From the NCBI GenBank assembly GCA_964535735.1, contig CAZHTM010000002.1:5082-69081 (forward strand): a DNA stretch of 64,000 nucleotides, in the 5' to 3' direction. The stretch's first letter is position 1, and every line of letters begins with the position of its first letter. The notes under the pieces were generated by a model that saw only the letters and a list, made by a program, of their open reading frames with translations, was not told the DNA's origin and did not search any database. This stretch comes from an uncultured bacterium. Its GTDB lineage: Bacteria > Fidelibacterota > Marinisomatia > Marinisomatales > J089. The position numbers and the translations under genes are program-made. This document shows, in pieces, positions 1 to 64,000 of this stretch.

Positions 1-7
1 AAGCCAT
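1..7 (-). CDS. Possible start of a gene running out of the window
   Basis: Minus strand reads AAGGA-AAACCT-ATG GCT T: an SD-like motif and ATG at 7, divergent from the ORF at 175. Confidence 0.3.
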
Positions 8-174
8 AGGTTTTCCTTACAAAATGGTCTGGTTAAAGGGGAGCGAATTTAGACAGGCTCTCAAGGATTATCAACGTCCATCCTGCAAACCAATATAATT
101 CTGAGAATTTTTATTCTTCCTGTAAATCATGTCTTATCCAATGGAAACTGAATAGAAATACCCTAATTTTGCAT

Positions 175-1215
175 ATGCGACAAATACAAATTATTTCATA
201 CGGTGGGCCTGATCGTCTTCAAGCGGTAGACGTACCTCAAGCGGCCCCAGGGAAACGGGACGTAACCATTCAAGTCCGGTATGCGGGAATTAATTTTGCC
301 GACATCATGTGCCGGATTGGACTGTATCCCAATGCGCCGAAGCCGCCCTTTGCTCCTGGATATGAAGTAGCAGGTATCATTTCCGAAGTGGGAACGGAGG
401 TGGACTCATCGCTGGTGGGTAAGCCGGTAGTATCCATGACCAATTTTGGAGGATACGCCACCCATGTTACCGTCCCTCACTCGCGCGTCATTCCCCTCAA
501 CGATGAGGACGAATGCCGGTGGGCTGTGGCCATGCCGGTGAATTACCTTACCGCCCAGATCATGCTATTTCGACAAGCGGCGCTGCGATCTGGAGAGTGG
601 GTTTTGATCTTTGGCATTGGCGGCGGCGTGGGTGTTAGCGCGCTTCAACTGGCGCAAAAGGCTGGAGCAAACGTGATCGGTACAGCGTCGGAATGGAAAC
701 ATGACCGGCTGCGGGATTTAGGCGTTAAGTATCTTCTTGACCCTCAAAAAGAAGATGTCCGTAAAAAAATCTCCCAATGGACGAACGGCAAAGGCGTGGA
801 TGTAGTTCTGGATCCCATCGGGGGAAAACATTTGAAATTAAGCTATGAATTGCTTAATCCTCTGGGACGGCTGGTAGCCTATGGATTTTCCACCGCCGCC
901 CAACGCAGGAGACATTGGCTCCGCGCACTTCAGGAATATCGCGCCACCCCGAAATTCAATCCTATTCAGATGATGCGCAGCAACAAGGGCGTGTTTGGAT
1001 TTCACCTGGGATTCCTGGGCGATTTGGAAGGGGAGATGGGTGGGATGTTAACCGAACTCATTCATGAAGTACGGGAAGGACGTTTGAAGGTTATTATCGA
1101 TCGTGAATTTCCTTTATCCCTGGCCAGTGAAGCGCATCAGTATATCCACGAACGGAAAAATTTTGGCAAAATCATTTTGAATTGCCAGGAGTCGAAGGAA
1201 GGTGCTCCTAAATAA
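175..1215 (+). CDS. MDR-family zinc-independent NAD(P)H quinone oxidoreductase (VAT-1-like)
   Basis: GINFADIMCRIGLYP, PGYEVAG, GIGGGVG nucleotide-binding loop, NFGKIIL end; ATG at 175 preferred to TTG 169. Confidence 0.85.
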   Translation: MRQIQIISYGGPDRLQAVDVPQAAPGKRDVTIQVRYAGINFADIMCRIGLYPNAPKPPFAPGYEVAGIISEVGTEVDSSLVGKPVVSMTNFGGYATHVTVPHSRVIPLNDEDECRWAVAMPVNYLTAQIMLFRQAALRSGEWVLIFGIGGGVGVSALQLAQKAGANVIGTASEWKHDRLRDLGVKYLLDPQKEDVRKKISQWTNGKGVDVVLDPIGGKHLKLSYELLNPLGRLVAYGFSTAAQRRRHWLRALQEYRATPKFNPIQMMRSNKGVFGFHLGFLGDLEGEMGGMLTELIHEVREGRLKVIIDREFPLSLASEAHQYIHERKNFGKIILNCQESKEGAPK

Positions 1216-1870
1216 TCAGGAACTTTTGAACTGCCGAACCTGTCCCCGGCTGGTGGAATTCAGGGAAGCGGTCGCCCGCAAAAAGCGAAAACAATACCAG
1301 GACTGGGATTATTGGGGAAAACCGGTCCCGGGCTATGGTGACCCGGATGCCACCTGGATGATTGTGGGTCTGGCACCGGCGGCTCACGGAGGCAATCGGA
1401 CCGGGCGGGTGTTTACGGGCGATAAATCCGCCACGTTTCTGTTTCAGCATCTGGCAAAAGTGGGATTGTCCAATCTCCCTGATTCAGTAACCAGGGATGA
1501 CGGTCTGATCCTGAATCAAGGCTATATGACAGCAGTTCTGAAATGCGTTCCTCCGAAGGATCGACCCCAAGCTCAGGAATTGAAACAGTGCCGGCCTTAT
1601 TTTACCCAGGAGTTGGAGAATCTGCCACGCCTGAAACTGATACTGGCTTTGGGCCGAATTGCCCATAATGGCATTTTAGATTATTACCGGTCCATCACGA
1701 ATATTAAGAAACGGAATTTTCCCTTTACCCATGGTGGAGAGGTGCAATTGCCCGACGGACGACGATTAATCAGTTCCTACCATCCTAGCCCCAGGAATGT
1801 GAATACCGGACGCTTAACCTCGCCCATGTTTCTAACCATTTTATCACGCTGTAAGGAGGTATTATGCTGA
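1202..1870 (+). CDS. Uracil-DNA glycosylase, family 5 (UdgB-like, Fe-S)
   Basis: CRTCPRL Cys cluster, GLAPAAHGGNRTGRVFTGD, YHPSPRNVNTGRL. Confidence 0.9.
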   Translation: MLLNNQELLNCRTCPRLVEFREAVARKKRKQYQDWDYWGKPVPGYGDPDATWMIVGLAPAAHGGNRTGRVFTGDKSATFLFQHLAKVGLSNLPDSVTRDDGLILNQGYMTAVLKCVPPKDRPQAQELKQCRPYFTQELENLPRLKLILALGRIAHNGILDYYRSITNIKKRNFPFTHGGEVQLPDGRRLISSYHPSPRNVNTGRLTSPMFLTILSRCKEVLC

Positions 1871-4047
1871 GAAGAGGAGGACTCCTCATTCTGTTCATAT
1901 GTTCACTGGCGACCAGTCAGGATGTAAAAGATTTGACCATGGATGATGTTTTTAAATCTTTCTTTAAAGATCATTCATTTTCAGCACGATGGCTTCCCGC
2001 AGAGGACCGTTTGGCATTCACCAAAACCGATTCAATCTATGGAAAGTCTATTTATTCTACGGATCCGGTCCAGGGCGATACGGCTCTCATAGTTCGTGGG
2101 AATGACCTTCGCCTGGGTGATTCTGTCCTGGCGTATTCCGGCTGGCGATTCAGCGCAAATCAACAGCGGGTATTGCTGGAAACCAACGTAAAACGAATCT
2201 GGCGACGGTCTCGGTCTATGGTAGCCTATGTGTACACTTTGAAAGATCAATCCCTCGTGGCACTGGGAAAAGGCGCCCGACTGCGGAATGTGAAATTCTC
2301 ACCTGACGGGAATCGCGTCGCTTATGTAATGGAAGATAATAATCTCTACGTATATGATTTGATCAGGCAGAAAGAACGGCAACTCACCAAGGATGGCTCC
2401 TCCAACATTCTCAATGGGCATTTCGGTTGGGTATATGAAGAAGAATTCGGCACTTACGACGGGTATCGCTGGTCGCCGGACGGTCGCTATATCGCCTTTT
2501 GGCGGGAGGATCAGACGGAAGTTCCCACGTTTCCGTTGGTGGATTATATGGACACTTATCCACATATTCAGACCATCCACTATCCCAAGGTAGGCGAACC
2601 CAATCCCGTGATGAAGATCGGCGTTGTGGACGTGCGGAAAGGTCGCCGGCGCTGGATCAAGATGGAGTCCAATACTGATACGTACTATCCACGCCTTTAT
2701 TGGATTCCAGGTAAAGGGGGACAACCCTCGGATCATGTGTTGATTTTCAAGTTGAACCGACTCCAAAATCATCTGGAACTCATCTCGGCTGATATTCGGA
2801 CCGGCAAGGTGGCCACCCTTTATGAAGAAAAGGATCCCGCCTGGATTGACATTACCGACGATCTTAGGTACCTCAAGGATGGAAGCTTTCTGTGGACCTC
2901 CGAAAAGTCCGGTTACCGGCACATTTACCGTATTTCCGCCGACGGATTGACCAGTAAGCCCTTAACCGGGGGAAACTGGGAAGTGACGCGCATTGTGGAT
3001 GTGGATGAAGAGGGGGGATGGGTTTATTTTTACAGCAAACGAGCTTCTGTCATCGGCCAGAACCTGTACCGGGTAACGTTGGACGGCAGTGAACTTCAGA
3101 ACCTGACACCGGAAGAAGGCTGGCATTCGGTTCAATTTGCGCCCCATCATCGACAATTTATTGACGCCTGGAGCACAGCTGCCATGCCCACAACACGGCG
3201 TTTGAAGGATGTGGGAGGCACTATCCTGAAAATATTCAGCGTGCCCGATACGTCGGATTTTCAAACCTATGGTTTTACCCATCCCCAATTCTTTCAGATT
3301 GCCACGACGGATGACAGCACGTTGTTGAATGTGAAAATGATGCTTCCACGGGATTTCAATCCGGAGCAAAAGTACCCCGTTCTCATGTATGGATACGGGG
3401 GGCCCGGAAGTCAGGTAGTGGCGAATCGCTGGGGAGGTCGCTTTAGCGCCTACTGGTATCAATACCTGGCCCAGCAGGGTTACATCCTGTTTTCCGTGGA
3501 TAACCGGGGAACGGGCGGCCGAGGGAAAGCCTTTAAAAACTTAGCTTATGGTGATCTGGGCAAATACGCCGCTGGCGATCACATGGAAGCGGTAAAATAC
3601 TTGCGGACTTTGCCTTATGTGGATCCGAAACGCATTGGCATTTGGGGTTGGAGTGGTGGAGGGTACCTCGCTAGCCTGTGCCTTACGAAAGGAGCGGATT
3701 ATTTCTCCATGGGCATTGCCGTAGCGCCGGTGATCGATTTACGCCTCTACGATACGATTTGGACGGAACGGTACATGGGAACGCTGGAAACCAATTCCGC
3801 CGGGTATGACAGCGCCAATGTGCTCACCTACGTGGATCGTTTAAAAGGGGATCTCCTCATCATTCACGGCACCGGCGATGACAATGTTCATTATCAGAAC
3901 ACGATTCAGATGGTCAACGCCTGTATCGCAAAGAAGAAACAAATCGATATAATGTTGTATCCCAATCGAAATCATGGGATTTATGGAGGGACGACCACTC
4001 GCCATTTGTACACCAAAATCACAAACTATATTTTGGAACACTTGTAG
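1864..4047 (+). CDS. S9B family dipeptidyl peptidase IV, exported
   Basis: Signal peptide, WVYEEE motif, GWSGGG nucleophile elbow, GDDNVH and RNHGI triad segments. Confidence 0.92.
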   Translation: MLRRGGLLILFICSLATSQDVKDLTMDDVFKSFFKDHSFSARWLPAEDRLAFTKTDSIYGKSIYSTDPVQGDTALIVRGNDLRLGDSVLAYSGWRFSANQQRVLLETNVKRIWRRSRSMVAYVYTLKDQSLVALGKGARLRNVKFSPDGNRVAYVMEDNNLYVYDLIRQKERQLTKDGSSNILNGHFGWVYEEEFGTYDGYRWSPDGRYIAFWREDQTEVPTFPLVDYMDTYPHIQTIHYPKVGEPNPVMKIGVVDVRKGRRRWIKMESNTDTYYPRLYWIPGKGGQPSDHVLIFKLNRLQNHLELISADIRTGKVATLYEEKDPAWIDITDDLRYLKDGSFLWTSEKSGYRHIYRISADGLTSKPLTGGNWEVTRIVDVDEEGGWVYFYSKRASVIGQNLYRVTLDGSELQNLTPEEGWHSVQFAPHHRQFIDAWSTAAMPTTRRLKDVGGTILKIFSVPDTSDFQTYGFTHPQFFQIATTDDSTLLNVKMMLPRDFNPEQKYPVLMYGYGGPGSQVVANRWGGRFSAYWYQYLAQQGYILFSVDNRGTGGRGKAFKNLAYGDLGKYAAGDHMEAVKYLRTLPYVDPKRIGIWGWSGGGYLASLCLTKGADYFSMGIAVAPVIDLRLYDTIWTERYMGTLETNSAGYDSANVLTYVDRLKGDLLIIHGTGDDNVHYQNTIQMVNACIAKKKQIDIMLYPNRNHGIYGGTTTRHLYTKITNYILEHL

Positions 4048-4103
4048 GCTTGTTTCCGGGGTAAGATTGTTCTAATTTTGCGCCGCTTTTTCAAAGCTTT
4101 TAT

Positions 4104-4176
<73 letters not shown>

Positions 4177-4187
4177 CCCCTCAATAA

Positions 4188-4223
4188 AACCCGGTTTCTC
4201 GACGAGAGATCGGGTTCTTTTTT
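4188..4223 (+). terminator. Intrinsic terminator after tRNA-Ala
   Basis: AACCCGGTTTCTC/GAGAGATCGGGTT stem with G-U pairs, followed by a T run. Confidence 0.75.
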
Positions 4224-4264
4224 ACAGCAAAATTGGGACAGGCGTACTCAGAAATGGACAGAAA

Positions 4265-4315
4265 AATGTGGTCAAAATGTGGTTATTTGGGGTAAAAATG
4301 TGGTTATAATGTGGT
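4265..4315. repeat. Four direct repeats AATGTGGT, putative integrase arm-type sites
   Basis: Copies at 4265, 4276, 4297 and 4308 (spacing 11/21/11), between the tRNA and the integrase remnant. Confidence 0.6.
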
Positions 4316-4322
4316 CAGAATT

Positions 4323-4469
4323 TTAGCTTAAATCTGCGAACAAAGCCTGGAATGCGGCACTTACTATTGCTGTATTTTCTAGCCGTAGTTCTTTTGTAAT
4401 AGCTACATAGAATTTAGAAGTTGTTTTAATGTCTTCGTGATCCATCCACTCTTGTGTGGCTTTTAAGTC
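4323..4469 (-). pseudogene. Tyrosine recombinase/integrase C-terminal remnant
   Basis: Manual translation DLKATQEWMDHEDIKTTSKFYVAITKELRLE...DLS* resembles the DL..VQ.LLGH..I.TT..Y box II; an in-frame TGA lies just upstream. Confidence 0.7.
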
Positions 4470-4559
4470 TCAAATGGAACAAACATCACGTAAAGAAAAT
4501 TACATTTTTATATCAGGTTCTACTCATCCACAGTTCCTTTAAATAAATATTTCGTTATT

Positions 4560-4740
4560 ATGAAAGACTATGATTATTCACTTTCTTTAACTAGTCAGTT
4601 CTATTTCTGTGGAATACCATTTCGTTTGGTTACATCACCAAAATGCTCGCTCAATTGTCAATAATTGTTTTGCTGCATCTAGAGGTAGAAGACGTACTTC
4701 GAGAAGTTTGATTGCTAATCTAGAATCGATCCCACGTTAG
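4560..4740 (+). pseudogene. Radical SAM protein N-terminal remnant (frameshifted)
   Basis: MKDYDYSLSLTSQFYFCGIPFRLVTSPKCSLNCQ-TAAT-CFAASRG...; removing one base at about 4663 restores CSLNCQYC (CxxxCxxC). Confidence 0.7.
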
Positions 4741-4814
4741 AATGGATTTAGGTTCCAGAAATGGGTATATTGTATACTTGAACATGTTAACTCAGTGTAT
4801 TCGGAGATGTTATA

Positions 4815-5756
4815 ATGCAATATAATAAAATTCTATGGTGCTTAATAATCACTGGCGCATTTGGGCAAGTAAATATTGATGAGCGATTGACGTATTTTCC
4901 CCTTCAACTAGGTAATGTATGGCAGTATTATTATACACGAGATAATGATGGAGATGTATCTAATGGTTTACGAAAGTATGAAGTCATCGGAGATACGGTG
5001 TTGGAGGATAATTATACCTATCGTGTTTTGAGGGTTTCTACTATACTACCGAATTCGGAAACGACGGGTTTGGAGTTTTTAAAAATCGATTCTACCAATG
5101 CGGCCATTACTTCTCCGGACAGTATAAGAATTTATGATCTAGGTCTCGTCCTGAATGAATTTGATACAGTGTATTCCCAAATGGGACTTTGTCGGATCTA
5201 TTACCTGGGCTACGGTGAGAATGAAGCTTTAAGCGTTACATCAGATTCTATGATGAAGCATGAATATTCTTTATTGCTAGGTTCAGGGATAGGAGGGATT
5301 ATGCAATTTTACACATGGTGTTACCTTTTCCCTGATATTGGTATAACCTTTTGGGCAGACGTTAGAGAGTTTCCCAATCCGGGTGGAGAAGATATTTTTA
5401 TCTCTGAATCCTTGGCGATTACCGCCGCCGTCATCAATGGGGTTCAATATGGAGAATTTGTGACGCTTGAAACGCTCGTGGAAACTCATCCGACTGTGAT
5501 TTCTATATCCCAGAATTATCCCAATCCTTTTAACAGTCAAACACGAATACAATTTTCAATTTCAGAAAGAGAAAAAATTAAAATTTCCGTATCGTCTATT
5601 ACCGGTGAGCAGATCTCCCTTTTAGCTGACAGGGAATTCAATCCGGGTACACATCAGATAAACTGGGATGGAAGTCAAGTGTCAAGTGGAATATATCTCA
5701 TATACTTTGAATCCAATCAATTCACCCGGACCATAAAAGCTGTTTTAATGAAATAA
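4815..5756 (+). CDS. Secreted protein with a T9SS type A / FlgD-Ig-like C-terminal domain
   Basis: Signal peptide, YFPLQLGNVWQY, C-terminal SQNYPNPFNSQTRIQF...SSGIYL...KAVLMK. Confidence 0.85.
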   Translation: MQYNKILWCLIITGAFGQVNIDERLTYFPLQLGNVWQYYYTRDNDGDVSNGLRKYEVIGDTVLEDNYTYRVLRVSTILPNSETTGLEFLKIDSTNAAITSPDSIRIYDLGLVLNEFDTVYSQMGLCRIYYLGYGENEALSVTSDSMMKHEYSLLLGSGIGGIMQFYTWCYLFPDIGITFWADVREFPNPGGEDIFISESLAITAAVINGVQYGEFVTLETLVETHPTVISISQNYPNPFNSQTRIQFSISEREKIKISVSSITGEQISLLADREFNPGTHQINWDGSQVSSGIYLIYFESNQFTRTIKAVLMK

Positions 5757-5842
5757 AATAAAGGTATTCCATCCGAATTATTTTCAATAATTTTGATTTC
5801 AGGCGATTAGTTTTAGTTTCTCTTAAAGGAATGGAGTAAAAA

Positions 5843-6175
5843 TTGTCTCGCAATCGTAACAGTCGATTGGTGTATTCCACCGATCCGGACTTGCCGCTTA
5901 AGGAGGAGCAACCGGAGGAGAAATTCGTAGAGCCTGGTGCTCAGAACCTCCGCATCTGGCGGGAACGACGGGGTGGCGGAAAGATAGTCACAATCGTGAA
6001 AGGATTCCAGGGACCGGAAGCAGAACTGATGGACCTTGGAAAACGATTGAAACGCCATTGCGGAGCAGGAGGAACTGTCAAAGACGGCCAGATTCTTATT
6101 CAGGGTGATGTTCGGGATAAGGTGCTGACCCAGTTGCTGTCCTGGGGTTATGGCGCCAAAAAGAGCGGAGGGTAG
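5843..6175 (+). CDS. yciH: SUI1-family translation initiation factor (YciH)
   Basis: LVYSTD, RRGGGKIVTIVKGF, LKRHCGAGGTVKDGQILIQGD. Confidence 0.92.
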   Translation: MSRNRNSRLVYSTDPDLPLKEEQPEEKFVEPGAQNLRIWRERRGGGKIVTIVKGFQGPEAELMDLGKRLKRHCGAGGTVKDGQILIQGDVRDKVLTQLLSWGYGAKKSGG

Positions 6176-6178
6176 ACG

Positions 6179-7549
6179 GTGCTTTATCGCCTGATCAAGG
6201 CCCTGGCCATCCTGGCGGTGAAAACCTTTTTTAATCGCATTATCATCCGCCATCGTTCTCGCATCCCTGAATCAGGACCGGTCATCTTCGTGGCAAACCA
6301 TCCCAACACCATGATCGATCCGTTAGTGATTGGGTATGCCGTCAACCGAGATTTATCCTACCTTGCCAAAAGCACCCTTTTTAAACGTCCCATGAACCAC
6401 TGGATCCTGACCAAACTTCGCCTGGTACCCGTGTTTCGTAAAATGGACAACCCCAACGAAACGGCGAAAAATGAACGGACCTTTGAGAAATGTTATCAAA
6501 TTCTGGAAAAAGGAGATGCGTTTCTCATTTTTCCAGAAGGTGTCTCCACCGGAGAACAGACGATCAACAAAATTAAGACCGGAGCCGCCCGGATCGGATT
6601 CGGCGCAGAACAACGCAATGACTTTAAGCTAGGCGTTCAGATTGTTCCCGTGGGCATCAGTTATTCCGATATCACCAAATTTCGCAGCGATGTGACCATA
6701 CGGTTCGGACGACCGATTGAGCTCAGCGAGTATCGGGAACTTTATCAGCAAGATGAGGTGGAGGCGGTACGGACGGTCACTGGAATCATCGATGAAGCCC
6801 TGCATAAACTCACTTTGACATTAGAGCATCTGGAGATCGAAAGCATCGTGGAATCCATCAAGAAAATTTACCAGCAGGAATTGATGGTGGAGTTGGGTAA
6901 AGTCAAAGGGCGGGGCGTTTCTGATTTTTCCATCACCAAGGGTCTTATCAATGCCGTGGAGTGGTTTTATCAGAACTATCCTGAAAAGGTGTTAACCTTT
7001 AAAGAGGACTTGGATCATTATTTACGAAATTTGAATCGACTCCATGTAAAAGATGAATTTTTACAACCCCGGGGAAATCCGTCACCGCTGGCCCACCGCA
7101 TTCGAATGGCCTTGGTTCTCTTGGCGGGCTTCCCGATTTTTGTGTTCGGACTGATCAACAATTACATTCCACATAAAATCCCACGGTGGTACACCCAGAC
7201 CAAGGGAGTGGAAAAATCCATGTATGCCACCACCAAGATGGTGATCGGAATCGGCAGTTTTCTCCTGTATTATGCCCTGATTTTAACCGTGGTTTCGTTC
7301 CTGTCCCCGTCCTGGGTGTATACCGTCATCTATGCTATTGCGATACCCCCCAGCGGCAATTACGTTCTGCGTTACATCCGTTTAGTAGACACTTATCGTC
7401 AGCATCTTACGTTTTTATCCATTTTCTACCGGAAAAAATATTTGTTGTTCAAATTGATCGAGGAACGAAATCGTCTGATTTCTGATCTGAATAAATACAA
7501 GGAAGATTATTATTCAAAAACCGGCTTTGTCCCGGGAACTTCATCCTGA
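6179..7549 (+). CDS. PlsC-family lysophospholipid acyltransferase with C-terminal membrane domain
   Basis: NHPNTMID (HX4D), FPEG motif, C-terminal TM helices. Confidence 0.85.
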   Translation: MLYRLIKALAILAVKTFFNRIIIRHRSRIPESGPVIFVANHPNTMIDPLVIGYAVNRDLSYLAKSTLFKRPMNHWILTKLRLVPVFRKMDNPNETAKNERTFEKCYQILEKGDAFLIFPEGVSTGEQTINKIKTGAARIGFGAEQRNDFKLGVQIVPVGISYSDITKFRSDVTIRFGRPIELSEYRELYQQDEVEAVRTVTGIIDEALHKLTLTLEHLEIESIVESIKKIYQQELMVELGKVKGRGVSDFSITKGLINAVEWFYQNYPEKVLTFKEDLDHYLRNLNRLHVKDEFLQPRGNPSPLAHRIRMALVLLAGFPIFVFGLINNYIPHKIPRWYTQTKGVEKSMYATTKMVIGIGSFLLYYALILTVVSFLSPSWVYTVIYAIAIPPSGNYVLRYIRLVDTYRQHLTFLSIFYRKKYLLFKLIEERNRLISDLNKYKEDYYSKTGFVPGTSS

Positions 7550-7594
7550 GATTATTGTTTTCTACTCCCTAATGAATCGCCTAAATTGAAACCT

Positions 7595-8782
7595 ATGTTG
7601 AAACAAAAATCCATATTACTCATCGGAATTCTAGCCGTTATTGCCGGGTGTTCCAGTAAAGAAGTCAAAGAGGGTAAGCTCACTTTCGTCACAACAGCCA
7701 ATGTAAGGGCTCAATTTGATCCCTGTGGGTGAAAGGCCAATCCCCTGGGCGGTCTGCCCAGACGCGCAACCTACCTCAAAGAGCTGAAAGACAAAGGACT
7801 AACCCCCATTCTTCTGGATGCGGGTGACGTATTTTTCGAGAACTCCGGATTACCACAATACAAGGTAACCGCTGCCAAATACAAAGCAAAAAAAATGCTG
7901 GAGGGTTACCAGAAACTTGGATACCGAGCCATCAATATCGGTCAATACGATTTTGCTGCCGGCCCGGATTTCCTAAAATCCCTGGCCGATTCCGCGTCCA
8001 TTCCTTTTTTATCCGCCAATCTCGTGGATGAAACTTCCGGGGAACCAGTATTTAAACCATATATCATTATTGAAGAAGGCGGATTCAGGATAGGCGTGAT
8101 CGGTCTCATCAGCAGATTACCGGCCAATTATCCCGGTTTAAGGCTTAAAGATATGATACTTACGGGAAAGGAATTAATCGAATCACTGAAGCCGAAAACT
8201 GATTTAATTGTCGTCTTGGCCAACGTGGATAGTCGCAAGAATCGCGACATTCAAGACGCCTTTCCCGATGCCAAGTATATATTTGTCAGCCGCGGAAGCC
8301 TTCGGACTCAACCAGGTCAAAAACAGCCGGAGGGCGGACCTTACCTGTATTCCAGTAGCATTCAGGGGAAATACGTCAGCGAGGTTCAGCTCGTTATAGC
8401 CAATCTGGATTCCCCTATCGTGGATGTTTCTCACTATAATGCCACCATTAAGAATGTGAAAGCACGGTTTGAAAACCTGAAGAAAAAAGACCCCAATCGT
8501 CCACTGGAAGAAGTCTATGCCAATCAGCCCAATGTGTTGCGATTAATTAAAAACTATCGGCAACAGTTAGAGATCGCTGAGGCCGGCTTAAAACACGCCG
8601 TGAATCGTTCAGAATTCAAACTTGTGCCTTTAAACCGGAAAATCAAAGATGATCCGGATATGTTGGTGTTTATTGACGATGTTTTGGCAAAAGCGGATAG
8701 CCTTCAAGGAAAACCACCCGTAACCATGTCTACCAAAACCCGTTCACCCAAACCCCAAAAACGTTCTCTTAAGGTTCAGTGA
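7595..8782 (+). CDS. UshA-like (metallophosphoesterase-fold) lipoprotein selenoprotein, Sec at codon 46
   Basis: ATG 7595 is in frame with the listed 7895 ORF; lipobox IAGC; DPCG-TGA(7730)-KANPLGGLPRRATYLKEL...LDAGD continues homology across the TGA; SECIS present. Confidence 0.88.
7730..7761 (+). promoter_or_regulatory. Bacterial SECIS element
   Basis: CTGGGC-GGTCT-GCCCAG hairpin at 7745-7761; the apical loop starts 18 nt after the UGA, as in the E. coli fdhF SECIS (GGUCU). Confidence 0.85.
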
Positions 8783-9264
8783 AAACCAGGGGTTTAGTAG
8801 CGGCTATAATCTATGGCGTGTTGGGGTGTGCGGTTGGTCTACTATTTAATAGCGTAAGGTCGGATGGTATACCCTTAGTGGCGGAATCCCTGCCGACCAT
8901 AGCCGATTCCACCGTATCTATGAATCCCGACAGTTTGTCTGGAATTCACGTTATTAATCTCCAACAAGCGAAATTTTACTATGATAAGGGGATTCCTTTT
9001 ATCGACGCCCGGGAAGAGGAAGAGTACCGGGAAGGTCACATCGTCGGAGCGTTTCCCTTTCTCAATTTTATGGAATTGGTGTTCAATTTGGATACCCTTC
9101 AAACCCGAGAGGACCTGATTATCACTTACTGCAGTGATGCGGAGTGTGGCCTGAGTAAAAACCTGGCTTACGACCTCCAGGCCTCCGGATTTACTCACAT
9201 CCTAGTATTCGAAGGAGGGTGGAACGATTGGGTAGCAGCGGGATATCCCGTGGAGTCCGAATGA
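8779..9264 (+). CDS. Membrane-anchored rhodanese-like domain protein
   Basis: N-terminal TM, FIDAREEEEYREGHIVGA, YCSDAEC active loop, FEGGWNDW. Confidence 0.88.
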   Translation: MKTRGLVAAIIYGVLGCAVGLLFNSVRSDGIPLVAESLPTIADSTVSMNPDSLSGIHVINLQQAKFYYDKGIPFIDAREEEEYREGHIVGAFPFLNFMELVFNLDTLQTREDLIITYCSDAECGLSKNLAYDLQASGFTHILVFEGGWNDWVAAGYPVESE

Positions 9265-9692
9265 AAACGGGAACTTACGTAGTCCTTTTTGCCCGAATCG
9301 TCGTGGGCGCTGTGTTGATTTATGCCAGCATTGATAAAATCACCGATCCGCTGGAATTCTCCAAGGCGATTACCAATTACCATATGCTGCCCTGGGGATT
9401 GGAAAATCTGTTAGCCATCACGCTGCCATGGATTGAATTATTTGTGGGAGTTGGCCTTTTAGCGGGAATCTATTTGGATGGCGCGGCCTTGGTGGCTCAA
9501 TCCTTGATGCTTGTGTTTATTCTAGCGATCGGTTCCGCCATTTTACGGGGAATAGACATTGAGTGCGGCTGTGGATTAAAAGACGGCGAAATGGTGGGCG
9601 TACCCAAAATTCTTGAAGATTTGGTGTATTACGGGCTTGCGCTATTGATCTATTTTCGTCGAGAACGCGGCTTCCTGGAACTTCTTAAATAA
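9261..9692 (+). CDS. MauE/DoxX-family redox-associated membrane protein
   Basis: ARIVVG..LIYASIDKI.DP, LPWIEL, RGIDIECGC; ATG 9261 overlaps the rhodanese stop (ATGA). Confidence 0.85.
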   Translation: MKTGTYVVLFARIVVGAVLIYASIDKITDPLEFSKAITNYHMLPWGLENLLAITLPWIELFVGVGLLAGIYLDGAALVAQSLMLVFILAIGSAILRGIDIECGCGLKDGEMVGVPKILEDLVYYGLALLIYFRRERGFLELLK

Positions 9693-9702
9693 TAGTTATT
9701 TT

Positions 9703-9876
9703 GTCGCTGCACTCCTCGCAATGATCGAGTGGGGAGAACTTTTTATTTTAGACCACATTAACTCCCGCAAGTCATTGCGATCCCGGTTTTTCGGACGAGG
9801 CAATCCAGCTTGTTGGGGTAATCTCATTCATTCCAGTACTTGAGATTCTTCGTCTTTCCGATAAATATCAGAATAC
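9703..9876. repeat. Degenerate REP-like palindromic repeat cluster (GTCATTGCGA...GCAATC type)
   Basis: 9703-9725 reverse complement ATCATTGCGAGGAGTGCAGCGAC; 9771-9806 GTCATTGCGA..GGCAATCC; 9842-9876 GAGATTCTTCGTC..CAGAATAC. Confidence 0.55.
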
Positions 9877-10043
9877 GAATCTCATTTATTTTTAAATCAC
9901 TTCTCCATCGTGCAAAAGATCGGGAAACGGTCGGGTTTTCGACTGTGCACCGCTATAGACCAAATCAATAGCGAACTTTCCATTCCTTAACGTTGAACCG
10001 TTAGACGGTTACGCTGTACCTTTTCAACCTTATTTCCCTACCT

Positions 10044-10871
10044 ATGACAGATAAATTAGCAAATCGAATGTTGGTGAACGTTGTGGGGATTCCAGCGCTC
10101 CTGTGGATCATCTGGAACGGAGGCCTAATATTTACTATTTTTATTACGATTGTAGCCTTGCTGGCTCTGTGGGAATTCTATCATCTAGCGGCCATTCATG
10201 ATTTTGGTCAACCTCAAACCTGGACTGGATATGTTTTGACCTTGGGCATCATGGCAATCTACGGGTTTTACCCTGAGCTGCAAGGGGTGACATTACTAGC
10301 ATTCTCGGTATCAGCATTTATTGTGGTCGTCTTAGTCGAATTGTTCCGAAACAGGCCCAATCCTACCCGAAATTTTGGGATGACCGTCCTGGGGGTATTT
10401 TACATTCCCGGATTGTTGGGTTCGTTCATCTGGCTTCGCCATTGGGACGGGATTCATTCATCCCATCTCACTATGGGTTTGTTCATTACCGTCTGGGTTT
10501 GTGATTCATTCGCCTACCTTTTCGGAAAACAATGGGGTACAAAGAAAATATTGCCCCGGGTCAGTCCCAATAAATCATGGGTCGGTACTATTTCCGGAGT
10601 GGTGGGAGCATTTCTTACGCTAACCATCATGAAAAATTTGCAATTCTTGGGTGGGGATTTTGGGTGGAAGGATATTATTATTCTGACTTTCATAACCGGC
10701 ATTTTCGGACAATTAGGTGATTTTTCCGAATCCCTGATCAAACGCGATGCCGGAGTGAAAGATTCTGGACGATTATTAAAAGGTCATGGCGGTGTATTTG
10801 ATCGATTTGATTCGCTTTTATTTGCCGGCCCTCTGACCTATGCTTATTTGGTGTTGACAAAACTAGGATAA
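10044..10871 (+). CDS. cdsA: Phosphatidate cytidylyltransferase
   Basis: WVCDSFAYLFG, SPNKSW, GDFSESLIKRDAGVKDSG..LKGHGGVFDRFDS. Confidence 0.95.
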   Translation: MTDKLANRMLVNVVGIPALLWIIWNGGLIFTIFITIVALLALWEFYHLAAIHDFGQPQTWTGYVLTLGIMAIYGFYPELQGVTLLAFSVSAFIVVVLVELFRNRPNPTRNFGMTVLGVFYIPGLLGSFIWLRHWDGIHSSHLTMGLFITVWVCDSFAYLFGKQWGTKKILPRVSPNKSWVGTISGVVGAFLTLTIMKNLQFLGGDFGWKDIIILTFITGIFGQLGDFSESLIKRDAGVKDSGRLLKGHGGVFDRFDSLLFAGPLTYAYLVLTKLG

Positions 10872-10882
10872 ACAGGTTTATC

Positions 10883-12700
10883 ATGGAATTGAATTCAATA
10901 TTGGCGACGGATTGTGGAAGTACAACCACCAAAGCAATTCTGATTGAAAAAGTAGACGGAGAATATCGCCTCCGGGTGAGGGGAGAAGCGCCCACAACAG
11001 TGGAAGCACCTTTTGAAGATGTTACTAAGGGCGTGTTAAACGCTGTCATGGAAGTGGAAGAGCTATCCGGTCGCACCCTTTTAAAAGATGGTAAAATTAT
11101 TACGCCACAGGATGGCAAGACCGGTGTTGACGTGTATGTATCCACTAGTTCCGCCGGTGGGGGATTGCAAATGATGGTGGCAGGGGTGGTCAAATCCATG
11201 ACCGGCGAAAGCGCCGAACGGGCCGCTTTGGGAGCGGGATCCATTGTCATGGACGTTCTGGCATCGAACGACGGACGGCTTCCCCATGAAAAAATTACAC
11301 GGATTCGTCAATTGCGTCCTGATATGATTTTACTCTCTGGGGGTATTGACGGCGGCACCACCAAACACGTAGTGGAACTGGCGGAAATTCTGGCAGCAGC
11401 CAACCCGAAACCCCGTTTAGGTCATAATTATAAACTCCCAGTTATTTACGCCGGTAACAATAAAGCTCGGGAAACGATCAAGGAAACCCTGGGAGAGATC
11501 ACCGATCTGGACATTGTGGACAATATCCGTCCCGTGCTGGAACGGGAAAACCTGGGACCCTCCCGGGATAAAATCCACGATTTATTCATGGAACACGTGA
11601 TGGCTCAGGCTCCCGGTTATAAAAAACTTATGTCCTGGACCGATGCGCCCATCATGCCCACTCCCGGAGCCGTTGGTTCTCTCATCGAAATGATTGCTAG
11701 AGAAGAAAACATCACCGTCGTCGGCGTGGACATTGGTGGCGCCACTACCGATATTTTCTCCGTTTTTGAAGGTCAGTTTAACCGCACTGTGTCCGCCAAT
11801 CTGGGTATGAGTTATTCCGTCTGTAATGTGTTAGCCGAGGCGGGTCTGGATAATGTATTGCGGTGGGTGCCCATGGATATCAATCGGGGCGAACTGAACA
11901 ACCGCATCGGGAATAAAATGATCCGTCCTACCACGGTTCCTCAATCCCTGGAAGAATTAATCATCGAGCAAGCCATTGCTCGGGAAGCCCTCCGTTTGTC
12001 CTTCATCCAGCACAAAGAATTTGCCGTGAGTCTGAAAGGCGTTCAAAAGGAACGTACCATTTCCGATGCATTTGAGCAATCGGCGACCGGTGAAACACTG
12101 GTTGACATGATGGCGCTGGACCTCCTGGTGGGTTCTGGAGGAGTTTTATCGCACGCCCCACGACGGGAGCAAGCCGCTCGCATGTTGGTGGACGCCTTTT
12201 TACCGGAAGGAATTACCCAATTAGCCGTAGATTCCATCTTCATGATGCCCCAGTTAGGCGTATTGGCTAATATCGATAAAAAGGATATAGCGGAAAGCGC
12301 TCGCAAGGCAGCCCTGGAAGTCTTTGAAAAGGATTGTTTGATTCGACTGGGCACCTGTCTAGCACCGGTGGGTCGTATGAAGCCGGGAGCCCTTATTCTC
12401 ACTACCAAGCTCACTTTTTCTGATGGGCATACGGAAACCCACGAATTGAAGGCGGGAGAATTAAATCTTGTAAAAGCACCCTATGAGCCCATTAAGGCGC
12501 ATTTGACACCAGCCAAGCATGTTGATATCGGTGCCGGAAAAGGTGTTTCCATTGATACTGAAATCTATGGAGGCGTGGTGGGCATTCTCTTTGATGGCCG
12601 GGGTCGTCCCCTGGAACTCCCCGTCGAATCCAGTGAGCGTATCCGCAAGTTGACCGAATGGTCTAAAGCGGTGAATGAATATCCTGAAACCAAGTCTTGA
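10883..12700 (+). CDS. GlmL/MutL-family (glutamate mutase L-like) ASKHA ATPase
   Basis: ATDCGSTTTK (phosphate 1), STSSAGGGL, LSGGIDGG, IMPTPGAV, VDIGGATTD (phosphate 2). Confidence 0.88.
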   Translation: MELNSILATDCGSTTTKAILIEKVDGEYRLRVRGEAPTTVEAPFEDVTKGVLNAVMEVEELSGRTLLKDGKIITPQDGKTGVDVYVSTSSAGGGLQMMVAGVVKSMTGESAERAALGAGSIVMDVLASNDGRLPHEKITRIRQLRPDMILLSGGIDGGTTKHVVELAEILAAANPKPRLGHNYKLPVIYAGNNKARETIKETLGEITDLDIVDNIRPVLERENLGPSRDKIHDLFMEHVMAQAPGYKKLMSWTDAPIMPTPGAVGSLIEMIAREENITVVGVDIGGATTDIFSVFEGQFNRTVSANLGMSYSVCNVLAEAGLDNVLRWVPMDINRGELNNRIGNKMIRPTTVPQSLEELIIEQAIAREALRLSFIQHKEFAVSLKGVQKERTISDAFEQSATGETLVDMMALDLLVGSGGVLSHAPRREQAARMLVDAFLPEGITQLAVDSIFMMPQLGVLANIDKKDIAESARKAALEVFEKDCLIRLGTCLAPVGRMKPGALILTTKLTFSDGHTETHELKAGELNLVKAPYEPIKAHLTPAKHVDIGAGKGVSIDTEIYGGVVGILFDGRGRPLELPVESSERIRKLTEWSKAVNEYPETKS

Positions 12701-12718
12701 AGTTGAAAGTCAGTTCTT

Positions 12719-13846
12719 ATGGCACATTCTTATACTCCTGGTCTTAAAGTTTTACACGAAACCACCATTTTAAAGGACCGCGTCCTTCCGTTAAAAGGTG
12801 AGGTGGTGGTTTCCAAAGGAAAAATCGTTGAACCATCCGATGTGGTAGCCAAAACAGATTTACCCGGAAATGTTCAAATGGTCAATGTTGCCAACCTCTT
12901 GAATATCGATCCTGGCGATGTAAAAGAGGTGATGAAGATTTCAATAGGGACAGCCGTCAAAAAAGACGATCTCGTGGCGGAGACAAAAGGATTGTTCGGG
13001 CTCTTTAAATCCAGTGTCAAGGCGCCAGTGGATGGAACCCTAGAGGCCATTTCTGATGTCACTGGCCAGGTCGTCTTCCGGGAAGCGCCTATACCGGTGG
13101 AAGTGGACGCCTACATGCGAGGCAAGGTGAAAGACATTATCCCAGAAGAAGGGGTTACGATTGAAACCACGGGAGCCTTTATCCAGGGCATCTTTGGCAT
13201 TGGCGGGGAAAGCCAAGGCCAATTGAAACTGGTTGTTGAATCCCGGGAACAGGAAATCACTCCTGACATGATTACCGCCGATCTGGCGGGGAAAATTATC
13301 GTGGGCGGATCGTTTATCAGTCTGGAAGCCTATCAGAAAGCAATTGCAGCCAAGGTGGCTGGTGTTGTAGTGGGGGGATTTAATTATTCCGATCTGGAAC
13401 CGATTCTGGGTTATACCTTAGGTGTGGCAATTACGGGATCAGAAGATATTGGCACGCCGCTCGTGGTTACAGAAGGCTACGGTAAGATTAAAATGGGCGA
13501 CCGCACATTTGATTTGCTAAAGCAATACGACGGCCATAATGTCTCCATTAATGGGGCTACCCAAATCCGGGCCGGCGTAATCCGCCCCGAAATTGTTATT
13601 CCCATAGAGGATTCGGAATTAACCGGTGAAAGTAAACTCGTGGAATCGGCGGAAGGCATTACGGTGGGAAGTCTCGTTCGGGTCATTCGCGCCCCCTACT
13701 TTGGATTCTTAGGGAAAATTGTTAAACTTCCGGCCGAACTCCAGAAAATGGAGTCGGAAACCATGGTGAGGGTGGCGGACGTGGAAATTGATGGCCAGGT
13801 CTATACCATTCCCCGTTCCAATCTTGAAATGGTCGAAACCAACTAA
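12719..13846 (+). CDS. Conserved soluble protein with barrel-sandwich-hybrid-like repeats and a C-terminal KOW-like motif
   Basis: IGTAVKKDDLVAE..VKAPVDGTLEAI; VGSLVRVIRAPYFGFLGKIV. Confidence 0.75.
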   Translation: MAHSYTPGLKVLHETTILKDRVLPLKGEVVVSKGKIVEPSDVVAKTDLPGNVQMVNVANLLNIDPGDVKEVMKISIGTAVKKDDLVAETKGLFGLFKSSVKAPVDGTLEAISDVTGQVVFREAPIPVEVDAYMRGKVKDIIPEEGVTIETTGAFIQGIFGIGGESQGQLKLVVESREQEITPDMITADLAGKIIVGGSFISLEAYQKAIAAKVAGVVVGGFNYSDLEPILGYTLGVAITGSEDIGTPLVVTEGYGKIKMGDRTFDLLKQYDGHNVSINGATQIRAGVIRPEIVIPIEDSELTGESKLVESAEGITVGSLVRVIRAPYFGFLGKIVKLPAELQKMESETMVRVADVEIDGQVYTIPRSNLEMVETN

Positions 13847-13853
13847 TCGTATT

Positions 13854-14168
13854 TTGAATACTGCGGCGATCGAACCCATTCGCACTCCGGAAGACGAGGC
13901 CTTTCTCACTCGCATTGCCGCCAAAATCCACGCCACGGGACTGATTACCCCGGCGATATTTTTTCTGGAAATGACCAAACCTTTGGCGTTATTAGGTTCG
14001 CACGCCCTGGTCTTTTTTGGCCCCATTGTTAATGCATTTATTCGCACTGATGGCTATTATCGGGCCGCTGAACTCTTCGAAGAACCTGAGAATGTTGAAT
14101 TCCTGATTTCGGAAATCGAACGGCTGGATCGGGAATCTAAACCCAACAAGGAGGAACCCACCCCGTGA
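13854..14168 (+). CDS. Small conserved hypothetical protein of the GlmL operon
   Basis: FFLEMTKPLALLGSHALVFFGP..LFEEPENVEFLISEIE; TTG 13854 avoids overlap with the upstream gene; start uncertain. Confidence 0.7.
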   Translation: MNTAAIEPIRTPEDEAFLTRIAAKIHATGLITPAIFFLEMTKPLALLGSHALVFFGPIVNAFIRTDGYYRAAELFEEPENVEFLISEIERLDRESKPNKEEPTP

Positions 14169-15028
14169 AAGATAAACAGTTCTGGGCGGTGGTTGCCGGC
14201 TTCGCGCTGGTATTCATCGTGTACTGGATTTTGGGACATCCGACCTTTAAGACCGAACGGATTGTCATGTTTTTTGCAGTCTTACTAATGATGGGCACCC
14301 TAATTTATTATATCCGAGTGGCTGAAAGGGGGGATAAAATCTTTTTACGAACGATTCCCGGCTTGAAAGCAATCGAAGAAGCGGTTGGCCGTAGTACCGA
14401 AATGGGTAAGGAAGTACTTTACGTTCCCGGTATTATGGACATGGATCAGGTGGAAACCGTTGCCGGTGTGATTATCCTGGGGTATGTGGCCCGGATGACA
14501 TCCCGATATGAAACACCCCTCAATGTGCCTGTATCCCGATCGATCGTGATGAAAGCGGCCCGGGAATCCTGTAAGGAATCCTATTTATTGGAAGGCCGTC
14601 CCGATATGTTCCATGAAGACATGGTACATTACCTCACCGACGATCAATTTGCCTATGCTGCCGGTGTCAATGGTATTATGAACCGGGAAAAGCCCGCCGC
14701 CTGTCTCTACATGGGGAAATTTTATGCAGAATCCCTGATTCTGGCGGAAACGGGAAATTCCATCGGCGCTATTCAAATCGCCGGTACGGCGTCTCCCGCT
14801 CAGATCCCGTTTTTTGTTACGGCCTGTGACTACACCCTTATCGGTGAAGAATTTTTTGCCGCTAGTGCCTATCTGTCCAAAAAACCGGAATTACTTGGTG
14901 GTGTCAAAGGACAGGATATGCTCAAGGTCATTATCATCTCCGCCATCATTCTAGCGACCATCTTCCGGTTCTTCCATGAAATAGGTTGGATAGGCTGGAA
15001 TGTCCTCGACTTTTTAACCATCCAGTAG
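14165..15028 (+). CDS. Membrane protein with a DUF6754-like soluble domain
   Basis: 2 N-terminal TMs, RTIPGLKAIEEAVGRSTEMGK, IPFFVTACDYTLIGEEFFAASAYLS, C-terminal TM; family name from recall. Confidence 0.75.
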   Translation: MKDKQFWAVVAGFALVFIVYWILGHPTFKTERIVMFFAVLLMMGTLIYYIRVAERGDKIFLRTIPGLKAIEEAVGRSTEMGKEVLYVPGIMDMDQVETVAGVIILGYVARMTSRYETPLNVPVSRSIVMKAARESCKESYLLEGRPDMFHEDMVHYLTDDQFAYAAGVNGIMNREKPAACLYMGKFYAESLILAETGNSIGAIQIAGTASPAQIPFFVTACDYTLIGEEFFAASAYLSKKPELLGGVKGQDMLKVIIISAIILATIFRFFHEIGWIGWNVLDFLTIQ

Positions 15029-15041
15029 GAGAGATACGATT

Positions 15042-16073
15042 ATGTTCTGGAAACGACAAATTCCGATTGCCATTGTAACTGTAGTCGGTTTTATCACCTT
15101 GTTTGGATGGTTTGTGGATCATCCCGCCATCGAATCCTTCGTAAATGACGACGCCACGCAATGGTTTGATATCTTAGCCAGTTTCGCCATTTTTCTTGGC
15201 GCGTTGAATCTGCTGAAACTTCAGGGGCTGAAAATCATACACCGGAAACGCGGCTGGCCCTATAGTGTTCTGGCGATTCTTGGTTTTGCATTCGCCATGT
15301 TGGCGGGATTCGGTATGCGCGGTGCCTATACCCTGGAAGTAACAAATCCTGGCTCCAATCCTGAAGCCGTGGCCCAAGTGCTGGCGCCTGAAATTCACAA
15401 AACAATCGATGCATCCCGCACCATTGTTTCAATTATTACCCCGTCCACAACCTTTATGGTCGACGAACCCTATTGGACCGAAGGGGGCGCAGAATCGGTG
15501 AAGCAAGCCCTGGAAAACGCAGGTGCTACCGTCATAGTCAAACCCGTGGATTGGGGATCACATATTTCCTATCGAGGAAGCCTGTTCAACTGGATGTTTT
15601 ACAAGGTATTCACGCCGTTGAGCGCCACCATGTTTGCGTTGCTGGCATTTTTTGTGGCATCGGCATCGTATCGAGCCTTCCGCATTCGGAATTTCGAAGC
15701 AACCTTACTTCTGGTGGGTGGAATTATCATCATGCTGGGCCGGGTTCCCGTGGGAAGTAAAATTTCCACCTGGTTCATCATGTATATTCTGGTCCTGATT
15801 GGGGGTGTGGTGGTCAACCAAACCTATAAAAATAGGATGATCACCTTTACAGCAGTAGGCGGAAGTCTTTTGCTTGTCACGATTGCCGGTTTTATCACCG
15901 GCTGGCCCGTGGATCAACCACAGATTCTCTATTTACCGGTTTTGCAGGACTGGATTTATAATTTCCCCAATGTGGCGGGCGCACGGGCGATTATGATCGG
16001 CATCGGATTGGGTATCATTTCCACGTCGATCCGGTACATCCTGGGAATTGAAAAATCCTACATAGGAGAATAG
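15042..16073 (+). CDS. Multi-pass membrane protein with an inserted L7/L12-CTD-like domain
   Basis: About 8 hydrophobic segments; SASYRAFRIRN..EATLLL; residues 96-167 end in AESVKQALENAGATVIVK. Confidence 0.75.
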   Translation: MFWKRQIPIAIVTVVGFITLFGWFVDHPAIESFVNDDATQWFDILASFAIFLGALNLLKLQGLKIIHRKRGWPYSVLAILGFAFAMLAGFGMRGAYTLEVTNPGSNPEAVAQVLAPEIHKTIDASRTIVSIITPSTTFMVDEPYWTEGGAESVKQALENAGATVIVKPVDWGSHISYRGSLFNWMFYKVFTPLSATMFALLAFFVASASYRAFRIRNFEATLLLVGGIIIMLGRVPVGSKISTWFIMYILVLIGGVVVNQTYKNRMITFTAVGGSLLLVTIAGFITGWPVDQPQILYLPVLQDWIYNFPNVAGARAIMIGIGLGIISTSIRYILGIEKSYIGE

Positions 16074-16075
16074 CC

Positions 16076-16921
16076 ATGAAATTTTTAGAAGATTTGATTC
16101 TGAAACTGGGGAAATTAGACCGCCGGTGGATTTTCCTGATCATCGCCATTGTGGTGGCGTTACCCCTTTTTTTTCCATTGGGATTACCGATTCGCCCCAC
16201 TAACGCAACCAAAGTGGCCTATGATGCGATCGATCAATTGCCGGAAAATTCAAAAGTCCTGGTGTCGTTTGAATACGGTCCCAGCACAAAGCCGGAAATC
16301 CATCCCATGACCATCGCCATCCTGCGGCATTTATTCAAAAACCATCAGAAAGTCTATGTGACCTGTCTTTGGCCTGATGGGCAATTCATGGCTGAAGAAG
16401 CCTTGAATCAGGTAGCGGTGAATGAATTTCACCTGAAATATGGCACCGATTACATCTTGCTTGGTTTCCGTCCGGGGAATGAAGCGGTAGTGAAAGGAAT
16501 CGTCAGTAACCTCCGGAAAATGTATACCGTAGACGCCCGAGGCACCTTGATTGACGAAATTCCCATGATGAAAGGCGTCAATCAGTTTGCCGACTTCGAT
16601 TTCCTGTTTTCCGCTTCAGCCGGTTATCCGGGAACCGTGGAATGGGTGCAATATGCATCCGATCCTACGGGTGTCCCCATGAGCACAGGCACTACGTCCA
16701 TTCAGGTGAACGAAGTCATGCCCTATGTTCAGTCCGGTCAGGTGAAGGGAATTCTAGCTGGAATGCCTGGCGCCGCCGAGTATGAAGCCCTCATTGGACA
16801 ACCGGGAATAGGAACCAGTGGCATGGATGCTCAATCCATCGCTCACCTGGTCATTGTTCTCTTTATTGTCTTAGGGAACATCGGCTTTTACATTGAACGC
16901 AAACGAGCTAAAAAATATTAA
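16076..16921 (+). CDS. Membrane protein with a large, probably extracytoplasmic domain between two TMs
   Basis: SD AGGAG; TM-domain-TM layout; GMPGAAEYE..GMDAQSIAHL; basic C-terminal tail. Confidence 0.75.
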   Translation: MKFLEDLILKLGKLDRRWIFLIIAIVVALPLFFPLGLPIRPTNATKVAYDAIDQLPENSKVLVSFEYGPSTKPEIHPMTIAILRHLFKNHQKVYVTCLWPDGQFMAEEALNQVAVNEFHLKYGTDYILLGFRPGNEAVVKGIVSNLRKMYTVDARGTLIDEIPMMKGVNQFADFDFLFSASAGYPGTVEWVQYASDPTGVPMSTGTTSIQVNEVMPYVQSGQVKGILAGMPGAAEYEALIGQPGIGTSGMDAQSIAHLVIVLFIVLGNIGFYIERKRAKKY

Positions 16922-16936
16922 GCGGAGGGACGTACA

Positions 16937-17794
16937 ATGAGTGGAGCAGAATTATTTGGTGGATGGGTCGCCGCATTTTTAACTCTGGCTATTTTTTCCT
17001 ATCTGTATAAGGACAATCCATTTTATAAAATCGCTGAACATATCTTCGTGGGCGTATCCGCGGGATATTGGACATCCATGTTTTTCTGGACCCAGATCCA
17101 GCCCAATCTTTTCGGGCGGCTCTGGCCAAAACTGGATGCCGAAACCATGAATAGTGGATTCATGAAACTGTGGTACGGGGTTTATAATGTGTTTGGAACC
17201 CTTTTACCCGCCGTATTCCCGGATGGAGGCATCGACAAAGGGCATGGGATGCATTTGATATACATCATCCCATTTCTCCTGGGCATCATGATGCTTCTTA
17301 GTATTTCCTCCAAGCTGAGCTGGTTTGCCCGCTGGGGTATCGCGTATACAGTGGGTATGGCTGCCGGTCTTCGGGCCTATGGTTTCTTGAATTCCAATGT
17401 GATTGGACAAATCAAGGGGTCCTCGGTGCAGTTTGTAGGTGGATTGCCATTCTTTAATCTTCTGGGCGATAGCATTTTCAACAGTCTGATTATCGTCGTA
17501 GGTACGATTTGCGGACTGGTGTATTTCTATTTTTCCAAAGAACATACGGGCGTCCTGGGTAAAATGAGTCGGTTAGGTATTTACTTCCTGATGATCAGCT
17601 TCGGTGCATCGTTCGGATTTGCCGTTATGGGACGTATTTCGCTCCTCATCGGGCGATTCATCGATCTCATTGATTACTCCAAAACCACTTACTATCACGC
17701 CACGATTTGGATTCTGGTGATTATGGTGGCGCTTTTAGGATATTCCGCCTTTCAGGAGAAACGTAATACACCACCATCAGCAGAAACTGAATAA
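16937..17794 (+). CDS. Multi-pass membrane protein (about 7 TM)
   Basis: TLAIFSYLYKDNPFYKIAEHIFVGVSAGY, FLMISFGASFGFAVMGRISLLIGR; SD GGAGG. Confidence 0.75.
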   Translation: MSGAELFGGWVAAFLTLAIFSYLYKDNPFYKIAEHIFVGVSAGYWTSMFFWTQIQPNLFGRLWPKLDAETMNSGFMKLWYGVYNVFGTLLPAVFPDGGIDKGHGMHLIYIIPFLLGIMMLLSISSKLSWFARWGIAYTVGMAAGLRAYGFLNSNVIGQIKGSSVQFVGGLPFFNLLGDSIFNSLIIVVGTICGLVYFYFSKEHTGVLGKMSRLGIYFLMISFGASFGFAVMGRISLLIGRFIDLIDYSKTTYYHATIWILVIMVALLGYSAFQEKRNTPPSAETE

Positions 17795-17851
17795 CATGGA
17801 TTAATATATTCGATGGTTAATCCACGAATAATGGATCAAAAATCCTGATCG

Positions 17852-17880
17852 TAAAAGCCCCCTGAGTAAGGGGGCTTTTA
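17852..17880. terminator. Perfect 12-bp terminator hairpin closing the cdsA/GlmL operon
   Basis: TAAAAGCCCCCT-GAGTA-AGGGGGCTTTTA. Confidence 0.85.
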
Positions 17881-18132
17881 CATACCAACAGGTGAATGAT
17901 CCGCGAATAAACCACACCGCCGATCGACATGATTTAACTAAAACAATTAGTCTCTGCCAAGTCAGTATTTTGTGTCCATGGTGACGACCCAAAACCACTC
18001 ATAACCTTCGATTATTTTCCGGTGTTTATTATCCCAATCGGGAGCCATTCCATTCATTCCGAATGAGCCACGGAATTCGTAATATTCCCGGCTATTATTT
18101 GACCCCTAACTGAGATTAAAAGAAAGGAAAGT

Positions 18133-19464
18133 ATGACCTCCGTAACGATTAGCGGATATGGCGATGATTTAACGGTAAACGGTATACGTATTGGCGATCT
18201 ATCTCCATCAGAACATGAAGCGATTGAGAGGGAGAAAGGCGGCCAGAATTATCATCCTCTGGAGAATGTGGTGGTTTCCCATGTGGCCGATTCCGCGTCG
18301 CTGATCTGCCGCAAACCTTCCGACTCCGATGTGCGAAACTATGTGGAAGAGGAATTACTGGACGGACTCAGTTGTTATTCGGCAGTAAATCAGGGCCAGT
18401 TGAATGAAACCATCGTGGCAGCGGTGGTTCACCATTTGACAAAGGAGAAACTACCCACCGTTCCCCGATCCATTCGGCATAAATACATGAGTGCTTTTCT
18501 TTTAGCCGCCACGGCGGTTACGGGCATGGATCGAGTTGTCCCAAAAGTCGCCGGTGTGGAAGCACCCGAACTCATGTTTAAACTGGCACGGCGGTGGGGC
18601 TATGAGCGGAAAGGAATACCGGAAGGGGAAGCCCTGATTGTTGGCGCCAAAGGCAACTTTCATGGACGTTCAATGACGGCGGTCAGTCTTAGTGACGATC
18701 CTACGGCGCGGGAAGGATTCGGTCCTTTTTTACCGGGAATCGAATTGGTTCCCTTTAATGATGTGGATGCCCTGGAAGCCCTGTTCAAAGCAAAGGGTGA
18801 CCGTATCGCCGCCTATCTGGCTGAACCGATTCAAGGGGAAGCAGGTGTCGTAGTACCTGATGAGGGCTATTGGCCACGGGTTGCTCAGCTTTGCCGCGAG
18901 TATAACATTCTTCTGGCTCTGGATGAAGTTCAAACCGGATTTGGACGTACCGGCGCCAATTTTGCTCACCAACTGTATGGGATTAAACCAGACCTTATGG
19001 GATGTGGAAAAGCAGCAGGAGGGGGTATCCTGCCTGTTTCGTTCGTCGCTGGACGAGATGACGTCATCGGTGTGCTAACACCGGGTTCGGAAGGCTCGAC
19101 CTTTGGCGGATATCCATTGGCTTCCGTGGTGGCCGTCTATGCCATCAAAGTCCTGGTGGAGGAAAAATTAGCAGAACAGGCCCGCATTAAAGGGGATCTC
19201 CTCATGGAAGGACTAACACGTGTGGCCCATGAATTTCCCGATAAAATTAAGTCCGTTAGAGGGAAGGGTCTGTTAACCGCTTTTGAGATGTATCCCGATG
19301 ATCGTCTGGATGGCCATGTGGTTTCGTTAAAACTGCTGGATCATGGTATTTACGCCAAAGAGACCCATCGTTCTACGATTAGATTGGCTCCCAGTCTAAC
19401 CATCGACGAACGTAGGATTAACCAAATAGTCGATACCATTAGAACGGTCATTCGGGACTTATAA
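18133..19464 (+). CDS. rocD: Ornithine aminotransferase-like class III PLP enzyme
   Basis: NYHPL, CYSAVNQG, NFHGRS, EPIQGEAGV, DEVQTGFGRTG, GK PLP lysine, GSTFGG, TIRLAP. Confidence 0.75.
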   Translation: MTSVTISGYGDDLTVNGIRIGDLSPSEHEAIEREKGGQNYHPLENVVVSHVADSASLICRKPSDSDVRNYVEEELLDGLSCYSAVNQGQLNETIVAAVVHHLTKEKLPTVPRSIRHKYMSAFLLAATAVTGMDRVVPKVAGVEAPELMFKLARRWGYERKGIPEGEALIVGAKGNFHGRSMTAVSLSDDPTAREGFGPFLPGIELVPFNDVDALEALFKAKGDRIAAYLAEPIQGEAGVVVPDEGYWPRVAQLCREYNILLALDEVQTGFGRTGANFAHQLYGIKPDLMGCGKAAGGGILPVSFVAGRDDVIGVLTPGSEGSTFGGYPLASVVAVYAIKVLVEEKLAEQARIKGDLLMEGLTRVAHEFPDKIKSVRGKGLLTAFEMYPDDRLDGHVVSLKLLDHGIYAKETHRSTIRLAPSLTIDERRINQIVDTIRTVIRDL

Positions 19465-19490
19465 TCATTACTTAAATCGTGGAGTTATCA

Positions 19491-21014
19491 ATGAACATAT
19501 TGGAAAAACTTGGAATAGCCGATGTGAATCCCGGCGCATGCACCGGTCCTAAAGGGTGGTTAAACACAACCACGGAAGGGACCATCGATTCGATCAACCC
19601 AACCACAGGAGAACGGATAGCCTCCGTGAATCTTTGTTCTGTGGAGGATTACGAAAAAGTAGTAGAGGCGTCTTACCTGGCATTCAAAGAATGGCGCAAA
19701 GTCCCGGCTCCCATACGGGGACAGTTGGTGCGGGAGATGGGCAATGCTCTTCGGGAAAACAAAGATGCTTTAGGTAGTTTGGTTACCCTGGAAATGGGAA
19801 AAATTAAAGCAGAAGGCGATGGGGAAGTCCAAGAGATGATCGATATCGCCGACTTCGCGGTGGGACAATCCCGGATGCTATATGGAAAAACGATGCACTC
19901 GGAACGACCGGATCATCGCATGTATGAGCAATACCATCCATTGGGAATTATTGGTGTCATTTCGGCCTTTAATTTTCCTGTCGCTGTGTGGGCTTGGAAC
20001 GCCTTTATCGCCGCTATTGCAGGCGATACGGTGATCTGGAAACCGTCTTCCTCCGTACCCTTGACGGCCATCGCCGTCCAGAATATTTGCAATCAAGTCC
20101 TGGAAGATCATGGCTTTCCGGGAATTTTCAGTCTGGTTATCGGCCGAGGTTCCACCATTGGGGAGCGCTTGATCAGCGATAAACGCATTCCCTTGATTTC
20201 ATTTACGGGATCAACAGCTATGGGGAGACGCGTGAGCGAAGTGGTAGCGCGACGACTGGGCCGCACGATTTTGGAATTGGGCGGCAATAACGCCATAATT
20301 GTAGACGAAACTGCCAATATGGAATTGGTGATTCCTTCCGTAGTGTTCGGCGCTGTGGGTACTGCCGGTCAGCGGTGTACATCAACCCGGCGGGTCATCG
20401 TTCACGAAAGTCGCAAAGACGAACTGGTGGAACGACTGATTCATGCCTATAAGCAAGTCCGCATTGGCGATCCGTTAGACCCGCATACACTGATGGGCCC
20501 GGTAATCAACCAGGGAACGATCGATTTGTATCTTCGGGCACTCGAAATAATTAAACAGGAGGGTGGCGAGATTGTCTACGGCGGCAAGGTCATTGAACGA
20601 GATGGATATTTCGTAGAACCCACAATTGTGATCGGAAAAAACGAGTGGGAAATCGTCCAGGAAGAAACCTTCGCACCCATTCTTTACATTATCCCGTACA
20701 AAGAATTTGACGAAGCTCTGGCGATTCATAATGATGTCCCACAAGGCCTGTCTTCCGCCATGTTCACCACCAATCTCCTCCATGCCGAAGAATTTCTATC
20801 GGCCCGGGGAAGTGACTGCGGTATTGCCAATATCAACATCGGGACATCCGGGGCTGAGATCGGTGGCGCGTTCGGTGGTGAAAAAGACACCGGCGGCGGT
20901 CGCGAATCGGGTTCTGATGCCTGGAAACAATACATGCGCCGTCAGACCAATACTATTAATTGGAGTAGTGAGCTACCACTGGCACAGGGAATTAAATTTG
21001 ACCTGAACGGTTAA
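19491..21014 (+). CDS. pcd: ALDH7-family aldehyde dehydrogenase (piperideine-6-carboxylate/aminoadipate semialdehyde dehydrogenase)
   Basis: FTGST, LELGGNNA, GTAGQRCT, GAEIGGAFGGEKDTGGGRESGSDAWKQYMRR; SD GGAG favours ATG 19491. Confidence 0.85.
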   Translation: MNILEKLGIADVNPGACTGPKGWLNTTTEGTIDSINPTTGERIASVNLCSVEDYEKVVEASYLAFKEWRKVPAPIRGQLVREMGNALRENKDALGSLVTLEMGKIKAEGDGEVQEMIDIADFAVGQSRMLYGKTMHSERPDHRMYEQYHPLGIIGVISAFNFPVAVWAWNAFIAAIAGDTVIWKPSSSVPLTAIAVQNICNQVLEDHGFPGIFSLVIGRGSTIGERLISDKRIPLISFTGSTAMGRRVSEVVARRLGRTILELGGNNAIIVDETANMELVIPSVVFGAVGTAGQRCTSTRRVIVHESRKDELVERLIHAYKQVRIGDPLDPHTLMGPVINQGTIDLYLRALEIIKQEGGEIVYGGKVIERDGYFVEPTIVIGKNEWEIVQEETFAPILYIIPYKEFDEALAIHNDVPQGLSSAMFTTNLLHAEEFLSARGSDCGIANINIGTSGAEIGGAFGGEKDTGGGRESGSDAWKQYMRRQTNTINWSSELPLAQGIKFDLNG

Positions 21015-21037
21015 GTATCAAATTGAAAGGATGATTG

Positions 21038-22357
21038 ATGACTAAAATACCTCCGGCACGCGTTCATGAAACGCTTGGGAAAACAATGCTGGCTGACGGA
21101 CTGGAACCGGTAATCGATCTTGAGAAAAGTCACGGGTCATGGTTAGTGGATGCGGTTACAGGACGGGAATATCTGGATTTATTCTCCATGTTTGCTTCCT
21201 TATCCATTGGCTATAACCATCCCAAAGTTCTGGAACAACGGGATCGCCTGCTCACCGCCGCAATCAACAAACCCACCAATTCAGACATCTATTCCGTTCC
21301 CATGGCCGAATTTGTGGAGACCCTAGCTCAAGTAGCGCAACCTGATTATTTGCCTTACACATTCTTTGTGGAAGGTGGCGCTTTGGCGGTGGAGAACGCA
21401 TTGAAGACTGCCTTCGATTGGAAGGTTCGGAAAAATCTCCAACAGGGGAAACCGGAAAAAGGATCTAAGGTCATTCATTTTAAAGAATGTTTCCACGGCC
21501 GGTCCGGTTATACACTTTCCCTGACGGATTCTCCCGATAAACGGAAAACCGCCTATTTCCCTCGGTTCGATTGGCCACGGATAACCAATCCAAAAATGAT
21601 TTTTCCTCTGAATGACGCCAATTTAGCCACGGTAAAACAAGCTGAGGGCAAAGCTATCGAAGAAATCAAAGCAGCTATTGCCGTGGACCCGGATGATATT
21701 GCCGCCTTGATTATTGAACCGATTCAAGGTGAGGGAGGCGATAATCACTTCCGTCCGGAATTCATGCGGGAATTGCGGTCCCTCGCTGATGAACACGACT
21801 TCCTGTTAATTTACGATGAGGTCCAAAGCGGTATTGGAATTACAGGAAAGATGTGGGCTCATGAACATTTCGGCCCCGATGCGCGGCCTGACATCATTAG
21901 TTTTGGTAAAAAGACCCAAGTCTGTGGAATTTTTGCATCCAAACGATTGGATGAGGTAGACCAGCATGTGTTTAAAGAATCGTCCCGGATTAATTCCACA
22001 TGGGGCGGTAATCTTACAGACATGGTGCGATTTACCATCTATCTGGAGATTATCCAGGAAGAAAACCTGGTAAAACAGGCGGCGGATAACGGAGCCTATC
22101 TCATGGATCGGTTGAACGACGTAAGAAACTCATTCCCGGAATTGATCAGCAATGTACGCGGAAAGGGACTCATGTGTGCCTTTGATCTTCCCGATGGAGA
22201 GACGCGGGATCGGCTGGTGAATGGTATGATGGATGAGGGCGCTCTGATTCTTGGCTGCGGGTTTACCTCTGTTCGTTTCCGCCCCCATCTGAACATCTCT
22301 CGAGAGGAGATTGATCAGGGAATCGCCATATTGGAGAAGGCCTTAAACTCTCTGTGA
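21038..22357 (+). CDS. lat: L-lysine 6-aminotransferase
   Basis: FVEGGALAVENALKTAFDWK, FHGRSGYTLSLT, EPIQGEGGD, FGKK, NSTWGGN. Confidence 0.9.
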   Translation: MTKIPPARVHETLGKTMLADGLEPVIDLEKSHGSWLVDAVTGREYLDLFSMFASLSIGYNHPKVLEQRDRLLTAAINKPTNSDIYSVPMAEFVETLAQVAQPDYLPYTFFVEGGALAVENALKTAFDWKVRKNLQQGKPEKGSKVIHFKECFHGRSGYTLSLTDSPDKRKTAYFPRFDWPRITNPKMIFPLNDANLATVKQAEGKAIEEIKAAIAVDPDDIAALIIEPIQGEGGDNHFRPEFMRELRSLADEHDFLLIYDEVQSGIGITGKMWAHEHFGPDARPDIISFGKKTQVCGIFASKRLDEVDQHVFKESSRINSTWGGNLTDMVRFTIYLEIIQEENLVKQAADNGAYLMDRLNDVRNSFPELISNVRGKGLMCAFDLPDGETRDRLVNGMMDEGALILGCGFTSVRFRPHLNISREEIDQGIAILEKALNSL

Positions 22358-23049
22358 GTGAATCTGCAGGCAAAGCCTATATTGTGGCCACCCCGATAGG
22401 AAATTTGGGGGACATTTCCTATCGGGCCGTGGACATCCTGAAATCGGTGCCCCTCATTGCGGCTGAGGATACGCGCCACACGCGAAAGCTGTTGAATCAT
22501 TATTCAATCACAACACCTTGTCTCAGTTATTTTGAGCACAACCGCTTTACCCGAATTCCCCAGATCGTTAACCACCTTTTGTCCGGAAAAGATATCGCAG
22601 TGGTAACCGATGCCGGAACGCCGGGAATATCCGATCCGGCTTACAAACTCATCCGTGCCGTAATTCAGGAGAATATTCGCGTGGAAGTGATTCCCGGCCC
22701 CACAGCGGTGATTACGGCCTTGGTTACATCGGGGTTGCCCACGGATCGGTTTTTATTCGAGGGATTTTTGCCGCCCAAAAAAGGTCGGCGGAGTCGGATA
22801 CAAATGCTGAAAAATGTTCCGGCCACGGTCGTCATTTACGAAAGTCCCCGTCGGTTGTCCAAAACATTGAAGGACTTGGCGGCAACCCTTGGCGATCGAC
22901 CGGCGGTCGTCTGCCGGGAACTCACAAAAGTCCACGAGGAAATAGCCCGGGGAACATTGTTAACCTTGGGCGCCGTGTTTGAAGAACGTCAGCCTCGTGG
23001 AGAATGTGTCATTCTCGTGGGAAAGGATGATCCCCATGTCTATTTCTAA
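22354..23049 (+). CDS. rsmI: 16S rRNA C1402 2'-O-methyltransferase
   Basis: YIVATPIGNLGDI, AAEDTR, DAGTPGISDPAY, YESPRR, CRELTKVHEE. Confidence 0.95.
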   Translation: MSESAGKAYIVATPIGNLGDISYRAVDILKSVPLIAAEDTRHTRKLLNHYSITTPCLSYFEHNRFTRIPQIVNHLLSGKDIAVVTDAGTPGISDPAYKLIRAVIQENIRVEVIPGPTAVITALVTSGLPTDRFLFEGFLPPKKGRRSRIQMLKNVPATVVIYESPRRLSKTLKDLAATLGDRPAVVCRELTKVHEEIARGTLLTLGAVFEERQPRGECVILVGKDDPHVYF

Positions 23050-23668
23050 ACGCGGAACCTTCATTACATTTGAGGGGATTGATGGCTGTGGAAAATCCAC
23101 ACAAGTACAATTATTGCGTGAGAAGCTGGAATCCAATCACATTTCCGTTGAATGTGTGCGGGAACCTGGCGGAACCGATACATCGGAAGCGATTCGCAAC
23201 ATTCTTTTGCACCGACAGGATCTGAAACTCACTGAACGTACCGAAGCCCTCCTCATGTGCGCCGCCCGGGCCCAACTGACCCGCCAGAAAATTCTTCCCT
23301 GGCTGGAAGCGGGAACTTGGGTTATCTCCGATCGTTATTCCGATTCTACGCTGGCGTATCAAGGCGCAGGACGAGGGTTGGATCTGGATTGGCTGATTCA
23401 GTTAAATCAATTTGCAACCTACGAAACAGAACCAGACGTAACCTTCTTTGTGGATATTGATCCCTTGGAAGGACAACAGCGAAGGGGAGGAGCAACACCA
23501 GATAAGATCGAAGCCGAAGGCATCGAATTTCAAAAACGTGTGCGCGAACGGTATCATCATTTGGCAACACGCTTTCATCACCGCTTTGTCACCCTGGATG
23601 GATCAGAATCCATAGAACGCATTCACCAAAACATTATGAACGAATTAACCCAACGATCGCTCCTATGA
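23036..23668 (+). CDS. tmk: Thymidylate kinase
   Basis: FITFEGIDGCGKST, REPGG, SDRYSDS..AYQG; start taken at MSISK. Confidence 0.95.
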   Translation: MSISKRGTFITFEGIDGCGKSTQVQLLREKLESNHISVECVREPGGTDTSEAIRNILLHRQDLKLTERTEALLMCAARAQLTRQKILPWLEAGTWVISDRYSDSTLAYQGAGRGLDLDWLIQLNQFATYETEPDVTFFVDIDPLEGQQRRGGATPDKIEAEGIEFQKRVRERYHHLATRFHHRFVTLDGSESIERIHQNIMNELTQRSLL

Positions 23669-25317
23669 AAATGATATTCAAAACACGGCGATGGGTAGTC
23701 CTCAGTTTCGTGGTTCTTTTTGTCAGTCTCCTGGCAGTGGGAGCAAGTAAATCGGAACTATTGCGGCAAATCGCCCGATCACAAAAACGCTTTAACGATG
23801 TCTATAAATATATTCTCATGAATTATGTGGATGAGATTGACATCGAGGAATTTACTCGGGAAAGTATTCACGACCTGGTTGAGAAAATGGATCCCTACAC
23901 CGTGTATTTGGAAGAAGATGAGCAGGAGGGATTAAAACTGCTCACCAACGGATCCTATGGAGGCGTTGGTATTCAGATTGGGAAGCAAAATGACGAACTG
24001 ACGGTCATTGCTCCCATGGAAGATTCTCCGGCGCTCCGTGCAGGAATCATCAGTGGAGACATCATTACCAACATTGATACCATTGCCACAAAAGATATGA
24101 GCCTCCATAAGGCGTCAACCTTGATTCGGGGACCCAAAGGAACCAAGGTCATTCTTACCATCAAACGATTTGGTGCTGACACTCCGCTTGAATTCGTTTT
24201 GACACGGGAAGAAATCAAAGTCAAAGATGTGGCCTTTGCGGAGACAATTGCGCCGGGAATCGGATATATCCGTCTTACGCGGTTTTCGCGAAACGCTCCC
24301 GAAGAAATGAAATCCGCTCTCCAGGATTTGCTGAGTCACAACATAAATGCAGTTATTCTGGATTTAAGGGATAATCCCGGTGGACTTTTAAACTCCGCTG
24401 TCGAAATCTTGGATTTATTCATCCCAAAGGGAGAGACATTGTTATCTACCCGGGGACGAACACGCTCATCGAACCGTACATATCAGTCCAAATCGGAACC
24501 GCTGGTACCTGAGGAGGTGAAGGTGGCGGTCCTAATTAACGGCGGCAGCGCTTCGGCTAGCGAAATTGTGGCCGGGGCGATTCAGGACCTGGATCGGGGC
24601 GTGATCATTGGCAAGTCAAGTTTTGGGAAAGGACTGGTTCAATCGGTCATTGATGTCGATGCCAAAAGTGCATTGAAAATAACAACGGCAAAATATTACA
24701 TCCCCAGTGGTCGTTTGATTCAGAAACCCGGTTATGTGGATAAGGAGCTTATCGTATCCTCAGCATCCATGGATTCACTATTTTTCACCAATCATGGCCG
24801 ACCCGTAAAGGGTGGAGGTGGAATTCATCCCGATCAGGAAGTGGAAGGGAAGAGCCTCCCAATTCTCACTCAGACAGTTTGGAGACAGGGATTATTCTTT
24901 GATTACGTACTGGAAAACCGTGGCCATTATGCCAATCTGCAGGAAGTCGTGGAGGACTCAACCTTGTTTGATTCCTTCCAGGCATTTCTCAGGGCATCCG
25001 ATCTGGATATTCAACTGTCAGGTGAAAATGAATTCGAAAAGGGATTGGACAAATTGCTTGAAGATGAAGCGTTATCTCCTGAATTAACAAGACTTAAGGA
25101 GCAGGTAGAAGAAACCATTCATCAGCGGGAATCCAAGCTATTTCAGGAAGAAAGAACGGAGTTATTGTATAGTTTAATTCAGGAATTTGCCCGACAAATG
25201 GAAGGCACCAAGGGAAGGATTCGAATAAGTCTGGATAAAGATCCGGTAGTAAGCCGAGCCGTTGAAACTTTGAGAGATACCCAAGCCTATAGCGATTACC
25301 TGGCGTGGAAGAATTAA
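23665..25317 (+). CDS. S41 family C-terminal processing peptidase
   Basis: PDZ (GVGIQI), DLRDNPGG, SASASEIVAGAIQD, SFGKGLVQ. Confidence 0.93.
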   Translation: MKMIFKTRRWVVLSFVVLFVSLLAVGASKSELLRQIARSQKRFNDVYKYILMNYVDEIDIEEFTRESIHDLVEKMDPYTVYLEEDEQEGLKLLTNGSYGGVGIQIGKQNDELTVIAPMEDSPALRAGIISGDIITNIDTIATKDMSLHKASTLIRGPKGTKVILTIKRFGADTPLEFVLTREEIKVKDVAFAETIAPGIGYIRLTRFSRNAPEEMKSALQDLLSHNINAVILDLRDNPGGLLNSAVEILDLFIPKGETLLSTRGRTRSSNRTYQSKSEPLVPEEVKVAVLINGGSASASEIVAGAIQDLDRGVIIGKSSFGKGLVQSVIDVDAKSALKITTAKYYIPSGRLIQKPGYVDKELIVSSASMDSLFFTNHGRPVKGGGGIHPDQEVEGKSLPILTQTVWRQGLFFDYVLENRGHYANLQEVVEDSTLFDSFQAFLRASDLDIQLSGENEFEKGLDKLLEDEALSPELTRLKEQVEETIHQRESKLFQEERTELLYSLIQEFARQMEGTKGRIRISLDKDPVVSRAVETLRDTQAYSDYLAWKN

Positions 25318-25404
25318 GCTGGATAATCAAAAATGATTCGAATTCTTTCTCTGTAAATCACCATTTCTATTATTAAATTCCACGGCTTTTTTAGGAATGT
25401 TCTT

Positions 25405-25478
<74 letters not shown>

Positions 25479-25609
25479 CAGCTCTATTTTTTTAGATGAT
25501 GTACTTCAGATTGAACACCCGAATCTGTTCTTCAGCGCTTGGTTCAAAAGCGTCCCGGGATATCTCGTTCCAATTTTGCTTTTAATTTGTCATCGCACCA
25601 CCCACACCC

Positions 25610-27577
25610 ATGAAAACCATCTCAGTCACCTTTCCGGATAAGTCCCACCGCACCTATTCCGTAGGAATTACACCGTTGGAGATTGCGGAATCCATCGGAC
25701 CCCGTTTGGCACAATCGGCCATTGCTGCTGAGGTGAATGGCACCTTGCGGGATTTAACCTACCCCCTGAACGAGGACAGTGACGTAACTATCCTCACGGG
25801 CGATACACCTCAGGGACACGAAGTCCTTTTGCACAGCACCGCCCATCTCATGGCCCAGGCAGTGAAAGATTTATTCCCGGATGCGAAGGTGACCATTGGT
25901 CCCGCCATTGAAAACCGGTTTTATTATGATTTCGATATTGACGGGACGTTTTCCGAGGATGACTTGCGAAAAATTGAAGCCCGAATGAAGGAATTGGCCA
26001 AGCAAAAATTACCCGTGGCCCGAAAAGAATTATCCCGGCAGGAAGCCATAAAATTGTTCTCTGACATGAATGAAACCTACAAGGTGGAAATTCTGGAGGA
26101 CATTCCAGAGGACGAAACCATTTCGGCTTATGAGCAGGGCGATTTCATTGATTTATGCCGTGGTCCTCACGTTCCCAATACGGGACGAATAAAGTATTTT
26201 AAACTGCTCGATTCTTCCGGCGCCTATTGGCGTGGTGATGAAAAAAACAAAATGCTTCAACGCATTTATGGCACCGTATTTCCCACTAAACAGGGGTTAA
26301 AGGATTACTTACATCATCTGGAAGAAGTCAAGAAACGGGACCATCGAAAACTGGGGAAAGAACTAGAACTTTTCACGTTTGACGATGAAGTGGGTCCCGG
26401 CTTACCTCTTTGGCTACCTAACGGTACGATCCTTGTGGAAGAGTTGGAAACCCTGGCGAAGGAAACAGAGCGCAAAGCGGGATATGTGCGGGTGCGTACA
26501 CCTCATCTCACCAAAGGGAAACTTTACGAACGATCCGGGCACCTGGAACATTATAAGGACAGTATGTACCCGGCCATGGACGTGGATGGGATTGACTACT
26601 ATGTTAAGCCCATGAACTGCCCCCACCATCATAAAATTTATGCGTCCTTACCGCGAAGTTACCGGGATTTACCTCTTCGACTGGCGGAGTATGGGACCTG
26701 TTATCGCTATGAAAAATCGGGACAATTGTTTGGACTCATGCGCGTTCGCAGCATGCAAATGAACGATGCCCACATTTATTGTACACACGACCAGTTCAAA
26801 CAAGAATTTTTGAATGTGTGTAATATGTATCTCTATTATTTCGATATTTTTGGCATCGAAAAATATGAGATGCGGCTTAGTTTACATGACCCTGCGGACC
26901 TGGGAGGGAAATATATTGATGCGCCGGAATTATGGTTGCAGACTGAGCGGGCAGTCCGGGAAGCCCTCCAGGAAGGTGGATTGAACTACACGGAAATTCC
27001 CGGGGAAGCGGCTTTTTATGGTCCGAAAATTGATGTCCAAGTATGGAGTGCCATTGGACGGGAGTTTACGCTCGCCACCAATCAGGTTGATTTCGCTATA
27101 CCTGAACGGTTCGGTTTGACCTATACCGATGAAACCGGCCAGGAGCGGACGCCCTTATGCATTCATCGGGCTCCCTTGGGTACGCATGAGCGTTTCATCG
27201 GTTTTCTGATTGAACATTATGGCGGCGATTTTCCCCTGTGGCTGGCTCCGATTCAAGTCGCGGTACTCCCGGTATCGGAGAAATCAGCGGACTATGCACA
27301 GAACATTCAATCGCTATTAAATGATGAAAATATTCGGGTCCACCTGGATACCCGACCAGATAAAATCGGGGCTAAAATACGGCAGGCGGAATTGAAACGA
27401 ATTCCAGTCATGCTTATCATCGGAGAACGGGAAGCCCAAAACCAGACTGTATCGCTGCGACGACGCTTTGAGGGCGATTTAGGTTCAGTACCTGTTGCAG
27501 ATTTGATACCCCGTTTAGTTGAAGAAATCAAACAAAGGAGACACCCTCATCGCAAAGTTAGAACAATCGCGAATTAA
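25610..27577 (+). CDS. thrS: Threonine--tRNA ligase
   Basis: TGS domain, HSTAHLMAQA, DLCRGPH, KPMNCPHH, GEAAFYGPK. Confidence 0.97.
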   Translation: MKTISVTFPDKSHRTYSVGITPLEIAESIGPRLAQSAIAAEVNGTLRDLTYPLNEDSDVTILTGDTPQGHEVLLHSTAHLMAQAVKDLFPDAKVTIGPAIENRFYYDFDIDGTFSEDDLRKIEARMKELAKQKLPVARKELSRQEAIKLFSDMNETYKVEILEDIPEDETISAYEQGDFIDLCRGPHVPNTGRIKYFKLLDSSGAYWRGDEKNKMLQRIYGTVFPTKQGLKDYLHHLEEVKKRDHRKLGKELELFTFDDEVGPGLPLWLPNGTILVEELETLAKETERKAGYVRVRTPHLTKGKLYERSGHLEHYKDSMYPAMDVDGIDYYVKPMNCPHHHKIYASLPRSYRDLPLRLAEYGTCYRYEKSGQLFGLMRVRSMQMNDAHIYCTHDQFKQEFLNVCNMYLYYFDIFGIEKYEMRLSLHDPADLGGKYIDAPELWLQTERAVREALQEGGLNYTEIPGEAAFYGPKIDVQVWSAIGREFTLATNQVDFAIPERFGLTYTDETGQERTPLCIHRAPLGTHERFIGFLIEHYGGDFPLWLAPIQVAVLPVSEKSADYAQNIQSLLNDENIRVHLDTRPDKIGAKIRQAELKRIPVMLIIGEREAQNQTVSLRRRFEGDLGSVPVADLIPRLVEEIKQRRHPHRKVRTIAN

Positions 27578-28061
27578 TGAAGAAATTCAGGCGAAGGAAG
27601 TTCGTCTGATCAGTATGGACGGTGAACAATTAGGCATCGTCAGCATTGAAGAAGCTCTTTCAAAAGCTAGAGAATACAATTTGGATCTGATCGAAGTGGC
27701 GCCCAATGCTAAACCTCCCGTTTGTCGTATTTTGGATTACGGCAAATTGAAATATGAGGAAAAAAAGAAGGCCCAGCTCAGTAAAAAGAAGCAGCATGTT
27801 ATAAAAATTAAAGAAGTGCGCTTACGTCCCCATATTGACGATCATGATCTGGAAACCAAGTTATCCATGGGGAAAAAATTTCTTAAAGATGGATGTAAGT
27901 TGAAAGTCACAATTCGCTTTCGGGGCCGTGAAATGACCCGGTTGGATCTGGGTGAAGCGGTTCTGAGTCGCGTTGAGGAACTCCTGAGTGATGTAGCCGT
28001 TGTAGAAAAGCGGAATCCACTGGAGGGCCGTCAAATGCACGTGATTTTCACCAGTAAATAG
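27549..28061 (+). CDS. infC: Translation initiation factor IF-3 (probable ATC start)
   Basis: RINEEI.AKEVRLI, PVCRILDYGK, KEVRLRP; SD AAGGAG 8 nt before ATC 27549. Confidence 0.93.
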   Translation: MAKLEQSRINEEIQAKEVRLISMDGEQLGIVSIEEALSKAREYNLDLIEVAPNAKPPVCRILDYGKLKYEEKKKAQLSKKKQHVIKIKEVRLRPHIDDHDLETKLSMGKKFLKDGCKLKVTIRFRGREMTRLDLGEAVLSRVEELLSDVAVVEKRNPLEGRQMHVIFTSK

Positions 28062-28073
28062 GAGAAAACAGGT

Positions 28074-28268
28074 ATGCCTAAAATGAAAACCCGTCGCAGT
28101 GCCGCGAAGCGATTCAAACTCACCGGGACGGGGAAACTAAAACGGAACAAAGCAAACCATAGACACATGCTTATCCGGCGACCAAAGACAGCCAAGCGGA
28201 AAATGCGGCAATCAACGATTGTGGCCCCCGCGGAAGCCAAACGGGTCCGGCGGATGCTTGGTGAATAA
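28074..28268 (+). CDS. rpmI: 50S ribosomal protein L35
   Basis: [21 protein letters not shown]. Confidence 0.96.
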
Positions 28269-28279
28269 GGAGTCTTGCC

Positions 28280-28627
28280 ATGCCAAGAGCCAATAGTTCA
28301 GTTCCGCGACATAGACGGCATCGGAAAATCGTAAAGCAGGCCAAGGGCTACTATGGTGCCCGGAGCCGCAATTTTAAGACTGCAAAAGATGCAGTCATAA
28401 AAGCAGGTGTTTATGCCTATCGGGATCGCCGCCAGAAGAAACGTCAGTTTCGGCGCTTGTGGATATCCCGCATAAATGCTGCGGCCCGGCTTCATGGAAT
28501 GTCTTATTCTGCTTTTATCGCTGGTCTCAAAGCCAAAGAGATTGATCTCAATCGGAAGGTTCTCGCCCATTTGGCAGTGCATGAACCTCAGGCTTTCGAA
28601 GAACTGGTGAAAACGATCCAGAGCTAA
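28280..28627 (+). CDS. rplT: 50S ribosomal protein L20
   Basis: [33 protein letters not shown]. Confidence 0.97.
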
Positions 28628-28628
28628 T

Positions 28629-29621
28629 ATGCCGCTGAAGGATAGTATCGAAGCGGTCCGGAAGGAATTCCGGGCCGCTCTCGATTCATTCCCCTCTGAT
28701 CCACGGGAAATCGAGGCTTTACGAGTTCATTTCCTGGGACGGAAAGGTCAGATTGCTCAACTTTTTGGACAGTTTGCCACCTTGCCTCCGGAAGAAAAAC
28801 CCGTCTACGGTCAGGAATTAAACCGTCTTAAAAAAGAATTAACCGAACAATTCTCGGCAGCGGTTGCGAAACACCGTACCGAAGAACGCGAAGAATCCCA
28901 CACCTTTTTTGATTATACCCTTCCAGGTTATCCGTTTCGACTAGGGAAAAACCATCCTCTGACCCAAACGCTTGAAGAGATTAAAGAGGTATTCACCCGA
29001 ATCGGATTTTCGGTGGCCTATGGTCCGGAAATCGACGACGATTTTCATAATTTTCAGGCATTAAATATTCCTGAACACCATCCCGCCAGAGATATGCAGG
29101 ACACATTTTTCGTTGAAGATAAGGTTGTTCTGCGAACCCATACCTCCAATGTGCAGATTCATTTGATGGAGGAAAAATCACCCCCGCTGCGGTTTGTGGT
29201 TCCAGGACGGGTGTATCGCAATGAAGCCATCAGCTTTAAGAGTTATTGCCTGTTCCATCAACTGGAAGGATTATACGTTGATCGCCGCGTAACCTTCACC
29301 GAATTAAAAGGGACAATCACCTATTTTGTGCATCAACTGTTTGGACCAGACGCTAAAATCCGGTTCCGACCCAGCTTTTTTCCCTTCACCGAACCCAGCG
29401 CCGAAGTGGATTTATGGAATGAGGAACGAAATCAATGGATGGAAATACTGGGCTGCGGTATGGTGGACCCGGCGGTATTTGAAAACGTGGGGTATGATCC
29501 CACCATTTGGCATGGATATGCCTTCGGTTTGGGCATCGAACGAATAGCCATGCTGAAATATCACATCAACGATATTCGACTTTTTTACCAGAACGATATA
29601 CGATTTTTGGAGCAGTTCTGA
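28629..29621 (+). CDS. pheS: Phenylalanine--tRNA ligase alpha subunit
   Basis: HHPARDMQDTF, LRTHTS, FPFTEPS, AFGLGIERIAM. Confidence 0.97.
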   Translation: MPLKDSIEAVRKEFRAALDSFPSDPREIEALRVHFLGRKGQIAQLFGQFATLPPEEKPVYGQELNRLKKELTEQFSAAVAKHRTEEREESHTFFDYTLPGYPFRLGKNHPLTQTLEEIKEVFTRIGFSVAYGPEIDDDFHNFQALNIPEHHPARDMQDTFFVEDKVVLRTHTSNVQIHLMEEKSPPLRFVVPGRVYRNEAISFKSYCLFHQLEGLYVDRRVTFTELKGTITYFVHQLFGPDAKIRFRPSFFPFTEPSAEVDLWNEERNQWMEILGCGMVDPAVFENVGYDPTIWHGYAFGLGIERIAMLKYHINDIRLFYQNDIRFLEQF

Positions 29622-32005
29622 TGCGAATCTCCATTCATTGGCTGCGGCAATATGTGGATATCCATGAATCGCCGGAAGAACTGGCGGATATGCTTACCAT
29701 GCTCGGGTTTGAAGCCGAGGTCATTACCGATTTATCTGGTATTACCGGCGTCGTTACCGCCCGGATTGAATCGGTGGATAAACATCCCAATGCTGATAAA
29801 CTCCATCTCTGTCAAGTAACCGATGGAACCGAAACCTTTTCCATTGTTTGCGGTGCGCCTAATGTAGCTGCCGGGCAAATCGTTCCCCTGGCAAAAATAG
29901 ACGCCAAACTTCCTGGTGATTTTGTCATCAAGAAGGCGAAAATCCGGGGAGAAGTGAGTTTTGGCATGTTGTGTTCGGAACGGGAATTGGGGATTTCGGA
30001 CCGTCATGAAGGCATTTTAATTCTGCCTTCTGATATTTCACTGGGACAGGATATTGTGGACGTCCTGAGAGATCAGGTAAGCGCCCTGGAGCTGGACATT
30101 ACTCCAAATCGACCTGATACGTTGTCTTATATTGGAATTGCCCGCGAAATCGCGGCCAAAACCAACCGGACCTTACATCTTCCAGAAATTCCTTCTATAG
30201 AACCTGAAACAACCGATGAGTCGATTCAAGTTATATTGGACGCTCCAGATGGCTGTCCACGGTACTTGGCAGGTATTGTTACCGGTCTGAAGGTGGGGCC
30301 GTCTCCTGATTGGATGGTAAAGCACCTGGAAGCGGCAGGTCAGCGGTCTATCAACAATCTTGTAGATATTTCCAACTATGTCCTTCTGGAACTGGGGCAT
30401 CCAACCCATATTTTTGATTTGGACCGCTTTGGCTCCCGGGAAGTTCTGGTTCGGTTTGCCCAGGCAGGGGAGACGTTCAAAACATTGGATGGTGATTACC
30501 ATCGTTTAAACAGTGATCATTTATTAATCACGAATGGAAAAACACCGGTCGCCCTGGCGGGAATCATGGGCGGTGAAAATTCCGCAGTGACCGATTCCAC
30601 CACTGCCGTACTCATTGAAAGTGCCTATTTTGATCCCGTGACTATTCGTAAGGGCTCCAAATCTTTGGGCATGTTAACCGAAGCGTCACGGCGGTTTGAG
30701 CGCGGGGCGGACCCCGAGGCCGTGGTTACGGCATTTTATCGCATTGTTGACTTGTTGCGCCGATACGCTGACGGTACCTTAGCCTCTGAGGTGGTGGATG
30801 CCTATCCCAACCCGATTACCGTCAATAATATTGTTCTCCGGAAGTCTGAAACGGAACATGTTACCGGTCTGAATTTATCCGACCAACAGATTGAATCGTT
30901 GCTGCGCGGAATCCATGTCGCCATGGAGGTTAGAGAACCGGGACAATGGTTATGTACACCACCCAGTTTTCGTCCGGATTTGACCCGTGAGATCGATCTT
31001 ATTGAAGAAGTAGTCAGACTCTATGGATATGACCAGGTTGAAGCGTCTCACGCCTACCAGGGCCTATTTCAAGCCGGGCTTGCTGATCCACAAGCCTATT
31101 TATCGATTGTTCGCCGTGTTTTTAACGGACTGGGCTTTTATGAATGTTATAACAACTCCCTGGTCTCCGCTAAAATCGCCCATTTCAATCATCAGCCCCC
31201 TGTTTCAGTAATGAATCCTCTTACGGAACAGATGACCCATGTCCGAACTTCACTTTTTCCCGGACTATTGGCCAACCTCCAGACCAATTTCAATTTCGGT
31301 AAAAATGATGTCCAACTTTTTGAGGTTGGGAATATCCACCTTCAGCCTGATCCTGGATTTAAAGGTATCAAGCATCAACTTCAGGTTTGTGGCGTTTTAA
31401 CCGGGAAATTCCGCGCGACTCATGTCCATGACACTAAGGAATTCCTCCATAACTTTTTCACTGGAAAAGGACTGGTTCAGACAGCTCTCCAAGAGCTGAC
31501 AGGGGAGGGAATTGAATTTATTCCCACTGAATCTCAAGAATTGAATCCAGGCTTTGATCTCCGCCTTGGTGACCAAATTGTGGGACAGTATGGAGAAATA
31601 AGTAACGACCTGCTTCATCTGGTGAATTGCAAAACCGGCGCTCCGGTTTTTGGGTTTACTTTCTATATTGAAACTCTGGCGCCACGAATTGAGCAGACGA
31701 AAAAATATCACCCGGTAAATCCGTTCCCTGGTATCGAACGAGATTTGAATTTTGTAGTGGACGCGCAGCGCTATGCTGGGGAGTTAGAGACGGTGATCAG
31801 AGAAAAAGGAGGGACCTGGCTCAAGAGTATTACTCCCATGGACGTGTTTACCCATGCTTCCCTGGGTCCGGGCAAGAAAAGTATCCTATTCCGGCTCTTT
31901 TTCCAGAGTGATTCGAAAACACTTGAAGACTCTGAAGTAAACCCAATTATTGATAGAATTATCAAATTTGCGGATAAAGAAATTGGTGCTAAATTACGTT
32001 CATGA
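29621..32005 (+). CDS. pheT: Phenylalanine--tRNA ligase beta subunit
   Basis: MRISIHWL start at 29621, HPNADKL, TPNRPD, RFERG, FDX-ACB end. Confidence 0.96.
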   Translation: MRISIHWLRQYVDIHESPEELADMLTMLGFEAEVITDLSGITGVVTARIESVDKHPNADKLHLCQVTDGTETFSIVCGAPNVAAGQIVPLAKIDAKLPGDFVIKKAKIRGEVSFGMLCSERELGISDRHEGILILPSDISLGQDIVDVLRDQVSALELDITPNRPDTLSYIGIAREIAAKTNRTLHLPEIPSIEPETTDESIQVILDAPDGCPRYLAGIVTGLKVGPSPDWMVKHLEAAGQRSINNLVDISNYVLLELGHPTHIFDLDRFGSREVLVRFAQAGETFKTLDGDYHRLNSDHLLITNGKTPVALAGIMGGENSAVTDSTTAVLIESAYFDPVTIRKGSKSLGMLTEASRRFERGADPEAVVTAFYRIVDLLRRYADGTLASEVVDAYPNPITVNNIVLRKSETEHVTGLNLSDQQIESLLRGIHVAMEVREPGQWLCTPPSFRPDLTREIDLIEEVVRLYGYDQVEASHAYQGLFQAGLADPQAYLSIVRRVFNGLGFYECYNNSLVSAKIAHFNHQPPVSVMNPLTEQMTHVRTSLFPGLLANLQTNFNFGKNDVQLFEVGNIHLQPDPGFKGIKHQLQVCGVLTGKFRATHVHDTKEFLHNFFTGKGLVQTALQELTGEGIEFIPTESQELNPGFDLRLGDQIVGQYGEISNDLLHLVNCKTGAPVFGFTFYIETLAPRIEQTKKYHPVNPFPGIERDLNFVVDAQRYAGELETVIREKGGTWLKSITPMDVFTHASLGPGKKSILFRLFFQSDSKTLEDSEVNPIIDRIIKFADKEIGAKLRS

Positions 32006-32199
32006 ATGAACTAACAGCATTTGATGAACTGGAAAATAGGATCCGGCATTTCGTGGACGAATTCCACCGTTTAAAAACCCATGTTTCTGAGACCGGGCCT
32101 GATAAGCATGCTCAGGAAAAAATCGAAAAAGTTGAGGAGAAAGTTAAAGCGCTTCTTCAACTGATTGACCAACTGGAAATGGAATTAACCCATGAATGA
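32002..32199 (+). CDS. Small coiled-coil protein (ZapB-like position)
   Basis: Heptad pattern; lies between pheT and zapA. Confidence 0.6.
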   Translation: MNELTAFDELENRIRHFVDEFHRLKTHVSETGPDKHAQEKIEKVEEKVKALLQLIDQLEMELTHE

Positions 32200-32488
32200 T
32201 TCTGAAAGTTTAGTCCGCGTCTCCATTTTCGGTCAGGAATACACTGTTAAAGCACCCACGGATCCGGATTACATTCGTCGAATTGCCGACTACGTCAATG
32301 CGAAAATGAATGAAGTCCGGGAAAAATCAGGAAGTGAACAATCGGCAACGCGAATCGCCATTCTGGCCGCCATGAATATTTCCGATGAATTGTTTACCGT
32401 CCGCAAAGAATGCGAAGACCTGAACCAGACGGTGGAAAACCGGGTCACCGAGTTGGTTGACCTGGTGGATGAAGCCCTAGAAAGCTAA
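32192..32488 (+). CDS. zapA: Cell division protein ZapA
   Basis: VSIFGQEYTV, IADYVNAKM, RIAILAAMNISDELF. Confidence 0.92.
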   Translation: MNDSESLVRVSIFGQEYTVKAPTDPDYIRRIADYVNAKMNEVREKSGSEQSATRIAILAAMNISDELFTVRKECEDLNQTVENRVTELVDLVDEALES

Positions 32489-32498
32489 ATTACCGTTC

Positions 32499-33389
32499 GT
32501 GTCCAAACCGCTGCTCCTTTCCGGTAAAACTGTCGCAGCCCAGGTATACAACGATCTAAAACCGCGGATTCAACAACTTCAATCCAAAGGTATCCAACCT
32601 GGATTGGTTGTTATTCTGGTGGGCGATGACCCCGCATCTCACGTTTATGTCCGTTCCAAAGCAAAGCGGTTTGAAAAATTAGGATTAGTCTCTGAAACCG
32701 TTCTATTGCCCAAGGACACGTCCGAGACAGAGCTAATCCAACGGATCAATACCTTTAATCAAGATCCCCGCTTCCATGGAATATTGGTACAAATGCCGGT
32801 CCCACCGCAAATCCGGGCTGATGCGGTCATCCAGGCCATAGCGCCAACCAAAGATGTAGATGGGTTTCATCCGGAAAATATGGGATTGCTTACGACGGGT
32901 CACCCCCGTTTTATTCCCTGCACACCGAAGGGGATTCTGCGGATACTTAAACATTATGATATATCCTTATCAGGCAAGCATGTGGTTGTGGTGGGTAGGA
33001 GTAACATTGTGGGACGCCCTATCTCTATTCTTACCAGCTTAAAAAACGATTCAGGCAATGCCACCACGACGCTATGCCATTCCGGAACACAGAATATCCC
33101 TGAATTTACCCGACAAGCCGACGTGATCATTGCCGCTATTGGGCAACCGAATTATATCACCTCAGACTTTGTGAAAAAGGGTGCGGTATTAATTGATGTG
33201 GGGATCAACCGTGTCCCGGATGATTCCGAAAAGGGGTATCATCTGGTAGGCGACATCGACGCCACTTCGGTTTCATCCCTGGCAAAAGCCCTGACACCTG
33301 TTCCTGGAGGAGTAGGACCCATGACTATTGCCATGTTGGTGGAAAATACGGTTGAATCGGCTGAGCGAAGTCACCTTGCCAATCATTAG
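32499..33389 (+). CDS. folD: Bifunctional methylene-THF dehydrogenase/cyclohydrolase
   Basis: KDVDGFHP, PCTPKG, GRSNIVGRP, TPVPGGVGPMTIAML. Confidence 0.96.
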   Translation: MSKPLLLSGKTVAAQVYNDLKPRIQQLQSKGIQPGLVVILVGDDPASHVYVRSKAKRFEKLGLVSETVLLPKDTSETELIQRINTFNQDPRFHGILVQMPVPPQIRADAVIQAIAPTKDVDGFHPENMGLLTTGHPRFIPCTPKGILRILKHYDISLSGKHVVVVGRSNIVGRPISILTSLKNDSGNATTTLCHSGTQNIPEFTRQADVIIAAIGQPNYITSDFVKKGAVLIDVGINRVPDDSEKGYHLVGDIDATSVSSLAKALTPVPGGVGPMTIAMLVENTVESAERSHLANH

Positions 33390-33459
33390 CAAATAGTTTT
33401 AATTATGTGTGAAACCTCCTAATTTCGATGCCGAATTTTCAGTTCTTTCAACAAGATAT

Positions 33460-33531
33460 GCGCCCGTAGTTCAATGGATAGAATGAAGGATTCCGGTTCC
33501 TTTGATGGGGGTTCGACTCCCTCCGGGCGTA
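33460..33531 (+). tRNA. tRNA-Arg(CCG)
   Basis: GCGCCCG/CGGGCGT acceptor, AAGGA-TTCCGGT-TCCTT anticodon arm. Confidence 0.95.
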
Positions 33532-33536
33532 CAAAT

Positions 33537-33562
33537 ATCCCGCATTCGCGGGATTTTTTTTT
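33537..33562 (+). terminator. Intrinsic terminator
   Basis: ATCCCGC-ATTC-GCGGGAT followed by a T run. Confidence 0.85.
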
Positions 33563-33592
33563 CAATTTAACATATTCAAATAGGAGGGACGC

Positions 33593-33907
33593 ATGGGTCG
33601 TTTAGTTCTCACCACCATGAATGATGCCCAGGCTGCACGGCATCTAGCCGAAGACCTCATCCAAAATCGTTTGGCCGCCTGCGTGAATATTTTACCTCAG
33701 GTTACCAGTATCTACCGGTGGAAAGACCAAATCGAAAAGGATGAGGAGTGGCTTTTATTGATTAAAACGACAGAGAAAAAATTGGAGCTTCTGGAATCCT
33801 ATCTAACGAAGCATCATCCCTATGAGGTACCGGAAATTGCAGTTATCAATCTTGATCATCTAAATCCCGACTATCACCGCTGGTTGATCGATTCCGTCCA
33901 GGGATAA
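33593..33907 (+). CDS. cutA: Divalent-cation tolerance protein CutA
   Basis: RLAACVNI, SIYRWKDQI, HHPYEVPEI. Confidence 0.93.
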   Translation: MGRLVLTTMNDAQAARHLAEDLIQNRLAACVNILPQVTSIYRWKDQIEKDEEWLLLIKTTEKKLELLESYLTKHHPYEVPEIAVINLDHLNPDYHRWLIDSVQG

Positions 33908-33986
33908 CCTTTATTCTTCATTTTTTAGACGGATTGGATTTAGATTTCCAAATGATTCTAAACAAATGACCTGATAGACGCATCCC

Positions 33987-34988
33987 GTGCAACAAATTCC
34001 CACACCTAAACGATCCAGATTCCTGATTTATTTGGCAGGCTTGGTTATCATATCCTCAATGGGGTATTACATTATTGGAGGTGAAGGGTGGTCCTTGGTG
34101 GATTCGCTGTATATGACGATTATCACGCTCACAACGGTGGGATTTGGCGAGGTCCACGAACTATCGCAACTCGGCAAAATTTGGTCCATGCTGGTGATCA
34201 TTGTTGGTGTTAGCGTTCTATCAGTGTTTTTATCCCAAATTGGAACTGATTTCATCGAATTCAAACAATATCGGAAACGAATGATGCGAAACAAAATTGA
34301 AAAGCTAAAAGACCATTACATTATTTGTGGCTTCGGCCGAACCGGCACCTATGTGGCAAAGGAGCTATATAAAAAAGGAGTCCCTTTTGTTGTCATCGAT
34401 AATAATTTGGAAAAACTGGATAAAATCAGAGAATATGGCTTTCTTCATCTTGAGGGCGACGTCATGTATGATGAAACTCTGATTGAAGCCAAGGTTGATA
34501 TAGCAAAAGGATTAGTTATTTCCTTGGATAATGATCAGGACAATTTATTTGTCACCATGTCGGCCAGGAATCTCAATAAGGATGCCTATATAATCAGTCG
34601 GTGCATTCAGCATGAAACCGGGAAAAAACTCAAACGAGCAGGTGCAAACAAAATCGTGAATCCTTACATCGCCGGAGGTCAGAAAATCGCCGAACTGTTG
34701 TTGTCACCTGAAGTGGAAGACGCTGTTTCTATTTCAACACCCAGCGCAAATCTGGATTTGTTAATCGAACAGTTTAAAATGAATGATATCGCCAAACTTG
34801 ATGGGATCATGATTAAGGATTCTCGATTGAGAGAAGATTTTCGTTTAATTGTGGTTGGCGTGATTGGATCGGATGGAGAGGTGGATTTGAATCCAGATCC
34901 ACATACGGTATTAAAGCTTGGACAAACGCTCTTGTTAATCGGGAGTGCCGAGAATATGGCCAATTTCAAGCATGCGTACTTTGACTAA
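33987..34988 (+). CDS. Potassium channel with TrkA-N/TrkA-C (RCK) domains
   Basis: 2 TM with pore TLTTVGFG, HYIICGFGRTG, C-terminal NPDPHTVL. Confidence 0.9.
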   Translation: MQQIPTPKRSRFLIYLAGLVIISSMGYYIIGGEGWSLVDSLYMTIITLTTVGFGEVHELSQLGKIWSMLVIIVGVSVLSVFLSQIGTDFIEFKQYRKRMMRNKIEKLKDHYIICGFGRTGTYVAKELYKKGVPFVVIDNNLEKLDKIREYGFLHLEGDVMYDETLIEAKVDIAKGLVISLDNDQDNLFVTMSARNLNKDAYIISRCIQHETGKKLKRAGANKIVNPYIAGGQKIAELLLSPEVEDAVSISTPSANLDLLIEQFKMNDIAKLDGIMIKDSRLREDFRLIVVGVIGSDGEVDLNPDPHTVLKLGQTLLLIGSAENMANFKHAYFD

Positions 34989-35019
34989 ATCCGCATAATA
35001 TATATTATGTATAATTATA

Positions 35020-37434
35020 TCACCTGACCACAAAATTGACCAGTCGGTTTGGTACATAGATCTCTTTAACCAGACTGCCCTGCTCTAAATACTTCTTTAC
35101 ATTATTTTCGTCTTTAGCCTTTTGTAAAACGCTTTCCTTACTTGCATCACGTGAAATTTGAATTTTCCCTCGCATTTTACCATTAACTTGGATGGCAACA
35201 ACAACTTGATCATCCACAATCCATTGCGGATCGTAGTCCGGCCAGTCCTGATAAGCTAACTCTTCAGCTTGTCCCAACCGTTCACGATTCAATTCTTCAC
35301 AAAGATGTGGCGCAAACGGATTCAATAATTTTAAAAATGTGATGAGGACCTGTCGATTCATTCTTTGCTGACCAGATACCTGGTTCATAAAAATCATCAT
35401 CTGGGATATAGCCGTATTAAATCCTAAGGATTCAATATCTTCCGTGACTTTTTTAATAGTCTTATGAAGGAATCGTTTGGTTTGATCATCGGGCTCATCA
35501 TCTACTACCTCAACGCGCTGGAAAAAGTCCCACACCTTTTGCAGAAACCGGGCACATCCCTGCAATCCTTTTGTACTCCAGGGTTTGGTTTTATCCAGGG
35601 GGCCCATGAACATTTCATACAAACGTACGGCATCAGCGCCGAATTCAGCAATCACATCATCAGGATTGACCACATTTCCCCGGGATTTACTCATTTTTGT
35701 CCCGTCTTCACCCAAGATCATGCCCTGATTGTATAATTTCTTGAACGGTTCACGAGTCGATACAAGGCCTAGATCATGCAAAACATGATGCCAGAATCGG
35801 GCATACAGTAGATGCAAAACGGCATGTTCCTGCCCGCCGATATAGATGTCGACGGGCATCCAATAATTCTCTTTTTCCTTATCCCAGGGACGGCCCTCAT
35901 TATTTGGATCCAAATACCGTAAATAATACCAACATGATCCGGCCCATTGAGGCATAGTATTGGTTTCGCGGCGGCCTCCGTCAGGAATTTCTACCCAATC
36001 CTTTACTTTCGCTAACGGCGGTTCACCGGTACCCGTGGGATGATAATCCTTTACTTCCGGCAAGGTTAAGGGTAAGTCTTCTTCGTTTACCGGCTCGATT
36101 CTATCGGAGTAATGAATGACTGGGATAGGTTCGCCCCAATATCGTTGACGAGAGAAAAGCCAATCCCTTAGCTTATACTGAACCGTGGCCTTCCCCTTCT
36201 GTTCAGATTCCAGCCAATCAGTAATTTTCTTTATGGCCTCTCTGGCAACCAGTCCATTAATGGAAAATCGCCCATCAGGTGTCTCAGAATTAATCATAAT
36301 CCCATTGTCGATATCAGTAAAAGCACCACGTTCAATATCGCCACCTGACACTACTTCCTGGATGCGTAAATTAAATTTTCGAGCGAATTCCCAATCCCGT
36401 TGATCATGAGCAGGCACTGCCATGATGGCTCCCGTTCCATAGGACATGAGCACGTAATCAGAGATCCAGACCTGAATTTCTTTCCCATTTACGGGATTGA
36501 TAGCATACGCTCCGGTGAAAACACCGGTTTTTTCCTTGGAAAGCTCTGTGCGAGCCAGGTCTGATTTTGTCGCTACAAGAGCCTGGTAGTCTTGTACTTC
36601 GGATTTTTGCTCCGCAGTGGTCAATCGCTCAACAAAGGGATGTTCCGGAGCCATAACCATATAGGTAGCGCCAAATAATGTATCCGGACGTGTTGTAAAT
36701 ACAGTTAATACTTCATTTATGGACGGTAAATTGAAGTAAACTTCCGCTCCTGTGGATTTTCCAATCCAATTCCGTTGCAATTCTTTTACATGTTCCGGCC
36801 AATCCAATTCGTCCAGTCCTACCAAAAGCGATTCCGCATAGGCTGTAATTTTCAGCATCCATTGACGCATGGGTTTTCGGATTACGGGATGTCCTCCCCG
36901 CTCCGATTTTCCATCGATAACTTCTTCATTCGCTAGAACGGTCCCCAACGCGGGACACCAGTTCACGGGGATTTCAGCCTCGTAGGCCAATCCCTTTTTA
37001 AATAATTGGAGAAAAATCCACTGGGTCCATTTGTAATACTTCGGATCGGTGGTATTGATTTCCCGATCCCAATCATAGGAAAAGCCTAATCGCTTAATCT
37101 GCTTTCGGAAATTATCAATATTTCGTTGGGTGGTAACTGCAGGATGTGTGCCGGTTTGAATGGCGTGTTGTTCTGCAGGCAGGCCAAACGCATCCCAGCC
37201 CATGGGATGCAATACATTGAATCCACGCATACGTTTGTAGCGGGCAATGATATCCGTGGCCGTATAGCTTAAAGGATGTCCCACATGCAATCCGTGAGCC
37301 GAAGGATAGGGAAACATGTCCAAAACATAATACTTCGGCCGTTCTGGATCTTCAACAGCTTTAAACGTTTTATTTTCTTCCCAGTTTTTCTGCCACCGTA
37401 GTTCGATGTCCTGTGGATTGTATGCTACACTCAT
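35020..37434 (-). CDS. leuS: Leucine--tRNA ligase
   Basis: [32 protein letters not shown]; start at MSVAY (37434). Confidence 0.97.
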
Positions 37435-37562
37435 CCGTCTCTCGTGTTGATTCAAATTCATCCGTTTTCGAAAGGAAATTCTACCACGATTTCTTCACAT
37501 GAATCCACACTGGTGAATTCTGATTTACATACGGATTTACCGCTGTTTTTAGGAGAGTGGTT

Positions 37563-37775
37563 AGAACGACTCTTCATCCACTTGATCCTTCACTCTAGTT
37601 TCAAAGCCGGTTTATGATCAAGAATAACTTTTTGATATTCCAATTTCCAAGGGATGCCAGTTTGGGTGGATTTAGTCTGACGATGGTTATGCTCGTCTAA
37701 ATACCGAGCCACATTATTGGCGCTGCCTATATAATACTGGTCAAGTCTGTCACTATAAAGGATATATACAAAATA
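37563..37775 (-). pseudogene. GIY-YIG nuclease (UPF0213-like) remnant
   Basis: YFVYILYS..YYIGSA..HN..T..GIPWKL..ALKLE*RIKWMKSRS; no start codon (abuts the tRNA 3' end) and a premature TGA at 37590. Confidence 0.8.
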
Positions 37776-37779
37776 TGTG

Positions 37780-37854
37780 TCGGGGTGAAAGGATTTGAAC
37801 CTTCGACCTCGTCGTCCCGAACGACGCGCGCTAACCGGGCTGCGCCACACCCCG
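37780..37854 (-). tRNA. tRNA-Pro(CGG)
   Basis: CGGGGTG/CACCCCG acceptor, CGTCG-TTCGGGA-CGACG anticodon arm. Confidence 0.96.
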
Positions 37855-37911
37855 AATTCTTATTCATTGTCAAATATTGTATAACTTCGGTAAGGCTGAA
37901 ATTGTTTTCCC

Positions 37912-37994
37912 TCGACCTCACCGATATCTATCGGGGCGCGCTAACCGGGCTGCCTGTCCGACGAATGTCATGCAGGCGGGCGCCACACCCCGAA
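37912..37994 (-). pseudogene. Decayed 5' copy of tRNA-Pro with palindromic insertions
   Basis: Exact blocks shared with the intact tRNA (8, 18 and 13 nt); anticodon arm replaced by CCGATA-TC-TATCGG; 28-nt insert at 37954-37981. Confidence 0.75.
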
Positions 37995-38054
37995 ATTCAT
38001 GTTCAATCATGCGAAAAAGCGCGGAAAATTAAATGATTCCCGTCGTTAAACCAA

Positions 38055-38669
38055 CTAAATGAGAAGTTTAATTACTGCAAATCCCCCGATCAGTAGTACT
38101 GTAAATAAAAATGCCAGTTTATTAAAATACCTGTCGATAAATGAACGAATGGGCTCTCCGAATTTCCAAATGAGCCATCCCACCAGAAAAAACCGCGCGG
38201 ATCGGGAGATGATGGATGCCAGTATGAACAGAAAGAAATTGATATTGAATGCGCCAGCGGTGATGGTAAACACTTTATAGGGAATCGGCGTAAACCCAGC
38301 TGTAAAAATGATCCAGAAGTTCCACTGGTCGTACAGCGATTTGATTCGTTCGAACCCATCTATAGTAAAACCGGGAACCACTCTGAAAAACATGTCCGCA
38401 ATGGAGGAATAAATCCCGGGCTGATCCCACCAGACAAAATACCCCAATCCATAGCCCAGGACCGCACCTAAGACTGAGGCAATCGAAGCTAATGCTGCAA
38501 ACCAGAGTGCCCGTTTCCGAAGTCCAAGTGCCAGAGCAATCAACAATACATCCGGCGGAACTGGGAAAAATGAGGCCTCCGCAAACGCCAGCACAAATAA
38601 TGCGGCCGGGCCATAAGGCGTCTCCGCCCAATGCAGGACCCAATCATATAATCGTCGTAACCAATTCAT
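38055..38669 (-). CDS. DedA/YqaA-family membrane protein
   Basis: RRLYDWVLHWAE, AFAEASFFPVPPD, AGFTPIPYKVFTI; start at MNWL. Confidence 0.9.
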   Translation of the reverse strand: MNWLRRLYDWVLHWAETPYGPAALFVLAFAEASFFPVPPDVLLIALALGLRKRALWFAALASIASVLGAVLGYGLGYFVWWDQPGIYSSIADMFFRVVPGFTIDGFERIKSLYDQWNFWIIFTAGFTPIPYKVFTITAGAFNINFFLFILASIISRSARFFLVGWLIWKFGEPIRSFIDRYFNKLAFLFTVLLIGGFAVIKLLI

Positions 38670-39325
38670 GTCCAAAAGTAGCTCCTGAACCATAATAGGA
38701 CAAACTGCCACGTATCCCGAATAGGATGAATAGCGGAAGTTTCCTCTTCGTATATTGTGGGAATCCGTACATGTCGAATTGTCACCCCGGTTAACGCCAG
38801 TTTCATGAGAACCTCACTTTCAAAATGGAATCGATTTTCCCGAATCGTTATTCTCCCAAAATCCTGAAGCGTAAACCCTCGAAATCCGCACTGTGAATCC
38901 CGTACCTGAACCCCCGTTCGGATGGAAATCAATAAACTGGTAAAAAGGTTAGAGAACTGGCGATGCAGGGGCATTTGACGGCGATTATAACGGTATCCAC
39001 ACCATAGAATTCCCGGTTCTGAATCAAAGTGGGAAATGTATTCAGGTGGATGTTGGAGGTCGCTGTCCAAATGAACGATACGTTGATATCCCAACCTTCG
39101 GGCTTCCTCGATTCCCGCTTTCAGTGCCGCCCCCTTCCCCCGATTCACTGGGAAATGGAGTGCCTTAACCTTTTCCCGCTTCAACCAGGATTCCGTGCCG
39201 TCAGTGCTGCCATCATTGATAAAGATAAGATCTTTTTTGAGTGAGTTTGGTATTCGGCGGAGCAGCTCCGGCAAATGTTTAATATCGTTGTAAACCGGAA
39301 TCAGAATCGCTGGAGCACTAATCAT
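38666..39325 (-). CDS. Glycosyltransferase family 2 (DPM1-like)
   Basis: LIPVYN, INDGSTD, NRGKGAAL, LDSDLQH, DSQCGFR. Confidence 0.9.
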   Translation of the reverse strand: MISAPAILIPVYNDIKHLPELLRRIPNSLKKDLIFINDGSTDGTESWLKREKVKALHFPVNRGKGAALKAGIEEARRLGYQRIVHLDSDLQHPPEYISHFDSEPGILWCGYRYNRRQMPLHRQFSNLFTSLLISIRTGVQVRDSQCGFRGFTLQDFGRITIRENRFHFESEVLMKLALTGVTIRHVRIPTIYEEETSAIHPIRDTWQFVLLWFRSYFWT

Positions 39326-40268
39326 GAATCCCACGAATCGTTATCGCCGTCATGACTTCCCGCTGGACCGTCCCTCCTGCGGGACGATTCAATAAATATC
39401 CATTAACGATTAAAGCGCTGGACCCGCCTCCATCCAGATTTATCGCCTCCACGCAACCTAAATCTTTAAGCAGCCTAGCCAATTCTTCCAAATATACACC
39501 TCGGGACCCTGTTTGCCGGCCATCAACCACCAGATAAATTTGTGTCCCGTCCTCAGTATATCCTGCCGCTGACCGAGGATGGACATCCGGAATACTGGTA
39601 TCAAAAAAAACTTCTTCTTCAACGGGGATTCTAATTTGGCCGTCTTCAATCAGAACCGGCCCCGCTTGCAAGGCATCCCAGACGGGCCAGGTGTGAGCAT
39701 TCGTATATTCGGGTTTCAGCGCCGGGTTATCTTTTCGATTGGATAACGGTTCATCCCATTGATACACGACATCATCTTTTTCGGACACCCAAGCCACATC
39801 CATCCTTCCCTGTTGATCAAAGCCCAAGGCGCCGCGAGTAATAAAATACCGTTCCTGATTCCGCAGCACCGATCTAAGCGTATGTTCCCGTATGGTACCG
39901 TCCACAAGTACTAACCCTACGTGCCGTGTAGGATTTTTATTCATTAAAAAATACCCGCCGTTGATCACCACATCGGCCTTAGACCACCGGGATATATCTT
40001 CCGGGGTTTCACGCCTATCGCCGTCTTTCGCCACCACAACATTGATTTCAGTCGTCTCCGTAGGAATAACCTGAACCATCCAAGCTCGGATGGGAATTCG
40101 TTGATCTTCACCAAAGAAGACCCGAATATTTTCAGGAAGTTTATAATTCAGGGAATCAATGGGAGTCCAGGAAAGGTGAAATGTTTGGGGTGAAGACGTT
40201 GAGGTACAGGAAAACAATCCCAGGACGCCTAATACCCAATACGTAATGATCAATCGTTTTAATATCAT
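39318..40268 (-). CDS. Phosphodiester glycosidase (NAGPA-like) family lipoprotein
   Basis: Lipobox LFSC, INGGYF, HPRSAAG, VVDGRQ, AINLDGGGSS. Confidence 0.85.
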   Translation of the reverse strand: MILKRLIITYWVLGVLGLFSCTSTSSPQTFHLSWTPIDSLNYKLPENIRVFFGEDQRIPIRAWMVQVIPTETTEINVVVAKDGDRRETPEDISRWSKADVVINGGYFLMNKNPTRHVGLVLVDGTIREHTLRSVLRNQERYFITRGALGFDQQGRMDVAWVSEKDDVVYQWDEPLSNRKDNPALKPEYTNAHTWPVWDALQAGPVLIEDGQIRIPVEEEVFFDTSIPDVHPRSAAGYTEDGTQIYLVVDGRQTGSRGVYLEELARLLKDLGCVEAINLDGGGSSALIVNGYLLNRPAGGTVQREVMTAITIRGIHD

Positions 40269-40272
40269 ATCT

Positions 40273-40309
40273 CTAAAAAGTTAGAAGGCCGAACTCTCGT
40301 CCGGCCTTC
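40273..40309 (-). terminator. Terminator-like hairpin after tRNA-Pro(GGG)
   Basis: GAAGGCCG/CGGCCTTC stem; T run 4 nt downstream on the minus strand. Confidence 0.55.
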
Positions 40310-40313
40310 CATG

Positions 40314-40387
40314 TCGGAGCGGCGAGATTTGAACTCGCGACCCCTGCAACCCCATTGCAGTGCGCTACCGGGCTGCGCCACGCTCCG
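40314..40387 (-). tRNA. tRNA-Pro(GGG)
   Basis: CGGAGCG/CGCTCCG acceptor, CTGCA-ATGGGGT-TGCAG anticodon arm. Confidence 0.96.
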
Positions 40388-40390
40388 TAA

Positions 40391-40747
40391 CTATTCTTTC
40401 AAAATATCCAGGATTGAATTTAATTCCATTCGGATGGATGATAGCAAGTTTGTTACCCGTGGAGATAATTTTTTTTCTGGGGACGCTGCCCCGCTCCCGG
40501 GTCGGGTCAATTCATCCTGAGCACCCTTGATGGTAAACTTACGATCATAGAGCAATGACTTAATTTTTAAGATTAAGTCAATATCCTTTTGGCGATACGT
40601 GCGGTTTCCAGCGCGGTTTTTTGGAGGGTTCAATTGCTTGAACTCCGTTTCCCAAAACCGCAATACATACGGTTTTATACCTGTTAATTCGCTGACTTCG
40701 CCAATCGAATAATAAAGTTTCTTAATACCCGGTTTTTTATCACTCAT
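40391..40747 (-). CDS. MerR-family transcriptional regulator
   Basis: YYSIGEVSEL, VLRFWETEF, GNRTYRQKDI, FTIKGA. Confidence 0.92.
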   Translation of the reverse strand: MSDKKPGIKKLYYSIGEVSELTGIKPYVLRFWETEFKQLNPPKNRAGNRTYRQKDIDLILKIKSLLYDRKFTIKGAQDELTRPGSGAASPEKKLSPRVTNLLSSIRMELNSILDILKE

Positions 40748-40820
40748 TTATTAGTGTTACTTAAACTAACACTTTATATTAATGACGATAAACTTATGGG
40801 TCAATAGGAAACTGTGTTTT

Positions 40821-41936
40821 TCAGGCAATGATTTCAGTCGGTTCCTTATGATCCAAACCGAAGGCTTCGGCAACGCCCTGATGAGTAATGTGTCCTTTAT
40901 AGGTGTTCAAACCATTCAACAAATGTGGATCGCGTTTTAAGGCTTCCAGCACTCCTAAATTTGCTAATTTAAACAAATACGGAGATGTTGCATTTGTTAA
41001 GGCAATGGTTGAAGTAAAGGGAACGGCACCTGGCATGTTGGCAACACAATAATGTATGATTCCCTCAATCTCAAAGGTTGGATTTTCATGGGTTGTGGGT
41101 TTGCATGTTTCTACACAGCCTCCCTGGTCCACAGCCACATCCACAATCACCGAACCCGGTTGCATCAGTTTTAACATATCCCGGGTCACAAGATGCGGCG
41201 CTCTTGATCCGGGAATCAGTACGGCACCTACCAGCAAATCAGTTTTAACCAATAGCTTGGAGATATTGTGATGATTGCTGAAAACTGTGTTTACATTTTT
41301 TGGCATAATCTCATCCAGGTAACGTAACCGCGATAAATTGTTATCCAGAATGTAAACATTGGCTCCCAAGCCAGAAGCTATGTAGGCCGCGTTGGTTCCC
41401 ACAATACCGCCGCCAATGATGGTAACGGTTGCCGGTTCCACACCGGGTACACCGCCCAAAAGAATACCACGTCCTCCCTGCGATTTTTCAAGATACTTCG
41501 CCCCTTCCTGAACGGCCATACGTCCGGCAACTTCGGACATGGGCACTAATAGCGGCAAAGTACCATTTTCAGAAGTAATTGTCTCATAGGCAATCGCCGT
41601 AGCGCCAGTATCAAGGAAGGATTTGGTTAAATGTTCAGAAGCGGCAAAATGGAAATAGGTGAAAACAGTCAGGTCCTCCCGAATCATCTCAATTTCCACC
41701 GGCTGCGGTTCTTTGACTTTGACAATGAGTTCGGATTGATCAAATACATCTTTTGCGGTGGGCAAAATTGTACATCCGGATTCACGATAATCATCGTCAG
41801 TATACCCACTCAACAGGCCGGCATTTGTTTCCACCAGAACTGTATGATCGGATCGAATCAGTTCCAAAGCGCCATGGGGTGTTAACGCAACTCGTGATTC
41901 GTTGGTCTTAATCTCTTTCGGTACACCGATTATCAT
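40821..41936 (-). CDS. ald: Alanine dehydrogenase
   Basis: IIGVPKEIK.NESRVALTP, FTYFHFA, PMSEVAGR, YCVANMPGAVP. Confidence 0.96.
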   Translation of the reverse strand: MIIGVPKEIKTNESRVALTPHGALELIRSDHTVLVETNAGLLSGYTDDDYRESGCTILPTAKDVFDQSELIVKVKEPQPVEIEMIREDLTVFTYFHFAASEHLTKSFLDTGATAIAYETITSENGTLPLLVPMSEVAGRMAVQEGAKYLEKSQGGRGILLGGVPGVEPATVTIIGGGIVGTNAAYIASGLGANVYILDNNLSRLRYLDEIMPKNVNTVFSNHHNISKLLVKTDLLVGAVLIPGSRAPHLVTRDMLKLMQPGSVIVDVAVDQGGCVETCKPTTHENPTFEIEGIIHYCVANMPGAVPFTSTIALTNATSPYLFKLANLGVLEALKRDPHLLNGLNTYKGHITHQGVAEAFGLDHKEPTEIIA

Positions 41937-41961
41937 AATCGACCCCCTTCAACTATTGGGA

Positions 41962-44154
41962 TTAAAAACGTCGTCTACTACGATCACTGGAATGTCCGCC
42001 ATGTTGGCTCCCACGACGAGGATGCTGGGAACCGCGACCGCGACTCCGATCATGGCTTCGCTGTGGTTCAACATAGCCTTCCGGTTTGGGGAGTAGAACT
42101 TTATGGCTGAAATCATACCGGCCCTGGTCATCGATGCGAATAAGGCGAACCTTGAGTTTGTCCCCAATTTTCACCACATCCTCCACGCGCTCTGTCCGGT
42201 TCCAGTCTAATTCCGAAATGTGGACCAGTCCTTCCCGGCCGGGAGCAAACTCTACAAAGGCACCAAAGGTCATGATCCGTGTCACGGTTCCTTCAAATTC
42301 ATCACCGACTTCCGGGTCCATGGTTATAGACCGAATCAACTCCACCGCATCTTGACACTTCCTGGCGTCAGGATTGGCGACGACGACCGTCCCGGTATCG
42401 TCCACATCAATGGAACATTCTGTGTCGGCAATAATCTTTTTAATATTTTTTCCACCAGGACCAATTAATCCGCCGATTTTATCAGGATCGATCTGAAGCG
42501 TCATGATCCGAGGTGCGTACGGAGACATTTCTTTCGGCTTAGGCAAGGCTTCATTCATTAAGCCCAGAATATATTCTCGTCCTTTTCGCGCCTGTTCCAG
42601 AGCTTCCGTGAGCAATTCAAATGATAACCCTTCGATTTTCAGGTCCAGTTGAATAGCTGTAACCCCGGATTTGGTACCCGTTACCTTGAAATCCATATCG
42701 CCTAAATGGTCCTCAGCGCCCATAATATCACTCAAAATGGCGTGGCGATCTCCATCCAAAATCAACCCCATGGCGATTCCCGCCACGTGCTCACGGGTTG
42801 GGACACCCGCATCCATAAGTGCTAACGATCCACCACAGACAGAGGCCATGGATGAACTTCCGTTACTTTCCATGATTTCCGAAACGATTCGAATCGTATA
42901 GGGGAAATCTGAATAGGATGGCATCACCGGCTTAAGGGATCGTTCCGCCAAATTTCCATGTCCGATCTCCCGGCGGCTGGTGAAACCAATCCGACCCACT
43001 TCACCAACACAATACGGAGGGAAATTGTAATGGAGCATATAATGCTTTTTATAATCCTCATCCATGCTGTCGATGATCTGTTCGTCTGATTTGGTCCCTA
43101 AAGTAAGAACAACAAGGGCCTGGGTTTCGCCACGGGTAAACAGAACGGAACCGTGGGTTCGAGGTAAAAATCCAGTATCGATTGTAATGGGACGAATTTC
43201 ATCGGTTTTACGACCATCGCTCCGAATTCCTTCACTTAGAATACGTTCCCGAAACGTCTTTTTCATTTCGGAATCAAAGATTTCTTTAATCTTGGCTTCC
43301 TGCTCTGGATAGGATTCCTGGAATTCATTCAACACAGATTCCAGCAAAGATTGCGTAGCCGCTTCCCGTTCCAATTTGTCGGCAATCCGAATCACAGCTT
43401 GCAAGTCATCTTTTAGCCGCTCCAAAACCGCAGCTTCCAGTTCAGGTTGTTCATCTTCCTCCGGAACCGGACGTTTTTCAACCGGCACCTGAGCGATTAA
43501 CTCTTTCTGAAGATCGATGATTTCCCTGATAAAACCATGAGCGAATTTCAGAGCTTCCACAATCGTGGCTTCCGGAACCTCTTCGGCTTCACCTTCCACC
43601 ATGACGATCGTCTGTTCATTACCAGATACCACTAACTCCAACTTGGATATGGCCATTTGTTCTTTGGTGGGATTGATGACGAATTCATCATTGAGCAATC
43701 CGACTCGAACGGTGGCGATGGGTCCATTCCAAGGAATATTGGAAATCATTAAAGCGGCCGACGCACCAATTCCCGCCAGGGTATCAGTGGGGTTTTCCCC
43801 GTCGGAAGTAAGCGCTGTAATGATCACCTGGGTTTCATATTTAAACGCTTTAGGAAAGAGGGGTCGGATAGGCCGATCCGTGACCCGACTGGTGAGAACT
43901 TCCTTCTCTGAAGGACGGGCTTCCCGTTTAAAAAAGCCGCCGGGGATTTTTCCTCCGGCGTAATGACGTTCGCGGTATTCTACCTGCAACGGGAAAAAGT
44001 CAATATCCTCCCGCATTTCTTTAGCCGCGTTGACGGCGGCGATAATCGTGGATTCACCATAGCTGACAATCACCGATCCGGCAGCCTGCTTGGCAACTTT
44101 TCCCGTTTGTATGGTTAGCCGGCGGCCACCAATGTCTCGTGATACTTCAATCAT
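41962..44154 (-). CDS. pnp: Polyribonucleotide nucleotidyltransferase
   Basis: FFKREARP, RREIGHGNLA, ESNGSSSMAS, DHLGDMDFK, KH and S1 domains. Confidence 0.97.
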   Translation of the reverse strand: MIEVSRDIGGRRLTIQTGKVAKQAAGSVIVSYGESTIIAAVNAAKEMREDIDFFPLQVEYRERHYAGGKIPGGFFKREARPSEKEVLTSRVTDRPIRPLFPKAFKYETQVIITALTSDGENPTDTLAGIGASAALMISNIPWNGPIATVRVGLLNDEFVINPTKEQMAISKLELVVSGNEQTIVMVEGEAEEVPEATIVEALKFAHGFIREIIDLQKELIAQVPVEKRPVPEEDEQPELEAAVLERLKDDLQAVIRIADKLEREAATQSLLESVLNEFQESYPEQEAKIKEIFDSEMKKTFRERILSEGIRSDGRKTDEIRPITIDTGFLPRTHGSVLFTRGETQALVVLTLGTKSDEQIIDSMDEDYKKHYMLHYNFPPYCVGEVGRIGFTSRREIGHGNLAERSLKPVMPSYSDFPYTIRIVSEIMESNGSSSMASVCGGSLALMDAGVPTREHVAGIAMGLILDGDRHAILSDIMGAEDHLGDMDFKVTGTKSGVTAIQLDLKIEGLSFELLTEALEQARKGREYILGLMNEALPKPKEMSPYAPRIMTLQIDPDKIGGLIGPGGKNIKKIIADTECSIDVDDTGTVVVANPDARKCQDAVELIRSITMDPEVGDEFEGTVTRIMTFGAFVEFAPGREGLVHISELDWNRTERVEDVVKIGDKLKVRLIRIDDQGRYDFSHKVLLPKPEGYVEPQRSHDRSRGRGSQHPRRGSQHGGHSSDRSRRRF

Positions 44155-44164
44155 GCAATTTATA

Positions 44165-44434
44165 TTAACCTCTGATCTTTAATTCTTTAATTAATTTGAC
44201 GTAAGAATCGGGATTAGTACGTCGTAAATATTTCATCAACTTTTTCCGTTGAGAAACCAGTTTGACCAAACCGTGACGGGAATGATTATCTTTTTTATGA
44301 ATTCCCACATGGCCGGTCAAATCCCGAATACGCTGGGTAAGCAACGCAATTTGAACTTCTGCGGATCCAGAGTCTTTATCGTTGGCTCCGAATTGACGAA
44401 TAATCTCCGCTTTTTTTTCTGCAGTCAGCGGCAT
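44165..44434 (-). CDS. rpsO: 30S ribosomal protein S15
   Basis: DSGSAEVQIALLT, HKKDNHSRHGL. Confidence 0.97.
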   Translation of the reverse strand: MPLTAEKKAEIIRQFGANDKDSGSAEVQIALLTQRIRDLTGHVGIHKKDNHSRHGLVKLVSQRKKLMKYLRRTNPDSYVKLIKELKIRG

Positions 44435-44435
44435 T

Positions 44436-45377
44436 CTACCTCCTGTACTTTTCTAATAATTTCAGACAGGTTTTCCTGTCCTGGTTCAATTGTTTGATCA
44501 ACGCTTCTTTGGATGGAAACTTCTGTTCATCACGGATACGTTCTAAAAATTCAATCAAGATGGTTTGATCATACAATCCGTCTATTTTTTCATCAAAAAA
44601 GTGAACTTCCATAACATATTCGCCCTCATTAAAGGTCGGGCGAACACCCAAGTTACACATTCCATACAATAGATGTCCATGAACTCTTCCTCGGGTGCAA
44701 TAGGTCCCAGACTTGGGCAATAGCTGATTTTCTTCCAAGGGAACGAAATTCGCGGTGGGGAAATTCATGGTGCGCCCCCGTCCCGCTCCATGGACAACGC
44801 GGGCTTTAAATCCATAAATCCAACCCAGTTCAAAAGAGGCCCGGCGAACAAATCCATCTCGCAACAGGCCACGAATATGACTACTGGAAATATGGATTCC
44901 CTGATCGGATACGGGAGCTACAATATCCAACTTGATGCCCTCCCGTTCACAGAAGTCGGATAAGAATTGAGGACTCCCTTCACGATTACGACCAAAATGG
45001 TGATCGTAGCCAATTATGATGTGTTTGGGATTAAACTTTTGAACTACAATTTCATTCAAAAACCGATCCGGGGACCACAGAGAAAAGTCATCCGTGAAAG
45101 GAATCACAAGGACTAAATCCACGCCCAGGTTTTCCAGAAGCGCTAATTTGTCATCAATACTGATAATCAAGGGAAGTTTCGGCGCCGTTTTTTCCAGAAT
45201 GTGCCGAGGATGGGGATCAAACGTGATCACTACTGAAGGGATATTCAATACCTGGCCTTGGGTGACAGTCTGACGAATGATTTGTTGATGACCCCGGTGC
45301 AATCCGTCGAAGGATCCCATTGTGAGGACACTGGATTCAACCGGTGTAATATCGTCTAATGAGCGGATGATTTCCAT
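44436..45377 (-). CDS. ribF: Bifunctional riboflavin kinase/FAD synthetase
   Basis: GSFDGLHRGH, GYDHHFG, ISSSHIR, NFPTAN, NLGVRPTF. Confidence 0.95.
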   Translation of the reverse strand: MEIIRSLDDITPVESSVLTMGSFDGLHRGHQQIIRQTVTQGQVLNIPSVVITFDPHPRHILEKTAPKLPLIISIDDKLALLENLGVDLVLVIPFTDDFSLWSPDRFLNEIVVQKFNPKHIIIGYDHHFGRNREGSPQFLSDFCEREGIKLDIVAPVSDQGIHISSSHIRGLLRDGFVRRASFELGWIYGFKARVVHGAGRGRTMNFPTANFVPLEENQLLPKSGTYCTRGRVHGHLLYGMCNLGVRPTFNEGEYVMEVHFFDEKIDGLYDQTILIEFLERIRDEQKFPSKEALIKQLNQDRKTCLKLLEKYRR

Positions 45378-46009
45378 TGCTGTATAAATTCGTCCAGGGT
45401 AAGGGCATTCTCCAAATGTACCGGGCCAATCTGGGTACGGATTAGGCGCGTCAGGTGACCCGTGGTACCTAAAGCGCGAGCCAGATCTCGCCCCAGAACA
45501 CGGATGTACGTCCCTTTGGAACAGGTAACGTCAAACCGAATTATGGGAGGCGAATAGTCTAAACAGGTAAATCGGGTTATGGTAATTGTCACCGGGTCTC
45601 GTTCCACGGATTGATTTTTCCGAGCTAGCTGATATAATCGAACACCGTTGACTTTTTTGGCTGAATACATGGGAGGAATTTGCTCACTATTTCCAAGGAA
45701 CTGGTCCATTTTCGCTTGGATGGCTGCTTTCGTTAATTGCGGGACCGGTATTTCCTCCACTACAGTGCCTTCAGGATCAAGGGTATCGGTTTCCACACCC
45801 AACATCAATTCGGCTTCATATCGTTTTGTATCCGCAGATACATGCGACAAAATTTTTGTATCCTTCCCCGTTCCAATAATTAAAAGTCCTTCGGCAAATG
45901 GATCCAGTGTTCCACCATGGCCCACTTTTTTTTCACCGGTCACATTTCGGATTTTTTTCACAACATCAAAGGATGTCCAACCAGGCGGTTTATACAGATT
46001 CAGTATCAT
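45356..46009 (-). CDS. truB: tRNA pseudouridine(55) synthase
   Basis: KKVGHGGTLDPFAEG, PPMYSAKKVNG, CSKGTYIR. Confidence 0.96.
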   Translation of the reverse strand: MILNLYKPPGWTSFDVVKKIRNVTGEKKVGHGGTLDPFAEGLLIIGTGKDTKILSHVSADTKRYEAELMLGVETDTLDPEGTVVEEIPVPQLTKAAIQAKMDQFLGNSEQIPPMYSAKKVNGVRLYQLARKNQSVERDPVTITITRFTCLDYSPPIIRFDVTCSKGTYIRVLGRDLARALGTTGHLTRLIRTQIGPVHLENALTLDEFIQQWKSSAH

Positions 46010-46367
46010 GATCTTGTTCGTGAATCCGTTTAATTATTTTACTCAGATGATCCTGCAAATCAAAACTATCATCGTATTTAAATTTTAATTCCGGAATGGC
46101 TTTGATGTGCAATTCGGGGGCCAGGTATTTTCGGAAGACTTTCGATAATTTCTTTAACTCGGATTGTATTTTCTCCCGACTTTTAAGCGGTTCCAACACG
46201 CTATAATAGACATGAGCAATCTTTAAATCGGGGGTTAAATCGACGTGGGAAAACGTGATAAATCCCAGATGTGAAAGATCAATATGCCGTGTGGCAATCT
46301 CGGCTAGGATTTCCTGGATTTGAGCGCCGACCCGATCGGTTCGACGATAAGGTTTTTCCGTGTTCAA
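45990..46367 (-). CDS. rbfA: Ribosome-binding factor A
   Basis: RRTDRVG, VDLTPDLKIAHVYYS, IPELKFKYD. Confidence 0.93.
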   Translation of the reverse strand: MNTEKPYRRTDRVGAQIQEILAEIATRHIDLSHLGFITFSHVDLTPDLKIAHVYYSVLEPLKSREKIQSELKKLSKVFRKYLAPELHIKAIPELKFKYDDSFDLQDHLSKIIKRIHEQDHDTESV

Positions 46368-48871
46368 TTTTCTTCAAGGGTCCGTTTAATTTTCTTCACT
46401 TCGTAAACGATAATCTCATCACCTTCTTTATACTTGCTAACGCCTTCCAGACCAATTCCACATTCCAGTCCCTCTTTCACTTCGCGAACATCGTCTTTAA
46501 AGCGTTTGAGAGAAAGGATAGACGCATTGTTCACAATTACTTCATCGTCCCGTATCAGTCGGGCTCTGAGATTTCTGGAAATTTGTCCTTCCACCACTTT
46601 CGCTCCGGCGATGAACCCGATTTTCGGGATTTTGAATTGCGCCTGAACAATGGCGCGCCCGCGGATTTCTTCCACTTCTTCCGGCTCTAACAAACCTTCC
46701 AGCGCTAATTTGATTTCTTCCAGGGCATTATAGATGATTTTGTAATTTCGTATTTCCACTCCAGCTTGTTTCGCCTGGAGTTTCGCATTGGGGCCTACCT
46801 GGACATTAAATCCAATGATGACCGCTTTAGAGGCCTCCGCCAGTAAAACATCACCTTCCGATATCATTCCTACCGATTTGTGGATGATGTTAACGCCGAC
46901 TTCCTCTGTATTCAATTTTTCCAGCGACTCAGAAAGGGCTTCCACGGAGCCATCCACATCTCCTTTGATGATCAACGGCAATTGCTTGATCGCGCCCTTC
47001 TTGATCAATGCGGACATGCTGTCCAAGGAATGGGCGCCAATTTTCTTTTGGGCGATTTCGCGGGAAATTCGTTGGCGTTCGCCAGTAATGCGTTTCAAAT
47101 CTCGTTCATTTTCAACAACGGCAAAAATATCGGCAGCCTGAGGGACCTGTTCAAATCCTAACACCTGGACGGCATCGGAAGGATAGGCTTCTGTAATCCG
47201 TTGGCCCCGTTCATTCATAATGGCCCGGACTTTTCCGGAATAATCACTGCAAATAAAGGGATCCCCTACATGTAAGGTCCCTTTCTGGATCAATACTGTT
47301 GCCATGGGTCCATGCCCCCGGTCCAGCCGAGAATCAACCACTGTTCCCCGGGCCAAAGTATCTCGATTGGCTTTCAATTCCATCACTTCCGCTTCAATCA
47401 AGATGGAATTCAGTAGATCTTCGATCCCCTCTCCCGTCTTCGCGGATACTGGAACACACTGAACCTTACCACCCCAATCTTCGACTAAAATCCCATGATC
47501 GGACAGTTCCCGTTTCACTTTATCGATATCCGCACCTGCTTTATCAATTTTATTGATTGCCACAATGATGGGTGAACCGGCAGCTTTGGCATGGTTGATC
47601 GCTTCCACGGTCTGAGGCATGACGCTGTCATCGGCGGCCACGACCAAAACCACAATATCAGTTACTTGCGCTCCACGGGCACGCATGGCGGTAAACGCTT
47701 CGTGCCCCGGCGTATCCAGAAAAGTAATCGATTGCCCGGAGTCCAAATTGACCCGGTAAGCTCCAATATGTTGTGTAATACCGCCCGATTCTCCAGCGAC
47801 GACGTTTTCACTCCGGATATAATCCAACAGTGAAGTTTTCCCGTGGTCCACGTGCCCCATCACCGTAACAATTGGTGCCCGCGGTTCTGCTTTTTCTAAA
47901 TCTTCTTCCGTGTCCTCCATAGAAAATATTTCTTCGCCCACATCGGTTTGCTTCACCGCTGTATACTCATATTCCATCGCCAGGAGTTCGATCGTATCCC
48001 ACTCCAAGCGCTGGTTGATTGTTGCCAGAACACCAAGATTAAAACATTTTTGAATAATATCGCTGGGACTTACTGAAAACAATTTGGCAATTTCATCAAC
48101 GCTGGCGAATTCAGGTATTTCAATTGTGGGGAAGTTGCCACTGGAGACTTCAATCTCGCGAGTTTCCGTCCGGGTTTTCTTGTGGGATTTTTTCTTCGGT
48201 TTCTTCTCTAGTTTGGAAAGTGTCTGCCGCACCCGTTCCTGAACGGATTTCTGTGCTTTGGAATCCTGAGTTGATTTCCCCCTGGATTTCGATGATCGGG
48301 CACTGGTACCACTACTGGGCTGAATCTCCGATAAATCAATTTTGCGCAGCTTCCGTTTCTTAGAGGAAATTTTAGTTACCTTTTCGGTTTCCTTTTTCTT
48401 TCGCTCTTCAACGGCCTGTTTTTTCTTTTGCTCCGCCGCTTCCAATTCCGCTTGTTTTTTCTTCTCTGCAGCTAAGGCCTCTGCCTTCTTACGTTCCTTT
48501 TCTTGGCGGCGCGTTTCTTCCTGTTTACGCTTTTGTTCTTCTTCTTCGCGTTTTTTCCGTTCTTCAGCTTCCTTTCTCTCCAAAGCCCGTTGCTCATCAA
48601 TCGACAGAATTTTAAAGGATCTCCGGGTTTTCTGCTCCTGAAGAACTCGCGAATCATGGATTTCCCGCCGTACCTGCTCTTTACGCATTCGGTCAACAGT
48701 CTCTTTATCCTTTGAAAATTCTGTCAGGATTTTTTGATAAATGACTTCATCAACCGGTGACATGTGGCTGGCTACGTCAACACCTTCCGCTTTAAGAAAT
48801 GATAATATCTCCGTATGAGAAATATTCAATTCCTTAGCGATTTGAAAAATGCGTATTGGTCGGCTACCCAT
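46364..48871 (-). CDS. infB: Translation initiation factor IF-2
   Basis: [36 protein letters not shown]. Confidence 0.97.
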
Positions 48872-48879
48872 AGTTTTGT

Positions 48880-50190
48880 TTAGTCACTTTCTATAGTTGA
48901 ATCTAGGGACTCAACCGCTTCGATAGATTCCTCATCGGAATCAGAGGCTTCAATAAATTTTTGAATCGATGTATAGATTTTATCCAGGGTTGTCTCTCCA
49001 ACGCCCTTCGCTGCTAATAAATCATTTTCATCGGCTGATAACACGTCTGAAACGGTACGGAAACCGGCAGCATTTAACCCTTCAACGGCTGAACTCGGAA
49101 AATCAGGAACATCCTGGAGAAGCGTGGATTGCTCCCGCTGCTGTTTCTCATATTCCTTTTCACCGAATGCGTCAATCCTGAATCCCGTAATTCTGGAGGC
49201 CAAATTAATATTCATACCCCCCTTACCTATGGCGGAATCCAGTTCATCGTCATGAAAAACAGCCACACAATAGTTGCGCTCATCGTCGATGAAGAGTTTA
49301 ATAGGCTTGGCGGGAGACAGTGCGCGGGTTATCAAGATTTCCGGTTGCTCACTGAAATTAACGATATCGATTTTTTCGTTGTTCAATTCTCTGACGATGG
49401 CCTGAATTCGACTTCCTCGCATCCCAACGCAAGCCCCTACAGCATCGACTCGGCGATCCTGGGAATGGACAATAATTTTCGCACGCTCACCGGGATGACG
49501 GGCAATGGACTTGATTTCAATAATGCCATCCTCAATCTCAGGCACTTCCATCTCAAATAATTTTTGCAGGAAATGATTATCACTACGGGAGACCACGATA
49601 TCAGGCCCCTTGCTGGTGATTTCCACCGATTTAATTACCGCGCGAATCGTATCGCCACGGCGATATTTTTCATTCGCGATTTGTTCTTTTTTCGGCATCC
49701 GTAACTCAGCGTGCTCGATATTGATGAAAATATTATCCCGCTGAACCTGATGGACAACACCGATGACGATCTCACCTACTCGAGTGGCATAGTCTTCATA
49801 GATATATTTGCGTTCCACGTCCCGGATTCGTTGCGCGAAAAATTGTTTCGCATGCGCAATCATTCGCCGCCCAAAAATTGTAGGATCGATGACTTCCACA
49901 TAGGTATCCCCAATTTCCAAATCGCTTAAATCCGGATCCTTGGCCAGCACCTCCTGTAGAGTGATTTCAGTGGCAGGATCTACCACCTTATCCACAATTT
50001 CCTTCTCAGCATAGATTTCAATTTCTCCCTTATCGATATTAACGATTACACTGCAATTTTCAGATGTGCCTGTATGCTTTTCAATGATATACAGAAAAAG
50101 CTGCTCTAAAATGGAGCCCAATTCTGAGCGCTCCACATTTTTTTCCCGGGCAAGTTCAGAAAAAACTTCGATTAATTCTCTGTTAATCAA
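48880..50190 (-). CDS. nusA: Transcription termination/antitermination factor NusA
   Basis: S1 and KH domains, DAVGACVGMRGSRI, AIGKGGMNINLA. Confidence 0.96.
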   Translation of the reverse strand: MINRELIEVFSELAREKNVERSELGSILEQLFLYIIEKHTGTSENCSVIVNIDKGEIEIYAEKEIVDKVVDPATEITLQEVLAKDPDLSDLEIGDTYVEVIDPTIFGRRMIAHAKQFFAQRIRDVERKYIYEDYATRVGEIVIGVVHQVQRDNIFINIEHAELRMPKKEQIANEKYRRGDTIRAVIKSVEITSKGPDIVVSRSDNHFLQKLFEMEVPEIEDGIIEIKSIARHPGERAKIIVHSQDRRVDAVGACVGMRGSRIQAIVRELNNEKIDIVNFSEQPEILITRALSPAKPIKLFIDDERNYCVAVFHDDELDSAIGKGGMNINLASRITGFRIDAFGEKEYEKQQREQSTLLQDVPDFPSSAVEGLNAAGFRTVSDVLSADENDLLAAKGVGETTLDKIYTSIQKFIEASDSDEESIEAVESLDSTIESD

Positions 50191-50213
50191 AATTCCTCCA
50201 ATTTCTAAATCTG

Positions 50214-50648
50214 TTAATGGAATGAAATGAGGACACGGGCCTGCTTGACGTCCTGAAAGGGAATAGAAAACGATTTTTTACGATGGGAGACATGGAGAAT
50301 ATCGTCCTGTATGTCATCGAGCGTTACTTCCCGGGGGACCTCCATCCATTTATCATCCAATTCCATTTGAAGTCTTCGACCAATATTTTTTTTGAACTGG
50401 AACAATTGAGTCAAAGGGTAACCAATACCTGGCGAACTCACCTCCACTCGAAGGCCGTCAGGATATACTGAATTTATCTCGGGATCATTCATTATTTTCC
50501 GCGCCAAATCTGACGTCCGGTCCAGCGTAATGCCGGTTTCACTATCAACAATCACGACCCAACGCCCGGTCACCGGATCAAATTTGCTCTCAAGCAGAAC
50601 CAGGTCCTGATCCAGGATTTTTTTCAATATTGATTCCAATTCCTTCAT
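50214..50648 (-). CDS. rimP: Ribosome maturation factor RimP
   Basis: VDSETGITLD, LRVEVSSPGIGYPL; position upstream of nusA; start at MKEL. Confidence 0.85.
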   Translation of the reverse strand: MKELESILKKILDQDLVLLESKFDPVTGRWVVIVDSETGITLDRTSDLARKIMNDPEINSVYPDGLRVEVSSPGIGYPLTQLFQFKKNIGRRLQMELDDKWMEVPREVTLDDIQDDILHVSHRKKSFSIPFQDVKQARVLISFH

Positions 50649-50659
50649 CGTTCCAAAAC

Positions 50660-50688
50660 GGAAAAGTGGGCATTTGTACCCACTTTCC
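50660..50688 (-). promoter_or_regulatory. rimP leader hairpin
   Basis: AAAGTGGG/CCCACTTT stem just upstream of the rimP start, like the common GTGGG..CCCAC rimP leader. Confidence 0.6.
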
Positions 50689-50743
50689 AGCATCGAATTT
50701 ATCCATTTTCAGAGGTTAATCCAAACGAATAACCCCCGATAAA

Positions 50744-51421
50744 TCAAGACATGGCCCGACCAATCATCTCTTCTGCTTGACGTTTCACCACTGCCGGAGT
50801 ATCGTTACTTTCAATCAATGGATTTAGAAGCGGTTCGACTTTAGATTTGTCCTTTTCCGATGTTGAATATAGTCGCGCCAGTTCCAATGTCAATCGATAC
50901 CGATTTGTTGACTGGTCAACCTGACGATTGACTTTTTTCAGTATGCGCACTGCATCATCTCTTTGTCCCTTCGAAGCATGTAAATGGGCTGCCAAAATCG
51001 CAGCATTGGTCAGCATGATTTCATTTTCTCCGGAATTGAGATAGGCTTCAACTAGCGGTAATGCTTTCTCCGTATTGCCTTCATCATAATACAGTTTGCC
51101 CAATAAGTATTTAGCGCGAATTCCGTCCTGAGTTTTACCATGTTCGTCAACTAGAAGTTGCAACAAATATTCAGCATTTTCTCGGTCATCATTCTGCAGG
51201 GCTACCATAGCCTGGCCAAATTGGGTAGCAGTCTGGGCATGGGTTTTGGCGCGTTGATTACTTAATATTAAGATTGCCAGAATTAAAATGATCAACCCAG
51301 TCCCCGCTTGGGTCAGGAGCTTTTTCCGTTCCGCGACCCATTGTTGAATTTCGTATAACGTTTCCAACAATGGATCTCTTTTGATTTCTTTTTTTGTGAT
51401 CTTCTTTTTTGGTTTTAACAT
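50744..51421 (-). CDS. Membrane-anchored TPR protein (YfgM-like)
   Basis: Basic N-terminus, one TM, A..LLGKLYY..G TPR pattern. Confidence 0.75.
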   Translation of the reverse strand: MLKPKKKITKKEIKRDPLLETLYEIQQWVAERKKLLTQAGTGLIILILAILILSNQRAKTHAQTATQFGQAMVALQNDDRENAEYLLQLLVDEHGKTQDGIRAKYLLGKLYYDEGNTEKALPLVEAYLNSGENEIMLTNAAILAAHLHASKGQRDDAVRILKKVNRQVDQSTNRYRLTLELARLYSTSEKDKSKVEPLLNPLIESNDTPAVVKRQAEEMIGRAMS

Positions 51422-51438
51422 AGTATTCTCCTTCTACG

Positions 51439-51510
51439 TACCCTTGGTAGGAATCGAACCTACATCTAATCCTTAGGAGGGATTTGTTCTATCCATTGAA
51501 CTACAAGGGC
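51439..51510 (-). tRNA. tRNA-Arg(CCT)
   Basis: GCCCTTG/CAAGGGT acceptor, AATCC-CTCCTAA-GGATT anticodon arm. Confidence 0.95.
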
Positions 51511-51553
51511 AAGGTTAAATTTACGGGAATTGTTAAACGTGAAAAAAGGTGGA

Positions 51554-52570
51554 TTAATACGGTTTTTCTTCCGTCAAATTCCTGGTCATCAATTCTTTGA
51601 CCGCTCTTTTAGGATCTTTATCTTCAAACAACACCCGGTACACCGCCTCGGTTATAGGCATCTCAACGGAATATTTTTGACTCAATTGCCAGGCGGATCG
51701 TGTAGATTTTACACCTTCGGCTACCATGGTCATTTCAGATAAAATTTCGGCCAATTTTCGCCCACGACCAATTTCCTGCCCCACATATCGATTCCGGCTG
51801 TGCTTGCTCAAACACGTGGCAATCAAGTCACCAACCCCGCTCAGACCATAAAACGTTTCCACGGACGCTCCCATACGGACGCCTAAGCGGGTTATTTCCG
51901 TAATACCACGTGTAAGTAAAGCGGCTTTGGTATTATCTCCGTAACCGATACCATCGCAAATCCCCGCTGCAATTGCGATCACATTTTTCAAGGATCCGCC
52001 GATTTCTGCACCTAAAATATCGGTGTTGGTATAGATTCGTAAATATTCCGACGTAAAAGTGGATTGAATCAGCTTAGCCAACGATGATGACACGGATGAT
52101 GATACAATCGTAGTGGGCAATGCTTGTGCCACTTCTTCGGCATGGCTGGGGCCGTATAGTGTCACAATACGCTCCAATTCAATGTCTCCTACCTCATGAA
52201 TAACCTGACTCATCGTCAGCAGCGTATCATTTTCAATACCTTTAGCCAGGTTTACAATGATCACCGTAGAAGAGAGCTGATTTTTAATCTCTCCAAACAA
52301 TATCCGGACAATATGCGAGGGAACCGCTATAACAACCAGGTCTGGTTTATCCAGGGCAACAGACATCTGGTCCGTCAGGACGATCGACTTGGGAATGACC
52401 ATTCCCTTTATAAGATTATGCCGACCTGTGTCCTTTATTTCCCGGATTTCTTTCGGAAATTTATGCCATGCGATGACATTATATCCCAAACGGTTTAAAT
52501 GACAAGCAATGGTCGCTCCCCAAGAACCAAATCCCAGAACCGAGATATGGCGAATGTTTTTCGCGGTCAT
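51554..52570 (-). CDS. gpsA: NAD(P)H-dependent glycerol-3-phosphate dehydrogenase
   Basis: GFGSWG, LAKGIE, GPSHAEEV, GSLKNVIAIAAG, SRNRYVG. Confidence 0.96.
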   Translation of the reverse strand: MTAKNIRHISVLGFGSWGATIACHLNRLGYNVIAWHKFPKEIREIKDTGRHNLIKGMVIPKSIVLTDQMSVALDKPDLVVIAVPSHIVRILFGEIKNQLSSTVIIVNLAKGIENDTLLTMSQVIHEVGDIELERIVTLYGPSHAEEVAQALPTTIVSSSVSSSLAKLIQSTFTSEYLRIYTNTDILGAEIGGSLKNVIAIAAGICDGIGYGDNTKAALLTRGITEITRLGVRMGASVETFYGLSGVGDLIATCLSKHSRNRYVGQEIGRGRKLAEILSEMTMVAEGVKSTRSAWQLSQKYSVEMPITEAVYRVLFEDKDPKRAVKELMTRNLTEEKPY

Positions 52571-52590
52571 AGATGATCAATAATTGTTAT

Positions 52591-54381
52591 TTATTCGTCA
52601 TACAAGGCGTCAATTACCGTCTTGTATTTTGATTCCACCACTTTTCGCTTCACCGACAGCTTGGGCGTCAGTTCACCGGTTTCAATGCTCCAGGGATTCG
52701 ACATTAAAGCAATTTTTTTCACTTTCTCATATTGAGCGAAATCCTTCATAGCTTCCTCTACAACCCCATTATACAAGGCAACCACCTTTTCATTTCTTAC
52801 CAATTCTTCATGGTTGTCAACAGGAACATTATTGGCTTTGGCCCACTCATAGAGAGCCTCAAAAGCGGGAACTACAACCGCTGAAACAAATTTTCTCCGG
52901 TCGCCAATGACCAAACATTGCTCAATATATTTTGATTTAGTTAAAGCATTTTCTAAAGGTGCAGGAGCAATATTTTTTCCGCCGGATGTCACGATCAAGT
53001 TTTTCTTTCGATCGGTAATTTTTAAATAACCATCTTCGTCGAACTCTCCAATATCGCCGGTATGGAACCACCCGTCCTCATCGATAACTTCTTTTGTGGC
53101 TTCCGGATCATTGTAATATCCCTTCATTACATTATCACCACGACAAAGAATTTCGCCATCATCGGCAATTTTAACTTCCACTCCATCAATGGGAGGCCCC
53201 ACGGTTCCAAATTTATATAGTTCAATATGGTTTACCGTGATCACCGGACTGGTTTCAGTTAATCCATATCCTTCAAGAATTGGAATATTGGCGGACGCAA
53301 AAAACTCACCAATATCTTTGGAAAGCGGTGCACCACCTGAAACAAAATATTTCAACCGACCACCCACTCGTTCTTTCAATTTGGAGAAGACCAGTTTTTC
53401 GGCCAGTTTAAATTGAAGTGCTAATAATCCTGAGGGTTTTTGATTCCGTTGGAAGTATTTCGCAGCTCTGGCCCCAACGCCCAAAGCCCACCAGAATATT
53501 TTTTGCCGTATCGGAGGGTCGTTACTCACTTTATCCAGAATCTTGGTATACATTTTTTCATATAGTCGTGGTACGGATGTCATGACCGTGGGATGGGCCT
53601 CCGCCATATTATCAGCGACGGTTTCTATACTTTCGGCATAATACACGGTGCTTCCGGCTGAAAATGCGGTATAATGTCCCACCATCCGTTCAAAACTGTG
53701 AGATAAGGGTAAAAACGACAAGAAGACATCTTCTTCGCCAACAGAAATGGCTTTACGTCCAGCTTGTACATTGGATACTAAGTTTTTGTGTGTCAGCATC
53801 ACCCCTTTTGGATTACCCGTCGTTCCGCTGGTGTAAATCAAGGTTAATAAATCATCTGGAGCCACGTCTTTGGCAGTTTCACGAATGGAAAATCCTTTTT
53901 CAACATCCGGTCGTCCCTGCTCGATAACAGCCTCCATCGTAACGACGTACTCATTACCCGCCAGAGAGTTATTCATCGTAATGATTTTATTCAGTTTAGG
54001 ACTATCATTAATAAACTCAAGAACCTTTTCAGCCTGAACTTCATCTTCGGCAATGATTAATTTGGTTTCGGAATCGTCCAGTATATACTTTATTTGGTGC
54101 GGAATCAGTGTTGGATAAACTGTAACAGTAACGGCCCCCAGACACGTAATGGCGTAATCCGATATCGCCCACCGGGGATTGTTTGTGGAGAGAATGGCAA
54201 CTTTGTCATCCTTTTTAATTCCCATTTGCCGTAGTCCCGCGGCAAAGGCATTCACCTTTTCGTATACTTCATTAAAGGTCAATCCCACCCATTGCCCATT
54301 TACTTTCTCATAAAACGCATCATGATTTCCGTACTGATCGATGGTGTTGAAAAAAAGTTCAGGTATCGTTGTGTATGTCAT
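52591..54381 (-). CDS. Long-chain fatty acid--CoA ligase
   Basis: YTSGTTGNPKG, EGYGLTET, GWFHTGDIG, DRKKNLIVTSGGKNIAP. Confidence 0.93.
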   Translation of the reverse strand: MTYTTIPELFFNTIDQYGNHDAFYEKVNGQWVGLTFNEVYEKVNAFAAGLRQMGIKKDDKVAILSTNNPRWAISDYAITCLGAVTVTVYPTLIPHQIKYILDDSETKLIIAEDEVQAEKVLEFINDSPKLNKIITMNNSLAGNEYVVTMEAVIEQGRPDVEKGFSIRETAKDVAPDDLLTLIYTSGTTGNPKGVMLTHKNLVSNVQAGRKAISVGEEDVFLSFLPLSHSFERMVGHYTAFSAGSTVYYAESIETVADNMAEAHPTVMTSVPRLYEKMYTKILDKVSNDPPIRQKIFWWALGVGARAAKYFQRNQKPSGLLALQFKLAEKLVFSKLKERVGGRLKYFVSGGAPLSKDIGEFFASANIPILEGYGLTETSPVITVNHIELYKFGTVGPPIDGVEVKIADDGEILCRGDNVMKGYYNDPEATKEVIDEDGWFHTGDIGEFDEDGYLKITDRKKNLIVTSGGKNIAPAPLENALTKSKYIEQCLVIGDRRKFVSAVVVPAFEALYEWAKANNVPVDNHEELVRNEKVVALYNGVVEEAMKDFAQYEKVKKIALMSNPWSIETGELTPKLSVKRKVVESKYKTVIDALYDE

Positions 54382-54475
54382 GACATCCTCTCCCTCTCAT
54401 TTTTAAGGTCAAATATATTGACAAATTTTAATTTAGTCCGCTAATTTCTTTTACCATTTCAGAACCTCAAATTAT

Positions 54476-54559
54476 GCCGGGGTGGCGGAACTGGTAGACG
54501 CGCCGGTCTCAAAAACCGGTGGAGGTAACTCCGTGTCGGTTCGAGTCCGACCCTCGGCA
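54476..54559 (+). tRNA. tRNA-Leu(CAA)
   Basis: GCCGGGG/CCTCGGC acceptor, CCGGT-CTCAAAA-ACCGG anticodon arm, long variable arm. Confidence 0.96.
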
Positions 54560-54629
54560 CTCTTTCCTTCCAGCATTACTTTAAGTGCGAATTTATTCTT
54601 GATTTTCATTGAATAATCTTTTACTTTAA

Positions 54630-54715
54630 CCCCTGAGGTGCTAGTTAAGTGCCTTTGGTATGTGGTTGGGGCAGCGATTCATCTTGTTCCGAGGTCAATA
54701 TGAATTCTGCCCCGT
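54630..54715 (+). ncRNA. Candidate small structured RNA, family unknown
   Basis: TTGATT-17nt-TACTTT promoter-like pair; two hairpins including GGGGCAG/CTGCCCC with ATTCAT/ATGAAT; G-U pairs favour the + strand. Confidence 0.35.
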
Positions 54716-54725
54716 TTTATATATA

Positions 54726-54753
54726 AAAAGGCCAACATTAGCGTCGGCCTTTT
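54726..54753 (-). terminator. Terminator of the minus-strand gene run
   Basis: AAAAGGCCGAC-GCTAAT-GTTGGCCTTTT on the minus strand (G-U pair only on this strand). Confidence 0.75.
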
Positions 54754-54780
54754 CTAAACATGGTATTGTTTGGAAGACTA

Positions 54781-55287
54781 TTATTTACGTCCCTTTTTAT
54801 TCGTATCTTCAGCTAATTGGTCGTTGATTTTCTTCAAATCATTCTGAATCAGGGTAATATTCTGTTCAATATCAGAGAATCTGCGGTTGGTTCGACGCCG
54901 TTGACTGTCAAATGCATCCTGCTGATCCTGGATATCCTGATTCACGGATTTAAATTGTTTCTCAGTTGCCCGCTTGAATTCTGCTAAACTGTACTCCACG
55001 TCCTCAATCATACTGGTCAAGCTATCGGTGGTTTGATGAATAAGATCCGTGTTGGCCACAATATCCTTTTGAGCTTTTTGTAGATGCTTTCCCCTGCCGA
55101 TAAATTGAAGATTTAACTTCCGCAGTTCTTCAGAAAAATCAGCATTTACTTCATCCACATGTTTCAACTGTTTCTTTTCCATTACATCCATCCGTTCCAT
55201 CACCAGTGTGTATGTATATTGGATATACCCACCACCCGCAAGAAGGATAATCATTAATCCAAATATGACTTTATCTTTTACGCTCAT
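54781..55287 (-). CDS. Hypothetical membrane-anchored coiled-coil protein
   Basis: One N-terminal TM followed by a long heptad region. Confidence 0.7.
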   Translation of the reverse strand: MSVKDKVIFGLMIILLAGGGYIQYTYTLVMERMDVMEKKQLKHVDEVNADFSEELRKLNLQFIGRGKHLQKAQKDIVANTDLIHQTTDSLTSMIEDVEYSLAEFKRATEKQFKSVNQDIQDQQDAFDSQRRRTNRRFSDIEQNITLIQNDLKKINDQLAEDTNKKGRK

Positions 55288-55305
55288 TTCGTCCTCAGCT
55301 ATGTT

Positions 55306-55632
55306 TTAATCTAAACCTTCCAATCGACGTTCCCAGGCACTTAATTCCCGTTCTTCCTGGTCGTCATCTTCAACGTTCGACTGACTATTCAATTCTTCTG
55401 ACCGATCTCTCAATTTCTGCAATAAAAGACTTTTCCGATCCGTATTGGCTTTCAATTGCTCCATCAAGGATTGAATCTCTTCATTAAAGTCATCAATGGT
55501 CTTCTCCATTCGATTGACCAACTCATCCATTAGCGCTTTGCCATACGAATTGTCAATGACTTCTAACAGATCGTCAAATTTTTCTTCCAGATATTTTTGC
55601 CGACTTTCCTCGGTTTCAAATGGCTGGTCCAT
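55306..55632 (-). CDS. Hypothetical acidic helical protein
   Basis: Co-oriented ORF, coiled-coil composition, ends LSAWERRLEGLD. Confidence 0.7.
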   Translation of the reverse strand: MDQPFETEESRQKYLEEKFDDLLEVIDNSYGKALMDELVNRMEKTIDDFNEEIQSLMEQLKANTDRKSLLLQKLRDRSEELNSQSNVEDDDQEERELSAWERRLEGLD

Positions 55633-55685
55633 AGATGAAAATTACCGATAGTTGTTTCAAAGAAAAAATGGAAAATCAGAACGTA

Positions 55686-56123
55686 TTACAGAGATTTTGG
55701 AATCCAACCTCTATGCGAAAATTCAGTTTCAAGGGGTTCGAATATTTTTACCTGAATTGAATATGGAAACCGATCCACCGCATGAAATTCCGTCATAGAT
55801 TTTCCCGCAATGGCAGTTTCCGAACTCCGTTTATAGACATATTTCCCCCCTGCAATGGTCACTTCAATCCAATCAGTAACTTCAATAACGAGAGAATATT
55901 CATAATGCCTTATATCTTGGGGAACTTTGCGCCGTTGCGTCACCAAAGTTCGTGATTCCGGTATTCGATATTCCAGCTCATATTCCAGAGAATCCAAGAT
56001 GGTTTGTATCTCCTGATAAACCAGGTTGGGATCCCCTTCATAACGATAATCCCACTTCATCCGTCGAGGATGAATACAGGTTGAAATCTGAACGGCTAAT
56101 ATGACAAGGAGGAAATATTTCAC
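55686..56123 (-). CDS. Hypothetical exported protein (possible lipoprotein)
   Basis: MKYFLLVILAVQISTC signal-like N-terminus; GTG start. Confidence 0.65.
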   Translation of the reverse strand: MKYFLLVILAVQISTCIHPRRMKWDYRYEGDPNLVYQEIQTILDSLEYELEYRIPESRTLVTQRRKVPQDIRHYEYSLVIEVTDWIEVTIAGGKYVYKRSSETAIAGKSMTEFHAVDRFPYSIQVKIFEPLETEFSHRGWIPKSL

Positions 56124-56135
56124 TCCGAAATCACA

Positions 56136-57062
56136 TCAATACAGATCAAAAATCGATGGTCCATTGTCTACAGGTTGGCTTGGTTTTACCCGGATCATAT
56201 AATCGGGATTATAATAGGCTAACACGAGTTGAGATGTCCCAGAAAGGACCGGGAAAATTGTTTCAGTATCCTGCACATAGGAAATAAGCAGTAATTCAAT
56301 CTGACACGGCATCGACTGCCACGAACGATGTTGGTACATTTTGCTATAATCCATATCCAGGGGGTTGGAACTGGTAGTCATAGGACCGGAAACCGAAAAA
56401 CTGGAACTTGTGGGATTCCCATACAATTGATCCAGTATTTGACTCAAATCTTTGAATTTTTTATCGTGAGAATCCTGATCAAAGGGATCCAGTGGAAATG
56501 AAATTTCAACTTTCCAAAATCCACTATCTGAATAGAAATAGGACATCAACACTGTATCGGGACCAAGTGTTGACCAATAGGATACAGAACTACTATCACG
56601 GGAATACAATGGTGACATCCAGGAAGTAACGGGAGGAATGGATGACCGTTGAACACCCCAGGGATAGCCTTTATATCCATAATCCAATGATAGATCCAGA
56701 GGCTCCGCAGGCGATGAGGATTCCATCGATAATGCTTCCCGGAACGTTGCGACCGAATCTGTGACTCCAATGTCACTGGAATCCACGACAATCAAATTGG
56801 TATCTAAGATGCCGTGCAGAGAGGTGTCCGGATCTTGGGACATCATGGGAGTTACCAAAGAATCCTGCTCGAAGGAATCCTGGACAACGGCCTTAGTTGT
56901 ATCTTCATCACCTGGAGACACACCTAATAACGTCTCGATTATCGACGTGCTATCCGCAATATGTAATTGCAGAGAATCTAATGTGTCCGTTGAATCTATG
57001 GTCTGCGCAAAAGAAACAGCGCTAACCATCATCGCAAATAACATCAAAACCCGTTGCCCCAT
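56136..57062 (-). CDS. Hypothetical secreted protein with a D-S/T-rich N-terminal region
   Basis: Signal peptide ending SFA-Q, low-complexity acidic linker, then a globular domain YGYKGYPWG. Confidence 0.75.
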   Translation of the reverse strand: MGQRVLMLFAMMVSAVSFAQTIDSTDTLDSLQLHIADSTSIIETLLGVSPGDEDTTKAVVQDSFEQDSLVTPMMSQDPDTSLHGILDTNLIVVDSSDIGVTDSVATFREALSMESSSPAEPLDLSLDYGYKGYPWGVQRSSIPPVTSWMSPLYSRDSSSVSYWSTLGPDTVLMSYFYSDSGFWKVEISFPLDPFDQDSHDKKFKDLSQILDQLYGNPTSSSFSVSGPMTTSSNPLDMDYSKMYQHRSWQSMPCQIELLLISYVQDTETIFPVLSGTSQLVLAYYNPDYMIRVKPSQPVDNGPSIFDLY

Positions 57063-57146
57063 TTTTTCACCTATTCAAGTAAAGGTTTAATATCGTGGTT
57101 CAGGAAAAAATACATTAAACAATTTCTTTCATACAAGCGCTATTCC

Positions 57147-58121
57147 TTAACGAATGACAGTGCCAATGCGATTCAATCGTGGAACCCAGGTATCCAAATC
57201 CAAAGAAAAGTAAACGAATAAAGCCTCCCCGAGAATCAAATTTTCCGGAACAAAGCCCCAATACCGGGAATCCAGACTATCATCGCGGTTATCCCCCATT
57301 GCCCAGTAATAATTCTGTTCAATGGTGTACCATTGATAGTCGGTGATGGGTTTATCATCAACATAAAGATATTTTACTTCGTTCTGTGTGATAGTAATAG
57401 TCCAGGGATTCAATAAATTTCCCCGTGGATAATAATTGTCAAATACGTCCCGGCTACCTTTTCTTCGATACAGATCGTTTGGGTCCGTTATGGTAAAGTA
57501 ATACTTTATATCCCCCTTTTTTAAGGCAACCTCATGACCGTCCATGATCATGATAGGCAAAAGAAATTCCCAATTCGTGTCCCCGTTTATGGCGACTTTA
57601 TCTCCTTTTTGAGGGATTCGAAGTGGTTTGAAAAAATCTTTATTCCCTTGATCCCCCAGAAAAATTTCCCGTTGTTGAAACGTTTCCGGTAACATGGAAC
57701 CAATGTATTTTCCATGTTCAGGTAAGGGAAATTTCGTACCGTTTACAAAAACCTCCCGAGCCCGAATTTCCAATGAATCCCCTGGTTCAGCAATGCATCG
57801 TTTGACATATTTATGATATTGGTCCCGGGGATATTTAAAGATGATTACATCGCCCTGATGAGGTTCTTTGAATTTTGGAAATCGATAGTTAGGAATGGGA
57901 AATCCAATATCGGTGTATGGAATTCCAATCCAGTCGGGTGTACGCATCCCATATACGAATCGATTCCCGATTAAAAAATCGCCGGTCATTATGGTGTTCT
58001 CCATACTACCCGTGGGTACGATATAAGCTTCCACGATCGTGACCTTCAGCAACAAGGCTATTATAATGATGGTCACTAAAGACCGAACCTCATAAATGAT
58101 TTTCTTAAATTTTGGACTCAA
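57147..58121 (-). CDS. lepB: Signal peptidase I
   Basis: PTGSMENT (Ser), YVKRC (Lys), MGDNRDDSLDSRYWGFVP. Confidence 0.95.
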   Translation of the reverse strand: MSPKFKKIIYEVRSLVTIIIIALLLKVTIVEAYIVPTGSMENTIMTGDFLIGNRFVYGMRTPDWIGIPYTDIGFPIPNYRFPKFKEPHQGDVIIFKYPRDQYHKYVKRCIAEPGDSLEIRAREVFVNGTKFPLPEHGKYIGSMLPETFQQREIFLGDQGNKDFFKPLRIPQKGDKVAINGDTNWEFLLPIMIMDGHEVALKKGDIKYYFTITDPNDLYRRKGSRDVFDNYYPRGNLLNPWTITITQNEVKYLYVDDKPITDYQWYTIEQNYYWAMGDNRDDSLDSRYWGFVPENLILGEALFVYFSLDLDTWVPRLNRIGTVIR

Positions 58122-58160
58122 TTATTATCTCCGGAATTGTTTCAATAATAAGATTTAAGT

Positions 58161-59096
58161 TTACTCAGACCCTCCAATGGCCTCATAATGAATAATTTCA
58201 GGTCCGCCTTTCTTTATATCCACTAGAATCGCGTCCAATTGAATGTCCCCGGTCCAGGATTCGTTTTCTAAGTATTGATCTATGGCTTGGTACAATTTTT
58301 CTATTTTTTTCTCATCTATTTTTTGTGTCAAAATATCCCTGGACATCTGGGAACCGGACTTAACTTCCACAAAAATAAGTGCATCCTCTTTTTTGGTCAC
58401 AATATCCAATTCACCATAAGGTAGCGCCGAATAATTCATGGCCAAAACTTCATACCCTTTTTTTAGCAGATACAGAGCGGCAAATTTTTCTCCCAGCCAA
58501 CCAATACGTTTTTCCGACTCCAGCCATGTTATTGTGGGTAGATTCTCTTTAACAGGTCTAAATGTCTTTCGATGAATGGGAGAAGCTTTAAATTGTTTTA
58601 AAGCCGCGACATGGGTTTTGGTTCCATACCCTTTGTGCTGTCTAAAGCCATATTCCGGAAAAATGATATCCATTTTTTCCATCCAACGATCCCGCGATAC
58701 TTTAGCCATTATGGATGCGGCTTGAATACACGGTACGGAATTGTCACCATCAATCACCCCTCGATTTGGAATTATTTGATTGGGTAACTCTGTTCCGTCT
58801 ATGAGTGCCTCGGTCGGTTTGGTACGCAAGGATCCCATGGCTATTTGCATTGCCTTAAACGTAGCCTGTAGGATGTTAATTTTGTCGATAGTCTGATGAT
58901 CCACAAACCCCACGGCCCAATCAATTGCCTGTTCTGAGATGGTGTGAAACGCTTCTTCACGCTGTCGAGGGGTCATTTTCTTTGAGTCTCGCAGATAGGG
59001 AATGTCATAGGTCTCGGGTAATATAACCGCTCCTGCAACAACAGGTCCCGCCAGACAACCACGACCCGCTTCATCCACTCCAGCAATTATTTCCAT
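58161..59096 (-). CDS. rnhB: RNase HII fused to a C-terminal YraN (UPF0102) nuclease domain
   Basis: aa 1-183 GVDEAGRG, DSKK, AASIMAKVSRD, HKGYGT; aa 195-311 GE..A..YL...GY, GELDI, IFVEVK. Confidence 0.92.
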   Translation of the reverse strand: MEIIAGVDEAGRGCLAGPVVAGAVILPETYDIPYLRDSKKMTPRQREEAFHTISEQAIDWAVGFVDHQTIDKINILQATFKAMQIAMGSLRTKPTEALIDGTELPNQIIPNRGVIDGDNSVPCIQAASIMAKVSRDRWMEKMDIIFPEYGFRQHKGYGTKTHVAALKQFKASPIHRKTFRPVKENLPTITWLESEKRIGWLGEKFAALYLLKKGYEVLAMNYSALPYGELDIVTKKEDALIFVEVKSGSQMSRDILTQKIDEKKIEKLYQAIDQYLENESWTGDIQLDAILVDIKKGGPEIIHYEAIGGSE

Positions 59097-61453
59097 GATA
59101 CTATCTCAAACTTTTCTTTACTCATACGTACCCAAAGGGCTCCTAACTTATCAGTTCTGTGTACGTCAATACTATGTTCTTTTAACCGTTCTAAAACAAT
59201 TTCCGAAGGATGACCAAATTTATTGCGTGCTCCTACGGAAATTACAGCCAACTGCGGGTTGATAACGCTTAATAATGCCTCTGACGTGCCAGTGATGGAC
59301 CCATGATGCCCGATTTTAATAATCTTCACTTTCGGTAATTTCCACTGTCTCAGGAGGGCCCATTCCCCTTCCCGTTCCAAATCGCCCATCAACAGTACTC
59401 TGGTCGCTTCTTCAGAAACCAAAAGGACAATGCTTTGATTATTAATTGTGCCCGCTTGTTCCCCATTCTCTGGTGGCCATAGAAATTGAATGTCACTACC
59501 CCTACCACCATTTATATAGCTCCCAAATCGATGAGTATCTAGAATCGTCCCTGTGCTATCCAATAGAGATAATAGTTTCGACTCCAAATTGCTGTGCGGT
59601 TGGATAGACGCTGTGATCAGCGTGTCTACTTGCATTGTGCGAAGCACCGATAGCAGTCCACCCAAGTGATCTGAATGGGGATGTGTAACAACGATCCAAT
59701 TAAACTTATGAATTCCTAACCATCGTGCTGTCGGTAGAATTACCTCCTTTCCTGAATCACGCCAATAAGTTCTGGGACCACCATCCACCAGCATAGTCCG
59801 TTGATCCGGCAGTTTCAATAGGATGGCGTCCCCTTGTCCCACATCCAAAAATATCAACTCCAGCGCAAGTGGTTTCAAAGCCCACGTCCAAACCACAAAT
59901 GAAAGCAATGCCAATGCGCCAAAGATAGCCTGCTTAAAACGACGTTTATTAAGAAGGAAAAGACATGCCAACACTCCAGAATAAACTAGCATCACTACTG
60001 AATCGGATGATCCCCAGATAGAAATAGACGCCCATTTCCATTGGCTTAATACCGCCGCCGCTTGAGTAATGATCGCTTTAATCAACCAGACGGACTGTGC
60101 AACAGCATATCCTATTCCAGGAATCATTGATGTAAATATTAGGATAAAACCCAGGGAAACCAGAATTCCTATTAGTGGCACAATTATGCAATTCGCCAGT
60201 ATTCCAATCAGGGGGATGGTATGAAACATAGATGCCGTCACTGACAAAGTACCTACCTGTGCCGCAAGTGAGATTAGACCTAAGCTATAGATTAATTTTA
60301 TCCACCACCTCTGCATGGATTGAATTCGCCAAGCTTCTGGAAATTGGGGTTCGATTTGATCCAGAAACACAACGATGGATAACACGGCCAAATAACTGAG
60401 TTGGAATCCTGTCTCAAGTATGCTCAACGGCCTAATAAGCAATGTAAGCAGCGCCACGGTTCCCATGATGTTGTATGGATTTCTTCGGCGGTTGAATAGT
60501 GGCGCCACGATATACAGTCCGCCCATACCGGCTGCGCGAATCACGGAAGGCCGAAACCCGGTCAGGGCGGAATACCCTGCCAGACCGAGGATTACAACTA
60601 ACCGATCCCATCCCCAGGGTACTCGGAATGTTCTCACGGCCAGTAATAAAATGGCTAATATATACCCAACATGTAATCCTGATACCGCCAGCACGTGAAC
60701 AACACCAACCCGCTGAAATTGATGAATCAATTCCGGATCGAGACCTTGTTTATCGCCCAATATTAGCGCCGTGATTAGGGCACTCGTCTCAGGATCCAAC
60801 TGCCGATGGATACTCGCCTTAATCCAATTCTTGGCACCGTTAATCCCTTGCAAGATAGGATTTGGATCTCCGGGATAAACCTGAATCTTTGTCGAATCGT
60901 TTGTTGATAATCTTCCGAAGACATTATGTCGCGTATAGTACGCATGGTAATCGAATTCACCAGGATTACGGGGACTGCTTATTAAGGAAAAGGTAACGGA
61001 TTCCAGATGAATTTCATCTCCTGGTTCACAATGAATTGAGTCTCGGGAGTAAAATAAAAAGCTGCACCGAGTGGGAACCGCAACTTCTAGAGAATCAAAT
61101 CTTATAGAATTCAGTTGGTACCGGTATTTTCCAGTTCGGGATTTCCCTGTGGATTCAAGCTGCCCCGTTAGTGATAGGCTTTTGGTATTTAGGGACATCA
61201 GGACGTGTTCGATATTCGTTATTCGGTTTTGTTCCATCGACAACCGCAACCATCCGAGAATGAATACAAAACTTATGACCAAACACAGTTTACCCTTTTG
61301 ATTGCCTATCCAATGACAAATGGCAAACAGTACAGCAATTCCTGTGGCAAATCCTGGTAGAGGGTGAATAACGCTCCATTCACCAACGAGGAAAACCAAG
61401 GCGCACCAAAACAAAGGCATTCGGCGGTATATCTCATGTACAGATATTTTCAC
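59087..61453 (-). CDS. comEC: DNA internalization competence protein ComEC/Rec2
   Basis: HVLAVSGLHVG, PSVIRAA, GFQLSYLA, beta-lactamase-like DVGQGD, THPHSDH, KIGHHGS. Confidence 0.95.
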   Translation of the reverse strand: MKISVHEIYRRMPLFWCALVFLVGEWSVIHPLPGFATGIAVLFAICHWIGNQKGKLCLVISFVFILGWLRLSMEQNRITNIEHVLMSLNTKSLSLTGQLESTGKSRTGKYRYQLNSIRFDSLEVAVPTRCSFLFYSRDSIHCEPGDEIHLESVTFSLISSPRNPGEFDYHAYYTRHNVFGRLSTNDSTKIQVYPGDPNPILQGINGAKNWIKASIHRQLDPETSALITALILGDKQGLDPELIHQFQRVGVVHVLAVSGLHVGYILAILLLAVRTFRVPWGWDRLVVILGLAGYSALTGFRPSVIRAAGMGGLYIVAPLFNRRRNPYNIMGTVALLTLLIRPLSILETGFQLSYLAVLSIVVFLDQIEPQFPEAWRIQSMQRWWIKLIYSLGLISLAAQVGTLSVTASMFHTIPLIGILANCIIVPLIGILVSLGFILIFTSMIPGIGYAVAQSVWLIKAIITQAAAVLSQWKWASISIWGSSDSVVMLVYSGVLACLFLLNKRRFKQAIFGALALLSFVVWTWALKPLALELIFLDVGQGDAILLKLPDQRTMLVDGGPRTYWRDSGKEVILPTARWLGIHKFNWIVVTHPHSDHLGGLLSVLRTMQVDTLITASIQPHSNLESKLLSLLDSTGTILDTHRFGSYINGGRGSDIQFLWPPENGEQAGTINNQSIVLLVSEEATRVLLMGDLEREGEWALLRQWKLPKVKIIKIGHHGSITGTSEALLSVINPQLAVISVGARNKFGHPSEIVLERLKEHSIDVHRTDKLGALWVRMSKEKFEIVSWK

Positions 61454-61572
61454 CTACACAACACCAAACTCAAATAAGTATTTGTTACAATTTAGAAATA
61501 TTTTTCCTTTTTGTCACTCTCCAGCCCATCACGTAAACTTACGCTTAATTATTTCATTCAAATGAGGACCTT

Positions 61573-63117
61573 ATGAATCGAAAAGCAGCCGGATTAATCG
61601 CCTTTGGAATCATTGTATTCATTTTGTACGCTTTTGGAATCGATTTCTTCAACGCCGTGTGGACCTTCCCATCACGACGCGCTGTCCCATTGATGGTTCT
61701 GGCGCTAGTGGGAACCGGTGTATTTACAACAATTAAATTAGGATTTCCCCAGATTCGGTATTTCTGGCATGGTATTCAAGTAACCCGTGGGATTTATGAT
61801 AATCCGGAAGATGCAGGCGATTTAAACCATTTTCGCGCCCTTTCCACCGCTCTTTCCGCCACGGTTGGCATCGGCAATATTGCTGGTGTGGCAACAGCAT
61901 TGTACTATGGAGGACCGGGAGCCATTTTCTGGATGTGGGTTACCGCCTTTTTTGGAACCACCCTTAAATTCGCTGAAAGCACCCTTTCGTTAAAATACCG
62001 TACCGTGGATGAACATGGCTTCACCCATGGAGGGCCCATGTACACGATCGAACGGGGACTGGGAAAAAATTGGCGCTGGCTGGCGGTAGCCTTTGCGGCG
62101 TTTGCCATCATTTGTTCTTTTGCTACAGGTAATGCGATCCAGTCATTTACGGTTTCCGATCAAATCTATTCTGAATTTTCTCATGTGTTGGGTACGGAAC
62201 ATTTCCTCACCTACAAACATCAGATATGGGCTGGCTTTTCGGTGTCTTGGGAGCAAGTTATTAATGGTCTGGTGATGGCGGGGATTGTGGCCTTGGTTAT
62301 CATTGGAGGAATCCGACGGATCGGTCGCGTCACGGGATACCTGGCGCCCATCATGGCAGTGATTTATGTGGTTTCCGCTCTACTGATTTTGGTAGCTCAT
62401 ATTCCTAACCTGGGGGAAAGTTTTAAAATGATTTTCACCATGGCCTTTAATCCTCCCGCTCAAATTTCCGGTATCGGTGGTGGGACGTTCCTGGTGGTTA
62501 TGAACACAATGCTCTGGGGTATTAAACGCGGTCTTTATTCCAACGAAGCCGGCCAGGGAAGTGCCGCCATCGCCCACTCCACTGCCAAAACCAAATACCC
62601 TGTCCGTGAAGGAGCCGTTGCTATGTTAGGCCCCTTCATTGACACGATAATTATTTGTTCCCTCACCGGTCTTTCGATTATCGTCACGGGAGCCTGGCAT
62701 CATACGGAATTCTACGTCAATCGCATCGATCCCAATTTCACGGGCCAATTACTGAACAGCAGTTTGCTCACATCATTTGCGTTCAAAGAAGGCCTGTCCT
62801 GGCTCTTTGGATATGGTGACAAAATCATTACGCTATCCGTCCTACTATTTGCCGTGTCCACGGCTATCAGTTGGTCCTTCTATGGCGACCGCGCCACGGA
62901 TTACCTCTTTGGCGAACGGGCTATCCTTCCCTATAAATGGATTTACGTCCTCTTTATCTTCATCGGTGGTATCGCTGAATTGGAACCCATCTGGGCCTTT
63001 GGCGACGCAGCGCTTGGTTTCATGACTTTTCCCAATCTGATCTCACTCATTCTTCTTTCTGGTGTGCTGAAAAAAATGACCAAGGACTACTTTAAAAAGG
63101 ATTGGAAAAGCCTTTGA
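61573..63117 (+). CDS. Alanine/glycine:cation symporter (AGCS family)
   Basis: TALSATVGIGNIAGVA, GGPGAIFWMW, RGLYSNEAGQGSA. Confidence 0.94.
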   Translation: MNRKAAGLIAFGIIVFILYAFGIDFFNAVWTFPSRRAVPLMVLALVGTGVFTTIKLGFPQIRYFWHGIQVTRGIYDNPEDAGDLNHFRALSTALSATVGIGNIAGVATALYYGGPGAIFWMWVTAFFGTTLKFAESTLSLKYRTVDEHGFTHGGPMYTIERGLGKNWRWLAVAFAAFAIICSFATGNAIQSFTVSDQIYSEFSHVLGTEHFLTYKHQIWAGFSVSWEQVINGLVMAGIVALVIIGGIRRIGRVTGYLAPIMAVIYVVSALLILVAHIPNLGESFKMIFTMAFNPPAQISGIGGGTFLVVMNTMLWGIKRGLYSNEAGQGSAAIAHSTAKTKYPVREGAVAMLGPFIDTIIICSLTGLSIIVTGAWHHTEFYVNRIDPNFTGQLLNSSLLTSFAFKEGLSWLFGYGDKIITLSVLLFAVSTAISWSFYGDRATDYLFGERAILPYKWIYVLFIFIGGIAELEPIWAFGDAALGFMTFPNLISLILLSGVLKKMTKDYFKKDWKSL

Positions 63118-63932
63118 ACCTACAATCCGGTGAAATAAAAGACCTGCTGAACAGTGCCAGGGAATTCGCGCAGGAAGCAAGCCGTATTCTGATCTCTCGC
63201 GCTCAGAATATTGCTCAGATTGATTACAAAGGTCGGACCGATTTAGTCACTGATGTGGATCGTGAATCGGAAGCGCTCCTTGTGGAGCGCATCCGCAACC
63301 GCTACCCTGACCATGGTATTTTGGCGGAAGAGAGCGGACAAGTACATAGTGTTTCAGAAATAACCTGGGTCATTGATCCCCTGGACGGGACAACCAATTT
63401 CGTCCACGGATATCCTGCCTGGGGTGTATCCGTAGCCGTCACCTGGAATAAGGACCCCATCGTGGGTGTGATAACCGAACTTCCGGCGAATCACCTATAT
63501 TCGGCCATGATCGAAGGCGGTGCTTGGTGTGATGATTCTCCGATTCAGGTTTCCCGTCCTGAATCCCTGGAGAAATCATTGTTGGTTACGGGATTCGGTT
63601 ACGAGCATGGCGATATTTGGCACAAGAACATGAATTTGTTTCGTACGTTTACCGATCGAACACAGGGCGTCCGCCGGTTAGGATCGGCCGCCATTGATTG
63701 TTGTCACGCTGCCTCAGGAATCGTGGATGGATATTGGGAATTGGATATAAAACCCTGGGATATTGCCGCCGGGGTCTGTATTGCGCGTGAAGCAGGTGCC
63801 AGGGTATCCACCCCCGGTCATGATGGTATCTCTATATTTCAAGGTAACATTCTGATCGCATCGCCCACGATCTACGACGTTATGGCTTTGACGATACGAA
63901 ACGAATTGTCAGCGCGTCGTGAAGCGCCCTAG
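63102..63932 (+). CDS. suhB: Inositol monophosphatase family protein (SuhB-like)
   Basis: DLVTDVD, ILAEE, WVIDPLDGTTNF, RRLGSAA, WDIAAG; start may be TTG 63114. Confidence 0.88.
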   Translation: MEKPLNLQSGEIKDLLNSAREFAQEASRILISRAQNIAQIDYKGRTDLVTDVDRESEALLVERIRNRYPDHGILAEESGQVHSVSEITWVIDPLDGTTNFVHGYPAWGVSVAVTWNKDPIVGVITELPANHLYSAMIEGGAWCDDSPIQVSRPESLEKSLLVTGFGYEHGDIWHKNMNLFRTFTDRTQGVRRLGSAAIDCCHAASGIVDGYWELDIKPWDIAAGVCIAREAGARVSTPGHDGISIFQGNILIASPTIYDVMALTIRNELSARREAP

Positions 63933-64000
63933 CGTTTCGTTTCCCAACCCTAACGTCAATTCCTGACCTGGTTTCAAGGGTCCTACACCTTCGGGCGTTC

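Follow-up and report, generated by a model that had tools for sequence, protein, structure and literature searches.

A predicted UshA-like selenoprotein of Marinimicrobia with a putative redox role, encoded beside rhodanese and MauE/DoxX proteins

UshA-like proteins with a CxU motif were catalogued as 'COG0737, UshA-like, CxU' (Zhang and Gladyshev, 2008; PMC2398784) and appear in later reviews (PMC9312934, PMC13188914); the selenoproteome papers on the Sargasso Sea (2005) and on the Olavius symbiont (2007) do not mention them. An UshA-like CxU selenoprotein with a SECIS element is therefore a known discovery from a catalogued family, and the preliminary description of the present locus was right in stating that such proteins are known from genome mining and that their function is not. 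The family is held in NCBIfam as NF041198, 'UshA-like (seleno)protein', and its P-C-G-U motif gives the profile its name, 'UshA_like_PCGU'. Two further described systems resemble the locus in part. In the E. coli fdhF SECIS the loop has 4 nt (GGUC) and is closed by an A-U pair, U17 is bulged out and the lower helix is extended, and the loop bases G23 and U24 have a role in SelB binding. Modules of DoxX and rhodanese proteins occur as DoxX-SseA-SodA in M. tuberculosis and as the archaeal thiosulfate:quinone oxidoreductase DoxDA.

The window, which is the whole 64-kb stretch of DNA analysed, contains on its forward strand a single frame of 395 codons plus stop that runs from an ATG at 7595 to a TGA at 8780-8782 (CDS 7595..8782). 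Its sole interruption is a TGA at 7730-7732, which follows AQFDPCG and precedes KANPLGG. Read as selenocysteine (Sec46), this codon would complete a P-C-G-U-K motif (Pro43, Cys44, Gly45, Sec46 and Lys47; 7721..7735). The mechanical ORF list gives for this locus 7895..8782 alone, and the identical 295-aa product is found in public collections (P0001; 100% identity, 75% coverage). This truncated model is a mis-annotation from which the fold's initial 100 residues are missing, along with the Sec motif and the signal peptide. The N-terminus of the full frame, MLKQKSILLIGILAVIAG followed by Cys19 (codon 7649-7651), reads directly as a signal peptide with the lipobox V-I-A-G-C (7595..7651), which follows the canonical pattern [LVI][ASTVI][GAS]C (...LAVIAG-C19); the Pfam LPAM_1 match here is weak, with an E-value of 0.029 that falls under the cut-off. 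In 91 of 101 full-length orthologues [GSAN]-C likewise comes after a hydrophobic leader. On the basis of signal peptide and lipobox the selenoprotein is a predicted exported lipoprotein. The coordinates first proposed (ATG 7595, TGA 7730, ORF start 7895, 395 aa) were all correct when checked on the sequence, and the claimed N-terminal extension with its signal peptide and lipobox is borne out by the orthologues.

The strongest family match of the product, by a wide margin, is to NF041198 over residues 12-384 (E 9e-62; profile positions 5-395 of 519), with a score of 209.3 bits, less than the curated cut-off of 275. A marinimicrobial orthologue (P0006) scores 227.9 bits, and two cytochrome-fused proteins (P0070 and P0072) reach 280, above the cut-off. 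The window protein shares with the family the P-C-G-U motif, here D-P-C-G-U-K at residues 42-47, the 5'-nucleotidase-like N-terminal domain, the placing of Sec or Cys at the same column, and a marine origin, as in the 76 GOS Sec sequences. Members that pass the cut-off have a C-terminal multihaem cytochrome, whereas the window protein contains no CxxCH motif and ends in about 110 residues of helical structure. It also differs in being a predicted lipoprotein partnered with rhodanese and MauE/DoxX genes. Two other Sec forms (L014 and L115) have four CxxCH motifs each and no rhodanese/DoxX neighbours, Cys forms occur with Cytochrome_C554-type domains, and about 20% of orthologues carry a His-rich C-terminal HxGHDH tail, which the window protein is without.

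Two genes directly downstream on the same strand are closely associated with the selenoprotein gene. The first (8779..9264) encodes a membrane-anchored rhodanese-domain protein of 161 aa with the motif Y-C118-x4-C123 (PF00581, with a weak NCBIfam rhodanese match), and the second (9261..9692) a four-helix MauE/DoxX membrane protein of 143 aa with an invariant C116-G-C118 (PF07291 and PF07681). The GTG start of the rhodanese gene overlaps the selenoprotein stop (GTGA), and the MauE/DoxX start similarly overlaps the rhodanese stop (ATGA); from these overlaps the three genes are predicted to be translationally coupled. Among the 68 loci with sufficient downstream DNA the rhodanese and MauE/DoxX genes are adjacent in 47, with the rhodanese on the same strand, and the pair is absent from 21. 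The Cys pair of the rhodanese is conserved in 66-67 of 71 sequences and the CGC of MauE/DoxX in 59-60 of 60; by the positive-inside rule alone, the CGC loop is predicted to face the periplasm. The usual upstream neighbour is a SUI1/YciH-family gene (5843..6175, forward strand in the window). It shares the strand of the selenoprotein gene and precedes the TGA by about 500 nt in 69 loci and by about 1,900 nt in 6. The latter include the window, where an acyltransferase gene (6179-7549) stands between the SUI1 gene and the selenoprotein gene. Around the cytochrome-fused Cys forms and the non-marinimicrobial Sec forms no conserved partner was found. As in DoxX-SseA-SodA and DoxDA, a DoxX-family membrane protein is combined with a rhodanese-type sulfurtransferase, with a link to thiol or thiosulfate redox chemistry. 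The window locus is unlike both in that a Sec lipoprotein is joined to the pair, that the membrane protein also matches MauE and carries a CGC loop that is invariant, and that neither a SodA nor a DoxA partner is present.

The functional model that can be proposed for this arrangement is drawn from motifs and gene order alone. Cys44-Gly-Sec46 would cycle between selenol/thiol and selenenylsulfide states, or would bind sulfur or selenium as an adduct. The Sec lipoprotein, the CX4C rhodanese and the CGC-bearing MauE/DoxX protein would together form a three-step thiol/selenol relay that links a periplasmic substrate with the membrane, where the relay would probably end at the quinone pool; the substrate would most likely be inorganic, a species of sulfur or selenium. 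In other phyla the fusion of the same domain to a tetrahaem cytochrome c may represent the electron outlet. That the protein acts as an extracytoplasmic redox protein, and is no phosphoesterase, is given somewhat less than an even chance. The wider proposal is more tentative still: an undescribed extracytoplasmic selenol/thiol relay built on a metal-free 5'-nucleotidase scaffold, which would couple oxidation or reduction of inorganic sulfur or selenium to the quinone pool or a cytochrome, be nearly obligately selenium-dependent and be widespread in dark-ocean Marinimicrobia.

The three-gene module could also handle selenium or soft metals (selenite-derived Se, Hg or Cu(I)), for trafficking or for detoxification, with no part in energy-linked sulfur redox chemistry. 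Soft metals and selenium alike find an excellent ligand in a C-G-U site, rhodaneses are able to carry selenium, and many orthologues have His-rich C-terminal tails; the P-C-G-U-K motif also resembles the G-C-G-C-K loop of SelD, a likeness of four residues only. However, the adjoining genes include no transporter and none of the mer, cop or sel type, the window protein is itself among those without a His tail, and electron transfer is the role to which the cytochrome fusions point. Selenium or metal handling is thus considered unlikely to be the function of the module.

A phmmer search against the PDB matches the window protein to the 5'-nucleotidase 2z1a (E 3.6e-13). The AF2 model of an orthologue that is 41% identical (P0006; pLDDT 89.6), which carries W at the Sec position and is not the window protein itself, gives E. 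coli UshA and CD73 as its best Foldseek matches (1hp1, 1ush and CD73; E 1e-20, TM about 0.6). The N-terminal domain is therefore modelled as a calcineurin-like 5'-nucleotidase (UshA/CD73) fold. Pfam detects no domain in the window protein, and both PF00149 and PF02872, which are carried by the canonical relatives in the match list, are absent from the selenoprotein clade. Like UshA the protein is predicted to be exported, but it is without the C-terminal nucleotide-binding domain, and the loop that follows its first strand bears the C-G-U motif. In UshA the seven ligands of the two-metal centre, D41, H43, D84, N116, H217, H252 and Q254, are accompanied by the catalytic His-Asp pair H117/D120. 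Their equivalents here are N36, R38, D78, Q117, N210, R233 and S235, with Y118/A121 in place of the His-Asp pair, so that the D-x-H, G-N-H-E, H and G-H-x-H elements of UshA/CD73 read A-N-V-R, G-Q-Y-D, N and S-R-G-S. Among 101 orthologues the ligand columns vary freely and the bridging Asp alone is retained. Relative to this former metal site, we infer the place of Sec46 from the alignment. The label 'UshA-like' in the preliminary description thus holds for the fold and fails for nearly all of the metal ligands and for the whole nucleotide-binding domain, and these losses make a nucleotidase unlikely.

The protein might nevertheless still be a periplasmic phosphoesterase or nucleotidase, or a thiosulfohydrolase of the SoxB type, in which Sec would simply stand in for one of the metal ligands or adjust the properties of the site. 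The 5'-nucleotidase fold, the retained Asp of the G-D motif, an Asn36 that could bind metal and the HxGHDH tail of about 20% of orthologues, which suggests metal handling, would agree with such an activity, as would weak NCBIfam matches to UshA (61 bits), CpdB and SoxB (48 bits). SoxB (TIGR04486) belongs to the same superfamily and acts on periplasmic protein-bound sulfur compounds. The scores are, however, far under the cut-offs of 600 for UshA and 550 for SoxB, the di-manganese site of SoxB is not conserved in the window protein, and no sox genes were found near the selenoprotein gene. Of the seven ligand positions six are substituted, as is the His-Asp pair, by residues that vary within the family, PF02872 (the C-terminal substrate-binding domain) is missing, and the multihaem cytochrome fusions and Cys-pair partners favour electron or sulfur transfer. 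A retained hydrolase is accordingly judged improbable.

The reading of the internal UGA as selenocysteine draws on other genomes. When 185,579 species genomes were scanned with a degenerate DNA pattern for the motif, the same motif was found with TGA in at least 119, mostly of Marinimicrobia/Fidelibacterota, with a Cys codon (TGY) in 1 and with TGG in 0. In the genomes with TGA the frame stays open for about 310-450 codons past it, and the coding sequence is conserved on both sides, with leader and motif conserved upstream. One of the genes lies on a closed Fidelibacterota chromosome (OZ252221.1; L006). The sequence L127 has TGC at the Sec column, and more distant homologues (P0070, P0072, P0075, P0076 and P0080) have C-G-C or C-S-C at the motif columns. 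Many database proteins, among them P0006, P0009, P0020 and P0024, read DPCGWK; in all three cases where the underlying DNA was checked the codon is TGA, and the W arises because gene callers apply code 4. The column therefore holds TGA or Cys, and Trp, which had been named beforehand as a residue that would speak against selenocysteine, is an artefact.

The second line of evidence is a hairpin immediately downstream (7745..7761, forward strand), in which CTGGGC (7745-7750) and GCCCAG (7756-7761) form a 6-bp stem around the loop GGUCU (7751-7755), with a folding energy of -11.5 kcal/mol. The bSECISearch criteria ask for a hairpin whose apical loop contains a G and lies roughly 16-37 nt past the UGA; here a G is present in the apical loop, which starts 18 nt past the UGA. 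The comparison with E. coli fdhF was made with a 42-nt segment (TGA, 18 nt and GGTCTG) that matched fdhF at 100% in 5,413 of the searched records. Both elements lie within the coding sequence straight after the UGA, with the same 18-nt spacing to the loop, GGUCUG at the same positions, and G23 and U24 in the loop. The earlier claim of fdhF-like spacing and loop sequence is correct to that extent; it does not extend to the loop itself, which has 5 nt (GGUCU) closed by C-G in place of 4 nt (GGUC) closed by A-U, nor to the stem, which is 6 bp long and has neither the bulged U17 nor an extended lower helix. The stability of the hairpin is not unusual (energy z-score -0.19 in a 41-nt context), and TGA-N18-GGTCTG is not rare, being expected 0.28 times per shuffled window and present at least once in 26 of 100 shuffles. 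Rfam at gathering thresholds returned tRNAs only and no bacterial SECIS match, with an SRP match at the chance level of E 8.5. As the hairpin alone is at chance level, its support is drawn from comparison with other genomes.

In the species genomes with the TGA motif the Gly codons of the hairpin are frozen (GGC in 116 of 119, GGT in 115 of 119), while the Pro codon beside them varies freely (CCT 38, CCA 56, CCC 19, CCG 6). Stem cells are paired in 92% of cases across 112 distinct sequences, against 28-61% in slid-partner controls; this conservation is partly forced by the conserved peptide P-L-G-G-L-P-R, and the search pattern itself fixed the first two bases of the loop as well as bases 22, 23, 25 and 26 of the 5' stem. 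Pair 24-36, formed by the third base of a Leu codon and that of a Pro/Ser codon, joins two synonymous sites and occurs as GC (46), AU (25), GU (12), UA (11), CG (2) and UG (2), with a covariation score that none of 500 shuffles matched. Two Cys forms with available DNA read GGG-GGG-CTC and GGC-GGA-CTC and are free of the frozen-codon constraint, and no equivalent hairpin was found in the Cys form L127. These patterns indicate that the hairpin is under selection at the RNA level beyond the constraint from the protein. Mechanistically, it would offer G23/U24 at the distance of the SelB loop of fdhF, and a SelB-type factor would deliver Sec-tRNA to UGA 7730-7732. The TGA in at least 119 genomes, the frozen synonymous sites and the covarying pair all support the selenoprotein interpretation first advanced for this gene; the UGA at 7730-7732 is almost certainly read as selenocysteine under the direction of the hairpin, with other UGAs terminating translation.

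The hairpin could instead stimulate near-cognate readthrough, with the UGA recoded to Trp or Cys without SelB. The GGUCU loop at the exact fdhF distance, with the G23/U24 that act in SelB binding, argues against this, as does the column itself, at which frequent replacement by TGY or TGG would be expected and is seen once and never, against at least 119 TGA; the family is also an accepted selenoprotein family (PMC2398784; NF041198). In favour of such readthrough, three SAR406 single-cell genomes have been listed with SelD and without other selenium-use genes (PMC5029168), the sole statement on the phylum that was found. This report is weakened because single-cell genomes are incomplete, and readthrough to Trp or Cys is very improbable. 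The decoding machinery for Sec46 is assumed. No selA, selB, selD or tRNA-Sec was found in the 64-kb window, and tblastn with E. coli SelA, SelB and SelD together with ARAGORN found nothing in 122 related loci (792 kb). A SelB tblastn match to a GTPase domain at 47171-47872 was rejected as a selB candidate, as it lies inside an 835-aa infB-like gene that adjoins a probable nusA.

That the TGA is a true stop, and the locus a pseudogene or a 45-residue leader peptide followed by a 295-aa protein from ATG 7895, is the model that gene callers give and would accord with Sec machinery not being visible in the window. Yet the stretch of 55 codons that separates the TGA from ATG 7895 specifies the best-conserved segment of the family (GGLPRR, LDAGD), the export signal is encoded before the TGA and recurs as leader-[GSAN]-C in the orthologues, TGA and frame are preserved in at least 119 species, and the downstream synonymous freezing and covariation would be left unexplained; the chance of a true stop is therefore slight. 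TGA is a normal stop elsewhere, as had been stated: the 54 non-overlapping long ORFs of the window end in TAA (27), TGA (15) and TAG (12), those with TGA including the infB-like gene (46364-48871) and the selenoprotein gene itself, 39 of whose 101 orthologues also end in TGA. A genome-wide sense TGA (code 4 Trp or code 25 Gly), to which the DPCGWK proteins might point, is already refuted by this stop usage and by the TGA behind each W checked, the lack of TGG at the column in any genome and the single TGA-split ORF candidate of the 64-kb window, a scan of which revealed no second.

A Sec-recoded lipoprotein gene with an inferred redox role in a three-gene relay is the best explanation overall, with a probability of roughly 0.85. 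Few uncultured bacteria of the deep and oxygen-poor ocean are as abundant as Marinimicrobia/Fidelibacterota, and the use of Sec in this gene almost without exception implies a real selenium demand of the group. The relay, if it exists, would explain the 'orphan' SelD reported in SAR406 genomes. Public gene calls either are cut at Met101, and so lose both export signal and Sec site, or show Trp at the Sec position, and consequently homology, localization and metaproteomic searches are run on a wrong sequence. Taken together, the corrected gene model, the lost metal site and the conserved operon with rhodanese and MauE/DoxX provide a testable hypothesis for a family that has been without a function since its listing in 2008.

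The reading frame that opens at ATG 7595 on the forward strand and closes at the stop codon 8780–8782 has a sole interruption, the TGA at 7730–7732. The mechanical ORF list holds this locus only as 7895–8782 (295 aa), and public collections contain the same truncated product (database protein P0001; on JGI contigs 82 and 4.5 kb long). Frame, single TGA and late ORF start are all as the preliminary description had them. The readthrough product would be MLKQKSILLIGILAVIAGCSSKE...AQFDPCG*KANPLGGLPRR..., the asterisk marking the predicted selenocysteine (Sec). Its N-terminus also has the claimed signal peptide and lipobox, read from the sequence as V-I-A-G-C19, and a comparable hydrophobic leader ending in [GSAN]-C is present in 91 of 101 orthologues. 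Three codons before ATG 7595, which was taken as the start, the frame also contains a TTG (7586).

Many full-length database homologues, including P0006, P0009, P0020 and P0024, are shown with tryptophan at the critical column (DPCGWK; see also loci L001–L003). Tryptophan at this site was among the findings that the preliminary description had named as evidence against recoding. However, the DNA of three such entries reads TGA there (3/3), and those genes are flagged as not translating to the stored protein; the tryptophan is therefore a product of gene calling with genetic code 4. Many family entries in public databases owe their tryptophan to code 4 on short contigs, and others are cut at an internal methionine. 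A scan of 185,579 species, each represented by a single genome, found the pattern CCN TGY GGN TGA AAR NNN AAY CCN YTN GGN GG in at least 119 genomes, mostly Marinimicrobia/Fidelibacterota with a few Calditrichaeota, Myxococcota/Deltaproteobacteria and Lentisphaeria MAGs. With TGY in place of TGA the same scan gave one genome, and with TGG none. Wherever the contig is long enough, the frame continues for approximately 310–450 codons beyond the TGA. Several Marinimicrobia MAGs hold two copies, apparent paralogues, on separate contigs (L024 and L032 in CAJWLO01, L012 and L069 in PASX01, L021 and L066 in CAJWHW01). The closest selenoprotein homologues (70–77% identity) fit an FCB-group (Fidelibacterota/Marinimicrobia) origin of the contig, as does an ORF at 4815–5756 with the type IX secretion sorting domain Por_Secre_tail.

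A changed genetic code would also place a sense codon at 7730, and is ruled out in favour of site-specific recoding by the ordinary use of TGA as a stop, as had been claimed. The 54 non-overlapping long ORFs of the window end in TAA (27), TGA (15) and TAG (12), the TGA-terminated ones including an infB-like gene and the selenoprotein gene itself, and a scan of the window for other TGA-split ORFs gave no second candidate. TGA is likewise the gene's own stop in 39 of 101 complete orthologues. ARAGORN and Rfam found seven ordinary tRNAs and no tRNA-Sec in the window. With E. coli SelA, SelB and SelD as queries the window gave no match save one GTPase domain, rejected as selB since it belongs to the 835-aa infB-like gene adjoining a probable nusA; the same queries gave no match across 792 kb of related loci. 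Three single-cell genomes of SAR406 (Marinimicrobia) are listed with an ‘orphan’ SelD and without a recognised trait of selenium use (PMC5029168, Table 1), so SelD exists in the phylum. The widespread Sec gene found here, carried also by the closed chromosome OZ252221.1 (L006), suggests that the phylum uses Sec.

Downstream of the UGA a perfect 6 bp inverted repeat (CTGGGC 7745–7750, GCCCAG 7756–7761) encloses GGTCT and folds at -11.5 kcal/mol, the loop starting 18 nt past the UGA. A segment of E. coli fdhF (TGA, 18 nt, GGTCTG...) was found by BLAST against E. coli genomes to lie in fdhF with 100% identity, which confirms GGUCUG at identical post-UGA positions in both genes. The fdhF SECIS loop, GGUC with an A-U closing pair and a bulged U beneath, differs from the hairpin seen here, with its GGUCU loop, C-G closing pair and absence of a bulge. 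The proposed fdhF likeness holds for the spacing and the GGUCUG position, with differences in loop extent, closing pair and bulge. From this sequence alone the hairpin is not beyond chance: its 41-nt context is no more stable than shuffles (z = -0.19), and TGA-N18-GGTCTG is expected 0.28 times per shuffled window. The comparative evidence is decisive.

As the hairpin also encodes the peptide L-G-G-L-P/S-R, protein conservation must be separated out. The search pattern put no constraint on the third bases of the Leu and first Gly codons or on any base 3' of GGNGG. Of 119 sequences, 116 have GGC for the first Gly codon and 115 have GGT for the second, whereas the Pro codon just upstream, off the stem, varies (CCT 38, CCA 56, CCC 19, CCG 6). 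In the hairpin alignment (A3, 112 distinct sequences) 92% of stem cells are paired, compared with 28–61% when the partners are slid by 1–3 columns. The third bases of the Leu and Pro/Ser codons pair as G-C (46), A-U (25), G-U (12), U-A (11), C-G (2) and U-G (2), covariation reached by 0 of 500 shuffles; 12 of the 14 ‘unpaired’ cases are a variant, CUUGGC-GGUCUU-GCCAGG, paired one register over. The GGCGGUCUG hairpin is absent from four genomes (L071, L086, L115 and L120), which have an alternative stem-loop, GGCUC-GGC-GAGCC, approximately 28 nt past the UGA, apparently a separate SECIS solution in this family. In the two Cys forms whose DNA was examined, the codons are GGG-GGG-CTC and GGC-GGA-CTC, and an equivalent hairpin sought in one Cys-form locus (L127) was not found. 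These patterns indicate that the hairpin is selected as RNA and behaves as expected of a bacterial SECIS, and comparison between genomes shows UGA 7730 to be a site-specific recoding site, conserved together with its SECIS-type hairpin.

A Pfam search of the selenoprotein gave no domain. The best NCBIfam match is NF041198 (‘UshA_like_PCGU, UshA-like (seleno)protein’, E 9e-62), covering profile positions 5–395 of 519 at 209 bits, below the curated cut-off of 275. The marinimicrobial orthologue P0006 scores 228 bits, and P0070 and P0072, Cys forms with fused multihaem cytochrome c domains, pass at 280 bits. Sequence searches against solved structures hit 5'-nucleotidases (2z1a, E 3.6e-13). The structure was modelled on full-length P0006, 41% identical, in place of the window's protein; this confident model (pLDDT 89.6, pTM 0.85) best matches E. 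coli UshA and CD73 (E ~1e-20, TM ~0.6). In place of the C-terminal nucleotide-binding domain (PF02872), which is missing, the protein has ~110 residues that are mostly helical.

Alignment with Thermus 5'-nucleotidases gives A-N-V-R for N-D-T-H, G-Q-Y-D-F-A for G-N-H-E-F-D, Asn for the motif-IV His and S-R-G-S for G-G-H-S-H, the sole retained ligand being the bridging Asp of A-G-D. Former ligand columns vary freely among 101 orthologues (G/H/Q/D/V/E at position 117, R/G/H/L/K at 233). The catalytic apparatus of a 5'-nucleotidase is, as judged from these alignments, gone, and the earlier label ‘UshA-like’ applies to the fold but not to the metal ligands or PF02872. The C-G-U motif falls eight residues past the site where the motif-I His has been lost and would, by alignment, sit at the entrance to the former active site. 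P-C-G-U-K (7721–7735) resembles the G-C-G-C-K selenide-binding loop of E. coli SelD (residues 16–20), a similarity over four residues that may be coincidental.

The selenoprotein stop overlaps the GTG start (GTGA, 8779–8782) of a gene for a 161-aa rhodanese-domain protein anchored in the membrane at its N-terminus (8779–9264), and the stop of that gene in turn overlaps the ATG (ATGA, 9261–9264) of a 143-aa MauE/DoxX membrane protein (9261–9692); a 351-nt gap follows. These overlaps predict translational coupling of the three genes. Of 68 related loci where the downstream DNA was long enough, 47 have both partners behind the selenoprotein gene in this order and on its strand; in one group (e.g. 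L012, L023, L036, L083) a downstream rhodanese was not detected. The usual upstream neighbour is a SUI1/YciH gene, separated here from the selenoprotein gene by an acyltransferase gene. Each of the three operon proteins has a conserved Cys/Sec pair: the rhodanese Y-C118-x4-C123 is kept in 66–67 of 71 sequences and the MauE/DoxX C116-G-C118 in 59–60 of 60, the latter loop probably facing the periplasm by the positive-inside rule. The Sec forms L014 (a Calditrichaeota MAG) and L115, both of other lineages, have four C-terminal CxxCH haem motifs and no rhodanese/DoxX neighbours.

A SelB-like factor would bind the GGUCU loop and deliver Sec-tRNA. In the mature lipoprotein Cys44/Sec46 may serve, on a scaffold without two-metal binding, as a centre for redox chemistry or for carrying sulfur or selenium. 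The lipoprotein would pass electrons or sulfane sulfur to and from the rhodanese in the periplasm (CX4C) and MauE/DoxX (CGC), the last of which could link on to the membrane quinone pool. Where these partners are missing, the fused tetrahaem cytochrome might take their role. The DoxX family is associated with thiosulfate:quinone oxidoreductase; this association, the rhodanese and kinship with SoxB (48 bits) make inorganic sulfur species the most natural guess for the substrate. A role in handling selenium or soft metals is a real alternative, for which His-rich C-terminal tails give weak support. Such tails, in which the protein typically ends on H-x-G-H-[DN]-H, may indicate metal binding and occur in about a fifth of orthologues (~21/101, including L003, L004, L007, L009, L015, L021, L033, L044, L047 and L048; the final residue is His in 30/101); the window's protein lacks one.

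This kind of selenoprotein is already known, as the preliminary description had said. The Global Ocean Sampling selenoproteome lists ‘COG0737, UshA-like’ with a CxU motif (76 Sec sequences, 92 Cys homologues) and singles it out as one of a small number of major families in which no redox motif was recognised (PMC2398784), and reviews of 2022 and 2026 list it with NF041198, plus a second family, NF049981, with CxxU (PMC9312934, PMC13188914). To this the locus adds a corrected gene model for a clade that falls below the curated HMM cut-off and is wrongly annotated throughout, together with numerical support for the SECIS, the almost exclusive use of Sec, the apparent loss of the metal site and a conserved three-gene operon.

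Follow-up and report, generated by a model that had tools for sequence, protein, structure and literature searches.

Three overlapping genes at the locus

The locus lies on the plus strand of the window (the whole 64-kb stretch of DNA analyzed) and comprises three genes. ORF1 (positions 7595 to 8782) encodes a UshA-like selenocysteine (Sec) lipoprotein with a 5'-nucleotidase fold; ORF2 (8779 to 9264, GTG start) encodes a membrane-anchored rhodanese-fold protein of 161 amino acids with a C-x4-C loop; and ORF3 (9261 to 9692, ATG start) encodes a membrane protein of the MauE/DoxX family with 143 amino acids and four transmembrane (TM) regions. The stop codon of ORF1 overlaps the start codon of ORF2 in the sequence GTGA (8779 to 8782), and the stop codon of ORF2 overlaps the start codon of ORF3 in the sequence ATGA (9261 to 9264), as an earlier note on this DNA had pointed out. 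The motifs to which that note drew attention, namely, CGU, YCSDAEC (9127 to 9147), and ECGC (9561 to 9572), are present as well, and the cysteines of the latter two are invariant in relatives. The overlaps suggest that the three genes are translationally coupled. Signal peptide and TM features suggest an envelope location of the three proteins, supported by the topology of fusion proteins and by the published TOPCONS topology of MauE (bioRxiv 10.64898/2026.03.05.709764). The neighbors of the trio in the window encode SUI1, an acyltransferase, CdsA, and a MutL-like protein.

ORF1 begins with an ATG at 7595, ends with a TGA at 8780 to 8782, and contains 395 codons, which translate into 395 residues including Sec46. 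Its single internal in-frame TGA (7730 to 7732) is codon 46 and completes the redox motif Cys44-Gly45-Sec46 (TGT GGG TGA, 7724 to 7732). Both flanks of this codon are conserved and homologous to motifs I and II of UshA; the block around Sec reads D-P-C-G-U-K-A-N-P-L-G-G, and the C-G-U motif lies within a five-residue insertion (D-P-C-G-U) directly after metallophosphatase motif I. The TGA is retained in loci L001 and L002, in 119 pattern loci, and in 9 independently found loci, and homologues with CGC at the Sec site were retrieved, namely, P0070 (VCGCK), P0072 (SCGCA), and P0075 (PCGCR). A single 186-nucleotide contig, found in a microbial-mat metatranscriptome, maps to ORF1 3' of the TGA. 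The protein carries a lipoprotein signal peptide (7595 to 7651) with the lipobox LAVIAG-C19 (Cys codon at 7649 to 7651), for which the LPAM_1 match is weak (E value of 0.029). The strict lipobox is matched by 52 of 101 relatives of ORF1, and the 12 nonmatching relatives listed have W-S-C, W-G-C, I-G-C, or A-C after a hydrophobic stretch.

A bacterial SECIS hairpin with the stem CUGGGC/GCCCAG and the loop GGUCU is found at 7745 to 7761. It spans positions +16 to +32 from the TGA, with the loop at +22 to +26 counted from the U of UGA. Since the hairpin is short, its support comes from comparative data: the fold of 76 nucleotides around the TGA is unremarkable (z-score of 0.95), and a scan of the window with Rfam at the gathering threshold returned tRNAs only, with no match to any SECIS family. 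Among 112 unique relative sequences, (i) the loop is GGUCU in 106, (ii) synonymous sites in the SECIS region (GGC GGU CUG) are fixed, and (iii) pair 18-30 covaries (GC, AU, UA, CG, and GU). In addition, 97.2% of the hairpin cells are paired, compared to 88.7% in shuffled data, and none of 500 shuffles reached the observed pairing. A scan of the window for other combinations of a TGA and a hairpin with a GGUC loop identified that of ORF1 as the only one in a long frame. Neither a tRNA-Sec nor Sec machinery was seen within the 64-kb window. Judged from the sequences compared, the invariant cysteines, the recurrent overlaps, and the covarying hairpin exceed what is expected by chance.

Genomic association of the three genes

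The earlier note had reckoned with the possibility that the selenoprotein is not linked to the rhodanese/MauE pair in other genomes and had proposed inspecting the conservation of the neighborhood. Of the close relatives that contain Sec, 53 have enough sequence on the downstream side, and in 47 of these, both genes follow directly; these relatives share 34 to 75% identity with the window protein. In nine other loci of the FCB/Marinimicrobia, the TGA is likewise present, but the selenoprotein gene comes last (rhodanese-MauE-selenoprotein); the trio thus holds together through rearrangement. The closest relative, L036, likewise has a 4-nucleotide overlap between the selenoprotein and rhodanese genes. 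Among 66 related loci, the distance at this junction is -4 in 18 cases and -1 in 11, and the rhodanese and MauE genes overlap by 4 nucleotides in 41 cases and by 8 in 10.

The association is not universal. Six close selenoprotein relatives, which form one subclade, lack an adjacent rhodanese-MauE pair, and no pair was seen in the flanking DNA examined of 11 distant Sec forms (Myxococcota/KSB1); two more distant Sec forms (L028 and L033) have nearly no upstream sequence to inspect. Rhodanese and MauE genes are also absent from the 6.6 kb examined around P0067, a paralogue without Cys or Sec, and no conserved redox neighbor was found in the surroundings of P0072 and P0075, the cytochrome-fused Cys forms.

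The rhodanese-MauE pair is far more widespread than the trio. In a set seeded with the C-x4-C rhodanese, both genes are adjacent in 74 of 77 loci, which span the Ignavibacteria, Zixibacteria, Eisenbacteria, Verrucomicrobiota, Desulfobacterales, Armatimonadota, and Bacteroidota; in a MauE-seeded set from the Thermodesulfobacteriota, adjacency was noted in 54 of 80. At 60 loci of other phyla, there is no UshA-like gene within 4 kb of the pair. Fusions occur in both orders, with two to three rhodanese domains followed by MauE in P0213/P0225 and MauE followed by a TM region and a rhodanese domain in L194. As far as can be told from sequence, the rhodanese-MauE pair is an autonomous general module and the selenoprotein a lineage-specific addition. 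A DUF1573 protein with a C-G-C motif adjoins the module in Verrucomicrobiota, Zixibacteria, and a Desulfatibacillum sp., and in 17 of the 20 Desulfobacterales neighbors examined, the DUF1573 motif is U-G-C. Thioredoxin genes were observed beside the module at L206 only.

The occurrence of the pair alone in Ignavibacteria and other phyla and the selenoprotein subclade without it would fit a housekeeping pair beside which the selenoprotein gene lies by coincidence. The linkage across divergent relatives, the preservation of all three genes in a second order, the overlapping stop and start codons, and the parallel association of the module with C-G-C/U-G-C DUF1573 proteins make this explanation extremely improbable.

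Family and fold of the selenoprotein

The ORF1 product is a member of the known "UshA-like CxU" selenoprotein family, described in 2008. The NCBIfam entry NF041198 (UshA_like_PCGU) corresponds to the "COG0737 UshA-like, CxU" family of Zhang and Gladyshev 2008 (PMC2398784). The ORF1 product scores 209.3 bits over positions 5 to 395 of the 519 of this model, which is below the curated cutoff of 275 bits. Like the members of NF041198, it has an N-terminal 5'-nucleotidase-like domain and the P-C-G-U-K-x-N-P-L-G-G block, with Sec or Cys at the same site. Proteins that pass the cutoff (L117, P0070, and P0072; 280 to 290 bits) have a C-terminal multiheme cytochrome c, whereas the ORF1 product lacks it; its subfamily, which is cytochrome-less and has a degenerate metal site, is encoded together with rhodanese and MauE instead. 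The papers that we consulted assign no function to the UshA-like CxU family.

The fold was assessed with a structure model of the homologue P0006 (pLDDT of 87), which differs from the window protein in having W at the Sec position. The top Foldseek matches of this model are Escherichia coli UshA and CD73 (E value of 1e-21, TM score of about 0.6). Profile searches retrieved UshA (E value of 2e-28), SoxB in the PDB (2e-10), and the SoxB family TIGR04486 (5.6e-13), and PF00149 and PF02872 gave no match in the ORF1 product. UshA genes at L003 to L008 (Bacteroidales, Brachyspira, and Rhizobium) encode canonical phosphoesterases and were set aside as irrelevant to ORF1. The trio clade differs from UshA, CD73, and SoxB in three respects. 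(i) Five of six metal or catalytic positions are replaced: D41 by N/S, H43 by R/H, N116 by variable residues, H117 by Y/F, H217 by N, and H252 by R/G. The bridging Asp of the GD motif (D78) is the only metal motif residue kept, being D or E in 63 of 63 trio sequences. (ii) A helical region takes the place of the C-terminal substrate-binding domain. (iii) The D-P-C-G-U insertion follows motif I. Because the ligands are replaced, PF00149 does not match, and homologues with CGC and with fused cytochromes exist, the selenoprotein is best read as a redox protein rather than a phosphatase. The cytochrome c fusion in relatives points to another electron outlet.

The MauE protein

The ORF3 product matches PF07291 with 93.7 bits (gathering threshold of 27) and PF07681 with 36.6 bits. 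Its putative active site, C102-G103-C104 (9564 to 9572), is placed by the alignment after TM3, in the TM3-TM4 loop, and both cysteines are invariant in the 64 complete MauE sequences from the 66 related loci. Lys26 at the end of TM1 (9336 to 9338) is conserved in 66 of 66 loci and Glu59 in TM2 (9435 to 9437) in 65 of 66. The positive-inside rule, the fusions, and the published topology suggest that the C-G-C loop is periplasmic. The Cys residues of ORF3 are confined to this loop, and there is no cytoplasm-facing or membrane-embedded Cys pair.

MauE and MauD were first known from the methylamine dehydrogenase cluster. In 2026, a preprint by Gonzalez et al. (bioRxiv 10.64898/2026.03.05.709764) reported, for two MauE proteins (H1XRV2 and B8FLW7), that they can substitute for DsbB in E. 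coli via the periplasmic CGC loop, which was found to be needed by mutagenesis. Quinone binding was predicted by docking, the conserved Lys and Glu were proposed as contacts of the quinone head group, and a thioredoxin-fold partner is expected; rhodaneses and selenoproteins are not mentioned. ORF3 resembles these proteins in belonging to PF07291 and in having four TM regions, C-G-C between TM3 and TM4, Lys in TM1, and Glu in TM2. It differs from this pathway and from the mau cluster in that (i) no mau genes (mauA, mauB, or mauD) are found near the trio, (ii) the partner is a C-x4-C rhodanese rather than a thioredoxin-fold MauD or DsbA, (iii) a Gly replaces the Phe after C-x-C, and (iv) the module comes with a selenoprotein. 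The ORF3 motif is C-G-C-G-L, lacking the Phe-Gly that usually follows C-x-C; the position is G, S, T, or A in the trio clade, whereas non-Marinimicrobia relatives have mostly CGCF. The nearest proxy for the MauE proteins tested in the preprint is L274, from an uncultured Desulfatibacillum sp., where MauE is followed by a CGC-type DUF1573 protein, without rhodanese. A homologue search with the ORF3 protein returned close Marinimicrobia relatives only and no informative fusions, and our literature search found nothing relevant that links MauE to a rhodanese or a selenoprotein, or DoxX to a rhodanese or SseA.

C-x-C motifs and acidic Cys loops are frequent metal sites. Together with the retained bridging Asp, family-specific Asn residues beside the C-G-U loop, and a match of MauE to the HvfX family of Cu-RiPP maturation, they raise the possibility that the three motifs pass on a soft, thiophilic metal (Cu, Hg, Cd, or Zn) or that the UshA site holds a Sec-ligated metal. 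We consider this very unlikely: the HvfX match is weak and not significant (E value of 0.052), the MauE CGC motif acts in disulfide formation (bioRxiv 10.64898/2026.03.05.709764), the cytochrome-fused homologues point to electron transfer, and no metal transporters or regulators adjoin the trio.

The rhodanese-fold protein

The ORF2 product matches PF00581 with 52 bits (gathering threshold of 22.2). It has an N-terminal TM anchor at residues 5 to 24 (LVAAIIYGVLGCAVGLLFNS, 8791 to 8850), of which N24 is conserved in 97%. As the P0213 and L194 fusions need an extra or a retained TM region, the rhodanese domain can be placed outside the cytoplasm. The active-site loop, C118-S-D-A-E-C123 (9130 to 9147), contains two cysteines that are invariant in all 66 related loci, and Y-C-x4-C is present in 123 of the 150 best rhodanese representatives. 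In the alignment, C118 coincides with the catalytic Cys of rhodaneses of solved structure, but the loop departs from the canonical six-residue basic form: it is two residues longer and, in relatives also, acidic (Asp/Glu-rich), without the usual basic residues.

Since the canonical catalytic Cys is kept, ORF2 could still support persulfide chemistry, and the earlier note had read the trio as an extracytoplasmic sulfur/selenium relay or thiol-redox module, linked to the electron pool of the membrane. In the former case, the rhodanese would carry a persulfide or perselenide to or from the C-G-U protein, with MauE as an accessory redox partner, much like DoxX beside the rhodanese SseA of mycobacteria. 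The rhodanese fold with C118 at the catalytic position, the distant relationship of the selenoprotein fold to the SoxB thiosulfohydrolase, the source habitat (hydrothermal vent or microbial mat), and the precedent of the DoxX-SseA-SodA complex of Mycobacterium tuberculosis are in line with this idea. We nevertheless regard it as quite unlikely, given that the longer, acidic loop lacks persulfide-holding basic residues, that the second invariant Cys would resolve any persulfide, that the pair so often occurs without a UshA-like gene, that sox, dsr, and sel genes are absent from the neighborhood, and that the MauE CGC loop works in disulfide formation (bioRxiv 10.64898/2026.03.05.709764). Of the two halves of that proposal, the sulfur/selenium relay is thus weakened, and the thiol-redox module gains from the invariant motifs, the linkage in two gene orders, the fusions, and the DsbB-like nature of MauE.

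A proposed periplasmic thiol/selenol-disulfide relay

The reading to which we incline, if only somewhat beyond even chances, is that the trio, with MauE at its core, forms a thiol/selenol-disulfide relay that faces the periplasm. MauE would be a DsbB-like, probably quinone-linked disulfide generator with its C-G-C motif on the outer face of the membrane. The rhodanese-fold protein, tethered to the same membrane, would be its direct partner; the C-x4-C pair in its former sulfurtransferase loop would make it a disulfide carrier, which takes the role of DsbA or MauD on a non-thioredoxin fold. This carrier would exchange with the Cys44-Gly-Sec46 center of the lipoprotein, a 5'-nucleotidase/UshA scaffold that has lost most metal ligands and acquired the C-G-U loop next to the former active site. 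If so, electrons would run from the selenoprotein via rhodanese and MauE to quinone, and the selenoprotein, held as a reactive selenylsulfide, might oxidize a substrate in the periplasm, which could be the thiols of exported proteins or a small compound of reduced sulfur.

There are several counterpoints to a relay in the oxidative direction. In most selenoenzymes characterized, Sec is a nucleophile that attacks the substrate and needs re-reduction by a thiol, which would favor the opposite electron direction. The direction proposed here derives from the work on two heterologous MauE proteins that the preprint describes, where a partner of thioredoxin fold is expected; ORF3 lacks the Phe after C-x-C, some Sec forms have no pair beside them, and the canonical rhodanese Cys is kept.

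Several known systems resemble parts of the trio. DsbB-DsbA and VKOR-thioredoxin follow a like logic, in which a small helical membrane protein with Cys on the periplasmic side passes the oxidizing equivalents of quinone to a carrier in the periplasm and then to clients, and fusions of the membrane part with the carrier occur both there and in the module described here. MauE is, however, unrelated to DsbB in sequence, with a single C-x-C in place of two Cys pairs; the trio has as its carrier a membrane-anchored rhodanese-fold protein with C-x4-C instead of DsbA, and the client carries Sec. TsoB, described as a rhodanese/DsbD-like fusion selenoprotein (NF045694), has a rhodanese with a pair spaced by four residues (U-x4-U) coupled to a membrane thiol-disulfide protein. 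It differs in having Sec where ORF2 has Cys, and its partner is DsbD-like, that is, reductive and fed by cytoplasmic thioredoxin electrons, rather than MauE.

The match of ORF2 to the TsoB rhodanese domain is weak (E value of 1.6e-6, 26.5 bits), and DsbD being a reductive transporter, it would be in line with a relay running the other way, in which MauE and rhodanese re-reduce a selenylsulfide and the UshA-like protein is a reductase or peroxidase with a Sec nucleophile. Candidate substrates would be peroxides, disulfides, polysulfides, or oxyanions (for example, arsenate or selenite). Besides the usual role of Sec, the strongly acidic C-x4-C loop, expected to lower the redox potential by stabilizing the disulfide, fits this direction, and oxyanion reduction on a phosphatase scaffold is known from ArsC and Acr2. 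MauE had been proposed as a reductase in an earlier study, to which the preprint refers, but complementation of dsbB by MauE is an oxidative function (bioRxiv 10.64898/2026.03.05.709764). MauE, moreover, has no Cys pair facing the cytoplasm or embedded in the membrane through which electrons could be imported, and quinols are poor disulfide reductants. We therefore judge the reductive direction unlikely.

A membrane-associated oxidoreductase complex, DoxX-SseA-SodA of M. tuberculosis, was reportedly described by Nambi et al. in 2015; in it, a membrane protein of the DoxX superfamily and a protein of the rhodanese family are reported to act together in the homeostasis of thiol redox state. It differs from the trio in that SseA is cytoplasmic, has two domains, and has a canonical loop, DoxX is not of the C-G-C type, and no selenoprotein takes part.

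DUF1573 (PF07610), listed as the selenoprotein family "OS_HP2" with a UGC motif (PMC2398784, PMC13188914), is a second orphan [C/U]-G-C family located directly beside MauE, with or without rhodanese. In contrast to the ORF1 selenoprotein, it has an unrelated, Ig-like fold, occurs in other phyla, and is absent from the window. A broader and more tentative proposal, possible but for now the less probable side of the question, is that rhodanese-fold C-x4-C proteins are the native partners of MauE and that [Cys/Sec]-Gly-[Cys/Sec] proteins, including the two orphan selenoprotein families UshA-like CGU and DUF1573 UGC, are dedicated terminal components of a third major disulfide-forming pathway.

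Since 2008, the UshA-like CxU family has ranked among the more abundant selenoprotein families of marine origin. Together with about 300 related loci, the trio locus links it to MauE and nominates a rhodanese-fold C-x4-C protein as the MauE partner and C-G-U/U-G-C selenoproteins as attached components. The recipient of the MauE disulfide and the purpose of the selenoprotein thereby become testable by standard genetics and thiol-trapping biochemistry. If the broader proposal is correct, the Marinimicrobia trio would be a selenium-dependent periplasmic oxidase that delivers electrons from protein thiols or reduced sulfur to the quinone pool, a job that its cytochrome-fused relatives would do through hemes. 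The finding bears on the envelope redox chemistry and the selenium spending of uncultured marine and sediment bacteria, such as Marinimicrobia and Desulfobacterales.

Organization and setting of the trio

Translation of the window revealed three reading frames on one strand, spanning positions 7595-9692. ORF1, the predicted UshA-like selenocysteine lipoprotein, extends from ATG 7595 to a stop at 8780-8782, carries an N-terminal lipoprotein signal (LAVIAG-C19), and needs read-through of a single in-frame TGA. ORF2 (GTG 8779, within GTGA, to 9264), a membrane-anchored protein, matches the Pfam family Rhodanese with 52 bits, and ORF3 (ATG 9261, within ATGA, to 9692) matches MauE with 93.7 bits and also DoxX. 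An earlier note on this DNA had described an overlapping three-gene set, and both overlaps were confirmed, namely, GTGA for the ORF1 stop and ORF2 start and ATGA for the ORF2 stop and ORF3 start; the motifs that it had listed, CGU (7724-7732), YCSDAEC (9127-9147), and ECGC (9561-9572), were all found.

The flanking genes have housekeeping functions (SUI1, acyltransferase, CdsA, and a MutL-like protein), and neither promoter-like nor terminator-like sites exceeded shuffle expectation in a scan of the trio region. A translation factor gene of the SUI1/YciH type immediately precedes the selenoprotein gene in 7/7 Marinimicrobia loci with an upstream gene read (L001, 4641-4964; L002, 2811-3131; and L017, L026, L029, L042, and L094); in the window it is located at 5843-6175, and the acyltransferase gene (6179-7549) sits between it and ORF1. 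This arrangement may be linked to Sec decoding or may reflect simple synteny. The product of 4815-5756 ends in a T9SS sorting domain (Por_Secre_tail), in keeping with an FCB-group (Marinimicrobia/Fidelibacterota-like) origin of the window. The sequence of the region is present in microbial-mat and hydrothermal-vent metagenomes, and a small metatranscriptome from a mat contains one 186-nt contig that maps to 8308-8493, a weak sign of transcription of the ORF1 region. A run X3 contig, which stems from the same mat study and represents a related strain, lacks one base at position 8757, within the A/C-rich stretch at the 3' end of ORF1. Its loss would frameshift the last ORF1 codons and the ORF2 overlap, and it may be an assembly error.

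Selenocysteine decoding of ORF1

The TGA of ORF1 (7730-7732, codon 46) provides the last residue of D-P-C44-G45-U46 and is, by every test that sequence allows, a selenocysteine codon. The protein sequence before and after it is conserved and shows homology to 5'-nucleotidase motifs I and II, and a DNA search of species-representative genomes retrieved the pattern P-C-G-TGA-K-x-N-P-x-G-G at at least 119 loci. Among the matches listed, 112 unique sequences share a 6-bp stem (+16..21 with +27..32) within the 54 nt after the TGA. Its loop is GGUCU in 106 of these 112, the synonymous third positions of the hairpin region are fixed (GGC GGU CUG), and stem pair 18-30 occurs as G-C (48), A-U (22), U-A (11), G-U (11), and C-G (3). 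In 30 sequences hand-picked from the 112, from which a variant whose register is shifted was left out, pairing reached 97.2% of cells versus 88.7% in shuffles (0/500), and it fell to 26-53% in every slid register. The loop sequence and the distance from the UGA are those of the Escherichia coli fdhF SECIS; no Rfam family matches the hairpin, and no genes of the Sec machinery were seen within the window. Cysteine homologues with C-G-C also exist (P0070, P0072, and P0075).

Most database entries of ORF1 relatives start after the TGA (~300 amino acids), and others show Trp there (DPCGWK); entries of one or the other kind are P0006, P0009, P0020, P0024, P0031, P0034, P0047, and P0001-P0005. The Trp of P0024 is a gene-calling artifact, since the matching loci L094 and L076 have TGA at this position. 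The entries of this family are therefore systematically truncated or mistranslated.

ORF1 has a phosphoesterase fold that has lost most of its metal ligands

The best NCBIfam match of ORF1 is NF041198 ("UshA_like_PCGU, UshA-like (seleno)protein"), with 209 bits and thus under the 275-bit cut-off. This family is the "COG0737 UshA-like, CxU" selenoprotein described in 2008 from ocean sampling (76 sequences with Sec and 92 homologues with Cys; PMC2398784) and carries no function in the list of a 2026 review. Members above the cut-off (L117 with Sec; P0070 and P0072 with Cys) have a C-terminal multiheme cytochrome c domain, which is absent from ORF1 and from its relatives in Marinimicrobia (213-233 bits). 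For the predicted structure of the homologue P0006 (42% identical; pLDDT 87, pTM 0.84), E. coli UshA and human CD73 are structural matches (E ~1e-21), and when the protein is aligned to UshA by profile, D-P-C-G-U falls within an insertion of five residues that immediately follows motif I. The bridging Asp is the only UshA metal/catalytic position retained in the trio clade; the replacements are D41 by N/S, H43 by R/H, H117 by Y/F, H217 by N, and H252 by R/G, and N116 is variable. ORF1 is therefore a phosphoesterase scaffold without the dinuclear site and with a Cys-Gly-Sec center beside it. A role of the trio in soft-metal handling appears quite improbable. A paralogue without Cys or Sec at the motif (K-P-Y-K-I-R-L-D-S-L-G-G; P0066/P0067 and L207, 4838-5905) comprises 223 member sequences, and neither rhodanese nor MauE was found in the 6.6 kb of DNA available there.

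Conservation of the trio

The earlier note had suggested inspecting the conservation of the neighborhood, and the linkage holds in most relatives. Among 53 close Sec-containing relatives (scoring ≥200 bits against ORF1, with ≥1.1 kb of downstream DNA, 34-75% identity), 47 have the rhodanese and MauE genes directly downstream on the same strand. Across 66 trio loci the stop/start overlaps recur and both rhodanese cysteines are invariant, as are both MauE cysteines in 64/64 complete sequences. The six exceptions (L017, L029, L042, L076, L094, and L095) form one subclade, in which a cysteine-synthase-like gene in convergent orientation comes after that of the selenoprotein (C terminus ..TCEELDKK..IKT). 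MAG isolate SAT170 contains this form (L017) and one adjoining the rhodanese (L079, whose available sequence stops before any MauE gene could appear). The pair was absent from the available surrounding DNA of eleven distant Sec forms (Myxococcota, KSB1, and others); two further ones, L028 and L033, offered almost no upstream DNA to examine. Nine additional FCB/Marinimicrobia loci, found independently from the rhodanese side, have the order rhodanese-MauE-selenoprotein and retain the TGA (E-P-C-G-TGA-P-K-N-P-L-G-G and similar). The linkage thus outlasts rearrangement, which argues for function, and mere coincidence of neighbors is highly improbable.

The rhodanese-MauE pair and its neighbors

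The rhodanese and MauE genes also make up a module by themselves. MauE adjoins the rhodanese, nearly always directly downstream, in 74 of 77 loci seeded from the rhodanese, which cover Ignavibacteria, Zixibacteria, Eisenbacteria, Verrucomicrobiota, Desulfobacterales, Armatimonadota, Bacteroidota, and Marinimicrobia; 60 of them contain no UshA-like gene within 4 kb. Conversely, the C-x4-C rhodanese lies directly upstream of MauE in 54/80 MauE-seeded loci (Thermodesulfobacteriota). The two are also fused: P0213 and P0225 join two or three C-x4-C rhodanese domains to a MauE domain with an intact C-G-C, and in the reverse fusion at L194, MauE precedes the rhodanese's own transmembrane anchor and domain. 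Judging from the number of transmembrane helices, the rhodanese domains and the C-G-C loop would share the outer side in both types. At L206 (1680-3046; Desulfobacterales), two thioredoxin-domain genes lie ~0.8 kb upstream of the pair, the sole thioredoxin-fold neighbor among those scanned against Pfam.

Y-C-x4-C is present in 123 of the best 150 50%-identity representatives of ORF2. Its first Cys aligns with the catalytic Cys of solved rhodaneses, whereas the loop is two residues longer, Asp/Glu-rich, and contains a second Cys. The earlier note had offered either a sulfur/selenium relay or a thiol-redox module. The latter is supported in outline; sulfur/selenium trafficking, which the shared catalytic Cys would allow, is not favored and we regard it as unlikely. 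ORF2 (8779-9264) also matches NF041203 ("rhodanese_LYCAU"; E 1.1e-10), a rhodanese-related selenoprotein family with active-site C-x-U; in related families, the rhodanese active-site loop therefore has variants with Sec.

In Verrucomicrobiota, Zixibacteria, and one deltaproteobacterium, the module adjoins a DUF1573 protein bearing C-G-C-T, and 25/80 MauE loci (Thermodesulfobacteriota) contain a DUF1573 gene directly downstream of MauE. Of 20 such genes read, 17 encode S-G-U-G-C-T-A-A by way of an in-frame TGA and 3 encode C-G-C (L274, L268 [Desulfatibacillum sp.], and L282). The former, predicted U-G-C selenoproteins of Desulfobacterales with K-S-G-TGA-G-C-T-A-A, are found at ~3400-4200 in each of the loci L216, L217, L218, L221, L222, L225, L226, L230, L232, L234, L251, L259, L261, L262, L264, L272, and L285. 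DUF1573 UGC is an orphan selenoprotein family on published lists (PMC2398784, PMC13188914). Together with the CGU UshA-like protein, these data indicate that two unrelated folds with [Cys/Sec]-Gly-[Cys/Sec] recur beside a membrane protein with a Cys-Gly-Cys site, and the DUF1573 proteins may be a second client family of the module.

A putative oxidative relay

DsbB-like activity has been shown for other MauE proteins, with a periplasmic C-G-C loop between TM3 and TM4 in which either cysteine is required; by docking, ubiquinone lies among the helices, close to a Lys and a Glu that are conserved (bioRxiv 10.64898/2026.03.05.709764). Both residues are present in the window MauE (K26, 66/66; E59, 65/66), in which the Phe that usually follows C-x-C is missing. 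The same preprint expects a thioredoxin-fold partner and makes no mention of rhodanese or of selenoproteins. An older suggestion that MauE is a reductase is cited there as well; a reductive relay is accordingly conceivable, but beside the DsbB-like activity we consider it doubtful. Every trio component belongs to a known family; the combination of a rhodanese-fold MauE partner with an attached Sec UshA-like protein, paralleled by DUF1573 UGC, was not found in the accessible literature. We favor an oxidative relay, as somewhat more likely than not, and infer that electrons would pass from the selenoprotein (C44/U46) to the rhodanese-fold protein (C118/C123) as carrier, then to MauE (C102/C104) and the quinone. 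The relay would hold the lipoprotein as a selenylsulfide, which may oxidize a further, periplasmic substrate. Such a role is consistent with the cytochrome-fused relatives, which share the catalytic domain but would release electrons by another route.
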